Origin: Azolla caroliniana
Taxonomy: Eukaryota; Plantae; Polypodiophyta
DNA: 64,000 nucleotides
Assembly: GCA_043228905.1 (NCBI GenBank)
Contig: JBHGNT010000010.1
Span: forward strand, 2,728,001-2,792,000
Reading direction: 5' to 3'
Shown here: positions 1 through 64,000 of the stretch, piece after piece
Numbering within the stretch: the stretch's first letter is position 1
Layout of the letters: the number at the start of each line of letters is the position of its first letter
The notes under the pieces: model-generated
Database searches by the model: none
What the model saw: only the letters and a program-made list of their open reading frames with translations
What the model was told of the DNA's origin: nothing
Made by a program: the position numbers and the translations under genes

Positions 1-436
1 CCTATCTTGTGGTTGGCTATGTATCCGATGAATAAAAACTACCACTTAAAATAGTGCTTCTACTAACATCGGGGGCAGAATGAACTCTGCTCTAATAATC
101 TCATGTGGTACTGTCGATTTGGTTTGGAGTTGACGTGATAACATTGTCACCAAAGGTCTCTCTAATTGCGTCCACATGAAAGATGGTAGACATGGAGCCC
201 ATGCTACTGATGCATACATGAGGGAAGGGGTCAATAATGAGTCGAAGAGCCATCCCTTAGTCCGTGGCTCTTGAAAGTATGCATGGTGGCATTGTCTCTC
301 TAAGAGTGAGAGGGATGCATACCCTCTCGTTAGCATATCTTTGGTTGCTTGGGTCATCGAGAATTTACCTGAGAGAGCACTAAAAGTGACTCTGAAGTAT
401 ACATATGATCCAACTACCTCAACTACTTTATCAGAG
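1..436 (-). mobile_element. Degenerate non-LTR retrotransposon (LINE) fragment, C-terminal RT/thumb region
   Basis: Second half of ORF 46..714 (VEVVGSYVYFRVTF...LFDSLLTPSLMYASVAWAP) resembles the LINE ORF2 post-RT motifs YLG and LF..LV.P.L.Y...W. It abuts truncated Gypsy integrase; boundary approximate. Confidence 0.6.
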
Positions 437-1772
437 AGGAAAGTGATATCATTAATTTTTCCGATAATACGGAAAGGACCTAATCGTCGATAATCCAATT
501 TATCGCATGGTCGAGTAGTCTTGATGTGTTGTCGTAATAGCCATACCCGATTTCCAATGTTAAAATAGGATGGAAGATGATGACGATCCGCATAAGCCTT
601 TTGTGTTTGTTGAGCTTGATGTAAATGGGTAGATAGGTCTGCCTGTATCTTGCGTAGCCACTCCAAATGATCCTTTGCACGAGGATTTGTGGGTAACTCT
701 GAGGTTTCGAACACATACCATCGAGGATGATGGCCTGTATAAGCATAAAATGGTGTAACCCTAGTTGATCAGTGGATAGAGTTATTAAAAGCAAATTCGG
801 CAAAGTGGAGAATATCCGCCCAATCATCTTGTTGATAGCTCAGAAAACACCGAAGATATTGTTCCAATGTTTTATTTGTTCATTCTACTTGGCCTTCTGT
901 TTGAGGGTGATAGCCAAAGGAGAGGTTACAAGTGACCTTGAGCATTTTGAAGAGATGCTTCCAGAATTTCGAGATGAATTGAGGTCCACAGTCGTTGATG
1001 ATACTATCCGGGAGGCCATGATGCCGAAATACCTCATGCATGACAATTGCAGCGGTTTCTTCACTAGTGATTGCCTTAGTACAAGGCAGGAAATGTGCCA
1101 TCTTAGTATATCGATCCACTATTATTAAGATTGCATCGAATCCAGTTGAAACAGGAAGATCTGTGATAAAATCTAAAGAAATGGAGTGCCACGACTTGCT
1201 TGGAATTGGTAATGGTTCCAATAAACCATATGGATGATGTCTTGCATCTTTGCTCTACAACATGTATCACATGTCCGAACATAGTCTTCGACAAATCGTC
1301 GCATATGAGGCCACCAGAATGATCGTTGTACTAAATCCAATGTTTTAGTCTTACCAAAATGTCAAGCTGTATATGTGTCATGACAATTTTGGACTACTCG
1401 AAGGCGACAAGAACCACTGGGAACATACAAGAGTTTCTTAAAGAATAGTAACCATCATGATATTCGAATTGTCGATAGTCCATACCTGGTTGTTGCGAAT
1501 GTGAACATGTTGCCCATGAGGGATCAATTTGCGCTAGAATGGCTTGCACGAAAGCGTTTGTCTTCAAGTCTTCAGGTATGGTCTCGATAATGCGGGAATC
1601 CAATGGAGTGTCAAAAACCCACGCTGCTTTAGTCGTGTTGGTCTTAGGATGACTTGCTTTTGATTATTGAATGTTGGATCATCGGGACGAGGTGCTAGAT
1701 ACGAGCGCCGAGATAATGCATCTACCTTCCCTTGCTGCTTCCTAGGACTATATGTAAATTTGAAGTTGAAGC

Positions 1773-2426
1773 TAGCAATAGGCCCGGTTTCGGCTCAAAC
1801 CAAACCGAATCGATAAACCGTGGCTTAATGGTTTATAGATTCGAAAATAAATAAACGGTTTGGTTTGGTTTCAAATGTTACTAATCGGTTTCGGTTCGGT
1901 TCAGTTCGGTTTTGAATTTACCGGTTTATCGGTTTCAGTTTATGTGGTTTGGTTTAAAGGTTTATAGGTTTATGGGTTAAAAAATACTCGTAAATTTTCC
2001 CTATAGGCTCTAACTTTCAACTTTTAATTTTAAATTCTAGTTTTAACTTATTAAATTTTATATGCATTATATGTAGAGTCTCCTTTTCATTTATGATAAG
2101 TATGATGATCAAATTTATGATCAATATGATGACAAAATTTATGATAAGTATGATAACAAAATTTATGATCAATATGATAACAAAATTTATGATAAGTATG
2201 ATAACAAAATTTATGATGATTTTCTGACACAAATTTATAATAAGTATGATAATTAATATCAATAAACATGGTTTGGTTTGGTTTTAAATTTTTTGTAAAC
2301 GGTTTGGTTTAAATGGCTTCAAAAATTTGAAAAAGTTTGGTTCGGTTTTATTATTAATAAATGGTTTGGTTTGGTTTTAAGGCCAAGAAACTGAACTGAA
2401 CCGAAACCAAATCGGTCCCATTCCTA
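1773..2426. mobile_element. hAT-like non-autonomous element (MITE), copy 1
   Basis: Imperfect TIRs TAGCAATAGGCCCG...CGGTCCCATTCCTA, subterminal AACCG/CGGTT repeats, AT-rich core. Splits the Gypsy A pol frame (FLT|RFNF) and is related to the copy at 31658. Confidence 0.8.
2089..2262. repeat. 24-bp minisatellite, about 7 copies, inside MITE copy 1
   Basis: Unit TTTATGATAAGTATGATAACAAAA repeated with variants. Confidence 0.9.
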
Positions 2427-3903
2427 GTCACAAAGAGTGAGGAATTGGGCCCATCGAGCTTGTTGTCAATTTAATACACGAGCATTCTAGAAAAAGGCAA
2501 GGTTTTTGTGATCACTGAATACGGTGACTTGATGAGAAGATCCCTCTAAAATATGCCTCCATTGTGCAAAAGAATCCACTATTGCTAATAGCTCCTTGTC
2601 ATGTATCTCGTAGTTGATTTCGGCAACGTCAAACTTGCGCGAGTGGAAAGCCACAAGATGTAGTTTTTCATTATCGTCTTGTTGTGATAGAATGCTAGCA
2701 AGGGAGAAATCCGACGTGCTTGCCTCCATGATGAACGGTTTCTTCGGATCAACATGAGCTAGAATAGGAGCTGATGTAAATGATTTCTTAAGATTTACAA
2801 AAGTCGTGTCCGCTTCCTTAGACCAAACAAACAACTCCCCCTTCTTGGTAAGTTGTGTGAGAGGCAAAATAAGCTTTGAGTAGTCCTATATAAACTTGCG
2901 GTAGAAATTTGTGAAGCCCAAAAAACATTCAACATCTCGCAATGAATGGGGAGTTTGCCACTCTACCACAGTTTTGACCTTAGTTGGATCCATAGAGATG
3001 CCTTTAGAGGAGATGACATAGCGTAGAAATTCCACCTGGTTGCACTCAAAACTACATTTTTCCAGTTTTGCATAAAGACCATATTCTCCAAGTTGTTTTA
3101 GTACTAATAGTACATGATAATCATGCTTTTCCTGAGTCTTCGAATAAACTAGTAGGTCATCCAAATAGATGATCAAACAAATATCCAAGAGATCTCAGAA
3201 TATATCGTTTGCCATGTGTTGGAAAACTACTGACACATTGGTGAGACCGAATGGCATAACCGTATACTCGAAGTGCCCGTATCGGGTGCGAAAAGCGGTC
3301 TTCCATTCATCTCCCGGTCAGATCTGTATGAGATTATATGCGCCTCGTAAGTCGATTTTTGTGAAGAACTTTGCACCATTAATCCGTTCTAAAAGACTTG
3401 AGATAAGGGGAAGTGCATACCTATTCCTGATGGTGACCTTATTCAAGCCACGATAATCTACGACGGGACAAAGTGATCCATCCTTTTTCTTGACAAAGAA
3501 AATGAGTGCGCCGGTTGGAGATTTCAAATGTCGAATGAACCCATTCGCCAAATTCTCCTTTATGTAGGCTCGAAGGACTTCTAGCTCGGTTGGTGACAAG
3601 TTGTAGATCGGTCCCCATGGTGGCTCTTTTCCTGGTTGTAAATCAATGGGGCAATCATACGGTTAATGGTGAGGAAGATTATTGACTTGTACCTTATCAA
3701 ACACGTCGGCATAATGACGATACTTCCCTGGAAGTTGAACTATGGATTCCTTGCGTCCTTCCTCATGTAGTTGATGTAGCGAAATGGTTGAAACCTTATG
3801 AGTAGATTCTCGAGGATGTCGATACCGGATTTCTCTTGTTCTCCAATCTATGTCCGGATTGTGTAACTCTAATCATGGCAAACCCAAAACAATGTGATGT
3901 TTT

Positions 3904-6900
3904 TGTTGAGAGACAAGCTCAACATCGGCCGGATCGGTTGAGCAAGCCGAGGACCGGATCGGTTGGGACCGATCGGTTAGGCCGAACCGGTGCGTAAAAC
4001 AGATATGCAAACCGGTGCATAACAAGAGGTTGTATCGGTGCGTAAACCGAAAGGCCGTTAGAGAGGTATTCCTCGTAAGGAATAGTTTTGGGAGTAAGAG
4101 TCAAGGCTCATTTATGAGCAGTCAAGTATTGTCAGTACTTGTGTCAGCCCATTGTCAGGGCTTGTATAAAAGGTGCTCAGTGAGCACGATGTATGTACAG
4201 ATTGAGTATTATTTTTGAATTAAGTTCTTGTGTTTACTCTCTCTCTGTCTCTTCCGTGCGTACTGTGCAAACCTAAGCTTTCCATTAAACGTGCGTTTTC
4301 TGTTGTTCGGTTTTCCTATATTGCTTCCGCACGCCATTCTTTTCATGGTATCAGAGTGCGAGGGTTGAGAACCTCTACAGCCGACTTTGCTTGAAGGAAA
4401 AACCAACAAAGAAGAACAAGAAAATCGATGGACAGAGGCATGGTTGGGTCGCTTCCAACGGAGAAGCTCGATAGAACCAACTACGCATCTTGGTCCTACA
4501 AGATGCAGCAGTACCTGCTCGGACACGGTTACTGGAGCTATGTCGATGGAGCAAATGACACAGCACCCGATTCGACACACAAAGACTTCCCGGCATGGGA
4601 ACAATCAGCGAGCAAAGTGTTGTATTGTTTCGCGTCTTGTGTGGGCGAACAGTTGTTAAGCTACGTTCGGGATGCAAAAACGCCGAAGGGTGCGTGGAAA
4701 AATTTGAAGAAGACCTTCGCTGCGAGCACCACAGCCAGGAAGCTTCAGCTTCGACAGGAGTTGAGAAACCTACGACAACGCAATTTGTCAGTGGCTAACT
4801 ATATCTCGAAGATCAAGGACATATGCGACTCCTTAGCTTCCATCGATGTGAACATCGAGGAAAGCGAGATGGTCCAGGTCTGTCTCGGGAGTTTGGCGTC
4901 AAGGTTCAAAGCGTTCCGAACTGCTGTGTGTACCCGGGAGAATACACCGTTGCTTTTCGACTTACAGTCGATGCTCCTTATAGAGGAGAACCACGCGGGT
5001 GCGTCGACAAGCATGCATGCCGATAGCAAGATGTTGTACACGAAGGGAGAGAGGCCCTGTGGTCGTGGCAAACGAGGCGAGTCGGTACGCAATGGAGGTG
5101 GCCGACGGGATCAAGGAAGAAGGCACCAAAGTGATGCCGACAGCAATTCCGAACCCTCCAGAAACAGGGGGAGTCGAGGCAACAAGAACCGGCAAGGGAA
5201 ATCCATCGTGGAATGTTGGTATTGTGGCAAGAAAGGCCACAGGGAGAGCAAGTGCTAGAAAAAGCGCGCCGAGTCGAAGAGGACCGGTTCCAGATCTGGT
5301 TCCGAACATACCGACAAAGGAAACCGGCAGCGATCGCACTACGCCGAAGGATCCGGAAAAGCCAAAAAAGGGTCAGTCTTCGTGACGAGACACGAAGCAA
5401 ACTCAATGAAGAAGATCACCCCGAAGTCGTAGGAGGTGTGGTACGTCGACTCTGGCACATCAAACCACATGACGTGCCACGAGGAGTGGTTCTCATACCT
5501 TGAGAAACCAACGCAACCAGGAGTAGTCGCAACCGGAGACGACACTCCGCATCTGATCGCAAATGTCGGTGAAGTTCCCTTGAGCCATGTTGGGCAAAAA
5601 GGGAAACTTATGAACATGTTACACGTCCCGACCATCACGAAGAATCTCGTGTCGGTCGGGTAGATTGTCGACCAGGGGATGCAGGTTCGGTTTACACACC
5701 TCGGGTGCTTCATTGAGGAAGAAGGTCGTATTATTGCGCAAGGGCAAAGAGATGGGAGGATGTTCATCCTCGACTCTACTGACGGTGGCACACAATGTTC
5801 GCGAAGGGACAAAAAGTCGAGTTGGACATCGACTTATGGCACAAACGGATAGGCCACGTCAACTACCAGCGGCTTCAAGACCTACAATCGAAACAAGTGG
5901 TGTTCGGATTGCCCAAATTTCATGGCCGGAAGGCACAAATTTGTGAAGCCTGCCAGCTTGGGAAGCAACACCGACTTCCATTCCCCAACGAGCGGAGTGT
6001 GGGGGCCGACACGAAACGTTAGTCTTGGCGGGAGCCGATACTTCGTCTCCTTCATCGACGACTACACGCGGCACGCGTGGATCTACCTCATTGAGAGGAA
6101 AAGCGAAGTCTTCGACTGTTTCTGGGACTTCAAAGGGTTCGTGGAAACGGAAACAGGAAGAAAGATCAAGTGCCTGCGGTCGGATGGCGGAAAAGAATAC
6201 TTTTCCGGTCAATTCAACGATTATCTACAACAGATGGGAATTCGACACGAATTCAGTTGTAGATACACGCCGGAGCAAAACGGCGTGGCCGAGAGGAAAA
6301 ATCGGTCGGTTGTGGAAGCAGCATAGGCAATGCTGGAAGAAAAGAGCTTGCCCAAGTTCTATTTGGCCGAGGCAGTACGAACCACGGTATACATCCAGAA
6401 CTGGATCGGAGACAAAGTGTCGGCGCACGAGCTATACTTCGAAACGAAGCCGAACTTGTGACACTTGAGAGTTTTCGGTAGCATTGCGTATGTGCATGTG
6501 TCGAAGGAGAAACGGAGGAAGCTGGACGCAAAGGCTGAGAAATGTATCTTGGTCAGTTACTCGGACGAGAAGAAGGGTTATAAGTGCAATAACCCGCACA
6601 CCAAACAAGCACGCGTGAGCCGCGACGTTGTGTTTAACGAGTCCGGGTCCTGGTACTTGCCCCCGACTCCAGACCTCACCTCCAATCCGAGTTCTGACGA
6701 TGAGGTCAGCGAGGCTGAGATGTCTCCGGATGAGCCGGAAATCGGGACGCAAAGAGAGTCCGATTTCATTTCGGTTAAGTGGACCGAATGAACGACTTAG
6801 TCGGTACGACCAGTCCGATGAAGAGTCGGCGAGTAGTGGAGACTCGGCCGTGCATTCCCCGCGCAGGAAACCGAGGAGACAGCTTATGCACAAAGAGAAA

Positions 6901-9594
6901 AGGGAGAAGACGGCTTATGCGTGAGTCCGACTCCGAGGGCAGCGGTGACGGGTCTTCCAGAGCGAAGTCTGCGTCGGTCGAGAAGACCTTGACATCGGCT
7001 AATGACGGATTACGCTGATCTACCTGCCAGAAGAACCCAGTTGTGCGGTTCGGATACAATGAGTATATGGCGCATCATTATGCGTACATGACCCGTGTAG
7101 CGGAAGTGCGTGAGCCGGAGAGCTACGCAGAAGCGGCTAAGGACGCGAATTGGCGCCGTGATGGAGGAAGAGATGCACGCATTGGCGGAAAACGAGACCT
7201 GGGACTTGGTTGACGCATCGAAGGGTGTGAAGCCGATCGAATGTAGGTGGGTGTACAAAGTCAAGTACAACACCGACGGCTCGGTCAACCGATACAAGGC
7301 TCGGTTAGTAGCGAAAGGCTACGCGTAGAAACACGGCATCGACTACGATGAGATGTTTGCGCCGGTCGCGAAGATGGCGATCGTCCGTGTTTTGCTTGCA
7401 GTAGCTGCGGCAAAGGGGTAGCACTTACATCAAATGGATGTAAAGAATGCGTTCCTGCAAGGTGAGCTTGAGGAATAGGTGTACATGGTACAGCCCCCTT
7501 GATTTCACTTCGGAACGAACACGTCGGCAGTGTGCTGATTGAAGAAGTCCCTTTACGGACTGAATCAAGCCCCGCGTGCCTGGAACGCGAAGATCACGCA
7601 ACAACTGCGTCGGATGGGCTTTGCAATGTCAAAATCGGACTCTTCCTTGTTCATCCGGAAAGGTCGACTCAGGCCGGTTAGTATTTTACTATATGTTGAT
7701 GACTTGGTCATCACCGGCGCCAACCTAGGTGAAATCGACCGCGTGAAGCTCCAGCTTGCGGCATCATTGGACATGAAGGATCTGGGGGACCTTCATTACT
7801 TCCTCGGGATCGAAGTGATCCACACCCCCGAAGGCATACTGATCAGCCAACGTCATTACGCACTGAATATGCTCTTCAAATTCGGGATGGCAGACTGTAA
7901 GTCCGTCTCGACTCCTCTTGATAGAACCGTCAAGCTTCGCCCCGAGTCCGGAAAGGTATGCGACCCAACGAGGTTCCGACAAATTGTCGGAAGCCTTATC
8001 TACTTGACAATCACCCGACCTGATCTTAGTTATCCGGTCGGGGTGATCAGTCAGTTCATGACGTGACCTACCAAGGAGCACCTTCAAGTGTGCGCAACGC
8101 GTACTGCGGTACGTAAGCAGCACTAAGGACCGGGGACTGCTATATCGGACTGGTATCACCTCGCAGTTGGTTGGCTACACCGATGTCGACTGGGCTGGCA
8201 ACGTCGCCGATCGCCGATCCACGTCTGGATACGCGTTCTCTCTTGGGAGTGCCGCAATAGCATGGAGTAGTAAGAATCAGCCGACAGTTGCACTGTCGAG
8301 CACCGAAGCTGAGTACCGAGGAGCGGTTGTTGCGACATGCAAAGCCATATGGTTGAAGCGGCTACTTAAGAATCTGCAAGAGGAGGTGTCCGATCCAACA
8401 ACGATCTACTGCGACAACCTCAGCAACATCCAGCTCGCGAAGAACCCCATTTTCCACGCCCAGACTAAGCACATTGAGGTGCACTACCATTTCGTCCGTG
8501 AGCGTGTTCTCTCCGATGACGTCAAACTTCAGTATGTTCCGACGGATCGGCAGACTGCCAACATCTTCACCAAGCCTCTTGGGCTGGTCAAGTTGCGGCA
8601 ATTCTCGGGTGCGCTTGGGTTGCGTCACCTCGACGTGCTGAACTTGAGGGGAGAGATGTCTCGAATGATCACAGAAGGGGGAGAGAAGACTGTGACGCCG
8701 AGTCGGATGACGAATTCAACTTCAGATCTGCTAAAGAAACCAAGGGCGGATCCGCAGAAGAGTCTGAAAGCGGACATAAGGGGAGCAGGCAGAAGAAAGA
8801 GCCCAAGCCAACCAAGCATGGGGGAGATGATGCCATCAAGGGCGAGAAGACCGAAGACGAGTTGGAGACAACCAACTCAGATGAGAGCGAAAACCGATCG
8901 GAGGTAGCCGAGTCGGTTCGGATGTTTGATTCGGATACACTGAATCAACCGAGGGCCAAGCAGAAAAGAAGGCAGCAGGAGAAGCGCCAACACCGCGACA
9001 GCAAGGGAGCTGTGAAGGGCCGTGCCGACCGAAAGGGTCGAAGCGCGCGGAGTCGAACAGGTCGAGGAGCGTGAGCGAGGCGTGGAGCCAGGAGGAACCG
9101 GAGCGGTGATCCGGAAGATCCCGAAGAGCCTCAAGTTGAGCTTGAAGGGGAGTGTTGAGAGACAAGCTCAACATCGGCCGAATCGGCTGAGCAAGCCGAG
9201 GACCGGATTGGTTGGGACTGATCGGTTAGGCCGGACCGGTGCGTAAAACAGATACGCAAACCGGTGCGTAACAAGAGGTTGTATTGGTGCGTAAACCGAA
9301 AGGCCGTTAGAGAGATATTCCTCGTAAGGAATAGTTTTGGGAGTAAGAGTCGAGGCTCATTTATGAGCAGTCAAGTACTGTCAATACTTGTGTCAGCCCA
9401 TTATCAGGGCTTGTATAAAAGGTGCTCACTAAGCACGATGTATGTACAGATCCAGTATTATTTTTGAATTAAGTTCTTGTGTTTACTCTCTCTCTCTCTC
9501 TCCCATGCGTACTGTGCAAACCTAAGCTTTGCATTAAACCTGCGTTTTCTGTTGTTCGGTTTTCCTATATTGCTTCCGCACGCCATTCTTTTCA
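3904..9594 (+). mobile_element. Full-length Ty1/Copia element B (pseudogenised)
   Basis: LTRs 3904-4345 and 9153-9594 (TG..CA, about 22 differences in 442 bp), TSD GTTTT, PBS TGGTATCAGAG (tRNA-iMet) at 4346, PPT before 9153. Confidence 0.97.
4428..9074 (+). pseudogene. Copia B gag-pol (gag, PR, IN, RT, RNase H, C-terminal extension)
   Basis: Motifs CWYCGKKGH, WYVDSG, WHKRIGH, LRSDGGKEY, PEQNGVAERKNR, YVDD, ALSSTEAEY, TKHIEVHYHFVRE; several in-frame stops and frameshifts. Confidence 0.93.
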
Positions 9595-11155
9595 GTTTTG
9601 GACTACTAATTATATTGAATCATACTACACATGCCAAATTATCTCGGACAACACTAATTGGCTCATACGATATTTCCGGAAGCAATGGTGTGACCATTAA
9701 TCACTACTATAGAGGCCGGACAAGGGAGTTTTCTTAGGGATATCTGATGAGCTTGGGCAAAATTCTTATCCATGAAGCAAGAATTAGCTCCAGAATCTAG
9801 GAGTGCTAAGACATGTGTTGGAGGAATACTTTTAGTACTAATAGTTACTTGAGCTAGGAAGACATTGCTAACTTGCTTAGAGGGAATGGAACCATTAATG
9901 GGCTGCACAGATCTAGAGTTGTCCAACCAAACGGCTCCTATTTTGGTTGGACTTAGTCATTTAACTCTTCTTCTAGTTGACTAAGGACTTCAAATTTGTT
10001 TGATAGGCTTGGGCTATTAGAAATATCAGACACTCCTAATGAAATAAATTCGGGCTTAACACTATTAGTACTAGCAGCTATTTGATTTGCCTATCTTCTT
10101 GGCCTATGGGGACAAATTACTGCAATATGCCCTAGTCAACTACAATAAAGACATAGTCGATTTGCTCGACGTCACTGCTTTTCCTCTTCCGATAACGGTC
10201 CGCGACGACGTGTAGTGTAGATTTCCATCGAGGTTGGAGTATTTACAGGAGACGCATTATGTGACTCCCTTGCAAATGGTTTTGCTACAATTGAGCCATA
10301 TGTGGGCTCCGACCTTGTTCTTGGCATTTGTAATTGACGTTCCGAACGTCATTCGAAAAGTCTGTTATCGCAACATACCGCTCGACTAATTGCCTCTGTG
10401 AGCGACTTTGGTTCTTTGGCAAAAGTCAGGAGTAAATCTTTGACATCATTTAGAAGGCCATATCGAAACTGCTCCATCAATGCTAGATCATCCCAGGGAA
10501 TATTGGTGGTGAGTAGACGGAAATCTGCAGCATAGGGTAAGGCTAGACGATCACCTTGATGCAATCTTCGGATTTTATTGATTGTCGTCCAAATGCTATC
10601 GGTGTCCCCGAAACAAGTTTTAAACTCGCTAATAAATTCCTCAAAATTATTTAACAATGGAGTTCTTTGTTCTAATAAAGGTGCGAACCATGCCAAAGTA
10701 GGGCCACTAAGTAACGTGCCTACTAATCCCACTCGTGATGCATTGGTGGGATATCGGGAAAGATGCATTTGAATCACGAGACGTACCTGATTAAGGAATC
10801 CCCTGAATTGTGATCGCGTTCCGTCGAATTTTGTAGGAAGACCAATCTTGGGTTCTTTATGAATTCCTTGAGTACTTGGTCCTTGTTGTTGCAAGGACAC
10901 AATGGTTGCTTCAAGTTGTTGTACACGTAAACGCCAACATTCCATGTTGTTGTTGCGTTTGCTGCTTCTCTAGAGAGATTTGGTGAAGATCAACCGTTGA
11001 TTTTCTTGTTCTAGTGCTACAAACTTTTCTTTCAACCACTACAGTTCCGAGAGGACAGATTGGTATTCTTGAGCGCTAACAATTGCCATAGTATTGGAGG
11101 AAGGAAGGATAACAATATTTGTATGAAGATGAGAACGAAGCAATTTGGTTCAAAC

Positions 11156-11242
11156 TGTTAGGAATAGTACTAAGAGAGAGAGGGAATTAGTATTAGAGAT
11201 GAGGATTAGTACTAAGAGGGGAGGGGTAGAACTCTCGAGAGA

Positions 11243-11284
<42 letters not shown>

Positions 11285-11502
11285 TGATAACAAACGAAAT
11301 ATTATATGAAGAGAATATAAAAGAATAGCTAGAAGGCTTAAGACTGGCGTTGAACCGAATTGGTTCGAAATAATGCCTTATGCCTCTATTTATAGTGCTG
11401 TCAAGATTACTCCTGAAGTTTCTAGAATGTTCTAGAGTAATCTAGAATATACATGAATTTCCTATAGAAATAAATAATGAAACTAATATCTTTCGTATTA
11501 CA
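11156..11502 (-). repeat. 5' LTR of Gypsy A
   Basis: TG..CA termini, minus-strand TATAAATA at 11394-11387, (CT)n tract, located just upstream of gag. No partner LTR is present to confirm the boundaries. Confidence 0.7.
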
Positions 11503-11577
11503 ATTCATGGTTTAATGGCAAGCGTTCCGCCCATGTAACACAAGGTCATGGGTCTGAATCCCTTCGAAGCCATACCA
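11503..11577 (+). other. tRNA-like / SINE-head Pol III remnant
   Basis: A-box-like TGGTTTAATGG (11508-11518) and B-box-like GGGTCTGAATCCC (11550-11562) at tRNA spacing. 3' GAAGCC could pair with the residual 5' TTC; anticodon arm is poor. Confidence 0.45.
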
Positions 11578-11599
11578 TGATAGGCTTATGTCGATCTGT

Positions 11600-12442
11600 T
11601 GATGGTGAGTCGCATCGATTTTCACCGAATATCCTCAGTGAGGACTTGGCCGATCGTATCATCTAGATTTAGGATCAGACAGCTATTGGTGAATGTCGTG
11701 CAAAATACCTCCCAACTCGTCGTCGGCAAGCTCGATAGGTGGGCAATGGCTTTAACTTCTTCTTCAAAGTTAATCCCTTGGGAGTAGAGTTCAAACAACA
11801 CCCGACTAAAGGTATTGATGTGGGAGGTTGTAGGATCCGACTCTCTCATCTTCATATTGAATAGTTGTCGAATCAATATGAGTTTCAATGAGGAGGACTT
11901 CTTTTCGTATAGTGCTTGCAACTTCTCCCATAATGAGAAAGTTGTTGTCTCCTTGGCCATGCTAAAGTAGACATTTTCGGCCAGGTGCATTCAGATGGTG
12001 GAGCACGCGATTTTTTTTCTATGGATCTCCACTCTTCGGTTGTCATCGAAGCGGGTTTTTTGTTGTGTCGAATGGCTTCGACTTGTCTTCTGATGATCAA
12101 CACATCCTGCATCGTCTCCTTCCACAAGGAATTATTTTTGTCATTGAACTTTCAGATTTCAACTTTTGCCTTATTCTTTTTGGAAAGCGAGATTTATTTT
12201 TGTGACCTTGTCTTCTTTTTCAGCTTCCTCTGTTGCTTTCATTGCCGCTGAACAACAAGTTGCTCTTATACCACTTGATGGAATGTATGCATGTAAGTAA
12301 GGACCTGTAGGTTATGTGCTCGGCAAACAACATAGAGAATATGGTAGAAGAAAATGATGGAAACGTAAACACAGTTTCAGCTCTAATGGAAGCTTTTGTT
12401 ATTCACCGTTCTCTCTCTCTCTCTCAAAGGGTCAAGATACAA
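11600..12442 (-). mobile_element. Copia remnant C (gag, PBS, partial LTR)
   Basis: Gag fragments 11622..12127 (LWEKLQALYEKKSSS..LIRQLFNMKM), PBS TGGTATAAGAGC at 12273-12262, LTR edge at ~12276. The LTR is interrupted by D and probably resumes at 17803. Confidence 0.75.
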
Positions 12443-12621
12443 TGTTGAGAATCGAACTCAACTTCCCATGGAAATAGGTTTCACACTAGCTCATGGACAT
12501 ACATACCATGCTAGTTTTTGTAAATAGTAGAAAGGTCCCTTGCCCTAGTTTAGTTGGTATTTAAACCAACCTTTTGTAACTTTGTTACTGTTGGAAGTAA
12601 TACATAGTTTTCTCATCTTAA

Positions 12622-12668
<47 letters not shown>

Positions 12669-13706
12669 GTGCTCAAACTCACACACACAGTCCTACCGAT
12701 GCATACAATCACTCTCCTTTCTTTACATGGTATCAGAGCGTGTGGTTTTCTGATCAAGACAAATCGACTGTGGTGTTCTACATACCGACGATCAACAGAA
12801 CCGGTTCAAGAACCAAAGAAGAAATAATCATGAATACTCAGATGGGAAGCGCTCTTCCTACGGAGAAGCTCGACAGGACAAACTTCGCATCTTGGGATTA
12901 CAAGATGCATCAGTACCTTGTCAAACAAGGATACTAGAGCTATATTGAAGGAGCTCATGAAACGCAACCCAACCCAACACACGGTGACTATCCCGTTTGG
13001 GAACAGTCCGCAAGTCGTGCGTTGTATTGCCTTGAATCATGCGTACATAATCACATGCTCGGCTATATTCGAGAGAAGAAAACGCCAAAAGAAGCGTGGG
13101 GAAATCTCAAGAAGATCTTCGCGGCCAATACGGTTGCCCACAAGCTCCAGCTTCGTCAGGAGTTGAATGGCATTCAACAAAGGGACATGTCAATCATCAG
13201 CTACGCCTTGAAGATCAAGGCGTTGTGCAATGCCCTTTGGTCAATCAATGTTGGCATTGATGATGAAGAAATGGTGCCAATATGCCTCAGAGGCTTGGCA
13301 CCTCGATTCAGTGCAATAAGGTCCCCCGTCCTCGCAAGAGAGAATCCTCCCACCTTTTTCGATCTCCAGTCAATATTGTTGGTCGAGGAAAATCACGCCC
13401 GACAAAGGGGCAATGCACCAGAGGGTCGGATGCTCTACTCCCAGTCGGATGATAGAAGAAATTTCGGCCGTGGAAATAGAGGTCAATTCGAACAAGGCCG
13501 TCACAGTTAGCAGACCCAAGAGCATAACTCCCACCAATGGCAAGCGGACAGGAACAATCCCAGAGAGTTCGGCAAAAGGGGCAGTCATCACACCGGACCA
13601 AGCAATCATGATAACCCAATCAAATGCGGATACTGCGGAGAACTCGGTCACTACAAAAAGGAGTGCCAAAAGAAGAAGTGAGAGTTGGCTTTAACCATCC
13701 GACAAC

Positions 13707-13802
13707 TCACGAACTACACATCGAATTCCGACTACGACAATCGTAGCAGAATGTTCACGAATTACACATCGAATTCCGACTACGACGATCGTAGCGGAAT
13801 GT
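13707..13802 (+). repeat. 48-bp in-frame tandem duplication in Copia D
   Basis: TNYTSNSDYDNRSRMF / TNYTSNSDYDDRSGMF. Confidence 0.9.
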
Positions 13803-14522
13803 TCATGATGAGGCACAAAGCGCACTCAATAGTGACAGAAGGTGAAACAAGCACCATGCCCTCAGAGAATGTATGGTTTGTTGACTTGGGAGCATCCAAC
13901 CACATGACGTCTCATGAAGATTGGTTTCGGGAATTACGAAAACCCGAACGTCCTAGATATGTCAAGACAGGCGATGACACGACTCATCCAATACAGCATA
14001 TCTAGAATGTTCCATTCGGAAACGAAGGCAAACAAACCTACCTCAAGAACATACTGCATGTTCCTACCATCACGAAAAACCTTGTCTCGGTCGGCCAGAT
14101 TGTCGAACAAGGAATGCAAGTACGATTCAAAAATGATGGGTGCTTTATTGAAAGAGGTGATCGAGTTGTAGCTTACGGTCGTCGTGAAGGCCGTATGTTT
14201 GTCCTCGAATCGAACGAGGTAAAATTGGCAATGTTTGCAAAGGGCCTCAAAGTCGAAACTACCTAAACTTGTGGCACAAGAGAATTGGTCACATCAATCT
14301 CCAGAAACTTCAGAACATGCAATCGAAAGGAGTCGTAATCGAACTCCCAAACTTTACCGCGAAGGAGATTACGGGCATATGCGAAGCGTGCCAGTTTGAA
14401 AAGCAACGCCGAAATCCATTCCCAGAAGAGCAGAATGTGAGGAAAGGGATCCTGGATGTTGCACATTCAGATGTATGGGGACCGACCTAGACAACCACAC
14501 TCGACGGATGCCGATATTACGT

Positions 14523-14780
14523 TGTCATGAAGAATTTCGTCCAGAGGCGGAAACCGAGAAATATTGGCTACATTGGCAGGGTGCACCATGTGCACTCACC
14601 CTCGTGTAATTGTGTGAATAATAGGAGTTAAGTCGGGACGAAGAATCCCATGCAAATCAGGATTTATCCCACATTGTAATGCATCCCTCTCCTTGTTCTA
14701 TAAAAGGAAGGGATGGTCCCTTGTAGAAGAGTTGCCCATTTTGTATTAGTAGGGTATACCGTTAGACGGAGAGACATTCT

Positions 14781-14847
<67 letters not shown>

Positions 14848-15337
14848 TTAGGGTTTCTTCTTCTTCTTCTGCTTCTTCTTCTTCTTCGTCCTTCTGTGCG
14901 TCGAGCCTTGGCATCTAGCGTTCCAGTTTTCTACCCTGTACTCTGTGCAAGACCCCGCTCGGCACGACAAGCCCGAGAGCTCCCCGACCGGTAGCTTGGC
15001 AGTAGTCAACGGTTGTATCTCATGCGGCCTAGGTTCGGCTAGAAGTCGGTGTTGAATCTCGTTGTCTTGTAAATACATATACATTTGGTTGTGCATATTC
15101 GGGTCTCTGTTGGTGTGCGTGTGTGTGTCTTAGTGTTTCTTTCTGGCTTATGTACATGTTCGTGCGAGAGTCAATGTTGCATGCCTGCTCTCTCTCACTC
15201 TCTCCCTTCGGTTGCTTCTAATGTGCTCCTGGGGTGCCCTGGGAAAGGTGAAGCACGATTTCCTACGCTCCGTCACTCCCTAGTCCAAGACCCCCATGGT
15301 CCCCCCTTTCTCCACGCACGCACGTAACAACGCGACA
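14523..15337 (+). mobile_element. Solo-LTR-like element E1
   Basis: TGTCATGA...CGCGACA, flanked by ACGT on both sides. TATAAAAGGAAGGGA at ~14699 and a (CT)n tract; shares blocks with E2. Confidence 0.75.
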
Positions 15338-15341
15338 ACGT

Positions 15342-15888
15342 TGTTGTGAAGATTTCCGGCTACGGTGTGAAACCGGGATGGAATGGGCAAGTCGGCGGAG
15401 TGCAACATGTGCACACTTACAATGTAAAATGGTGTAAAGAATAAAGAGGGGAAATTTATCCCACATTGTAAGGTCCCTCCCTCCTTGGGCTATAAAAGGA
15501 AGGGAGGGGTCACTTGTGAAGCGGTTGCCTATTTTGAGTGAGAGAGGCATACCACTTAGGTCGAGGGTTTCCTACTTGGTTTTAGGGTTTCTTCTTGGGT
15601 TTCCTTTAGGGTTTTACTATACTTCTTTACTTGCTTATCCGGTTAGGGTTTTCTTGTAGTCTTTGGGTGAGGCCTATGCGGCCATGGTTATAATGTGTGT
15701 GGTGTTCTTCTTAATACAAACCATTTGTGTATCTTGCCTCCATCATTTTCTTGTTCAATGTTAATGTTTTATTCCTTCTCCTCTTGAGCTAAGCTTCCAT
15801 TTCATGTCTTACTCTTTCTCTACTCCCTAGTCCAAGACCCACGTGGTCCCGCCTTGGATCTTACATGCGCTCGCGGATTTTCATGACA
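15342..15888 (+). mobile_element. Solo-LTR-like element E2
   Basis: TGTTGTGA...TCATGACA, flanked by ACGT. Shares ATTTATCCCACATTGTAA, TATAAAAGGAAGGGA and CTCCCTAGTCCAAGACCC with E1. Confidence 0.75.
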
Positions 15889-17679
15889 ACGTCACGTTCA
15901 TCGACTACGTCTACACGCACACTTGGATCTACCTGATGAGACAGAAGATCGAAGTGTTTGGACTCTTCCAGAGGTTCAAAGCTGAAGTCGAAAAAACTAT
16001 GGGTTGGCACGGATGCTGCCTTCGATCAAATGGAGGCAAAAAATATTTCTCGAATGAGTTTACGGTGTATCTTCGAAAGGAAGAAATCCGACAAGAATTT
16101 TCATGCCGTCACACACCTCAGCAAAACAGTGTAGCCGAGTGGAAGAACCGTGGTTGCCTCCATCATATGACGTGAAGAATGCCTTCCTCCAAGGGGAATT
16201 AGAGGAGCAAGTGTACATGATCCAACCACCTAGCTTTGAATCGCGCAATCATCTAAACGTCGTGTGTTGACTCAAGAAGCCACTTTACGGCCTCAAACAA
16301 GCACCGCGTGCGTGACATTCGAAGATCACGTAGTATCTTCATCAAATCGGATTTTGAATGTCAAAATTTGATAATTTTGTGTACATCCAAAATGAGTCAG
16401 ATAGCCCGATCGTCATCATCCTTTACATGGATGATTTGGTCATCGGAGGAAAGGAGCTCGTCAAGATTAACAAGGTCAAATCACTTCTCTCTGGCAGATT
16501 CGAAATGAAAGACCTGCATGAGCTCCATTTCTTCTTAGGCATCGAAGTAATTCAAACACTAGTCGAGATAATGATCTCACAACGACACTACGTCCTCAAC
16601 TTACTCTACAAGTTCGGCATGACGGAGTGCAAACCTGTGTCCACCCCATTTGACCGTAATCTCAAGCTTGATGTCGATTCCGGAACAACCGAGTGCGAGC
16701 CAACTCAATATCGCCAATTGATCGGCAACCTCATCTACCTAACCATTACGCGACCCAACCTCAGCTATTCGGTCAACCTACTTAACCAACTCATGTAGAA
16801 TCCGAGAAACCTTCATCTTCATTGCGATAAGAGGGTACTTCGATACGCCAATGGTACGATGGATTACGGCATCAGATACAAGTCAAAGAAATACGATAAT
16901 TTGACTCGAAGGGTACACAGACGCAGACTAGGCAAGTTATAAAGCGGATAGTCGGTCAACACCATGATTCATCTTCTCCCTCGGCAGCGGAGCAATCTCA
17001 TGGAGTAGCAAGAAGCAACTGACAGTCGCATTGTCGAGCATGGAGGCCGAATACAAGGGCGTGACGGTCGCCGCGTGTGAAGCCTTATGGCTCAAGTGTA
17101 CACTAAAGGATCTAGGCGTACCCATCAAGGATCCAATTCGTCTATACTGCAACAACATGAGCAGTATCTACCTGGCGCAGAACCCCGTATTCCACTCGCG
17201 AACTAAGCATATCGAAGTGCACTAGCACTTCATCCGTGAACGCATGCAAGCCGAAGATATAGACTTACACCACATCATCACGAATCTACAGGTAGCCAAC
17301 ATTTTCACGAAAGCCCTAGGTATCGACAAGTTGCGGCAGTTCACGTCGAACCATGGCCTATCTATTCCCGACCAACCAAGCTTGAGGGGGAGTACAAAAT
17401 AGTGAACCGATCGATTGATCGAAGCTGAACAATCAAAGTTCGAAGCATTCCGAAGACCAATCCGAAACAATTTTTTGATATCCGGAAGTTGTGTTCGAAG
17501 GGGCATGTTGAGAATCGAACTCAACCTCCCATAGAAATAGGTTTCACACTAGCTCATGGACCTACCATGCTAGTTTTGGAAATAGTAGAAAGGGCCCTTG
17601 GCCTAGTTTAGTTGGTATTTAAACCAACCTTTTGTAACTTTGTTACTGTTGGAAGTAATACATGGTTTTCTCATCTTAA

Positions 17680-17729
<50 letters not shown>

Positions 17730-18300
17730 TTCTCATAATTGCTCACACACATACACACAGTCCTACCGTTGCATACAATCACTCTCCTTTCTTTACATAC
17801 AAGTCTTTTTTTTTTACAACGTTAGGTTATTGCATTCCTACCAAGTTTTAGTTAGAGCTCTCTTTATTAGAGATATGTATTAAAGTAAGCATTAGATAAG
17901 GATAGATCTAGGTAGATAGAAAGAAGAGAGAAAGAAGGGTGCCGATCCACCCGACCACCCCCGAGCAAAGGGATCGAGACGGACTCGAGCCTCGATCGGC
18001 GTCCCATACCACCGTTGTGGCGTCAAGTCGTATCTGGTGCTGGGGCGCTCGCTATAAGAGTTGACCCACCACAAGACAGAGTCTCGACGTAGTCAACCAG
18101 ATTCTGAAATGAGGGTAGCTAGGCCTCTATTTATAGCGATACTCAAGGCCCCCAGCCATGTTCACACTTGGCCTAATGGGTTGTCTCAATCCCGAGGATT
18201 TAAAAGTAATCCTCCCCTTCTTCACACTCTCGTTTAACCCTCACACTTATCCACGTGTATAGAATACTACGGTAAATTCTCACCACGGGATATTATATGG

Positions 18301-21300
18301 TCATGCCCGTAACATACTCCCCCTCTTTAAAACATTGCACTCTTGCAATGGAAAGTTAGGGAAGTTAGTTGTGAGAGTACTCTCGCGTTCCCATGTGGCA
18401 TCTTTTATTGATTTATCCATCCATTTTATTTTAAATTCTCGTATTTCTTTAGTACGTAATTTTTTTGTTTTAACATTGAGAATTCTTTCTAGTACATGTG
18501 GTTTAGAAGATACATCTTCAGAAGTAACCAGAGTTTCAGTTGTAACTGTATTGTCGCCAGAACCTAGAAGTTCTTTTAGACGACTCACATGAAAGACTAG
18601 ATGAATTCCAACACCATCGGGAAAAGCAAGACAATAGGCTGATGACCCAATCGGTTTGAGGGCTGTAAAAGGTCCACAAAACCGTGAGGCTAACTTAGCG
18701 CACTTACCCGTAGACAATGTCTTAGAATTGTGAGGTACACGTAAAAATACCTTCTGTCCAGGGTTGAATACACGAGGTTGCCTATGATGATCGGCATAAA
18801 AACGCGCTCTATCTTGAGCTGTTTTTATATTATCTCGTGCAATATGCAACATATCTTGCATATCCCAAAGAAAGTTTTGCGTACTTCGCAACTCATCATG
18901 ATGTATATTAACATCAATCGGGGCTCGCGGCTGAAAACCATACATCAACATAAAAGGACTATATCCCGTCGACGTATGCTTGGAGCTGTTATAAGCAAAC
19001 TCCAATATTGGGAGATAACGTTCTCATTTTGTTGGTTTTGCACCAACATATGCTCGAAGCATGTCCTCAATAATTTGATTTACTCGTTCTGTCTGCCCAT
19101 CGGATTGAGGATGATCCATGGAGCTCATGCTCAACGTAGTTTCTAACTTCTTAAAGACTTGTGTCCAGAAGTCACTAGTAAATTTTGGATCTCGATCACT
19201 CACGATATTCATCGGTAAGCCATAAAAACGAAATAACTCGTCAACGAATTGGTAAGCCAATTCAGGAGCTGTTACCGTGGTTTTAGTAGCAATAAATCTG
19301 GCCATTTTAGTTAGTCTATCAACCACAACCCAGATGGCATCATGGCCTTTTTGGGTGCGAGGAAGGCTAACAATAAAATCCATGGATATACTTTCCCACT
19401 TATTATTGGGAATGTCCAAAGGATGTAAAAGTCCTGCGGCTTTAAGTCGCTCAGCTTTGTTAACCTGACATTGGTGACATTTAGTCACATAGCTATGTAT
19501 GTCCGGACGCATCTTAGGCCAATAAAATTGAGTGGAGATGAGAACGAGTGTATGATGTATTCTAGGGTGCCCTGCCGAGGGTGCATCATGGCATTCAAAA
19601 AGAATCCTCTTTTTGACCTCGGGTAAATCTGGAACACAAACCTTCCCATTACGGTAGAGCAGACCGTTAGCAATGTGGAAGTATTCCTTCGAGGATGTGG
19701 TGGTGTTTGTTCCAGACTCAACTCTTGCCCAGTATTTTGCAAAATAACTATTATCAGGATACTTTCCTCGAAGGTGATCATAAAGATCTGATGATATTTC
19801 AGTGAAGCTAAGCATGTTAACTTCACGGATGCGACTTAGTGCATCAGCAACTGTGTTCATGGAACCTTTACGATATCGTATGGAAAAATCAAAGTCCTAG
19901 ATGAGATCAGCCCATCGTGCCTTACGACCTTTCAGGTCTTGTTGGTCAAAAAAATATTTCAAGGACTCGTGGTCCGTAGTTACCACAAAGCGATTTCCAT
20001 AAAGATAATGGCGCCATGTTTTGAGCACATGTATAACTGCAAATAATTCCTTTTCGTGAACGGTATACCAACATTGAGCGAAATCAAGTTTCTTACTCTC
20101 GAATGCTATTGGTTTACCATCTTGATATAAGACAACACCTATAGCATAATTGCTTGTATCGGTTTCAACCTCAAAAGGTTTTGAAGGATCGGGTAAAAGA
20201 AGTGAAGGAGTCTTGCATACCAGGTCCTTGAGTTCCTTAAAAGTGAGGTCTAGTGTAGCATTCCACACAATAGGTTTTGTAGACTTACGTGTTTGACCTT
20301 TTAGAAGATCAGTAAACGGCGTCGTCAATTGGGAGTAATTACGAAGGGATTTTCGCAAAAACCCGACAAAACCAAGGAATGATCGAACTTCTCGAATATT
20401 CTGAAGAGTGGGCCAAAGCTTGATTTTCTCGATGCGAGAAGGATCAATTTCAACTCCTCGTTCGGTTATGAGATGTCCAAGATAAGTAATTGATTTCTTG
20501 AAGAACTCACATTTTGAGATCTTCGCGTAAAACTGTTTGTCACGCAATGTTTATAAAACAAAGCGGACATGTTTAGCATGTTCTTGTAATGTACGGCTAT
20601 AAACTAAAATATCATCCAAGAAAATAACGACAAATTTTCCAAGTTGTTCTCGGAAAATGTGATTCATTTCTTATTGAAATGTAGTTGGAGCATTGGTCAA
20701 ACCAAAAACCCTAAACTCTAAACTCATAATGGCCATAGCGCGTACGAAATGCCGTTTTAGGAACATCGTCCTCACTTATACGAATTTGATGGTAGCCAAT
20801 ACAGAGATCAAGTTTCGTAAAATACCGAGCTCCCTGGAGACGGTCAATTAGATCGTCGGCCCGGGGCAATGGATACGAATTCTTGATCGTTACTTTATTC
20901 AAGCGCCGGTAATTAATACACATACGCCATGTGCCCTTTTTCTTTTTAACCAAGAGAACTGGTGCACCCCATGGAGATTTACTATAACATATATAACCCA
21001 TTCGTAAATAGTCCTTGAGTTGCTTAGATACCTCATCATCTTCGGATCAACTTAAGCGATAAGGAGGTATACTTATTGGTGCAACACCAGGTACAATATC
21101 TATACGATGGTCTATATTATGTTTAGGAGGTAAGCCATTTGGTAGTTCACTCGGAAAAACATCACAAAAATCATTTAAGATTTCATCAAGTTGTTGTTGT
21201 TCAAAATATGTTAATTGAACCGAGACATTATCGATATTGTAAACGTGAATGTCTGGATCAAGTACACAATAAAATAGAGTAGAACAAGACAACTCGGATA

Positions 21301-22735
21301 TTGATGGACACGGGGAAACAATCGAGAGGGATTGTTTTTTTACACATTGAATAAAATGAGTATAATCGTTCAGTACAAATGTAATTGAATGATGAACCCA
21401 ATCAATAGATAAAGAAGAGCTTTTATTATAGAACCAGGGATAACCCAGTATTACATCAGTGGTACAAAGATTCATTACATGGAAGTCTACTTCCTCTATA
21501 TAAGTGTCAATAGAAATTCCTAATGAATGAATCGCCCCGTTTATGTATTGTACTCTTCCATCAGCCAAGTGCACCGTGTATGTGTGATCACTTACGGTGG
21601 GTTGGATTCCCCATATCTGAACCAAACGATCATTCACAAATTTGTGTGAGCTTCCCGAATCAAATAAAAATTGTACGGGAGATCCATTGATATACCCGTT
21701 TGCATGTAGTGAATCATTGGGACCCAATACATAGTGAGGGAAAGAACATTGACAATTACTTAAATGATGTGTATAGACCTGAAGGACATTAGGAATCTGA
21801 CCTTTATGGTCTGCAACTTTAGCTTTGTTGTCGTGCTCTTTCCGTTGGAGCTTTCGACATTGATCTTTTGTATGACCCTTCTTTTTGCAGAATACGCAAA
21901 AAGGATGTTGTCGCTTACAATCGCGATCCATGAATTCGTTGGGTGTCTTGCGTTTCCCAGCGAATTGCGACTGCTTAGTCCCAGGCGCTTCGTTGGGTTT
22001 ATTGTGGTCCTTCTTCGAAGTGTGTTGATAGCGAAGAACTATTTCAACGGCCTCTTCGAAGGATTTTGGATCCTTATCGTGCACTATCCAGTGATAGTCC
22101 GAATTGGGGATGCCATTGACAAAACAAGCTATTAACCAATTGTCCCCTTCTAGACCCAACTTTTGGATTTGGGTTCTAGCATGGTGGACATAATCTTCTA
22201 GCAAGGAAAATTTCCGACTAGAGAGGTTCATTAAAGTTTGTGTTGCCTCGGTTCGAGAGGGAGGTTGCAGAAATTGGCCCTTGAAGACTGTGACAAAATC
22301 TGTCCAGGTATCGGGCAATTTCCCCAACGTACGGAGCCCACGCCACCAGGTGGCGGCCTTACCCCCTAGTTCTCGGCCGACATATGCAATCTTCGTACTA
22401 TCTGGCGTGGGATAGAGCTCAAAATGAGACTCCCATCGGCCCAACCACGTGCAAATTGCTTCTTTGGTTTTTTCCTTTTTGTCTCCCGTAAATGGCTTAA
22501 CGACAAACGATGGTTCACCCTGTCGCTCATCAGGTCTATTAGTCTCACGTTGTAGACTAATGACACGTGCCTCGAGAGCACTTTGAGATTGCCGAAGTTC
22601 GGTCATCTGTTGAGCGATGAAACTAAGGTATTGGGTTATTTGCGAAAAATACATCTCAATGGACATTTGTCTAGGAGGATTCCCTTGAGTTCCTTCCGCT
22701 TGAGCGGATGACATCGGGTCGTTATTTTGAGCCAT
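18301..22735 (-). pseudogene. Gypsy F gag-pol with C-terminal chromodomain
   Basis: Gag with CVFCKKKGH, protease FDSGSSH, RT, RNase H, integrase SMDF/SDRD/GQTER, chromodomain-like ERIL..KIKW...DATWE. Broken into several ORFs by stops and frameshifts. Confidence 0.93.
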
Positions 22736-23904
22736 TAAATGATTATTTCTGGAAAAGAAATAGGATAAGGTCAAAGAGATAGTCATAACATCATGTCGTG
22801 ATGTAAACATATCATGGGCAAACATTAATCGATATCATGATCTCACGTCAATACCCCTCTAGACATATGAGATGAGGTTCAAGATCAAGTTACTATGGTA
22901 ACACAAAGGTGTTTTAAAAACCATGGGGGTGACAAATAAATGTCTTTCCCTAATCTCTATATCGATTTTTTCATGGTGGCTCTCCGAGGCTTAACCATGT
23001 ATGTTCGCGTCATGAATAGTTTATACACGAAAAAAATGTTAACAACAAACTATGTTTCTGTGCCCACATATGTGGTTTCGGCTCTTTAAGTCCTATTACG
23101 AAGACCCCGAAGTGCACTTAGACCTCAAGTCTAAACATGTGTTATAATTATATGTATCAACGATATTGTATGGTCTTGGTCATATTTGAACTCGAGACCT
23201 CGAGAACAAATGCATTAAACACTTGAGCCAACCAAGTAGGTTGCTCCTCTTGAATGTTTAATGTTTCATGCGTAGAAGAGATATGCGAGGCATTTGCCCA
23301 TATATGTTTTTTTAAAAGAAACATATATGTCAAGAGTCCTTATTTCGCCCTCATTTACTACAACTATGTTGGTACGTTACCTAACCTCAAGTCTCGTAAT
23401 TACGATGGCATACGCCAAAGTGCAACCTAATGGTCAAGCCAAATGAGCCCTCTTTTCGTAGTAGGCCCACGTGGCCCATCACATGGTCACGTCATTACAA
23501 ATGCCTCTCGTAAGAATGATCTCATGGTGGCATCGTATCCATGTAATGAGGGAGGGATGTTGGATATGTGTGTCATAAGAGCGACCTCACATGAAGTGGG
23601 TCAAACCCTACGTACTCAACATCATTATGGCTATTGGCATTTCTTTACGTAATGAAATATCGAAGTCACCAATGGGGATTTCAACAATAAAAAATTGTTG
23701 AAAAAAGGGATGGTGACAACACGATTCTCACAAAAATGTGAGGACGGCCATCAAGATCCTTTCCCCAAAAAGGAAAACATTCGATTTAAAATCACGTAAT
23801 AACTTATATACACATATGTATATTATCACATATATACGATCAACTACGTATACACATGACCACATATGCGTATATAAAAGAAATCGTTATATTTAATGGC
23901 CAAA

Positions 23905-24180
23905 ATTGACGTAATCGAGATACGTAATTGAGGCATATACCTCTACGCACACAAGACATCCAAAAATAAGGGTTCAACGTAATACGCAATTGAGGTATTA
24001 ACCTCTTACGCATACGAGACCAAACGCATATCATTTACAACAAAATCGTGGTGTTGACCTCATACGCAAACGTAACATATGTTCGTGTACGTAATACGTA
24101 ATTGAGGTATTAACCTCGTACGCATACGACACTCATCACATATTATTTATATGTCAAACAAGGTATTGACCTCGTGCACA
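23905..24180. repeat. Degenerate tandem repeats in the leader of F
   Basis: Recurring TACGTAATTGAGGTATTAACCTC..ACGCATACG motif. Confidence 0.7.
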
Positions 24181-25804
24181 TATGTAAACGTTTTATATAA
24201 CCAATTAAATACCACTACAACATCATTTAATTAATGAAAATAATCTACATATTAACCATACACATGATTAGATGGGAGAAGAAAAAAATAGACCAAAAAT
24301 AACAAGAAAGATTACCGAAGTTCCTTGTGGATCCTTGTCTGCATGAAGGCCAACCGCACAATGATCGATCGCCATCCATCGAGAAGATAAGACCAACAAA
24401 AGAAAGATTAGTACATATGCTCAGATACCAAATATTAGAGACATGTACTAAAGTAAGCATTAGATAAGGATAGATCTAGGTAGATAGAAAGAAAGGAGAG
24501 AGAGAAAGAAGGGTGCCGATCCACCCGACCACCCCCGAGCAAAGGGATCGAGACAGACTCGAGCCTCGATCGGCGTCCCATACCACCGTCGTGGCATCGA
24601 GTTGTACCTGGTGCTGGCGCGCTCGCTACAAGAGTTGACCCACCACAAGACAGAGTCTCGACGTAGTCAACCAAATTCTGAAATGAGGGTAGCTAGGCCT
24701 CTATTTATAGCGATACGCAAGGCCCCCGGCCATGTTCACACTTGGCCTAATGGGTTGTCTCAATCCCGAGGATTTAAAAGTAATCCTCCCCTTCTTCACA
24801 CTCTCGTTTAACCCTCACACTTATCCACGTGTATAGAATACTACGGTAAATTTTCACCACGGGATATTATATGGTCATGCCCGTAACACTCTTCCTCTCA
24901 CTCTCTGCATTCCTACCTACTTTTCTATTTGAGGTTAAGGCTTGATTTATCCTCTTAAGCAATTATGCTCTATCCATTGCAAGTGGTTCATGACTTGAGA
25001 TAGACATTGTGGGTTACTGCTCGTGTGTGATGTTCTTGCATTTTTCCTTATATGTGATGATGTGCATGTAGAATTCATACAAAGATTGATATTTCTATCA
25101 TCTTTTGTTGGTTGCATGTAAATGAATGAACATCCTATTGTAGCTCTAAAGGGGTTGGGAATCAAATTACAATGGCATTCTTGGGAATAAGGTATCTCGT
25201 GGTTAGTATTGAAGGAGATGTGGAATAGGTAATCAATGTAACTGTAGCTTTAGTAGTTCTATGTGTGAACAACATAACTAGCACAATCATTGGTCCTTTC
25301 TTAACTTCCCTCTTAAATAATGCGCAAATAAAAAACGAAGTTATATGTGCATCCCAAATCACCAAATTTAACTCATCCTTAAATCACTAAGCCAATATTT
25401 GGTACAATACTTTGTGTCAGCCTATTTCCTCACTTTTGACATAATCCACAACTTCTTGTTGACAGTCCATTGAAAGATCTCTCACAAGGAAACTCACTTG
25501 CTCTTTTACATGGCATATCAACTTCCAAAAGAAGGGTTCTTGCAATTTGTGATATGTTCCAACAACTCGCATAGGAACTTTTGCATTGACCCATGAAGAA
25601 AACCTAAGAAGTGTCTTTTTATATGTGTTCTATGAGTTAATGGAGACCGTGCTTGGGGTTTTAGATTAATTTATCCGCATGATGATTGCATGAATTGGCT
25701 AAGAATCATGACCATATAGTTAAGTTCAAGTGGAGACGGGGAAGGGGGGGTTGTCGTGGTGGTATGATCATTAAATTGATAAGATATTTAGTTATTTGGT
25801 GCCA

Positions 25805-26390
25805 TTATGTCATATTGCGAATAACAATGATGAAGTAGGCTTGAATCTTCAAATTGTGGTCAATCATGGTTGTCATTGGATTGAAAAATTTCATGGTGAA
25901 TTCGAACAAGTTTGATGTGTGACAGTGTTGTGAAAGCAAGATCCAAGAGGTGTACATATGGTTGATATCAAGGAAGTAGCGAAGCTCATCAACATTATTC
26001 ACTTTGAACTTGGATGCAAATAGAGACTTTGCTTTCTTAATGACAACTAAATCTTCTCCTTCAATTATTAGGTCACCAACATACAAGAGGATGAAAGTGG
26101 TATTGTGAGACTTAGCTCACACGTAGAGGGAGTTATTTGACTTGGACATGTAAAGTTGATGTTATCCTTGATGTTTGCTTGAGGCCATATAATGGCATCT
26201 TGAGCCGTCACACCATGCACGGGGCATTCCAACTAGAATATGACTGATTACTGTCTGTAAACCTCATCCTCAACCTCTCCTTGCAAGAATGCATTCTTCA
26301 CACCCATTGAATGGAGGTGCCGCCAAATTATTGCAATGAGAACTACAATAGTTTGCATGACGGCCATTTTTGCCAAAAGAAAAGGTTGAA
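25805..26390 (-). mobile_element. Highly degenerate Copia RT fragment
   Basis: YVGDLII..DELRYFL..LLSQ in ORF 25805..26086; [14 protein letters not shown]-like sequence at ~26280-26320. Confidence 0.7.
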
Positions 26391-27217
26391 GCCAATTTTT
26401 CTTTTGACTTCTTGTTTTGATCTTATATGGAGCCTAAATAATGACGACTTGTAATATAGAATTTATTTCAAATCAAAGTTATTTAGGCATTATAGAGGAT
26501 ATCTTAGTGAGATGCTCAGAAAAAAAGATTTGATCCACTTGTCTCCCCTTGATTCTCACTCACACTTGCGACTCGCGAACACACTTCATAGAGATCATCC
26601 ATTATAGTCATGACCCAAAACTTCCATCCATAAAGATCCTCTATCGTCTTAGTTATCACCTAAACTTCCATCCATGATGGGTGGGTGATCTAGTTAGCCT
26701 AAGGCCCCTTTGTCAAATCATGAGACATTACTACTAATGCATGTGCACATGATGTTATACATAAAGGTACATCTCAATTCACACCTTTCTCCCACATGTT
26801 AATGAATGTTCTTCATGAGGTTTAGAAGCACACTTATACTTGCATGTCAAGATTGGCAAGGAATGACCATTTACCATGTTGATGTAAGAAACTACTAAAC
26901 AAATCAAGAGGCCTTTTTCTTATTTAAAGCATTTGATGTACGTAGGATTTCCATTTATTTATTAGTGAAAAGTTTGCTTTCTTGTTTTCTTGAGGTGTTC
27001 TAAACTAAAAGCTTGGACAATACATTACAATACATTACCATACCATTATTCGTATAACTTAGTACCATTGTTATTTGGTTACATGTAGTGCGTGTAATAT
27101 TCAATTAAACAAGAGCATTCCACCAAAATAAGGTCCCTATATCAAATAAACGTTTTGTAAATACATATATACCTTTGTAAGACATCTATTCTAGTTCTCC
27201 CTATGTTGCTGACAACC

Positions 27218-27418
27218 ATTATTCAATCTATTTTAGGGTGAGATCCATGGATGAAACATTAAACACTGTCCTCAGCATATAACATGGCAACAGAATTTGA
27301 TTGCAATATAATTGCACAATTATTCAATCTATTTTAGGGTGAGATCCATGGATGAAACATTAAAACTTGTCCTCAGCATATAACATGGCAACAGAATTTG
27401 ATTGCAATATAATTGCAC
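27218..27418. repeat. 101-bp near-perfect tandem duplication
   Basis: ATTATTCAATCTATTTTAGGGTGAGATCC...ATAATTGCAC twice, differing only in one short patch. Confidence 0.92.
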
Positions 27419-29224
27419 TTTAAGCAATAAAAAAGAGCAAACTAATGTCAACTTTATTATATGACTTTGAGACACTCTCGCAGCAATATTCAGAACCTTT
27501 GAAATAAAATTTTAATAAAGCAAACAGAAATAATATCCACAAAAGAGCTTGCCATTACACTTGATGTTAGATATTTAATTACTCTTGTTAATGCAATCAA
27601 AGATGTTTTTGTACACCCAGCTTTGTGGCAAAACTTATCGTACTCATCAATGAAAGGAATCCAGGTTGCAGCCAGTATTTTATTAGCAAAATACTCATTT
27701 ATAATGCAAAATTGAAGGCTCTGATTTACTAAAACGTTAGGCCATTTGTTTATTGTCTATCACTACCTGAAAAATTCAAACATCTGAGTACTGTGACAAT
27801 TCCAGAAAGATGATTCACATAATGATGATGAACTCCAAAAACACTGGCCCAGCACAGGTCCTCAGCATTAGCCTCATGTATCATCCAAATCATCTGAGCA
27901 GTAAAAAAGTTGTATTACCGGCTATGGTATAAGATATTAATACTGCATTAGGTACCATCATCATCATCATCTGAAGAAGCCAAAACCCAAATTTCAAAAT
28001 TCAAATTGACCTCAATGGCAAGCCACCAAAATAAAGAATATTCTTGTGAACTCATTATGTTTATTTGCCAGTAGAAATTAAGGCCACATTTCAATTATCA
28101 CAGAAATCTCAAGGGTAAAGGGCATGCATAGATTCTCAATCAGATTATATGTAGGTAAGAGTCAAAATTAATCAATTTATTTGTTAGCAAAACCCAAGCA
28201 ACGTAATTAGTTCACTATGTTTATTAAGGACTTCAGATGTGAAAAACTAAGATGTTCGTTTCACCTTTGATGGAATAACTAACCCTCCATATGTGGTATT
28301 GCGTGGCATAAAAATCATTGCACTTGGTTCAGACCTCTTCAAAGGAATTCTGAGAATGAACTCGACACCAACCATCGGTACAACATTGTCATATTTTACT
28401 ATGGGCATAGGCATCCATTCGGCAACAAGACAGGATAAATTTCTGTCACTAATGTCGTGGATAGAATGTTCAAATCTATTAAATGAATTGTTCATCAATT
28501 CCTTACATATGCTTTACATATACTGATACAACAGGAACACAGTATGAAGCCAGCATCATCGCTATTTTCTTATAGATACCCATCATTACTACTATATCTC
28601 TAGCCCACGTCAAAGCCAGGCCTAATTCATTCAGAAATTACAATCCGTTGTAGTGGATTTCCTTTACAGAAAGTATAAGGGGCATGCCATTTTGCTTAAA
28701 AAAGAACCTGACTATAATTCTGTTCCCTTCTCAACTGTATATGCACATGAACCTGTGCATATGTAGATCGACGCATGTGTCTTTTGTATGTACGGGTTGT
28801 GCTTTTAGCAGTCAATTATGAACTTCTTTTGGAGAATATTGTGTGATTAGACCTTAATTTCAACCATGCCAATGAGTAAGATTTGTTCATTGCATTAAAG
28901 TTGTGATTGGCTAAAGGGATGTGCGATCCACATTTAAAATGTGGGAAGGACAGACTGACAACTGATGAGCTTCAAGTTTTAACATCCTCCCTATCTTCCA
29001 TCCCTCTCTCCTCATTCCTGTCTACTTCTCCTTCCTAAATCCTTTCTCCCACCACTTATTCTTGTCCCTCCTCTTGCTGCTCTGGCCTTTTCCCCTCATA
29101 TTCTTCCCTTGACTCCCTTCAGCTTCTTTTCCCTCGATCCTCTCTTCTCCATTCCTTTTGATTTCTCTCCCACTATTGGTTACATGTGTACATACACTAT
29201 ACAACTATAACATACATCTTTCAG

Positions 29225-29990
29225 TCTGCAATTTCATCCATCTGAGGACTGAAACAGGGCACTACACTTTGATGCTGTTAATAATTCTCTATGTTGGAAA
29301 GACTTCCTCCTCGATTAAAAATAACGAGAGTTTTCCTTTGATCTCCTTGATTGTTTGTTGCATTGTCCTCCGTCAGAAAGAACTCAGAAGTGTGGCTTGG
29401 CCAAACCTCAATTTACAAAAATTAGAGCTTGGTTTGCTATATTTTTAAGACTTGTATCATCTATTTTTCACATCATCAGTAATACAGAGAATAACCATGC
29501 TGGTTCATGATTGCCTAATTTTGAGTTAAGTTAGCTATCCCATTAATTCTTGTATCCATCACTTCTCTCAAGTTCAAGCTACTGATATATGGTGTGATCA
29601 AATTGTTAAGTAGTAACTTTGCTACCATCCCTTTGAGGACCAAAACAGGGCATTTCAGAGTGAATCACTACCCACTGATACTGCTAATAACTCGAAGTTA
29701 CAGGAACTTCATCTTGGATCAACAAATAACGAGTCTTTCCCTATGTTACCTTCGATTGTTTGTCATATTGTCCTCAATCAGAAAGAATTCAGAAGTGTGG
29801 CTTGGTCATACCTCAAATTATAACAATTAATCCTCGGTTTGCTTTACTTTTAAGACGTCTATAATCTATTTTCCACATAATCAGTACTCAAGAGAATGAC
29901 CATGCTGGTCCCTGAACTGCCTTATTTTGAGTTGAGTAGCTGTCCCATTACCTCTTGTACCCATCACTTTCGTCAAGTTCAACCTACAAA
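29225..29990. repeat. Old ~400-bp tandem duplication
   Basis: Collinear shared blocks TGAGGAC..AAACAGGGCA, TCAGAAAGAA.TCAGAAGTGTGGCTTGG, ACCATGCTGGT, CCATCACTT..TCAAGTTCAA. Confidence 0.85.
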
Positions 29991-30942
29991 TGAGTTGTTG
30001 CAATCAAATGATCAGGTCATCTTTCTACCTTCAGGATTTCTTTTGTTCTATATGAATTTATGACATTGCAGTATTGAAAACAACTTCCCACATTTGGAGT
30101 TGACCAGAGTATTTTTGAGATTTTTCTCCAACATCCATGCACTGCCATACACATCTTATCCATTGATTCCTAGTCTCAACTCAGAAGATTCTTGGCTGTG
30201 CATTGACCACATTTTCCCCTTCAAGCACCAGAGTCGTTTCAGGTTGCTGAAAGTTGTCCTTTTAAATCCATCCAGGGTTTTATGTATAGCATTTGATATA
30301 ACCTCACCCTTGATCAAATCTATACATCTTTTCATGCTTCTGGTCCCTCTTTTTAGGCTCTCTCCTCTACTTATGGACAGTGTATTTCATCTTATAAGTT
30401 TATCGATTGTGTTTCATTCTCTGCTTTGAAATGTTATTCCTTCCAACTCCATCCATTTTGAATACAAAAGTAGATGAGGAAATGGACAACGAAACAAATA
30501 ATTGCTTTTTCTAAGTTCCTTTAAGATTAATTCAAAAAATGTGCCAGACACAGATTTTTATTACATTAAGTGATTTTCTCATATGAACCAATGCACTCTT
30601 CCAGGTATAGTATCTATCATCTTAATTCCACAAATGCAGTATGACTTATGAATGCTGGAATGAGTAAAAATGCTGTGAATTGAAAATTGCAAATATGCAT
30701 CCAGTGCACAATGATGCATTTTTTCAGGAACATCTATTATGCTGATTCAGCAAATCCAATGAACTACTGATTCTTGAAAGTTCATCAATAATGAGCTTGA
30801 AAAACAAATGACTACATGAATTATTGCAAACTAGAACCGAAACATTTGTAGCTTGAAATGAGCTGCTATTTTTTTTTCCAAGTTCATCTATCATGAGTTT
30901 GAAGTGAAATGAGAATATGAAGAGTCCTAGGGAAAAACAAAC

Positions 30943-31414
30943 CTGTGGCCGGTATTAGAGAAATAAGCTTCCAAGCTCCTGCGTGTAAAGGAGGAAGCGG
31001 AATCATTGTAGAGGAGCATGTCGGAAGAAAAGCAGAGAGGCACCGCAAGCTGTGGAAAAAGGGAAAGAAAACGAGAATGGATAATGAAGAAGGAGAGAGG
31101 AAATTATTTTATACCAAAAACATATTCTTCATTAGTAGAAATTCTACATACATGACAAAATGATTAAACATAATTTTTTAGGAGGGAGGAATTTGTTAAG
31201 ATAAAAAGAGGGAACAAAACGCTAAGAAAGAGGCTGCGGGGGATTCTTACCTGAGATCTGCAGGACGAACGTGCCGACAATGATGAGGCAGAGAAGAAGA
31301 AGAAGAAGAAGAAGGAGGAGGCTTCGCGGGAAGGCGACGAATGGGAGAACGAAGTGAAGGAGATGATAGGGCGTCACAGCATCGCGACAGTCTGGAAGCG
31401 CAAGCTCTGGCCAT
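30943..31414 (-). CDS. Putative first two exons of an unidentified host gene (31414-31251, 31049-30943)
   Basis: CpG-rich patch, telo-box AAACCCTA near 31536-31528, GCCGCCATGG start, donor CAG|GTAAG, acceptor TTTTCCACAG, donor CAG|GTTTG. The frame stays open across both exons (MARACASRLSR...). Downstream exons unresolved; could be non-coding. Confidence 0.45.
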
Positions 31415-31657
31415 GGCGGCTGCCTGCCGTCTTCTTCTTCTTCTTCTTCTTCTGCTCCTTCCGTCCTTCGTGGATTGGTGGCGCTCAGAAGAACCTTCTA
31501 GACCGCAGGGGGAGCAGAAGACGCTTTCTAGGGTTTGCTTTCAATCGACTCGGGTTCGAATCTCGCTTCCCTTCATTTAGACGAGAAGCCTACTACCTAA
31601 CTCTTTCTACAATACAATATAACAATATAATCATAGATTGATAGAGGAGGCTAGTAC

Positions 31658-32492
31658 TAGCAATGGGCCCGGCTGCGGTTTCGGCTCGAACCGAACCGAA
31701 CCGTTAACCCATGGTTTAAAGGTTTATAAGTTCCAAAATAATTAAATGGTTTGGTTTGGTTTTAATTATTAATAAACAGTTCGGTTTGTTTTTGAAACTG
31801 GGGTTTATCATTTTATACGTTTAAATGGTTTCGGCTCAAACCGAATTGAACCGTTAGTCCATGGTTGAAAGGTTTACAAGTTCCAAAATAATTAAATGGT
31901 TTGGTTTGGTTTTAATTATTAATAAACAGTTCGGTTTGGTTTTGAAACCGTCGACCGACGTTTATCGTTTTATAGGTTTAAGTGGTTTGGTTTAAAGGTT
32001 TATGTAATTTGAAACTGGGGTTTATCGTTTCATAGGTTTAAAGGTTTATGTAAACGTTTTGGGCTAATTTTTTTTATCCCTTAAATATTTATGTAACGTA
32101 ATGGTTTAATTAATGTTTTTTATTGATTTAATTCACTTAACTTAAATGTTTATTTAATCTAATGGTTTAATTTAATGCTTATTTATTTATTTATTTTAAC
32201 ATAAATGCTTATTTAATTTAGTATATTTTTATTTAATTAATTTTTTAATTAGTTTGGCTTAAATGTAGTTAGGTTTAAACTTTTTATTAAATGGCTCGGT
32301 TTGGTTTTAACTTTTCCCTAAACGGTTATGGTTTAAACAGTTTGGCTTACCTTTTCTTAAATGGTTTGGCTTAATGACTTGAAAGTTCATAAACGGTTTG
32401 GTTTGGTTTGGTTTTTGTTTTATATAAATGGTTTGGTTCAATTCAGGTTGGTTTCAAGGCAAATAAATCAAACCGAATGGGGCCCATTGCTA
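31658..32492. mobile_element. hAT-like MITE, copy 2
   Basis: Perfect 13-bp TIR TAGCAATGGGCCC...GGGCCCATTGCTA, AACCG subterminal repeats, internal ~150-bp duplication (~31676-31990). No clear TSD. Confidence 0.85.
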
Positions 32493-32865
32493 CATGCTAC
32501 TAACTCTTATAGAATACAATAGAAGAGAAGTGATGTTCTTGTATGGGACCAAATTTGAAGCCAAATTTGATCTATAGGACCAAATCAACATATCATCTTG
32601 TATGTTACTTGAGGGTTACTACTACTTTTTAGCAAAAGCTCTCGATGTGAAAATGGTGTGAAAATAATGCATGCACATATGTGCTTACCCTTCTTGGTGA
32701 ACATTTGAGTACAAGACACTCACATTATCGTGCTTGTCTAACAAGTCATCATGTTTCTTGCGAATTACCTTTTACGTTGAGCATGAGATACATAAGTGAC
32801 GTTCATCCTCGACCAAGTTTTCATTGCATATCTTCATGTTTGCATGATGACTCCATGACGTTACC

Positions 32866-34236
32866 TCAACGCTTGACTTGTGTAAGTGATTCCAAGAAAG
32901 TGTTAAGGCTCTTCAAGAGCCAAGGCCCATTGGGGGTAGCGAGATGTGATTGGATACATTTCAACATTTTTCCCCTTATTTTGGGGCCAACAGTGGGGGT
33001 TAATATTTGCAATGCAATATTCCAATTTCGACATTTTAGCATCTTGACCACGTCATTCCTTAGTGCCCCTAATAATCTATCCTCAATCATCACATACTTC
33101 ATAGCATCATCTAAAAGCTCCAATAGGTCTTTCACACCCCTAAACCCCACCCCATCTTCATAGCCATTAGTTTTTTGTGCCTTGCATCCTATGTTCCAAG
33201 TTTATTTGGGCAATCAATGACCACAATTTCTTGAATATTGTAATATACTTGAAATACTCTTTGCATGGTTAGTACCTCTATGGGTTGAGCACCTATTTCT
33301 AATAACATGATAGGATAGGGTGTTGAGGATTTTACCCCCAATTGTCTATGTAAGAACATTTTTGGGATTTTCTCTATTTCATTCCATGCACTAGTGAGTC
33401 AATGCCACCCCACACTTCCACTCCACAAAGCAACACTTGGACCACCATAGAATTGAATAACATCAATCTCCAATCCCACCCTCGAGTATCACTTTGATTG
33501 CACTAATTCTCAAACATATAATAACTATTCCAACCGGCTTGAAATCTAGAATCATGGGATACATTCCACCTATTTGTCAATGGGACATTAACGGCAACAT
33601 ATTTGAAGCTTTGCATTAATTTTATTGGTTCTCCCTTGTGTGTAAAGATGGGGTAGTGTCTTGGTTCCATTGCCTTTATTGTCATCATTTTCGTTTTGTC
33701 CACATTAACAATTAGCCCATTGATTTGATTGAATGTGTCCAATATATCATTGTAAGTGTTGCATATCATCCAAATTATATGAGAATAAAACGTCACCAAC
33801 ATATCGAGTATAACAATAAGCTCATGCATGAGTTTTTGCCCATCAAATTCTTCGTCTTTTACAAGTTGAACTCTCTTTACTATTTCTTCAAGTTTATCGA
33901 TGCATAGACCAAAGAGTGTAGGAGAGAGTGGGCACTCTTGCTTGACCCCCATGTTGCTCAAAAAGTACTTTGAGAAACCATTATCCATTTTCAATTGGCA
34001 CCTACCTTGGTCATACAATTGAGCTACAACTGTTGAATATTTTGTCATACAATTGAGCCACAAAACAACAACATTGCATTTTCTTCCATGATCGATAGCT
34101 GAATATTTTGTCCTAAAGCATGCTAGACCAAGTGCTCGTTTGTGATGATGTTAGCTACTCTTTTGGTCCATGATAGTGTTATATAACTTGACCATAACCG
34201 AGCTAACCATGATAGTTCGATAGTTGGATACCAAAT
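32866..34236 (-). mobile_element. Degenerate LINE, RT and C-terminal part
   Basis: NYRTIMV, GVKQECPLSPTLFGLCID, VNVDKTKMM, FKY motifs. Continues on the far side of Copia H. Confidence 0.8.
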
Positions 34237-35342
34237 TGTAAACGTAAGTGTTTGCGGAAGCGTAAAACAGAGAACAACACACACACACACAGAGAGAGCG
34301 AGCGAGAGAGACAGAGAGAGCATAACACAATTTCAAAATTATATCAAGACTCTGTACACACACTGTGCTAAGTAGCACTATTTATACAAGTCCTTTTGGG
34401 ACTGACAGAAGTACCATGTACTTCAATGCTCACACGAGCATCTGACACTTACTACGAGACTATAGCTACCTAGTAGTCTATCCTATACTAGGCTTCCGAT
34501 TGGACTTCCGGTTACGGATTACACCCGGCCTCCACTGCTTGCCGGTTCGGTTGCTCACCATAATACCGATCCGTTTCGCCCGATCCGTCTCGCTTATCGG
34601 CTCCGGCTTATTCAGCCGATCCGGCTCCGGTTGAGCTTGCCGCTCAACACTCCCCCTCAAGCTCAACTTGAGGTGGGGTCGTAGTGTCAACCTCTGTGGC
34701 AGTCGGTTCTTCCAAACGACTTCTCCTGGCGTCACTCCGCCTTGCTCGCGCTCCTCATCCGGTCCGGTCTCGTTTGCCGTCCCTTTGGTTCTGCGCGCCT
34801 CGACCCTCTCGGTCGGCATGTCTGCTCAATAGGCCCATCTCAGCACTCACGTTGCTGTGACTCCTGTTAAGAGTCTATTACTAATCAATAGACCAAATCA
34901 AGTAAAAAGGAAGAAAATAGATTGGATAGAAGAACCCGTTCCACCCGACCACCCCCGAGCTATGATCTAGACATAGCCAACCTACCACCGACGTCCCATA
35001 CCGCCGGATATTAGGATGACTAATACCTTGGAAGAGATAAACACGATCGTCGAGACGAAAGCCTAGCCTGCACCACCGGTGTCTACGACAGCAGCCTTCC
35101 GACGTCATCCCTATGAGGGTAGCTAAGCCTCATATTTATACCTTTTCCTAGGCCCCTTGAATAGATGTGCCTTTCTAAAAGGCTCTCTATTCATTGGTTG
35201 TCTAAATCATGATAGTGCATGCACATATCATTCATTCTATCCAATCATTAGTCCCCTTTTTAATAATAGTGAACATACCCTTCACTAATGTAAATATTAG
35301 TGACCTACCCTCACCAACGTTATGTGTACATAACATACTCCC

Positions 35343-38300
35343 CTACTTCAAAAGATTGCACTCTTGCAATATAAAGTGAGGAAATTGTGCCTTAAGCGAA
35401 TGCTCGCGTTCCCATGTGGCATCATCAATAGGTTTATCCATCCATTTGATCTTGAATAGCCGAATCTCTTTAGAACGTAAACGTTTAGTACGAGAATCAA
35501 GAATTCGTTCAGGAACATGAGGTTTGTAAGAAAAATCCTCTAATGTTACAAGATCTTGGATTGTGATGGTGTTATCACCAGAGCCTAAAAATGGTTTTAG
35601 ACGACTAACGTGAAAAACAGGATGAATACCCACGTTACGAGGTAAGGCAAGGTGATAAGCAGATGACCCAACTCGCTTAAGGATTTCAAATGGGCCACAA
35701 TATCGTGGGGCTAACTTAGCGCACTTGCCCGTAGATAATGACGTAGAATCAGTCGGGACACGCAAAAAAACTTTTTGACCAATAGTAAATGCACGAGGAC
35801 GTCTATCCTGATCAGCATAAAATCGAGCACGATCTTGAGCTGTCTTGACATTTTCTTTGGCAATATGCAACATTTGGTTCATGTCTTGCAAAAAATTGCG
35901 TGTACTGTCTAATGTATCACGATGAATCGTGACATCAACTGGGGCACGTGGCTGAAAACCATACATCAACATAAAAGGACTATATCCAGTGGATGTATGT
36001 TTAGAGCTATTATAGGCAAATTCTAAGATAGGAAGGTATTGCTCCCACTTAGAAGGGGTTTTTGCTACATAAGCTCGAAGCATGTCCTCAATAATTTGAT
36101 TAACTCGTTTAGTTTGTCCATCAGACTGAGGATGATCTGCGGAACTCATGCTCAACGTAGTTTCTAGTTTCTTAAAGACCTGAGTCCAAAAGTCACTAGT
36201 AAACTTGGAATCTCGATCACTAACAATATCCATCGGTAATCCATAAAAACGAAATAACTCATCAACAAATTGATAAGCCAACTGTCGAGCGGTTACCGTG
36301 GTTTTTGTAGGAATAAATCTAGCTAATTTTGTTAGCCTGTCAACGACAACCCATATGGCATCATGACCCCTCTGTGTACGAGGTAAACTAACAATAAAAT
36401 CCATCGAGATACTTTCCCATTTATTGTTGGGAATATCTAAGGGATGTAAAAGACCAGTAGCTTTAAGTCGTTCCGACTTATTAATCTGACATTGTAAGCA
36501 TTGAGTTACGTATTTATGCACGTCAGAGCGCATCTTAGGCCAGAAAAAAGTACACGAGATGAGAACGAGTGTGCGTTGTATTCCAGGATGACCAGCAGAT
36601 GGTGCATCATGACATTCATGAAAAAATTTCTGTTTAACATTTGGTAAATCTGGAACACAGATCTTTCCACTACGGTAGAGCAAACCGTTTGTAATGTGAA
36701 AGGTCGCCTTCGAGGGTAGGGTGCTAGTATCGGCATCTAAACCAGATTCGGCTTTCGTCCAGTATTTTGAGAAATAACTGTCATCAAGGTATTTCCCTCG
36801 AAGGTGATCTAAAAGATCAGATTTTATTTCCGTGAAGCTAAGCATGTTAACTTCTTTAATGCGACTAAGAGCATCAGCAACGGTGTTCATAGAACCCTTG
36901 CGATATCGTATGGAAAAATCAAAATCTTGCATAAGGTCAGCCCAACGGCCTTTACGACCAACAAGATCGGGCTGGTCACAAAAATACTTTAATGATTGAT
37001 GGTCTGTTGTAACCACAAATTTATTTCCATAGAGATAGTGCCTCCATGTTTTAAGTGCGTGTATCACCGCAAACAACTCTTTCTCTTGAACCGAATACCG
37101 AGATTGAGCAGCATCAAGCTTCTTACTTTCAAAAGCAATAGGGTGACCACCTTGATAAAGAACGGCACCAATAGCATAATCACTAGCATCGGTTTCAATT
37201 GAGAAAGGCTTAGAAGGGTCTGGTAATAGAAGAGTGGGAGCCTGACACACATGCTCCTTGAGTGTCTCAAATGATTTGTCAAGTTTTTCATTCCATGAAA
37301 TTGGTTTGACAGACTTACGTGGATGACCTTTTAAAAGATCAGTTAATGGCGTAGTCAATTTGGAATAGTTACGAATTGATTTTCGTAAAAATCCAACAAA
37401 CCCTAAGAATGATCTAAGTTCACGAATATTACGAGGAATGGGCCAAAGTTTAACCTTTTCAATACGAGAAGGTTCAATTTCAACGCCCTTTTCTGTAATT
37501 AAATGACCTAGGTACACAATAGATTTTTGGAAGAAGTCACATTTTGAATGTTTTGCATAGAAAGAGTTGTCACGCAACTTTCGCAAAACAAATCGAACAT
37601 GTTGAACATGATCTTGCAAGGTACGGCTATATATCAAAATATCATCCAAGAAGACGACAACAAAATCACCGAGTTGATCTCGGAAAACATCATTCATCGC
37701 TTGTTGGAATGTGGCTGGAGCATTAGTCAACCCAAACGGCATGACTAAAAACTCATAATGGCCATAGCGCGTACGAAAAGCGGTTTTAGGAATATCATCC
37801 TCGGCGATGCGAATCTGATGATAACCAGTTCGTAAGTCAATTTTCGTAAAATATCGAGCCCCGTGCAAACGATCAATCAAATCATCGGCACGAGGTAATG
37901 GATATGCATTCTTAATTGTCATTTTATTCAAACGGCGATAATTGATACACATTCGCCACGAACCTTCCTTCTTCTTGACTAATAGAACTGGCGCACCCCA
38001 AGGTGATTTACTATACCTAATGTGGCCCATACTCAAGTATTCCTTAAGTTGTTTAGCGATCTCATCCTCTTCTAATCGACTAAGTCGGTAAGGTGGAATG
38101 CTCACAGGAGCAGCCCCAGGGATGAGTTCAATTTGATGGTCCACATTACGTTTAGGTGGTAAAGTAAGCGGTAATTCAGTAGGAAACACATCTTGAAAAT
38201 CCTCTAAAATAGAGTCGAGTAATCGTTGCTCAAAATGTGGTAATTGTGTGGCGTCAATATTAAAATAATAAAATTGAACCGCAGGATCAATTACACACGA

Positions 38301-39746
38301 ATAAATTAATGAACTAGAATACTCACTTAAAGATTTAGAAGACACAAGTGAATGAGAAGGAAGTTTGGAACATTGAATAAAATGTTTACAATTATTAAGT
38401 TCAAATGTGATTGAGTGATTAACCCAATCAATGGACAAAGAAGGGTTTTTATTAAAAAACCAAGGATATCCTAAAATGACATCTGCGGATTGTAATTTCA
38501 TAACATGAAAGTCAAGCTTCTCCAAATAAGTATCTATTTGAATTGGCAGTTGACAAACAATGCCACTGATGTATTGAACGTTTCCATTTGCCATGTGAAC
38601 TTGATAGATATGATCACTTGCGTTTATGTGGAGCTCCATTTGCTGCACAAAGTGATCATTAAGAAAATTGTGAGAACTACCAGAATCAAACAAGAAATGT
38701 GCTTGTGTTCCATTGATATATCCGACTGCTCGGAGTAAATCATTAGGTCCAAGTAAATGTGAAGGAAAAGTGCATTCACATAAACTTAAGTGATTGGTAT
38801 GAACTTCAACAATATCAAAAGACTCACCTGTGTGACTCGTAGATTTGTCTTGAGGAGGGGTGTTCATTGACTTCCTCTCAAGACGACGACAGGTATCCTT
38901 TGTGTGGCCCCGCTTCTTGCAATATGCACAGAAGAGGTTCGGTTTCTTTGAGTCGCGGTCAAGAGTGTCACTGGATTGCTTACGTTTCCCAATGAACTTG
39001 ACATTCGGAGTTTTGGCGAACTCAGGTTTATTGTGGTCTTTCTTGGAAGTCCTATGGTATCGCAGCACAATGTTGACGGCTTCCTCGAAAGTTGTGGGGT
39101 CCTTGTCATGGACAATCCAATGATAATCCCCATTGGGAATACCATTCAAAAAACAAGCGACAAACCATTTCTCACCCGTAAGTCCCGATTTTTGGATCTG
39201 GGTCCGAGCGTGATGCACATAATCCTCGAGAGAGGTAAATGGCTTACTAGACAATGTGAGCAAGTGTTGCGCTTGTTCGGTTTGAGAAGGTGGCTGCAAG
39301 AATTGTTTCTTAAAAACATCAACGAAACCTTCCCAAGTTGTGGGTAAGTTTTTTGCGGTCCTTAGGCCACGCCACCAAGTAGCAGCTCGGCCACCTAACT
39401 CACGACCGACATAACCAATTTTTACTGCATCGGGCTTGGGATGAAGCTCAAAGTGAGACTCCCAACGACCAAGCCAAGTGCTAATAGCCTCCTCGGTTCT
39501 TTCTTTCTTATCTCCCTTGAAAGGCGTGACTACGAAGGAAGGTTCACCTTCTTTCTTGGACTCAATAGTTAATTCTTGGAATTTCTTTTCCAATGCCATA
39601 TTGGCCTGTCTCATTTCGGCCAATTGATTCAAGGTAGTAGTGAGCAATTGCTCAATAGTGATCTCAGCTTGTGTGCGAGATGCGGATTGGGGTTGAGAGG
39701 TCTCATTTGAAGAGATCGTTCCAACTGCGTTCAAAACTTGTTCCAT
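35343..39746 (-). CDS. Gag-Pol polyprotein, 1467 aa (gag, CCHC, PR, RT, RNase H, IN, chromodomain)
   Basis: Uninterrupted ORF with [43 protein letters not shown] and KIKW..DATWE. Confidence 0.95.
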
Positions 39747-40754
39747 GATGCACGCTGTGGGTATGCAATAAAATAAGGAGGTTCAGAAAATACACAAGCA
39801 AAATGAATGCTTGAAATTTTGATTGAAAGAACTTTATCCAAGAAAGTATCTCATGTCTTTACCCCTCTAGACATATGAGATGTAATTCGAGATCCGATAA
39901 CTATGGTAACACTATGGTGTTTTAAAAACCATGGGGGAAAACATAGCTAAGATGTATTTCTCGGATCTCTATCTTGAGTAATCATGGCGGCTCCCCGAGG
40001 CTCAACCATGGTTCTTACATCAATGAAATTTCCTAGATAGCCTTATATTAATGCCAACCCATCATGTATTATATGGTCGAGAAAGTGTATTACGTGAAAA
40101 AACAAGTGCACTCACAAGTAATATTCTAGTCTTGCGAGCAATAAGCAAACGTGATGATAAAATGATCAAATAAGGCACTACTCATAAGAGTTAAGTAGTG
40201 ACGAAAACAAGGGTAAAAAAAAAGAACCCATGTGTTACCTACGAAAAAAACAATGTCACAAATAAATGGGAAGTGCGAGGTATGCACATATACATCCCAA
40301 TATGATTGTTATAACTTGCACAATTGTGACATAAGCCACAAATTGATACAAGTGATGACGGTGTTGTGCGCAAAGATGTAATACTCAAATCCATGAGTAA
40401 AACATCAATAAGGGAACTCATATGGTTTTACTCGTTTTCTAAGGCTTGATGATAAGAGTTAAACCTAGATGACCCGTTGAAAAAAAATCGTTCAACAAAC
40501 CACTCCATACGAAAAAATAGTCTACACGTAAAGGTTACATTAAAATAAACGATGTAAATACTTTATACATGAAAAGGAAGTGGAAAAAGGAGAGTTAATT
40601 GTGGGCGGGTAAATAATAATTACTAGAAAATCATATAAGTGAAACAATACTTATGAAATTAAAATTTAATTAGAATAATCAACAATTAGGTGTATGGAAT
40701 CAAACATGCCCTAAGATACGAAACCCTAGGGTAGTTGACATGCACCTCCTCAAG

Positions 40755-41060
40755 ACCACCACATATCCCTAGAATCGGCCAAGTAATGGCTAATTAAAGA
40801 GGAAAGTGGCATATGTAAGCTACATATACCTTGTCAAGGCCACAACATCCCATAGAATCGGCCAATTGATGGCTAATTAAAAAGGAAAGTGGCATATGTA
40901 AGCTACATATACCTTGTCAAGGCCACAACATCCCATAGAATCGGCCAATTGATGGCTTAATAGAGAGTAGAGTGGCATAGGTAGGCAACATACACCTCGT
41001 CAAGGCCACATCATCCCTTAGAATCGGCCAAGTGATGGCTCAATAGAGGGGAAGAGTGGT
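40755..41060. repeat. ~82-bp tandem repeat, about 3.5 copies, in the leader of I
   Basis: CCACAACATCCCATAGAATCGGCCAA..ATGGCT..AGTGGCATA..ACCT.GTCAAGG repeated; a separate two-copy repeat follows at ~41070-41255. Confidence 0.9.
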
Positions 41061-41968
41061 ATACTCAACATCATATGCAAAACGGCCATGAGATAAGCGT
41101 GTGCGATTAGAGCAAACACGCTCGACCCAATGCACAAGAATAATTATTATCGTAAGAGTTCAAGAGAGGAGAGAGTGGGATATATATCGCAATATGCAAA
41201 AGGCCATGAGTTGAGCGTGTGCGATTAGTGCAAACACGCTCGGCCCGATGCATAATAATAAGTAAAATCGTAGCGTAGTAGGAGGTAGAAAGAAAGAGAA
41301 TAAAACGTAATACCAATTTGATTCGACCATAAAGAACGCATAATAGAAAAAGAGAAGAGATCAAAAAAGAAGAATACCGGGTTTAGAGTGTTGTTTTGAT
41401 CCTGAGAAGAGCATGACGAGCCTTGTTAGATCCCCCTCGCTCACACGCAAAAAACATCAAAACAACAAAAAAATTGTTAGTAAGGCTCTGATACCACTGT
41501 TAAGAGTCTATTACTAATCAATAGACCAAATCAAGTAAAAAGGAAGAAAATAGATTGGATAGAAGAACCCGTTCCACCCGACCACCCCCGAGCTATGATC
41601 TAGACATAGCCAACCTACCACCGACGTCCCATACCGCCGGATATTAGGATGACTAATACCTTGGAAGAGATAAACACGATCGTCGAGACGAAAGCCTAGC
41701 CTGCACCACCGGTGTCTACGACAGCAGCCTTCCGACGTCATCCCTATGAGGGTAGCTAAGCCTCATATTTATACCTTTTCCTGGGCCCCTTGAATAGATG
41801 TGCCTTTCTAAAAGGCTCTCTATTCATTGGTTGTCTAAATCATGATAGTGCATGCACATATCATTCATTCTATCCAATCATTAGTCCCCTTTTTAATAAT
41901 AGTGAACATACCCTTCACTAATGTAAATATTAGTGACCTACCCTCACCAACGTTATGTGTACATAACA

Positions 41969-44900
41969 ACTCCGACGCTTGCCGATCCGTCGGTTCTCCC
42001 ACGATGGCATCGATTTCCGCTGTGTCTGTGTCCCCTTGGCCTTCAGTCGATCCGACTCGTCCGGATCCATCTGTTGATCCGAGTCAGCTGTCTCCGACTC
42101 GTTCCAGCTCTTGTCCGAATCGGTACACTCCGTTTCGACTTCCGGCTTCAGGCCTCTCACCACATCGGACCACTTCCAAGTCTTGGCCTTCTCCATGCTT
42201 CCCTCGGCTTCTTCAGCCGGCGAACCGAAATCGATTTCTTCATTCGACTCCGCATCATGGTCAGTACCGTCGTGATGACCTCCGCACAGCATGCACTTCT
42301 CTTCCTGAGTGCACAACTCTTCTTCACAGCCGCTTGCTCCGACCTGTTCGGATGTGTCGACTTCCTTCGTCGACTCGGCTTCCTTCATCTTCTTGTCTCC
42401 TCTTCTTCCGGCTCTCCTCTTACCGACGTGTTCAACAGTTTTTTGGCCTTTGCCCGTTTAGGTAGAGACTTTGCCCTTGTTTCTCCCCCTCAAGTGCGGC
42501 ACGTCGAGATGCTGAATACCAAGCATGTCGGTAAAGTGCTGCAACTTGTCCGATCCGAGCGGCTTGGTGAAGATGTCGGCAACTTGCCGATTCGTATGAA
42601 CATACCGTAGGTCAACTTCACCGCTCAGGACCCGCTCACGCACGAAGTGGTAGTGCACCTCGATGTGCTTTGTGCGAGCATGGAACACAAGGTTCCTGGC
42701 GAGCTGCAGGCTGCTCATGTTATCGCAGTAAATCGGGATCGGGGTCGGTACCTCGATCCGCAAGTCTCGCAGCAGTCGCTAAAGCCAGATGGCTTCACAA
42801 GTGGCAACGGTAGCGGCCCGGTACTCAGCCTCAGTGCTTGACAAAGCCACTGTGGGCTGCTTCTTGCTGCTCCACGCAACGGCTGCGCTACCTATGGAGA
42901 ACATGTATCCGGAAGTGGAGCGGTGATCAGACGCATCGCCGGCCTAGTCAGCATCTGTGTAACCGACAAGCTCTTCGGGTATACCTCGCCGGTATAGCAG
43001 TCCCCGGTCCTTAGTGTCGTTGACATACCGTAATATTCGTTGCGCGCACTGAAGGTGCTCCACGGTCGGCTTCTGCATGAACTGGCTTACCATGCCGACC
43101 GGATAGCTGATGTCGGGTCGGGTGATGGTTAAGTAGATCAGGCTTCCGACAACTTGTCGGAACCGTTTCTCATTGCAGGTCGGTCCGGAGTTGGGACGGA
43201 GCTTCTAGTTCCGGTCCAGGGGTGTGGAGACAGGTCGGCAATCCGTCATGCCGAATTTATACATCATATTAAGCACGTAATGTCGTTGTGAGAGCAATAT
43301 GCCGTCGGGGGTCCGGATCACTTTGATCCCAAGAAAATAATGAAGGTTCCCCAGGTCCTTCATTTTGAATGCGTCCGACAACTGGGACTTGACGCGGTTG
43401 ATTTCGGGAAGACCCGGTCCGGTGATGACTAAATCATCCACATACAAGAGTATACATACCGGACCGTCAGAGCCTTGCCGGATGAACAATGAAGAGTCCG
43501 ACTTAGAGACAGCAAACCCCAGCTTACGCAACCGGTGTGTGATCTTCGCGTTCCAAGCTCGGGGGGCTTGCTTCAAGCCGTAAAGCGACTTCTTCAGTCG
43601 GCATACCGCCAATTTGTTCATCTCCGATTGAAACCCGGGGGGCTGAGTCATAAAGACTTCTTCTTCAAGCTCTCCTTGAAGGAAGGCGTTTTTCACATCC
43701 ATCTAGTGAAGATGCCACCCCCTTGCCGCAACAACCGCCAATACCACACGAACCGTCGTCATCTTCGCCACAGGAGCGAAGGTCTCGTCGTAGTCTATTC
43801 CGTGGGTCTGCGCGTATCCCTTCGCCACTAACCGGGCTTTGTACCAATTAACAGAACCGTCGGCGTTGTACTTGACCTTGTACACCCACTTCCATCCGAT
43901 CGATTTACAGTGACGGGGAGGATCAACTAGGTTCCAAGTTTCGTTGGCATCGAGTGCTCGCATTTCTTCGTTCATTGTGGCACGCCAATTTGCGTCCTTT
44001 GCCGCTTCTGCGTAGCTCTCCGGCTCACGCACTTCTGTCACCTTAGTCATGTACGCATAATGATGCGCCATGTATTCATTGTACCCGTACCGCACGACGG
44101 GATCCTTTTGACGGGTTGATCAACGCAACGCACTGTCACCTGATTTGAGGCCCTTCTCGGCTAGTTTGGTCTTCGTTGCCAAAGATCCGCCTTTCTCCTT
44201 TCCGGAGTCGGATACGCACCGATCCGACTCATCGTTGCCGGTTTCGAATTCCGGCATCTTCCTCTTCCCCTTCTCTTTGCGCGTGAACCGTTTCCTCGGT
44301 TCCTTGCGTGGGGAGAGCACGGTAGAGTCTCCACCACTTGCCGTCTCTTCATCCGACTGGTCCAACCGACTCAGTCGCTTGTTCGGTCCACTCAACCGTA
44401 ACGATTCCGAACTCTCATCTTGAGTCCCGGCTTCATCATCCTCTGACAGGGCTGATTCAGGCTCATTGGCCTGATCTTCCGACATTGGGTCGGGATCGGA
44501 AGTCGGAGTCGGTACGGAGTACCAGGATGCCGATTCATCGAACTCGACATCCCGGCTAACTCGGACTTCCTTCGTCTGGGGATTATAACACTTATATCCC
44601 TTTTGCTCTTGAGCATAGCTGACTAGGATGCATTTTTCCGATTTTGCATCCAGCTTTCTCCGCTTCTGATCCAGTACATGCACGTACACTATGCTGCCGA
44701 ATATCCGAAGGTGTCTTAAGTTCGGCTTGCGCTCGAAATACAGCTCATGAGCTGACACCTTGTCACCAATGCGGTTTTGTATGTAGATGGCCGTCTGGAC
44801 CGCCTCTGCCCAGTAGAACCGGGGCATGCTCTTCTCCTCCAGCATTGTCCTTGCCGCTTCGACGAGTGTCTGGTTCTTCCTTTCGGCCACACCGTTTTGC

Positions 44901-46791
44901 TCCGGTGTGTATCTGCAGCTGAACTCTCGCTGAATTCCCTTATGCTGCAGATAACTAGTGAATTGGCCGGAAAAATATTCCTTTCCGCCATCCGACCGAA
45001 GGCACTTGATTTTCCTCTCTGATTCCCGTTCCACCATCTTCTGGAGGCTCCGGAAACAGTCGAAGACTTCGCTCTTCCGCTCAACAAGGTAGATCCAAGT
45101 ATGTCGAGTATAGTCGTCGATGAAGGAGACGAAGTATCGACTCCCGCCAAGGCTTACACTTTGTGCCAGTCCCCACACATCCGAATGGATGAGATCGACC
45201 TTGTTACGGCTCCGGTTCCGTTCGGTGGGGAATGGAAGCCGATGTTGCTTCCCAAGTTGGCAGGCTTCACAAATTTCGGCTCTCCGGCCGCTGAACTTCG
45301 GCAAACCGAAAACGACTTGTTTCGTTTGCAGGTCTTGAAGCCTCCGGTAGTTGACGTGGCCTATCCGCTTGTGCCACAGGTCGATGTCCGACTCGACCTT
45401 CTGTTGTTTCGTGAACAGAGCGGTGCCAAAGTCATTGGTGTTGAGGATAAACATCCTCCCGTCTTTGCGCCCTTGCGCAATGACTTCGCCCTCATCCTCA
45501 ATGAAGCACCCGAGGTGCGTAAACCGCACCTGCATCCCCTGGTCGACAATCTGATCGACGGACACCAGGTTCTTCATGATTGTCGGAACGTGTAATACGT
45601 TCATCAGCTTCCCTTTCTGTCTGACGTGGCTTAGAGGGACTTCTCCGACATGCACAATTCGATGAGGAGTGTCGTCTCCGGTTTCGACTACTCCTAGTTG
45701 ATCCGGTTTCTCTAGAAAGGAGAACCACTCTTTGTGGCTCGTCATGTGGTTCGACGCGCCGGAATCAACATACCACACTTCCTCCTTTTTGGAAGTGGTC
45801 TTCTTCATTGAGTTTTCCTTGTGATTCATCACCAAGGTTGGCCCCTTACCGGCCTTTCCAGTTCTGGATCCTCCTGATCCATTTGCGTAGTGCGAGTTTT
45901 GCCGGCCATCCTTACCAGTCTTGGCGGATCCGGATTTGTCCGAATCGGCACGCTTTCTCCAACACTCGCTTTCCCTGTGGCCTTTTTTGCCACAGTACCA
46001 GCATTCCGTAGCGGATTTGTCTTGCCGGCCTCCTGCACCGCCTTGACTCCCCCTGCTTGTGGAAGTCCCGGAACTGCTGTCGGCACGCTCATAGTGCCTC
46101 CGTTCCTACTCTTGCCGGCCGCCTCCATTGCGTGCCGACCCACCTCTTCCACCACGCCCACGGAGCCGATCCGTTCCCGTGTACAACATTCAGCTGTCCG
46201 GGGATGCACTGGTAGATGCACCGGCGTGGTTCTCCTCTACAAGGAGCATCGTCTGTAAGTCGAAGAATGAGGGGGTATTCTCCCTTGTACACACCGCAAT
46301 CCGGAACGCTCCGAACTTGGACGCTAGGCCTCCGAGACATACCTGCACCATCTCGTCTTCCTCTACGGTAACATTGATAGAGGCGAGGAGTCGCAGATCT
46401 CCTTTATCCGGCCCGTGTAGTCTGCCACGGACATGTTCTTCTGTCGAACATTGCTCAACTCCTGTCTGAGTTGCAGCTTCCGGGCAATGGTGCTTGCGGC
46501 GAAAACCTTTTTCAGGTTCCCCCAAGCATCCTTCGGTGTCTTGGCGTCACGGATGTGGCTGAGCAGCTGATCGCCGACACTGGACGCGAAGCAGTACATC
46601 ACCCTGCTTGCCGCCTGTTCCCATACCGGGAAGTCCTTGTGTGTCGTGTCTAGCGCCGCATCATTCGCTCCTTCGACATAACTCCAGTACCCGTGTCCAA
46701 GCAGGTACTGGTGCATCTTGTAAGACCAGGATGCGTAGTTGCTCCTGTCGAGCTTCTCCACCGGGAGCGACGTAGCCATGCCTCTATCCAT
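41969..46791 (-). pseudogene. Copia H gag-pol
   Basis: Gag 46363..46791, PR-IN ORF 44120..45835, RT 43205..44095, RNase H to ~42490, then a charged extension. A few stops and frameshifts. Confidence 0.93.
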
Positions 46792-47302
46792 GTCTTCTAC
46801 TGTGTCTGTTTTCGACCTGTTAGGGTTTTCTTCTCAAGAGTAAATGTCTGCAGCAGAGGTTCTCAACCCTCGCGCTCTGATACCATGTAAACGTAAGTGT
46901 TTGCGGAAGCGTAAAACAGAGAACAACACACACACACACACACACACACAGTGAGCGAGAGAGACAGAGAGAGCATAACACAATTTCAAAATTATATCAA
47001 GACTCTGTACACACACTGTGCTAAGTAGCACTATTTATACAAGTCCTTTTGGGACTGACAGAAGTACCATGTACTTCAATGCTCACACGAGCATCTGACA
47101 CTTACTACGAGACTATAGCTACCTAGTAGTCTATCCTATACTAGGCTTCCGATTGGACTTCCAGTTACGGATTGCACCCGGCCTCCACTGCTTGCCGGTT
47201 CGGTTGCTCACCATAATACTGATTCGTTTCGCCCGATCCGTCTCGCTTACCGGCTCCGGCTTATTCAGCAGATCCGGCTCCGGTTGAGCTTGCCGCTCAA
47301 CA

Positions 47303-49480
47303 CAAATTTTAATTTCCTCCATTATGGATTAGTTTAATCCCATTTATGAGTCGATCTTCTTAGAAACCTTGCTTGATAGCATGATCCATGATAGTTGTTA
47401 TCCATTGATGAGTTTTTGGTCTTGTCCATTTCAAGAACTTACTTGCCATTAAAGTTGCAACCATTACTTTGCCATTAGAAATATTTTTTGCCCCTCTATT
47501 AACATATTCGATAGATACACATGCCGTATATGGTTTTGCAATACTCAATGTCATAGACATTATACCATTATACATATAAAGCTTAGTATGTATTGTTCCA
47601 TCTCTTTTGAATCAGTGAATTTGCCAATCATATCTTCATTTTTGCCCTTGAGTTTCTCCATGCTAACTTTGGTTGGAGTTTAAACATTTGTGTTTTCTTC
47701 TTCACTTGCATTCGATAGTATTGCCTCTTCTCCCTCCTCACCATTCTTCGATATTGATACAATGTTAAGGCTTTCCCATTTTTATTTTTGCAAGCTTGAA
47801 AAATTTGAGACGAACCTTGCATTCTTCATCAAACACATTGCATGGGAAAGTACGCATCTAATGTCCACCTACATGTGCACTAAAATATTTATACCCTACC
47901 TTGAGATTGACATCCTTCAACTTCTCCTATCGGGTGTTGAAGCATCATTTCCCTCTCATTACAAGCATGCACATACTTCATTTTGCAAATTTATCATTGT
48001 TTCTTGTAAAGTCATACACATGGTTGCAATTCTTTCAATGCACAAGGAACATGAGCTTCCATCGAAATGTTCCAGCACCTCTTCAACAACCTTTGATGCC
48101 CTTCCAGCCATTTTGGATGCTATATCAAATATTTATAAGCAATATATGACCCATTGGTGTCCCAATTTTACACTTGCCTTGTTATATATATTTTGCTTTC
48201 TTATGATGATTTTCAACCCGAGGCACTTGTGGGGAGAGCCTTTGAGGTCTTATTAATTTAGACATGCATATATGCAATGATTCCAAAAACTTTGAAATGG
48301 TATTGATATGACTTCCTCTGATAATAATGCTTGTGTGGAGTCACATTGGGTATTAAGTAGGACATTAACTCATCTAGTAGACAATTGTGGCCACCGCTTT
48401 CACCCAATATGAATGTTGCATATTCTTTTTGTTGATCATGGTGTGGGCAACTTCAATGATATGTTGATTCTTTCACTTTATTAATCCATTTAATTGCAAT
48501 GTGTATCAACATGTGAATTGTTAGCATAATCCTATTTACTAGAGGCATGTCACATATTCATGAGAGAAGTATTCTCATTAGCTGTCATCAAAAGAGTATA
48601 TGAATCACGTTTCCTAGTTGTTTTTTTACCCAAGAGAGTTTTGAAGTTGTGGAAGTGCATAAATAAATTTCCCTTTGCAAACATTAGGTATACCAATGTG
48701 TTCTAAGAGAAATCATTGATGAACGTGATAGTACCTACGTTGATAGTACCTACGTCCACCAAGTGTGTCATTTGCACGTGTCTAGGAGTCTATTCTTTAC
48801 ACTCTACTTTAGAAATATGTGGCAATGTCGCTTCCAAATTGGCATGCTTCACACACACCTTTGTCTATCCTCCTTTGAACTTTGGGAGTTGCTCATGACT
48901 CTTCGAGATTGACTTGACTATAACTTCTTTTTTTCAAAACAAAATATCCTTCCATTAGTTTAAAAAAAACTTCTCAGCTACAACATACAAAATAGATGGA
49001 AAGGAAATGACTATCCTTCCCAAGCCCGACTTGTGTAAGACAACGGCTAGCCATGGATCCTTCGTTTAACTGAGCTGGGGAAACAAATTTATATACATCT
49101 GAAGTAGAGGAAAACAAGCAACAAAATGGGGAGAAAACTTCCAGATTATCCTGCAATCTATCAATCGAAAGATAGGAATGCAACTCCAAAGCTTCTTAAA
49201 AGTTATTTTTTGTAGCAATCCATAATCCATATGTGTAGGAATATTATCATTTTCAGCTTTGAATGAACTCATCAATTCTGACGAAACAGAAGTAATGGTT
49301 TCTTGGACCAACATTATTTGAGCCTAAAACATCGGCACACACTATGCTTTCCGTAGAGATTGTGCAACTATTAGAGCCAATCTATCCCACAACTCCTCCA
49401 TCCATCTCAAAATCTAATTTCATTTCAGTATGTACTACCAATTCTCTCAAAATGTCATCATATTAGGTAAGAGGAGGCCT
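47303..49480 (-). mobile_element. Degenerate LINE, 5' part of the element split by H
   Basis: Rejoining across TSD CAAAT gives W...IH.GG..|.SNYRTI, the start of a LINE RT. Upstream sequence is decayed; outer boundary approximate. Confidence 0.6.
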
Positions 49481-49699
49481 TGCACAAACATTTGAGGATA
49501 GAGTTGTATAACATCCTCATTCTTAGACTTGACCATACATTTTGTAAGCCAATGTGTTCGATTTATTTATTTTATAACTCAATGTCGATACCCCTTTGCC
49601 CAAGTTTGCCAAGCATCTTAGATTTTACCATTGTGTCATTGAGAATAAAGATCCACTCTTCTTTTCTTCCAAATGCGACCAACCACCATTTGTCCTTGA

Positions 49700-51000
49700 C
49701 CTAGGTCCTAAAATTACCCCTTTTATTGAAGCGAACTTGAACTAGATTTCTGTGATCGTGGGACCCTCGTGGGAACATACAAGACATTCTTGATACACTT
49801 CCAATGTTCATTGTTGTTGTTGTCAAATGGGATATCTTTGATGTGCTAAATCGAATGTGTGGTATCATCACCCATCTCCACAGTCAAGTTGCTCAAGTGC
49901 TTGTAGATAATGGAACTCATCATTGTGATTGGACACAATTGGGTTCACGAACCACATGCCATCATAATCATCATTATGAGAGTTGGTGGCATAAATAGTG
50001 ACATTACTTTTCTAATTCTTATGAGAATCCATCATGATGTGACTAATCTTTTTGCAATATCATCATTTTGGTTTGTTTTGGCAGTTCTCTCCGATGTCTA
50101 AACACTTGCTTCTTATAGATTTCCTCTTACAATCCCACTCTCATATCATAATTGGGAGTTCACATGTTGTCCTCCTTTATTGTGTTACCCATTTTTCTTC
50201 TTCTCCTTTAGCTACAACCATCCGTGCCAAGGCTACCAAGGCAAATATCCATTGAATCCACCTCCATGATCCTCACATCGACTGAGACCAATGAATCATA
50301 CAATGACTTGATTTTTAAGATGTCTTCATTGACCTACGTCCCTTTTGTTGAATGTCATCCAAATCTAGATGCAATTGAAGCTTGTGAGTGTTTGTCAATG
50401 GCAAAGGTCATACTTAGATTTTCCCGTATTTCTTTGGCATCTTCACATCCCTCGAATATCCAAGGATGTGGTTTTGTATATATGTTGTGAGGCAATAAAT
50501 GGCATGTCTCACTTTTAGTTGTCATCCCAAACAGTTGTTGTCAACTATATTAAGCATCTTTTTGAGTTTTCTTTTGAAATACTCCTAATATCCTTGTTCG
50601 ACAATGTATTGGTACATCTTCTATTTCCATGATATGAAGTTATTGCGATCAGACTCACTCTCGAATACCAAAAGAAAAATTAAGGAGCTTGATGTTAGTT
50701 CTCGCACAATAGAATATAAATCTATGTCTAGTATGTGTATGTGAGAGAGACATCAACACAAGTATACCAAAGACAAGTGTGTATAATAGTAGGAAATAAA
50801 AATATACAACAAAACGACTACTTTACAAGAGTGGAGAAGGTTGATTTAAAGTTTAAACAAACATTACCTTCTCACTTATCAATACTTTGTAACTACTATA
50901 TTATTTGTCATTATAGATTTGGGTAGGATATACAATTTCTTTTACATTAACCACATCTAATAAGGGAGTTATGAACCACAAGAAATTGAACTTCTCAACA
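49700..51000 (-). mobile_element. Old Copia remnant J (LTR, PBS, gag/PR traces)
   Basis: VEMGDDTTHSI..IKDIPF protease-region trace at ~49820-49880, PBS-like TGGTATTCGAG at ~50670, LTR start TGTTGAGAA at 51000 resembling D. Confidence 0.55.
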
Positions 51001-52311
51001 ATATGTGACATTTGCTTTATAATGCCTCAATAAATTCCTCAATGAATGATTTCTTTTGGAACACTAATGTATGAAACATTGGGAGAGATGTGGTTGCTTG
51101 TGTTTGATGCACTAAATATGTTGCCCAAACGACAAAAGCATCTCCTTCCCGAACCAAGTTAACTAAACTCACCCATACATGTTAGAGCCTATCCTCTCTA
51201 TAACATGTACAATTGCTTCCACGAGACTTATCTCACAATCTCTTAAATGTGAGATATGGCATAGGGACATCACCAAGGAGACTAATCAATTATGCATTAT
51301 TTTTTGCCAAATAGAGTCACGGGTCTGTGATGATGACATAACCCCCTTTTAACCGAATAGATTCACGAGTCCCCCATATTATTGATTATGCTATACTTCA
51401 TGGTCCACTGTTGATCATGATTTAAGCTTGTCTTACCTATATTTTCAACATTTATATATCCCTATTTGTTTTAAATTTGTCTATCAATAGAACATGCACT
51501 TTAGTATCTACATTCATTGTACCATTCTTGAACATTGAGGGTCACTTATTAATTCCCCACATGAAATATGAAAATGTTTCACTTTGGTCTCATAGTTCAT
51601 ACTAGAATTTTGAGGAAAAATAATTGCAAAGTGGATAAGTGCTTATTGGATGGTTCATTTTATAGTCATTACTTGCACAACACAATGTGATGCAATGCCT
51701 CTTATTTGTGAGTGTATTGATGAATTCTAAATTACCAAATAAGATAGGGGGATGCATGGAGAAGATTAATATTAAATCATAGAAAAACTTTGTCGATATT
51801 TGTAATTTTCCATACTTTTAGAATGCGACGTGGTCCTTATCACCCCCTATGAAACCGTAACTTTTTTCTTGGGACTATTCGGGATTTTTTCAAAGTACTC
51901 CAGGATATATTTTCAAAAAATGAAACATCTTGTGGTTTTGCGATTGAGGCACAAAAGGTTCTCTCTCGCATACGATCTTCCAGAAGAAAGGGGATTGGAT
52001 GTAACACAAGGTTTTCTTTACAAACGGGATGGTCCGAAAGAAAGACTAGAAGGCAGGGGGGACAGTAAAAGCTTAGCAACAAAAATACCGTCAATGAAAG
52101 GCACGTGACACCAAGCGTATGCACATGGACACAGACAAACACACACACACGTTGTTGTTAGGGACCCACCTTTGGAAGAGAGAGAAAGAGAGAGAGAGAG
52201 AGATGAACATGTGCTATGGAAAGGAGTAAAAGAAAAGAAAGTATTGAAGAAAAGAAGGCATGGCATATGTTGACTTTTGGTGTTCTATTCTTCGTTGACT
52301 AATGGGTCATC

Positions 52312-52315
<4 letters not shown>

Positions 52316-52392
<77 letters not shown>
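52316..52392. repeat. Compound (GT)n(CT)n microsatellite upstream of NRT2
   Basis: Direct reading. Confidence 0.95.
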
Positions 52393-52396
<4 letters not shown>

Positions 52397-52897
52397 TTTT
52401 TATACAAATGGTAAGGCCACATACCACAAATTCATTCATTCCTTCATCTTCTTCATAGCTCTATTGAGGTTAGTGCTCAATATTATCAACTAGTGCTCAA
52501 TCATATGGACTCTTCCCTTCTTTATACATATGTACTTTGGTTTGCTTGATTTTGACATGACACTTCATTGGGCAGCTTCCATCACTAATCAGTGCCATAT
52601 GTTTCTTAAATTTTATATTTAAGTGGATTTGCCTTGCCTGAATCATGTATTTTAATTTTACACAATTCACCAGTAAATCGAATCTCGAGCGTCCGCATAA
52701 TCATTCATTAGCTTGACCTAAGATATTTATTTGCTGAGTAAATTTCATGAGAAAACATACAGATTCAAATTTGTGGTTTACTTATAGGCAATTTTAATAT
52801 ATATAGGGAACTTAACTTCTTAATTGTGATGAATTAGGACTAAATGGCGTCATGGTACATGGCTATGAACTGAGCTAATTCGATCAGAGGGACGGTG

Positions 52898-54300
52898 ATG
52901 ATGATGGACTCAACACAAGAGCCATCATCATGGGCAATGCCAGTAGACTCGGAGAACAAGGCGAAAAAGATCAGATTGTGGTCATTCGAGAAGCCGCACA
53001 TGAGGGCATTCCACCTTGCATGGCTATCATTCTTCATATGTTTCGTGTCCAGCTTCGCGGCGGCTCCATTGCTACCCATCATAAGAGACAATCTAGACCT
53101 AACCAAGAAAGACATCGGCAATGCGGGCATAGCCTCGGTCACTGGAGCCATCATGTCTCGAATCATCATGGGGGCATTATGTGATTTGATTGGACCTCGC
53201 TATGCTTGTGCATCATTGGTCATGCTTACGGCCCCGGCAATCTTTTGCATGGCCACGGTGTCCACCACAGTCGGCTTCATCTTGTCGCGTTTCTTCATCG
53301 GGTTTTCCCTAGCCACTTTCGTGTCTTGCCAGTTCTGGATGAGCACCATGTTCTCGGCATCTATAGTCGGCACGGCCAATGGTATCACCGCGGGTTGGGG
53401 TAACCTTGGTGGTGGTTTCACCCAACTCATTATGCCTCTAATCTTCGAGCTCATTAATGGTCCTTTGAGATCTCCGAGCTTCACCGCATGGCGCCTCGCC
53501 TTCTTCGTCCCCGGCACTATGCACATCCTCATCGGTCTCTTTGTCCTCTTCTTCGCCCAAGACTTGCCTGATGGGAATGTGAAGGAACTCAAGGCCAAAG
53601 GTCTCAAAGTCAAGGACAACTTCTCAAAGGTATCCATGGACATGAAGATCCAGCCCCTCTCTTCTTCTTCTTCTTCTTTTGCAAAGCTTTTTTCAAGAAC
53701 CCAAAAAATCAACTTTGTTTTTTGTCTCCATGTGAAACAAATGTATGCTTGTGTAGTATGTGTCTTCATGTACTTGCTATATCTAATAATGTTGTCTTCC
53801 CTTTACTATTTAATTTTCCTAGGTGGTGATTAATGCTGTTACCAACTATAGGACATGGGTACTTGCCCTAGCATATGGGTATTGCTTTGGTGTCGAGCTC
53901 ACCGTGGACAACATCATAGCACAATACTTCTATGACAAATTCAACCTCAACTTGCACACGGCTGGCATTATCGGCTCGGCGTTCGGTCTCGCCAATATCG
54001 TCACTCGACCATTCGGAGGTGTATTGTCGGATTGGATAGCTCGTCCATACGGCATGCGTGGCCGATTATGGACACTCTGGCTTATTCAAACAATGGGTGG
54101 TGTGTTTTGCATAGCACTGGGATTGGTTGGAAATTTGGGAGGAGCCATCATAGCCATGATTCTTTTCTCCTGCTTTACTGAAGCTGCATGTGGGGCTACA
54201 TTTGGGATCATACCATTTGTATCACATAGGTTTGATGCACATACATATTGGGACCTTACAATATTGCTATCATCAAATTAGAGATTTCTGTTATTTACAT

Positions 54301-54331
<31 letters not shown>

Positions 54332-54775
54332 TGTGTGTGTGTGCATAATATTAACACCATTAGAGATTTTGTTGTGATAGTATAAAATTGATGATTTTGT
54401 CGTATTTCGATGGCTTGTAGATCATTAGGTGTTATCTCTGGAATTACCGGTGCGGGAGGCAACTTTGGCTCGATGGTCACTCAACTCATCTTCTTCACTA
54501 GTTCGACCAAGTCCACCGAAACTGGCATTGTGCAAATGGGCATTATGATTGTATGTTGCACATTGCCTCTTCTTTTAATTTACTTCCCACAATGGGGTGG
54601 GATGGTCTGCCCACCAAAACATGCAGCTGAAGAGGTATACTATATCAAGGAATGGTCTCCTGCTGAGCAAGAACTAGGGAAGCACCATGCTAGCTTGAAA
54701 TTCGCCGATAACACTAAAGGTGAACGAGGTAAACGTGTGGCCTCGGCATCAAGTCCAGTGTCACAAACACCTTAA
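52898..54775 (+). CDS. NRT2: High-affinity nitrate transporter (NRT2 family, MFS); exons 52898-53629, 53823-54229, 54421-54775, about 497 aa
   Basis: [19 protein letters not shown] signature, [31 protein letters not shown] introns keep the frame. Confidence 0.96.
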
Positions 54776-56130
54776 AATGTCTTAATTTTGGACATGTATT
54801 TCTAACACATCTGAGGATGTGATGGGAACTTTGCGATATTGTCAAAAGGACATGATATAAGATTTGCCACATATTTTAATCGCCTTCTCCATCACCATGA
54901 AACCTAAATAACAATGTCTTGATTCTCTTCTTTCGTGATTCCAAGGTATGATCAAGTTTTTGTAACCATCATAACAAGCAAAATTATGAACTTTCATAGT
55001 GTTCAACATCCTTTATGAGATGGTTAACTGTAAACCTTGGTTGGCTATAATTAACTACTATGGGTGTTGAGCGTAGTCCTTTGCAATGGGGAAAGGTGAC
55101 TAATAAGAGTATCTCTAATCAATCCACTCTGCAGCCTATGTAGAAGATTATACATATCCTCCAAGGTTTTGGTTCACCATATAAAAGTTGTGCAAGTGTT
55201 TCATTATTAAACCTACAACTAAAATTCCCCACACATAAGTTTAGTATGTTAAAACTTTTGGCACTTTTGCTGAATGAACGTTGCTCTTTACTTCAAATTC
55301 AAAAGGTCCAACATAAAGAATACAGGGATTATGTTAACTATGGTCATCATATTCACATATTTTACTTTGCATTTCCTTTATCAAAAGGTTAATGTAACAT
55401 CTTGATGCCTGATCAAAACTTTTACAAGCATCCTGCCAATTATAGAATATATATTTACTGCACTCGTTAAAAAGGTTCCTTCCCAGAACAAATTTTGAAA
55501 TACAGATCTATCCCATCCTGATAGATTGATCATGAATGTCTTCATTGAAGACAGGTTAATAGATGTAGGGATATAGGACCAAAATAATGTATTGGTTGCC
55601 ATGGCTGCAATAAAAAATCTCATGAATGCATAAATGGACTGTTTTAGTCAAGTTATGGATATCAGAGCTGGATCCACCCTTTCTCGCACGTGAGTTGAAA
55701 CATAAGAATTGTGTATACGGTAGTCTTTCTACCAGTAATAAAGATGTATTACAACTCAGTCTCCAAACTATTTAAACAAATTTTTATGACTTAATTCCAA
55801 GAATTCTTCTCAAAATGAGTCATACAACTGAGTATTCAACCAATGCAAATATTTCTTCTAATGATTAATCCCAAGAATCTTGAAGGCTCATCCCACTAGG
55901 CATGCACAATGTCTTTTGGCAAGTGAAAGAGTATTTGCTTTTTGCTGATACTTCTATATTTGCTTTTTGCAAGTATGATATACAGTACAGGTTGGGTTAA
56001 TTCAATCTTACTGTTCTGATAAATAAATAATGTCCCTACTCCTCAAATTTCCAAGGTGTTCCAAGTCAAATATACAAGAAGCTATATGAATTGAGCTTGC
56101 ATGAACATAATACTTATTTGAATTCACACG

Positions 56131-59100
56131 TCAAGCTCTTTGTAAAGCTTTGACACCAATGATGAAACCTAAAGCAAGAGCACCCAATCCCAGCATAGTT
56201 TTGAACTGCTCAGTTGTGATACCAAAGAGATCGTCATATCGCCAGGAGTTTCTTTGATTTCGAGATTGTTTATCACTAAAAAAATCATGGAGACGAGCAT
56301 TAACCATATCCAGTTGCTGCCTCAACTGCTGCTGACCCCTACCAAGACCCTTTACCTGTACTCAACAGCAAGAGAAATCAGAAGCTCATGCATTGAGAAA
56401 ATATTAAAACAATCACACACACAGAAATGCATGTGTAATACCTCCTCATAAAGCAAAGGATCTGCTACATCTGGAGAGTTGCCATTGCCAGAGACCAGTT
56501 GAGATGAAATGCTTTGCTGAGAAATGCAGCGGGCTAGGGTGTTCTTTTGTGCTACATAACTGTTCTGAGAGGATGAAATGTCAATAAAGACGGAATCCAG
56601 CTTACTCTCAACATTACCAAGTCTCGATGATATTTCCTCTAGCCGTTCATTCACAGATGACAGTTTCTCTAGAAGATGCACAGATCCCTACTCAAAAGCA
56701 GAAGGACAGATAAATATTTGAAAGAAAAACAAACCAATTAACTTTAATAGAAATACCTCATAACCAGCCGGTGAATTCAGCTGCCTTTCATCATCATAAT
56801 TTCCATTTGATACTACTAGAGACATCTGCTTTTTAGCAAACGTCCGCCGATTGTGTTGTGAACGACTTTCCCCAGTTGGCACGCTATAACAATGACATAA
56901 AGTTGGTATGTTTTCACAATATGATAACCAATGAGCTGTAATCATGCAATTCAAACATATATACATCTTTGATCACATACCTCAAAGATACATCTTTGCT
57001 TTCATTTTGCTCCCACTGCAAACTGAGCACATAGTTTCCTTAACAATGTCCCAAAGAAATTTGACAACCACTGACTACTCATGCATCTTGTAATCTATGT
57101 ATAATCATAAGACATTAAAACTTGGGTAAAACACCAAAAGAACCCTAAACTTGTGTATGATTTAGCACCCTTGGGTTTTCAAAAAGTCACCATATTACCC
57201 TATGTCGCAGTGAGCTTTGTATTCCAAGGGATATGCAGGTAAATTTTTAAGACTTAGGACTATTCTCATCACTACCCAACAAGTTCAGGGTATTTTGGTG
57301 TTCTGCCTTCAATACTTCCACATGCGTGCGCAGTGAGAGACACTGAATTGAGATACCTTTTGCTATACACAGTTTGGCAAACGCCTTTCTTGTTAATTGT
57401 CAAAGACTTAGATAGTGGCGTGGTTGGAGGTCGTGGACTCAATACATCTTCATGAAGACTCAGCTTTGTTTTCAAGTCCTCTGAAGGTCCCTGGAGAGAA
57501 AATACAGTTGATCAAATTTCAATTTGTATAATATTTTTAAAAATTAGGAACATATTGTCCACAGTTTTACCACTAGGCCTGAAATCAGCTTTTCCCGCTG
57601 AATTTGTTCTATATATGAATGAGGTATATAGGAACCATCAAGACCTAAAGTTTTGCCAGCTTCAGCAACCAAATTTCTTTCTTTTCCCTGAACCTGTATG
57701 GCAAGAGTTTGCAATCAACCACTTAAAAAAATATCAATGTAGCTTGTAAGCATCCCGTAGATAATACCTGTACGTAATTTCGTTGCAGCTGTTCCAGCTT
57801 ATCAATTTTGATGCATAACTTCTCATCAGAGAAAACATGACTTGATCTTTTCAATATGGTGGTTATGGTATAACCGAGAGCCATCAAACCCCCCAGCAGT
57901 CGGACACTCACTTCAAACGTTATTCTGGGGGATATTAAGAATGGACCATCCACGACAATTTCCTGTCCCAAGATTGGTAAATGCAGATTACAAACCAAAA
58001 AGATGTACCAAAGGATAATTAAAAACATAAAAATATATATTCTTCTGCAAATAGCAAACAGATTACCTCAAACATAAGACTATATTTTCCATCACGATTG
58101 CGCATACGCAGGTATGACTGGCAAGTCTCTGGATCTTCACCGGGGGGCAAGAGATAGATATCATATGTCTCTTCATTCAACTCTGCATGGTTAGGAGAGA
58201 GAACCAGCCTTATTTTCTCTTCTGATACAGCTTGAGCAGACTAACAGTGACAAGAACACTATCTCAGTAAGAAAGCAACAATTCCAATTTACCAAAACAC
58301 AATAAACTCAGGTTTTCAACTTGCCTTCAAAATGTAAGTCGGGTTTTGGAAGCCAGAAAAAGGGTTAAATTTGTTAATGATTTTTATGTGCGCAGTTCCA
58401 AGATCAGGCTCAATGAAAGCTTTGTACATGGGATAAACCTATAAATAACAAAAAGATATGAAAAAATATGTTGTATCACCATGTTAATGTCTCCTCAGCA
58501 TCACATTAATGTGCACATCACCATGCTGGTATTGCAAATGAGGCATTTGGAAAGGTGAAGGTTCATTTGTTAGCCACCAATTTAACTGATTAAAAAGAAT
58601 ATTCCACCTTTTATGTTCGATATCTCTATAATTTAGTAGTATCTCCATTATACTATGGGGAATTTCACTTTTTAAGGCAAACTTCTTCTTATTTTTATGG
58701 TACCTCCAGAAATCATTGCCTTAAAATCAGCCCAGATGCATCTTTTATTTAAGAGGATAGTTTCATGACTTAACTAGGTATTCAAATATGTAGTTTCTAC
58801 TTTCCTACACAAGTGAAACAACTGGATAATTGATTTAAGCACAACGTTGCTGACATGAGAGATCTACCTCTACAAGTAGTTAGATATTTTGTGAGGAACT
58901 AGTAATGGGCTCTTGGATATAGAAGATGAGGATCAAATTTGAACCTCAAAAGGGGCAATTTCAGTGTTGGTGGGATTGACAAGATGCTTATTTAGACTCT
59001 TCTTCCACCTGATTAAGACGGGATCCAAGAATGTTAATTACAATTTCTTAGATGGGGATCCTACTCTAACAACACCTTGATACTCTCTAGTACTATAATT

Positions 59101-62100
59101 GTATATTTTCTACCAGCTTGCTTTCATTCTCCACATTGAATACACAATAATCTAAGATTAATATATAAATGCAAAGATCTGCAGAATAGTAGCAACACCT
59201 ACCGTCTCTGATATTTGATGGATGATCTCTTCAGGTTCTTGACCAGCCCGATTGATGTCCCGTAATACCCTTTTCACAAGATCAAAATGCACACCTCCTT
59301 TGACAGCTACACGTAAATCCAGAAACGGACGAAGCTTCTCATTGAGTGCATAAATCCCTTCAATGACCACAATTCTTGAAGGTGGTACTTTCAGGCATCT
59401 ATAGAAGAAAAGAACATAAGAAAAAAGAAGAAAATTGAATGCAGTCACACCAGCATTAGAAACACTCCGAACCTGTAACCCACTCTGCGACTGAGCTTGA
59501 AATCATATATTGGGATTTCTACATCTTTACCAGCTTTCAACTCATTTATGTTTTGAAGCAGCAGGTCATAGTCAGTCAATCTTGGATCTGTGGGGAAAGA
59601 TACATTCCATCACTGTCATTATCAAGCGACAATAAGTTGCATTTAATGCAGCAAACCACATAAGTATTTTGAAGTATGCTTATTCTGTTCTGTCCTTGCC
59701 ACTTGGTATTGCTCAATTCTCATTCACACAAATATTTAGGATGTAAACTGCCTTCATCCTAGAATCTCACATCATATAGACACTCAATTTGTGACCAGTC
59801 ATCACATTCATGTTCCCAGGACTCCATGAGAGGAGCTATACAGGCCCGATATACTATGGGATATGAGGCATTATGTTGGAGACAGAGAAGATGTCTTCAT
59901 GGTTCCAAGAGCCATGGGTCTATTCGATACTCTTGTTAAACCTATAATTCTTTCGACAGTGCACAATTGGGAGCCTAGTTTGGCTCTCACTGCCAATCTG
60001 GAGGCATCTCTAATGCTTGGAGATTTGCAGAGACGCCTTCATGTGGGCAAACCTTCATGCATCAGAGGCATCATTATACATAATGGGCTGCCACATTCTA
60101 CATTGTCATCTCTCATTCTTTGCAGTTTGCTAAATATGCTAATGAAGGGAAGTATTTGTCATCAAAGAGCCAATTACAGCATTGCCAAGATAACTGAAAT
60201 CAGCTCACTGGCTATTACAAGAATTATGGTGCAATCTTTTGCATGAGATTTAGCTTCATGAGGAAAAGGATTTAGATGTTACTTCTCTTCCTGCCAATTC
60301 ACACACACTTTTCTTGATTCAATGCAAGCTACGATCACTCTCCCTAAATCAATGCATTGAGTAGGTAGAAAACGAAACCTACCTATACATAATAATAATA
60401 AAGTTTACTCTTGGCGAAAACTTCAAGCACCATATTTGCAAGATCCAAAAAATTTGTGATTGTGGGGCTGCATGTCAAGCTAATTTAGATTATACAAATC
60501 TCCCCACCTTTAGCTCTTCTTGCTATAAGTCAATCAAGGGCTGCACAGATAGAGTCTTGATCATAATATTCAATCACATAGCAGCAATTTGTCGTCCACA
60601 TACGCCACTATTATCTATACCACGGTCTAATCGCCCTTATTGTCAACAAATTCGGGAAACTATCACCAGGCACCAAAAGATGCCAAATTCCCCCACTCCG
60701 GGGGCCTCTCCACCTTGGATAGGCCGATGTGTGAGAAAACTATTATGAACAGTTGTAAGATGCCAAAGAGGCTAGCTGCAGCTGAACAATAAACTAAAAC
60801 AAGAACTATACTTCTTCCTGAGGCTCAAAGCCATCAAATACTTATGAGTGTGGGTTTTGTAACCCATGCATTTATGAGAGCAGATAAAATATTCCTAGGT
60901 ACATAATGAGTTAATATGGTAGAGGACTGGAGAGAAAAGAACATATGCATTAAATGATGTAATGAAGTAGTGGTACGTTCAAAAGTCAAGTGTAAAAATG
61001 GTGGACTAAAGTAAATCTAGAGAGAGATTGCAGAAAGGAGAGATGAGCTCTAGGGCTGTCACCCTCCAACAAGATGTTGGTGATATTTCAAAGGCAGACG
61101 TTTCAGCCCATCAAAACTCAGGATATTAAAGGCCTACCTAAAAAGAATATCTTGTACCTTAGGCAGTTTTACTAATTTAGTTATATTTATCTTGGTTTAT
61201 TGTTCTCATAGACGAGACATCATTTTACGATGCATTGACTGCACTCTTTACAGTTTTTCCGTCTTCCTTATCAATAGTACAAGAGACTCAAAAGTAGGAA
61301 TGGAATTGATATAGCAATTGTATTTACAAACTTCAAAGGTCTACTAAGAGAAAAGGAGCAAAGATAATTCCCTTTCTGCAAGGATATTGTCAACAGCTGC
61401 CAGCTTATCCCTTAACCAGGCAAAGCAATAATTTTTCCAGTAATAGATTCACCTTCATGAATCCTTAAATCCTTGCATTTGGAAGTGAATCAGCCTTTAA
61501 TCCGATGGCCATCATACCTTGAGTACAAAGCATCCCAGAGCTCTTTAGATATCTTCTTTGATCCAAACTGAGCAGCTACCTTCAGAGATGTAGCAGAGCT
61601 CATAAGGTAGTATAAGCATGTGGATCCTTCACCTCCCGTGCCTCTTGCACAGAAGTGGGTTCTTATCTTCAGGTTCATTCCAACAGGCTTGAAGCAACGA
61701 GGCTTCTCTTATAAACAATTTCTTTTGCATATAAGGCAGCAACTGCAAGCCCTCAAGATATTTTGGATCATATTTTTCCAGATGACTTGTTGTCTCGTCC
61801 AACAAGCTTAGCTAAGATGTTCCGCCAGAATCCTATGTCAATTTACCTATTGTCCCTTGCTACACATTAACCATCCCATATTGCATAGAATACATTGCCT
61901 CAAGATTGCCTAAAATATAGGGAAACCCAACTTTATGATAGAAACCATCTCACCTTCAGATTATGCTCTTCCCATACATGCAAATTACTGCAAGTTTTAA
62001 CTATTGGCCTCTAAACCAACATGAGCAATAGTAGCAATGTATAAAAAATGAAACGCTACTCAAACTCAAGAACTTGAGAGTTAAATCAAATTGGGAAAAT

Positions 62101-62723
62101 CTTAAAGGAAGAATAGTAGTTAAATAACGCCCATATACTTTACTTGAACACCTCAAATGCCACATTAGAATATGTAGAAGTTATTATCGAGCTATTTCAT
62201 TATTGAAAAATGTATATATAGGCAACGAGACACAGCATTGGTTTGTCATTCGTTTGTTAAAATACAAATATTGAACAAATGCTGCTGCACAATAAGATAT
62301 AAACATATAGGGGGTGACTGCCTAACAGTTAATCAAAGACAGACAGTTTATTACAATTCTAAACGTCATGACAAACATGTTACCATCATAGTTCTCATCG
62401 ATGAGTCGGCTCGAATCATTGTAGTTGTCCATAGATATAGTCGCAATTCCAGGCATGAATCCAATTAGCTTTTCACAAAACACAGTCTTTCCAGCTCCGG
62501 AAGCACCAGCCAAACCCACGAAAATCACACCATCCATCTTTTGAGCCAGGAGTTGGCAAGCACGAACAAATATATATAACCCTTTTTCAAAAGAAAGAGA
62601 CTCTTCAATTGGCAGAATCTCATATCGATCGTGCTCTTTTCTTTTGACTAATTGCAGTTGATTTTTGAGGAGTCCAGCCTTTCGACCATTTGGCGAGACA
62701 AGACTTTTCATTTTAGTGTCCAT
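56131..62723 (-). CDS. TTM: Triphosphate tunnel metalloenzyme TTM1/2-like (uridine-kinase P-loop, CYTH, coiled coil, C-terminal anchor). Exons 62723-62384, 59587-59473, 59398-59203, 58438-58325, 58240-58067, 57962-57768, 57693-57571, 57490-(57357 or 57276), 56883-56757, 56687-56442, 56355-56131
   Basis: LSFEKG, GASGAGKT, SMDNYND, DPRLTDYD, IEGIYAL, VYPMYKAFIEPDL, PTYILKS, YLRMRNRDG, PRITFEVSVRLLGGLMALGY and a hydrophobic tail. Splice phases consistent; exons around 57.0-57.4 kb are uncertain. Confidence 0.92.
59800..60750 (+). mobile_element. Very degenerate LINE trace in the long TTM intron
   Basis: LFDTLVKPII...W motif in ORF 59863..60246, similar to the LINE fragment at 1-436. Confidence 0.45.
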
Positions 62724-63124
62724 TAGATGAAATCAAGTTAGCACAATCCAAGATTTTACATCTGGCATAAAATAAAGGTGTCCATTAGCATCAAGTCTAT
62801 TGACACATCGCGGACATAGACCATCTCCATTGAAATGTACAGTGGTTTCAAATGTCACTATTAACATATAGCAGAAAAAAAAATAGCATCACATCAATTT
62901 AGTCTTTTTATTCAGATTTTCATCAGTAGAAAACTCCTGTAGTAGACACTAAAGTTTCTAGGAAAGCGAAATATATGAAGGGAAGGGAAAGATCTCTCTA
63001 TAAACTATCAAGAACTAATCACAGAAAGAACATCTTGACATCAAGATAGTACTTTCACTCGAAATTTCTCATGGTTGTGAGTTGACAGCAGTATTGCAAA
63101 GAAAAAGAAGGTATAAATGGAAGT

Positions 63125-63343
63125 ATTCTCTATAAACTATAAGACACTGAGCAAAGCGTAGAAAAAAAACCATTCCAATCTATAAGTAATCCACAGGAAT
63201 CTCTATCTACACTATCTGAAACTGATCTTATATAGAAAGAAACATTCCAATCCATAAGTAAGCCTCAGGCTTCTCTCTGCAGACTATACAAGACTGAGCA
63301 TATATAGAAATTACAATTCCAACCTATAGGCAAGCAATCGGGT

Positions 63344-63345
<2 letters not shown>
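63125..63345. repeat. Degenerate ~72-bp tandem repeat upstream of the TTM start codon
   Basis: Three units CTCT.T...ACTAT...ACTGA...TAGAAA...ATTCCAA..ATA.G.AA...GG. Confidence 0.65.
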
Positions 63346-63381
<36 letters not shown>

Positions 63382-64000
63382 TCTCTCAAAAGACAGAGCA
63401 ATACAAAAGAAGAATTGGAACCTGTAAGTAGTCAGCCCACAGCTCTCTATCCACTAATAAAAAACTGAGCTCAGAAAGAAAAAGTTTCAAGCTATTAGTA
63501 ATCACTGACATCTCTGTCACACACACACACAGACACTCACATTCACATTCGCACACACTACCATCAAAAGATTGAGCAATGTAGAAAGGATGTGAAAAGT
63601 GAAGGAAAAGGAAAAGAGAACCTTTCCTTTTTATGTGTGGGGACAAGATAAATCATCACTCATTCGTACATAAATCCATTATTCTCGCACTCACCAAATC
63701 CTTTCTCACAATGATTCTGATGGAAGAATAATGTGCTGAAGAGTGAGTCCACCGATCATGTAACAGAACAGAGCACTTACATTCATGAATAGAATCCATG
63801 GATTTTGATCATTCAGAATTTTTTTTCAGGATGTCTGCAATTCGATTTAGAATTCAAAGATATGAATACCTTATTAAGTTTCTGTCATCTTTCTCTTCAG
63901 TCTCTCTGTACAGGTTTCTTCAGCGACTTTTTTCTTCATCTTCTGTGATCTTTCTTTGTCTGCTGCATCTATAAAGGTTTCAAGTTCGTAGTCTTTGCTC

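What the first reader, a model, noticed from the sequence alone, without database searches (positions are those of the whole stretch)
14519..15892. Two related solo LTRs stacked at one target: ACGT-[E1]-ACGT-[E2]-ACGT
Seen: removing the insert restores the Copia D integrase frame (RYYVTFID). ACGT occurs at 14519-22, 15338-41 and 15889-92, bounding two TG..CA units of 815 and 547 bp. The units share TATA and terminal blocks but are otherwise diverged, and their ends look like CpG-decayed TGTCGCGA..CGCGACA. Established: most plant LTR elements make 5-bp, largely non-specific TSDs, as B, D, F, H and I do here. Inference: two independent insertions of a family with a 4-bp palindromic target, the second landing in the TSD of the first, each later reduced to a solo LTR. 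This would imply a sequence-specific integrase.
Basis: partly seen in the sequence, partly recalled or inferred. Interest (0 to 1): 0.8.

Follow-up and report, generated by a model that had tools for sequence, protein, structure and literature searches.

The report
Two CG-targeting retrotransposons at one hotspot
The leftover ends of two related jumping genes sit side by side at one four-letter target inside an older jumping gene; this CG-centred target is already described for their likely lineage, and the same spot is hit again and again in this genome, so the stack is likely two ordinary insertions at a favoured site.

Summary
Observation confirmed: ACGT-[E1, 815 bp]-ACGT-[E2, 547 bp]-ACGT interrupts a Copia integrase gene. 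E1 and E2 are solo LTRs of two separate multi-copy families. Their two-LTR copies have a tRNA-Trp PBS, a PPT and gag-like sequence but no pol. An abundant 7.8-kb Ty3/gypsy family without a chromodomain shares their termini, PBS and PPT and likely supplies the integrase. 152 of 159 target-side junctions have CG, or its decay TG/CA, at the centre of a 4-bp site. This matches the published Phygy clade (4-bp NCGN TSD, tRNA-Trp PBS; Neumann 2019), so the specificity is real but known; placement against a Phygy reference was not possible. Stacks recur: 22 other junctions, in all orientations and many family pairs. TSD re-use (about 0.2% per site) lies within the range of other fixed CG sites (0.07-1.7%). 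The unreported detail is that this Copia site is a hotspot: 19 insertions, mostly independent, about 25 times the rate at the PBS ACGT. An earlier scan note on this genome reached the same Phygy reading.

The parts
14519..14522 (.). Target-site copy 1 (ACGT)
14523..15337 (+). E1: solo LTR of a gag-only Phygy-like family (two-LTR copies 4.4-5.6 kb)
   Evidence: no PPT before it and no PBS after it here
14662..14743 (+). TATA-containing block shared by E1 and E2 (E2 copy at 15454-15536)
   Evidence: 84% identity
15275..15308 (+). Conserved block near the LTR 3' end (E2 copy at 15822-15855)
   Evidence: 91% identity
15338..15341 (.). Target-site copy 2 (ACGT), shared by E1 and E2
15342..15888 (+). 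E2: solo LTR of a second gag-only Phygy-like family (two-LTR copies 3.8-4.3 kb)
15889..15892 (.). Target-site copy 3 (ACGT)
14506..14522 (+). Left half of the recurrent insertion site in Copia integrase genes (GC-RYYV codons)
   Evidence: 19 insertion junctions genome-wide; 689 copies of the 17-mer
12443..17797 (+). Host Ty1/copia element D (LTRs 12443-12727 and 17506-17797, 5-bp TSD TACAA), decayed

Best explanation
E1 and E2 are solo LTRs of two related retrotransposon families that likely inserted one after the other at the same CG-centred four-base target and were likely each cut down to one LTR by recombination. Steps: (1) Shown: both are LTRs of multi-copy families whose two-LTR copies carry a tRNA-Trp PBS, a PPT and a gag-like region but no pol. 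(2) Inferred: they are mobilised in trans by an autonomous chromodomain-less Ty3/gypsy family with the same termini, PBS and PPT. (3) Shown at the level of insertion sites: the lineage duplicates 4 bp centred on CG (VCGB, ACGT commonest). That the integrase itself reads the CG is inferred. (4) Follows from TSD geometry: each insertion leaves two new copies of its target, so a later insertion can land in one and give target-element-target-element-target. (5) Shown: this Copia site is used about 25 times more often than the ACGT in the lineage's own PBS, which makes a double hit here unsurprising. (6) Inferred: LTR-LTR recombination removed each internal region and left matching ACGT flanks. The lineage is most likely Phygy.
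For: Flanks of the 80 listed E1/E2 hits: PBS TGGTGAACCCGACGTGAA after 5' LTRs and GGTGGGGG(C/T)GGA before 3' LTRs. The PBS is complementary for 18 nt to the genome's tRNA-Trp plus CCA (5 of 5 loci called tRNA-Trp). Two-LTR copies: 10 of 13 rows readable; the 4-mers are identical in 7, differ by 1 base in 1 and by 2 bases in 2. Target-side junctions: 130 CG, 22 TG/CA, 7 other of 159; the CG starts 3 bases before the element end in 130, and 2 or 4 bases before it in none. Genome-wide, CGN+TGTCGTGAAGA gives 6,008 matches (control 5) of 11,809, the rest including PPT and PBS junctions. Autonomous family A is about 7.6-8.2 kb, with gag(-PR) 735 aa and pol 1,170 aa RT-RH-INT, no Chromo hit. E1/E2 gag is 31-38% identical to gag A, and the E2 PPT region is 82-88% identical to A. 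Stacks: 26 matches = 22 junctions with a 4-nt spacer, against 2 at 5 nt, 2 at 6 nt and none at 0-3, 7 or 8 nt. They occur in all three orientations with many family pairs. Hotspot: 19 junctions; of the 12 opened, the inserts differ except for two pairs whose hosts are only 70-75% alike. Published Phygy traits: 4 bp 100% NCGN, tRNA-Trp 81%, 7,656-9,968 bp.
Against: No Phygy reference sequence could be obtained, so clade membership rests on structural traits, not on a tree. TatI also has a 4-bp TSD and a tRNA-Trp PBS; an extra archaeal RNase H was not seen in Pfam, but that is a weak test. Only the 40 best of 2,282 (E2) and 3,158 (E1) candidates were scored, so pol-bearing copies with E1/E2 LTRs may exist. 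Stacks are 2-6 times more frequent (26 matches) than a rough uniform-NCGN model predicts (4-13). 7 of 159 junctions are not CG-derived. The order of insertion is unresolved: nearest relatives differ by 4.6% (E1) and 5.2% (E2).
Confidence: 0.88

Rival explanations
1. The integrase has a dedicated preference for re-using the TSD next to an integrated element of its own lineage (end-homing), and the stack is its product.
For: 22 stack junctions against 4-13 expected matches under a uniform-NCGN model. About 0.2% of TSD sites are re-used, against 0.07% at the PBS ACGT. 21 insertions fall in the last 25 nt inside one LTR-end type (1,789 copies of the related 16-mer).
Against: For the same LTR-end type there are 21 hits just inside the end but only 3 four-nt stack junctions outside it. 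The ACGT beside the PPT (4 of 699, 0.57%) and the Copia RYYV site (12 of 689, 1.7%) are hit more often than TSDs. The PBS ACGT, about 20 nt from an LTR end, is cold.
Confidence: 0.07
2. E1 and E2 inserted at the same hotspot on different haplotypes and were joined by a rare exchange across the 4-bp TSD.
For: The site is hit independently in many Copia copies, so two alleles with different inserts at one locus are plausible.
Against: It needs an exchange at 4 bp of homology. Sequential insertion gives the same structure without that step, and 22 stacks elsewhere are not tied to this site.
Confidence: 0.03
3. The 1,366-bp insert is one mobile unit: a MITE-like element with terminal inverted repeats TGTCATGAA/TTCATGACA, or one element whose two LTRs diverged.
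For: The outer 9 bases are a perfect inverted repeat, and both units share blocks.
Against: The inverted repeat is the normal LTR terminus after CpG decay. Each unit has its own family with LTR pairs 93-98% identical, and no other E1 hit is followed by E2.
Confidence: 0.01

Closest known systems
Phygy clade, non-chromovirus Ty3/gypsy (Neumann et al. 2019, PMC6317226; passages and supplementary table MOESM5 read)
   Same: 4-bp TSD with NCGN preference, tRNA-Trp PBS, no chromodomain, no extra domain; family A length falls at the low end of the 7,656-9,968 bp range.
   Different: E1 and E2 belong to shorter gag-only families (3.8-5.6 kb), which that survey does not list in the passages read. Here the motif is refined to VCGB with strong site-to-site differences. 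Phygy was described as specific to Physcomitrella patens; the named relatives found here are from the liverwort Riccia and the fern Adiantum, and PMC12885004 (passages) reports Phygy in another liverwort.
Recurrent nesting of Phygy in Tcn1 elements (Jedlicka et al. 2019, PMC6911290; passages read)
   Same: Phygy copies recur at the same or similar position of a host retrotransposon, in both orientations and with different neighbourhoods; 4-bp TSDs have GC-rich centres.
   Different: The host here is a Copia integrase gene, the site is mapped to the base, and stacking in a TSD did not appear in the passages read.
ZAM of Drosophila (Faye et al. 2008, PMC2527525; abstract and outline read)
   Same: An LTR retroelement with a CG-rich target (CGCGCg) whose integrase binds and nicks target DNA in vitro; a precedent for integrase-intrinsic specificity.
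   Different: Insect lineage with a longer and stricter target. No such assay was found for Phygy.
TatI (OTA/Tat; PMC6317226 supplementary table)
   Same: 4-bp TSD and tRNA-Trp PBS.
   Different: TatI carries an archaeal RNase H and has no reported NCGN preference; family A shows only RT-type RNase H hits.

Membership tests
Phygy (non-chromovirus Ty3/gypsy) | 4-bp TSD | tested here: met
   spacer in stacks is 4 nt in 26 of 30 matches
Phygy (non-chromovirus Ty3/gypsy) | NCGN target preference | tested here: met
   152 of 159 junctions CG or TG/CA; 6,008 genome-wide matches vs control 5
Phygy (non-chromovirus Ty3/gypsy) | PBS for tRNA-Trp | tested here: met
   18-nt match to the genome's tRNA-Trp
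Phygy (non-chromovirus Ty3/gypsy) | Gypsy order RT-RH-INT, no chromodomain, no extra domain | tested here: met
   Pfam on 2 pol ORFs of family A; tested on the presumed autonomous partner, since E1/E2 copies lack pol
Phygy (non-chromovirus Ty3/gypsy) | Length 7.7-10 kb, polyprotein fills the internal region | tested here: inconclusive
   met by family A (about 7.6-8.2 kb); not met by the E1/E2 families themselves (3.8-5.6 kb)
Phygy (non-chromovirus Ty3/gypsy) | RT/RH/INT falls in the Phygy clade of the REXdb tree | not testable with these tools
   the reference FASTA and element table were too large to read; no named Physcomitrium hit among those listed
TatI | archaeal RNase H in pol | tested here: not met
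   no RNase_H (PF00075) or RVT_3 hit at E<=0.1 in 2 pol ORFs; weak test
Chromoviruses (Tcn1, Galadriel) | chromodomain; self-priming or tRNA-Met PBS | tested here: not met
   no Chromo hit in family A, whereas the window's own chromovirus ORF has one; PBS is tRNA-Trp
Solo LTR | single LTR, no PBS or PPT, matching TSD on both sides | tested here: met
   for both E1 and E2

The most novel reading that the evidence does not exclude
The Phygy-type integrase reads much more than NCGN. It homes to particular CG sites inside other retrotransposons (the Copia integrase RYYV codons, its own CG-rich LTR ends), perhaps by recognising methylated CG or a DNA shape, and so steers a whole guild of autonomous and gag-only families into already silenced DNA without a chromodomain.
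Probability: 0.2. Interest if true: 0.55.

Novelty: new member of a known kind. Interest (0 to 1): 0.24.

Why it matters
The core claim, a plant LTR lineage with a 4-bp CG-centred target, is true but was published in 2019 as the one exception among plant LTR retrotransposons. What this locus adds is modest and testable: a refined motif (VCGB), gag-only families sharing the trait, and a 25-fold spread in use between identical ACGT cores. My searches found no study of how Phygy recognises its target. The hot Copia site and the cold PBS site make a ready pair of substrates for such a study.

Tried and rejected
Single-unit (MITE or diverged-LTR) reading: rejected. Fixed palindromic ACGT target: rejected; ACGT is 31 of 159 junctions. 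Special TSD re-targeting: not supported. A flank motif to explain the hotspot: positions -6 to -1 show only weak bias in 130 CG junctions. Order of insertion from nearest-relative distance: uninformative. Phylogenetic placement: two homolog searches gave Riccia, Adiantum, Chara, fungal and many unnamed hits but no listed Phygy reference; no tree was built. Host taxon from a window ORF in the Atlas: uninformative. Outer TSDs of other stacks: far ends were mapped for only part of the 22 junctions; 4 match exactly, 3 differ by one CpG decay, 1 differs by one other base, 1 does not match, and the rest are PBS/PPT ends or out of range. Literature: 'NCGN'+'retrotransposon' gave 2 papers, 1 relevant; a search for same-target stacking gave 0. 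PMC7466625 and PMC11899658 (passages) had nothing on Phygy targets or TSD-sharing stacks. Word look-ups in the scan's notes found no finding holding all the words.

Full report
1. Observation. The host spans 12443-17797 with a 5-bp TSD. No other terminus of this lineage matched in the window.

2. What E1 and E2 are. Each is one LTR of a multi-copy family. The own-genome searches gave 2,282 candidates for E2 and 3,158 for E1, of which 40 each were scored. In one search I read the flanks of 80 of the 84 matches listed (4 partial second pieces left out). 5' LTRs are followed by TGGTGAACCCGACGTGAA, 3' LTRs are preceded by GGTGGGGG(C/T)GGA, and solo copies have neither. The PBS pairs for 18 nt with the 3' end of the genome's tRNA-Trp. 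Two-LTR copies are 4.4-5.6 kb (E1) and 3.8-4.3 kb (E2), with LTR pairs 93-98% identical. In 12 stretches tested, the inside of these elements gave a gag match where any was found (10 of 12; 31-38% to gag of family A) and no pol; the pol hits in L067 and L072 belong to flanking DNA. Here E1 and E2 lack PBS and PPT and have matching ACGT on both sides, so they are solo LTRs.

3. The likely source of integrase. An integrase fragment beside one E1 copy led to an abundant family A (16,215 candidates, 150 scored). In 20 stretches it is about 7.6-8.2 kb where both LTRs were found. LTRs are about 1 kb (TGTCGTGAAGA...TCTTCACGACA), with gag(-PR) of 735 aa and pol of 1,170 aa: RT, RNase H, integrase, no chromodomain. 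It has the same PBS, the same PPT as E2 and CG-centred 4-bp TSDs. That A or a sister family mobilises E1 and E2 is inferred. The named relatives of its RT-INT are from Riccia (up to 63% over the whole query), Adiantum (58-63% over part), then fungi and Chara (about 32-42%); most hits are unnamed. I did not establish the host plant; an earlier scan note calls it likely a fern.

4. Target specificity. I collected 159 distinct target-side junctions from all loci held at that point except those picked by the stack pattern, classing PBS and PPT junctions by pattern. 130 have CG and 22 have TG/CA at the centre of the 4-mer; 7 have neither. The first base is A 0.50, C 0.31, G 0.16, T 0.03, and the last base mirrors it, so the motif is VCGB. 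ACGT is used about 6 times its share of CG sites. Of 13 two-LTR rows, 10 were readable: 7 identical 4-mers, 1 with one difference, 2 with two. Genome-wide, 6,008 of 11,809 exact termini have CG at the expected place (controls 5 and 79). In a 55-junction sample, 18 were PPT or PBS junctions, which explains much of the remainder.

5. Is stacking special? A strict pattern finds 26 matches (22 junctions) with a 4-nt spacer, against 4 matches at all other spacers from 0 to 8. 23 of the 26 keep the CG and 3 show its decay. They join many family pairs head to tail, head to head and tail to tail, so this is not a fixed unit. A rough uniform-NCGN model expects 4-13 matches (genome CG count and insertion number are estimates), so there is some excess. 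Fixed internal sites vary more than that. PBS ACGT: 4 of 5,762 (0.07%; 8 with a relaxed end). ACGT beside the PPT: 4 of 699 (0.57%). TSD sites: about 13 of 6,008 (0.2%, assuming half of the one-sided matches had the older end on that side). For one LTR-end type, 21 insertions lie just inside the end and 3 stack junctions just outside. No TSD-specific rule is needed.

6. The site is a hotspot. The same Copia codons carry a lineage terminus at 19 places, this locus included; 689 copies of the 17-mer exist (the two patterns differ slightly). With strict ends this is 12 of 689 (1.7%), 25 times the PBS rate (Fisher p 2e-9). Of the 12 loci opened, inserts come from different families and both orientations. 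The two pairs with the same insert family sit in hosts only 70-75% alike, so they are independent events. Longer exposure of old Copia copies, chromatin, methylation or selection against insertions in the PBS may contribute; I could not separate these. The flank table shows no strong motif that explains the effect.

7. Mechanism. An integrase-DNA complex cuts the two strands 4 bases apart around a CG; repair duplicates the 4-mer; a second element of the lineage lands in one copy; LTR-LTR recombination later leaves each as a solo LTR. The target pattern, family structure and recurrence are shown. Integrase read-out of CG, trans-mobilisation and solo-LTR formation are inferred from established LTR biology, and the ZAM integrase is a precedent for intrinsic specificity (PMC2527525, abstract). 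The order of insertion is open.

8. Comparison with what is known. Neumann et al. 2019 (PMC6317226; passages; supplementary table) state that Phygy elements prefer NCGN and list 4-bp TSD 100%, tRNA-Trp 81%, 7,656-9,968 bp and no extra domain. Every such trait that I could test is met by the lineage; tree placement was not possible. Jedlicka et al. 2019 (PMC6911290; passages) already saw Phygy recurring at the same positions within host elements. PMC12885004 (passages) reports Phygy in a liverwort. Searches found no study of the targeting mechanism or of TSD-sharing stacks; subscription journals are largely outside that library.

9. Verdict. Real and correctly interpreted, but a new instance of a published lineage trait. 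The refined motif and the 25-fold hotspot are small additions. Interest 0.24.

Noticed in passing
G000 C1:23122694, C2:11547492, C16:14383427, C21:12132105: 4 of 18 matches are two LTR 3' ends joined tail to tail through the first bases after each LTR (LTR end, start of PBS, then the mirror image), with no target 4-mer; possibly an aberrant reverse-transcription or fold-back product.
   Followed up: no
G000 C8:17.80-17.82 Mb, C16:4.99-5.11 Mb, C5:10.105-10.112 Mb: Tandem arrays of the tRNA-Trp 3' sequence (63 matches genome-wide, spacing about 1.2 kb on C8); this is the primer tRNA of this very abundant lineage.
   Followed up: no
L073:4678-6337; L107: Internally deleted family A copies in which a duplicated PBS start runs directly into pol sequence; in L073 a further lineage element is inserted in the integrase fragment.
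   Followed up: partly
L061, L062, L075: E1/E2 copies with an extra partial LTR or a third LTR (3' LTR followed by another PBS): tandem LTR structures.
   Followed up: no
L007 (G000 C12:16982231): An E2-family 5' LTR directly after telomere-type CCCTAAA repeats, at a non-CG junction.
   Followed up: no
window 35343-39782 (-): Uninterrupted 1,479-aa chromovirus polyprotein with chromodomain; its LTRs are 99.6% identical, so a very young insertion. An older relative lies at 17865-24899.
   Followed up: partly
last 25 nt of E1-type LTRs: The CG-rich run before the LTR end takes 21 insertions, several at the GCGC core that is rarely used elsewhere (1 of 159 junctions); a hint of context-dependent targeting.
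   Followed up: partly
window 52874-53833 (+): 319-aa open frame with an MFS transporter domain.
   Followed up: no
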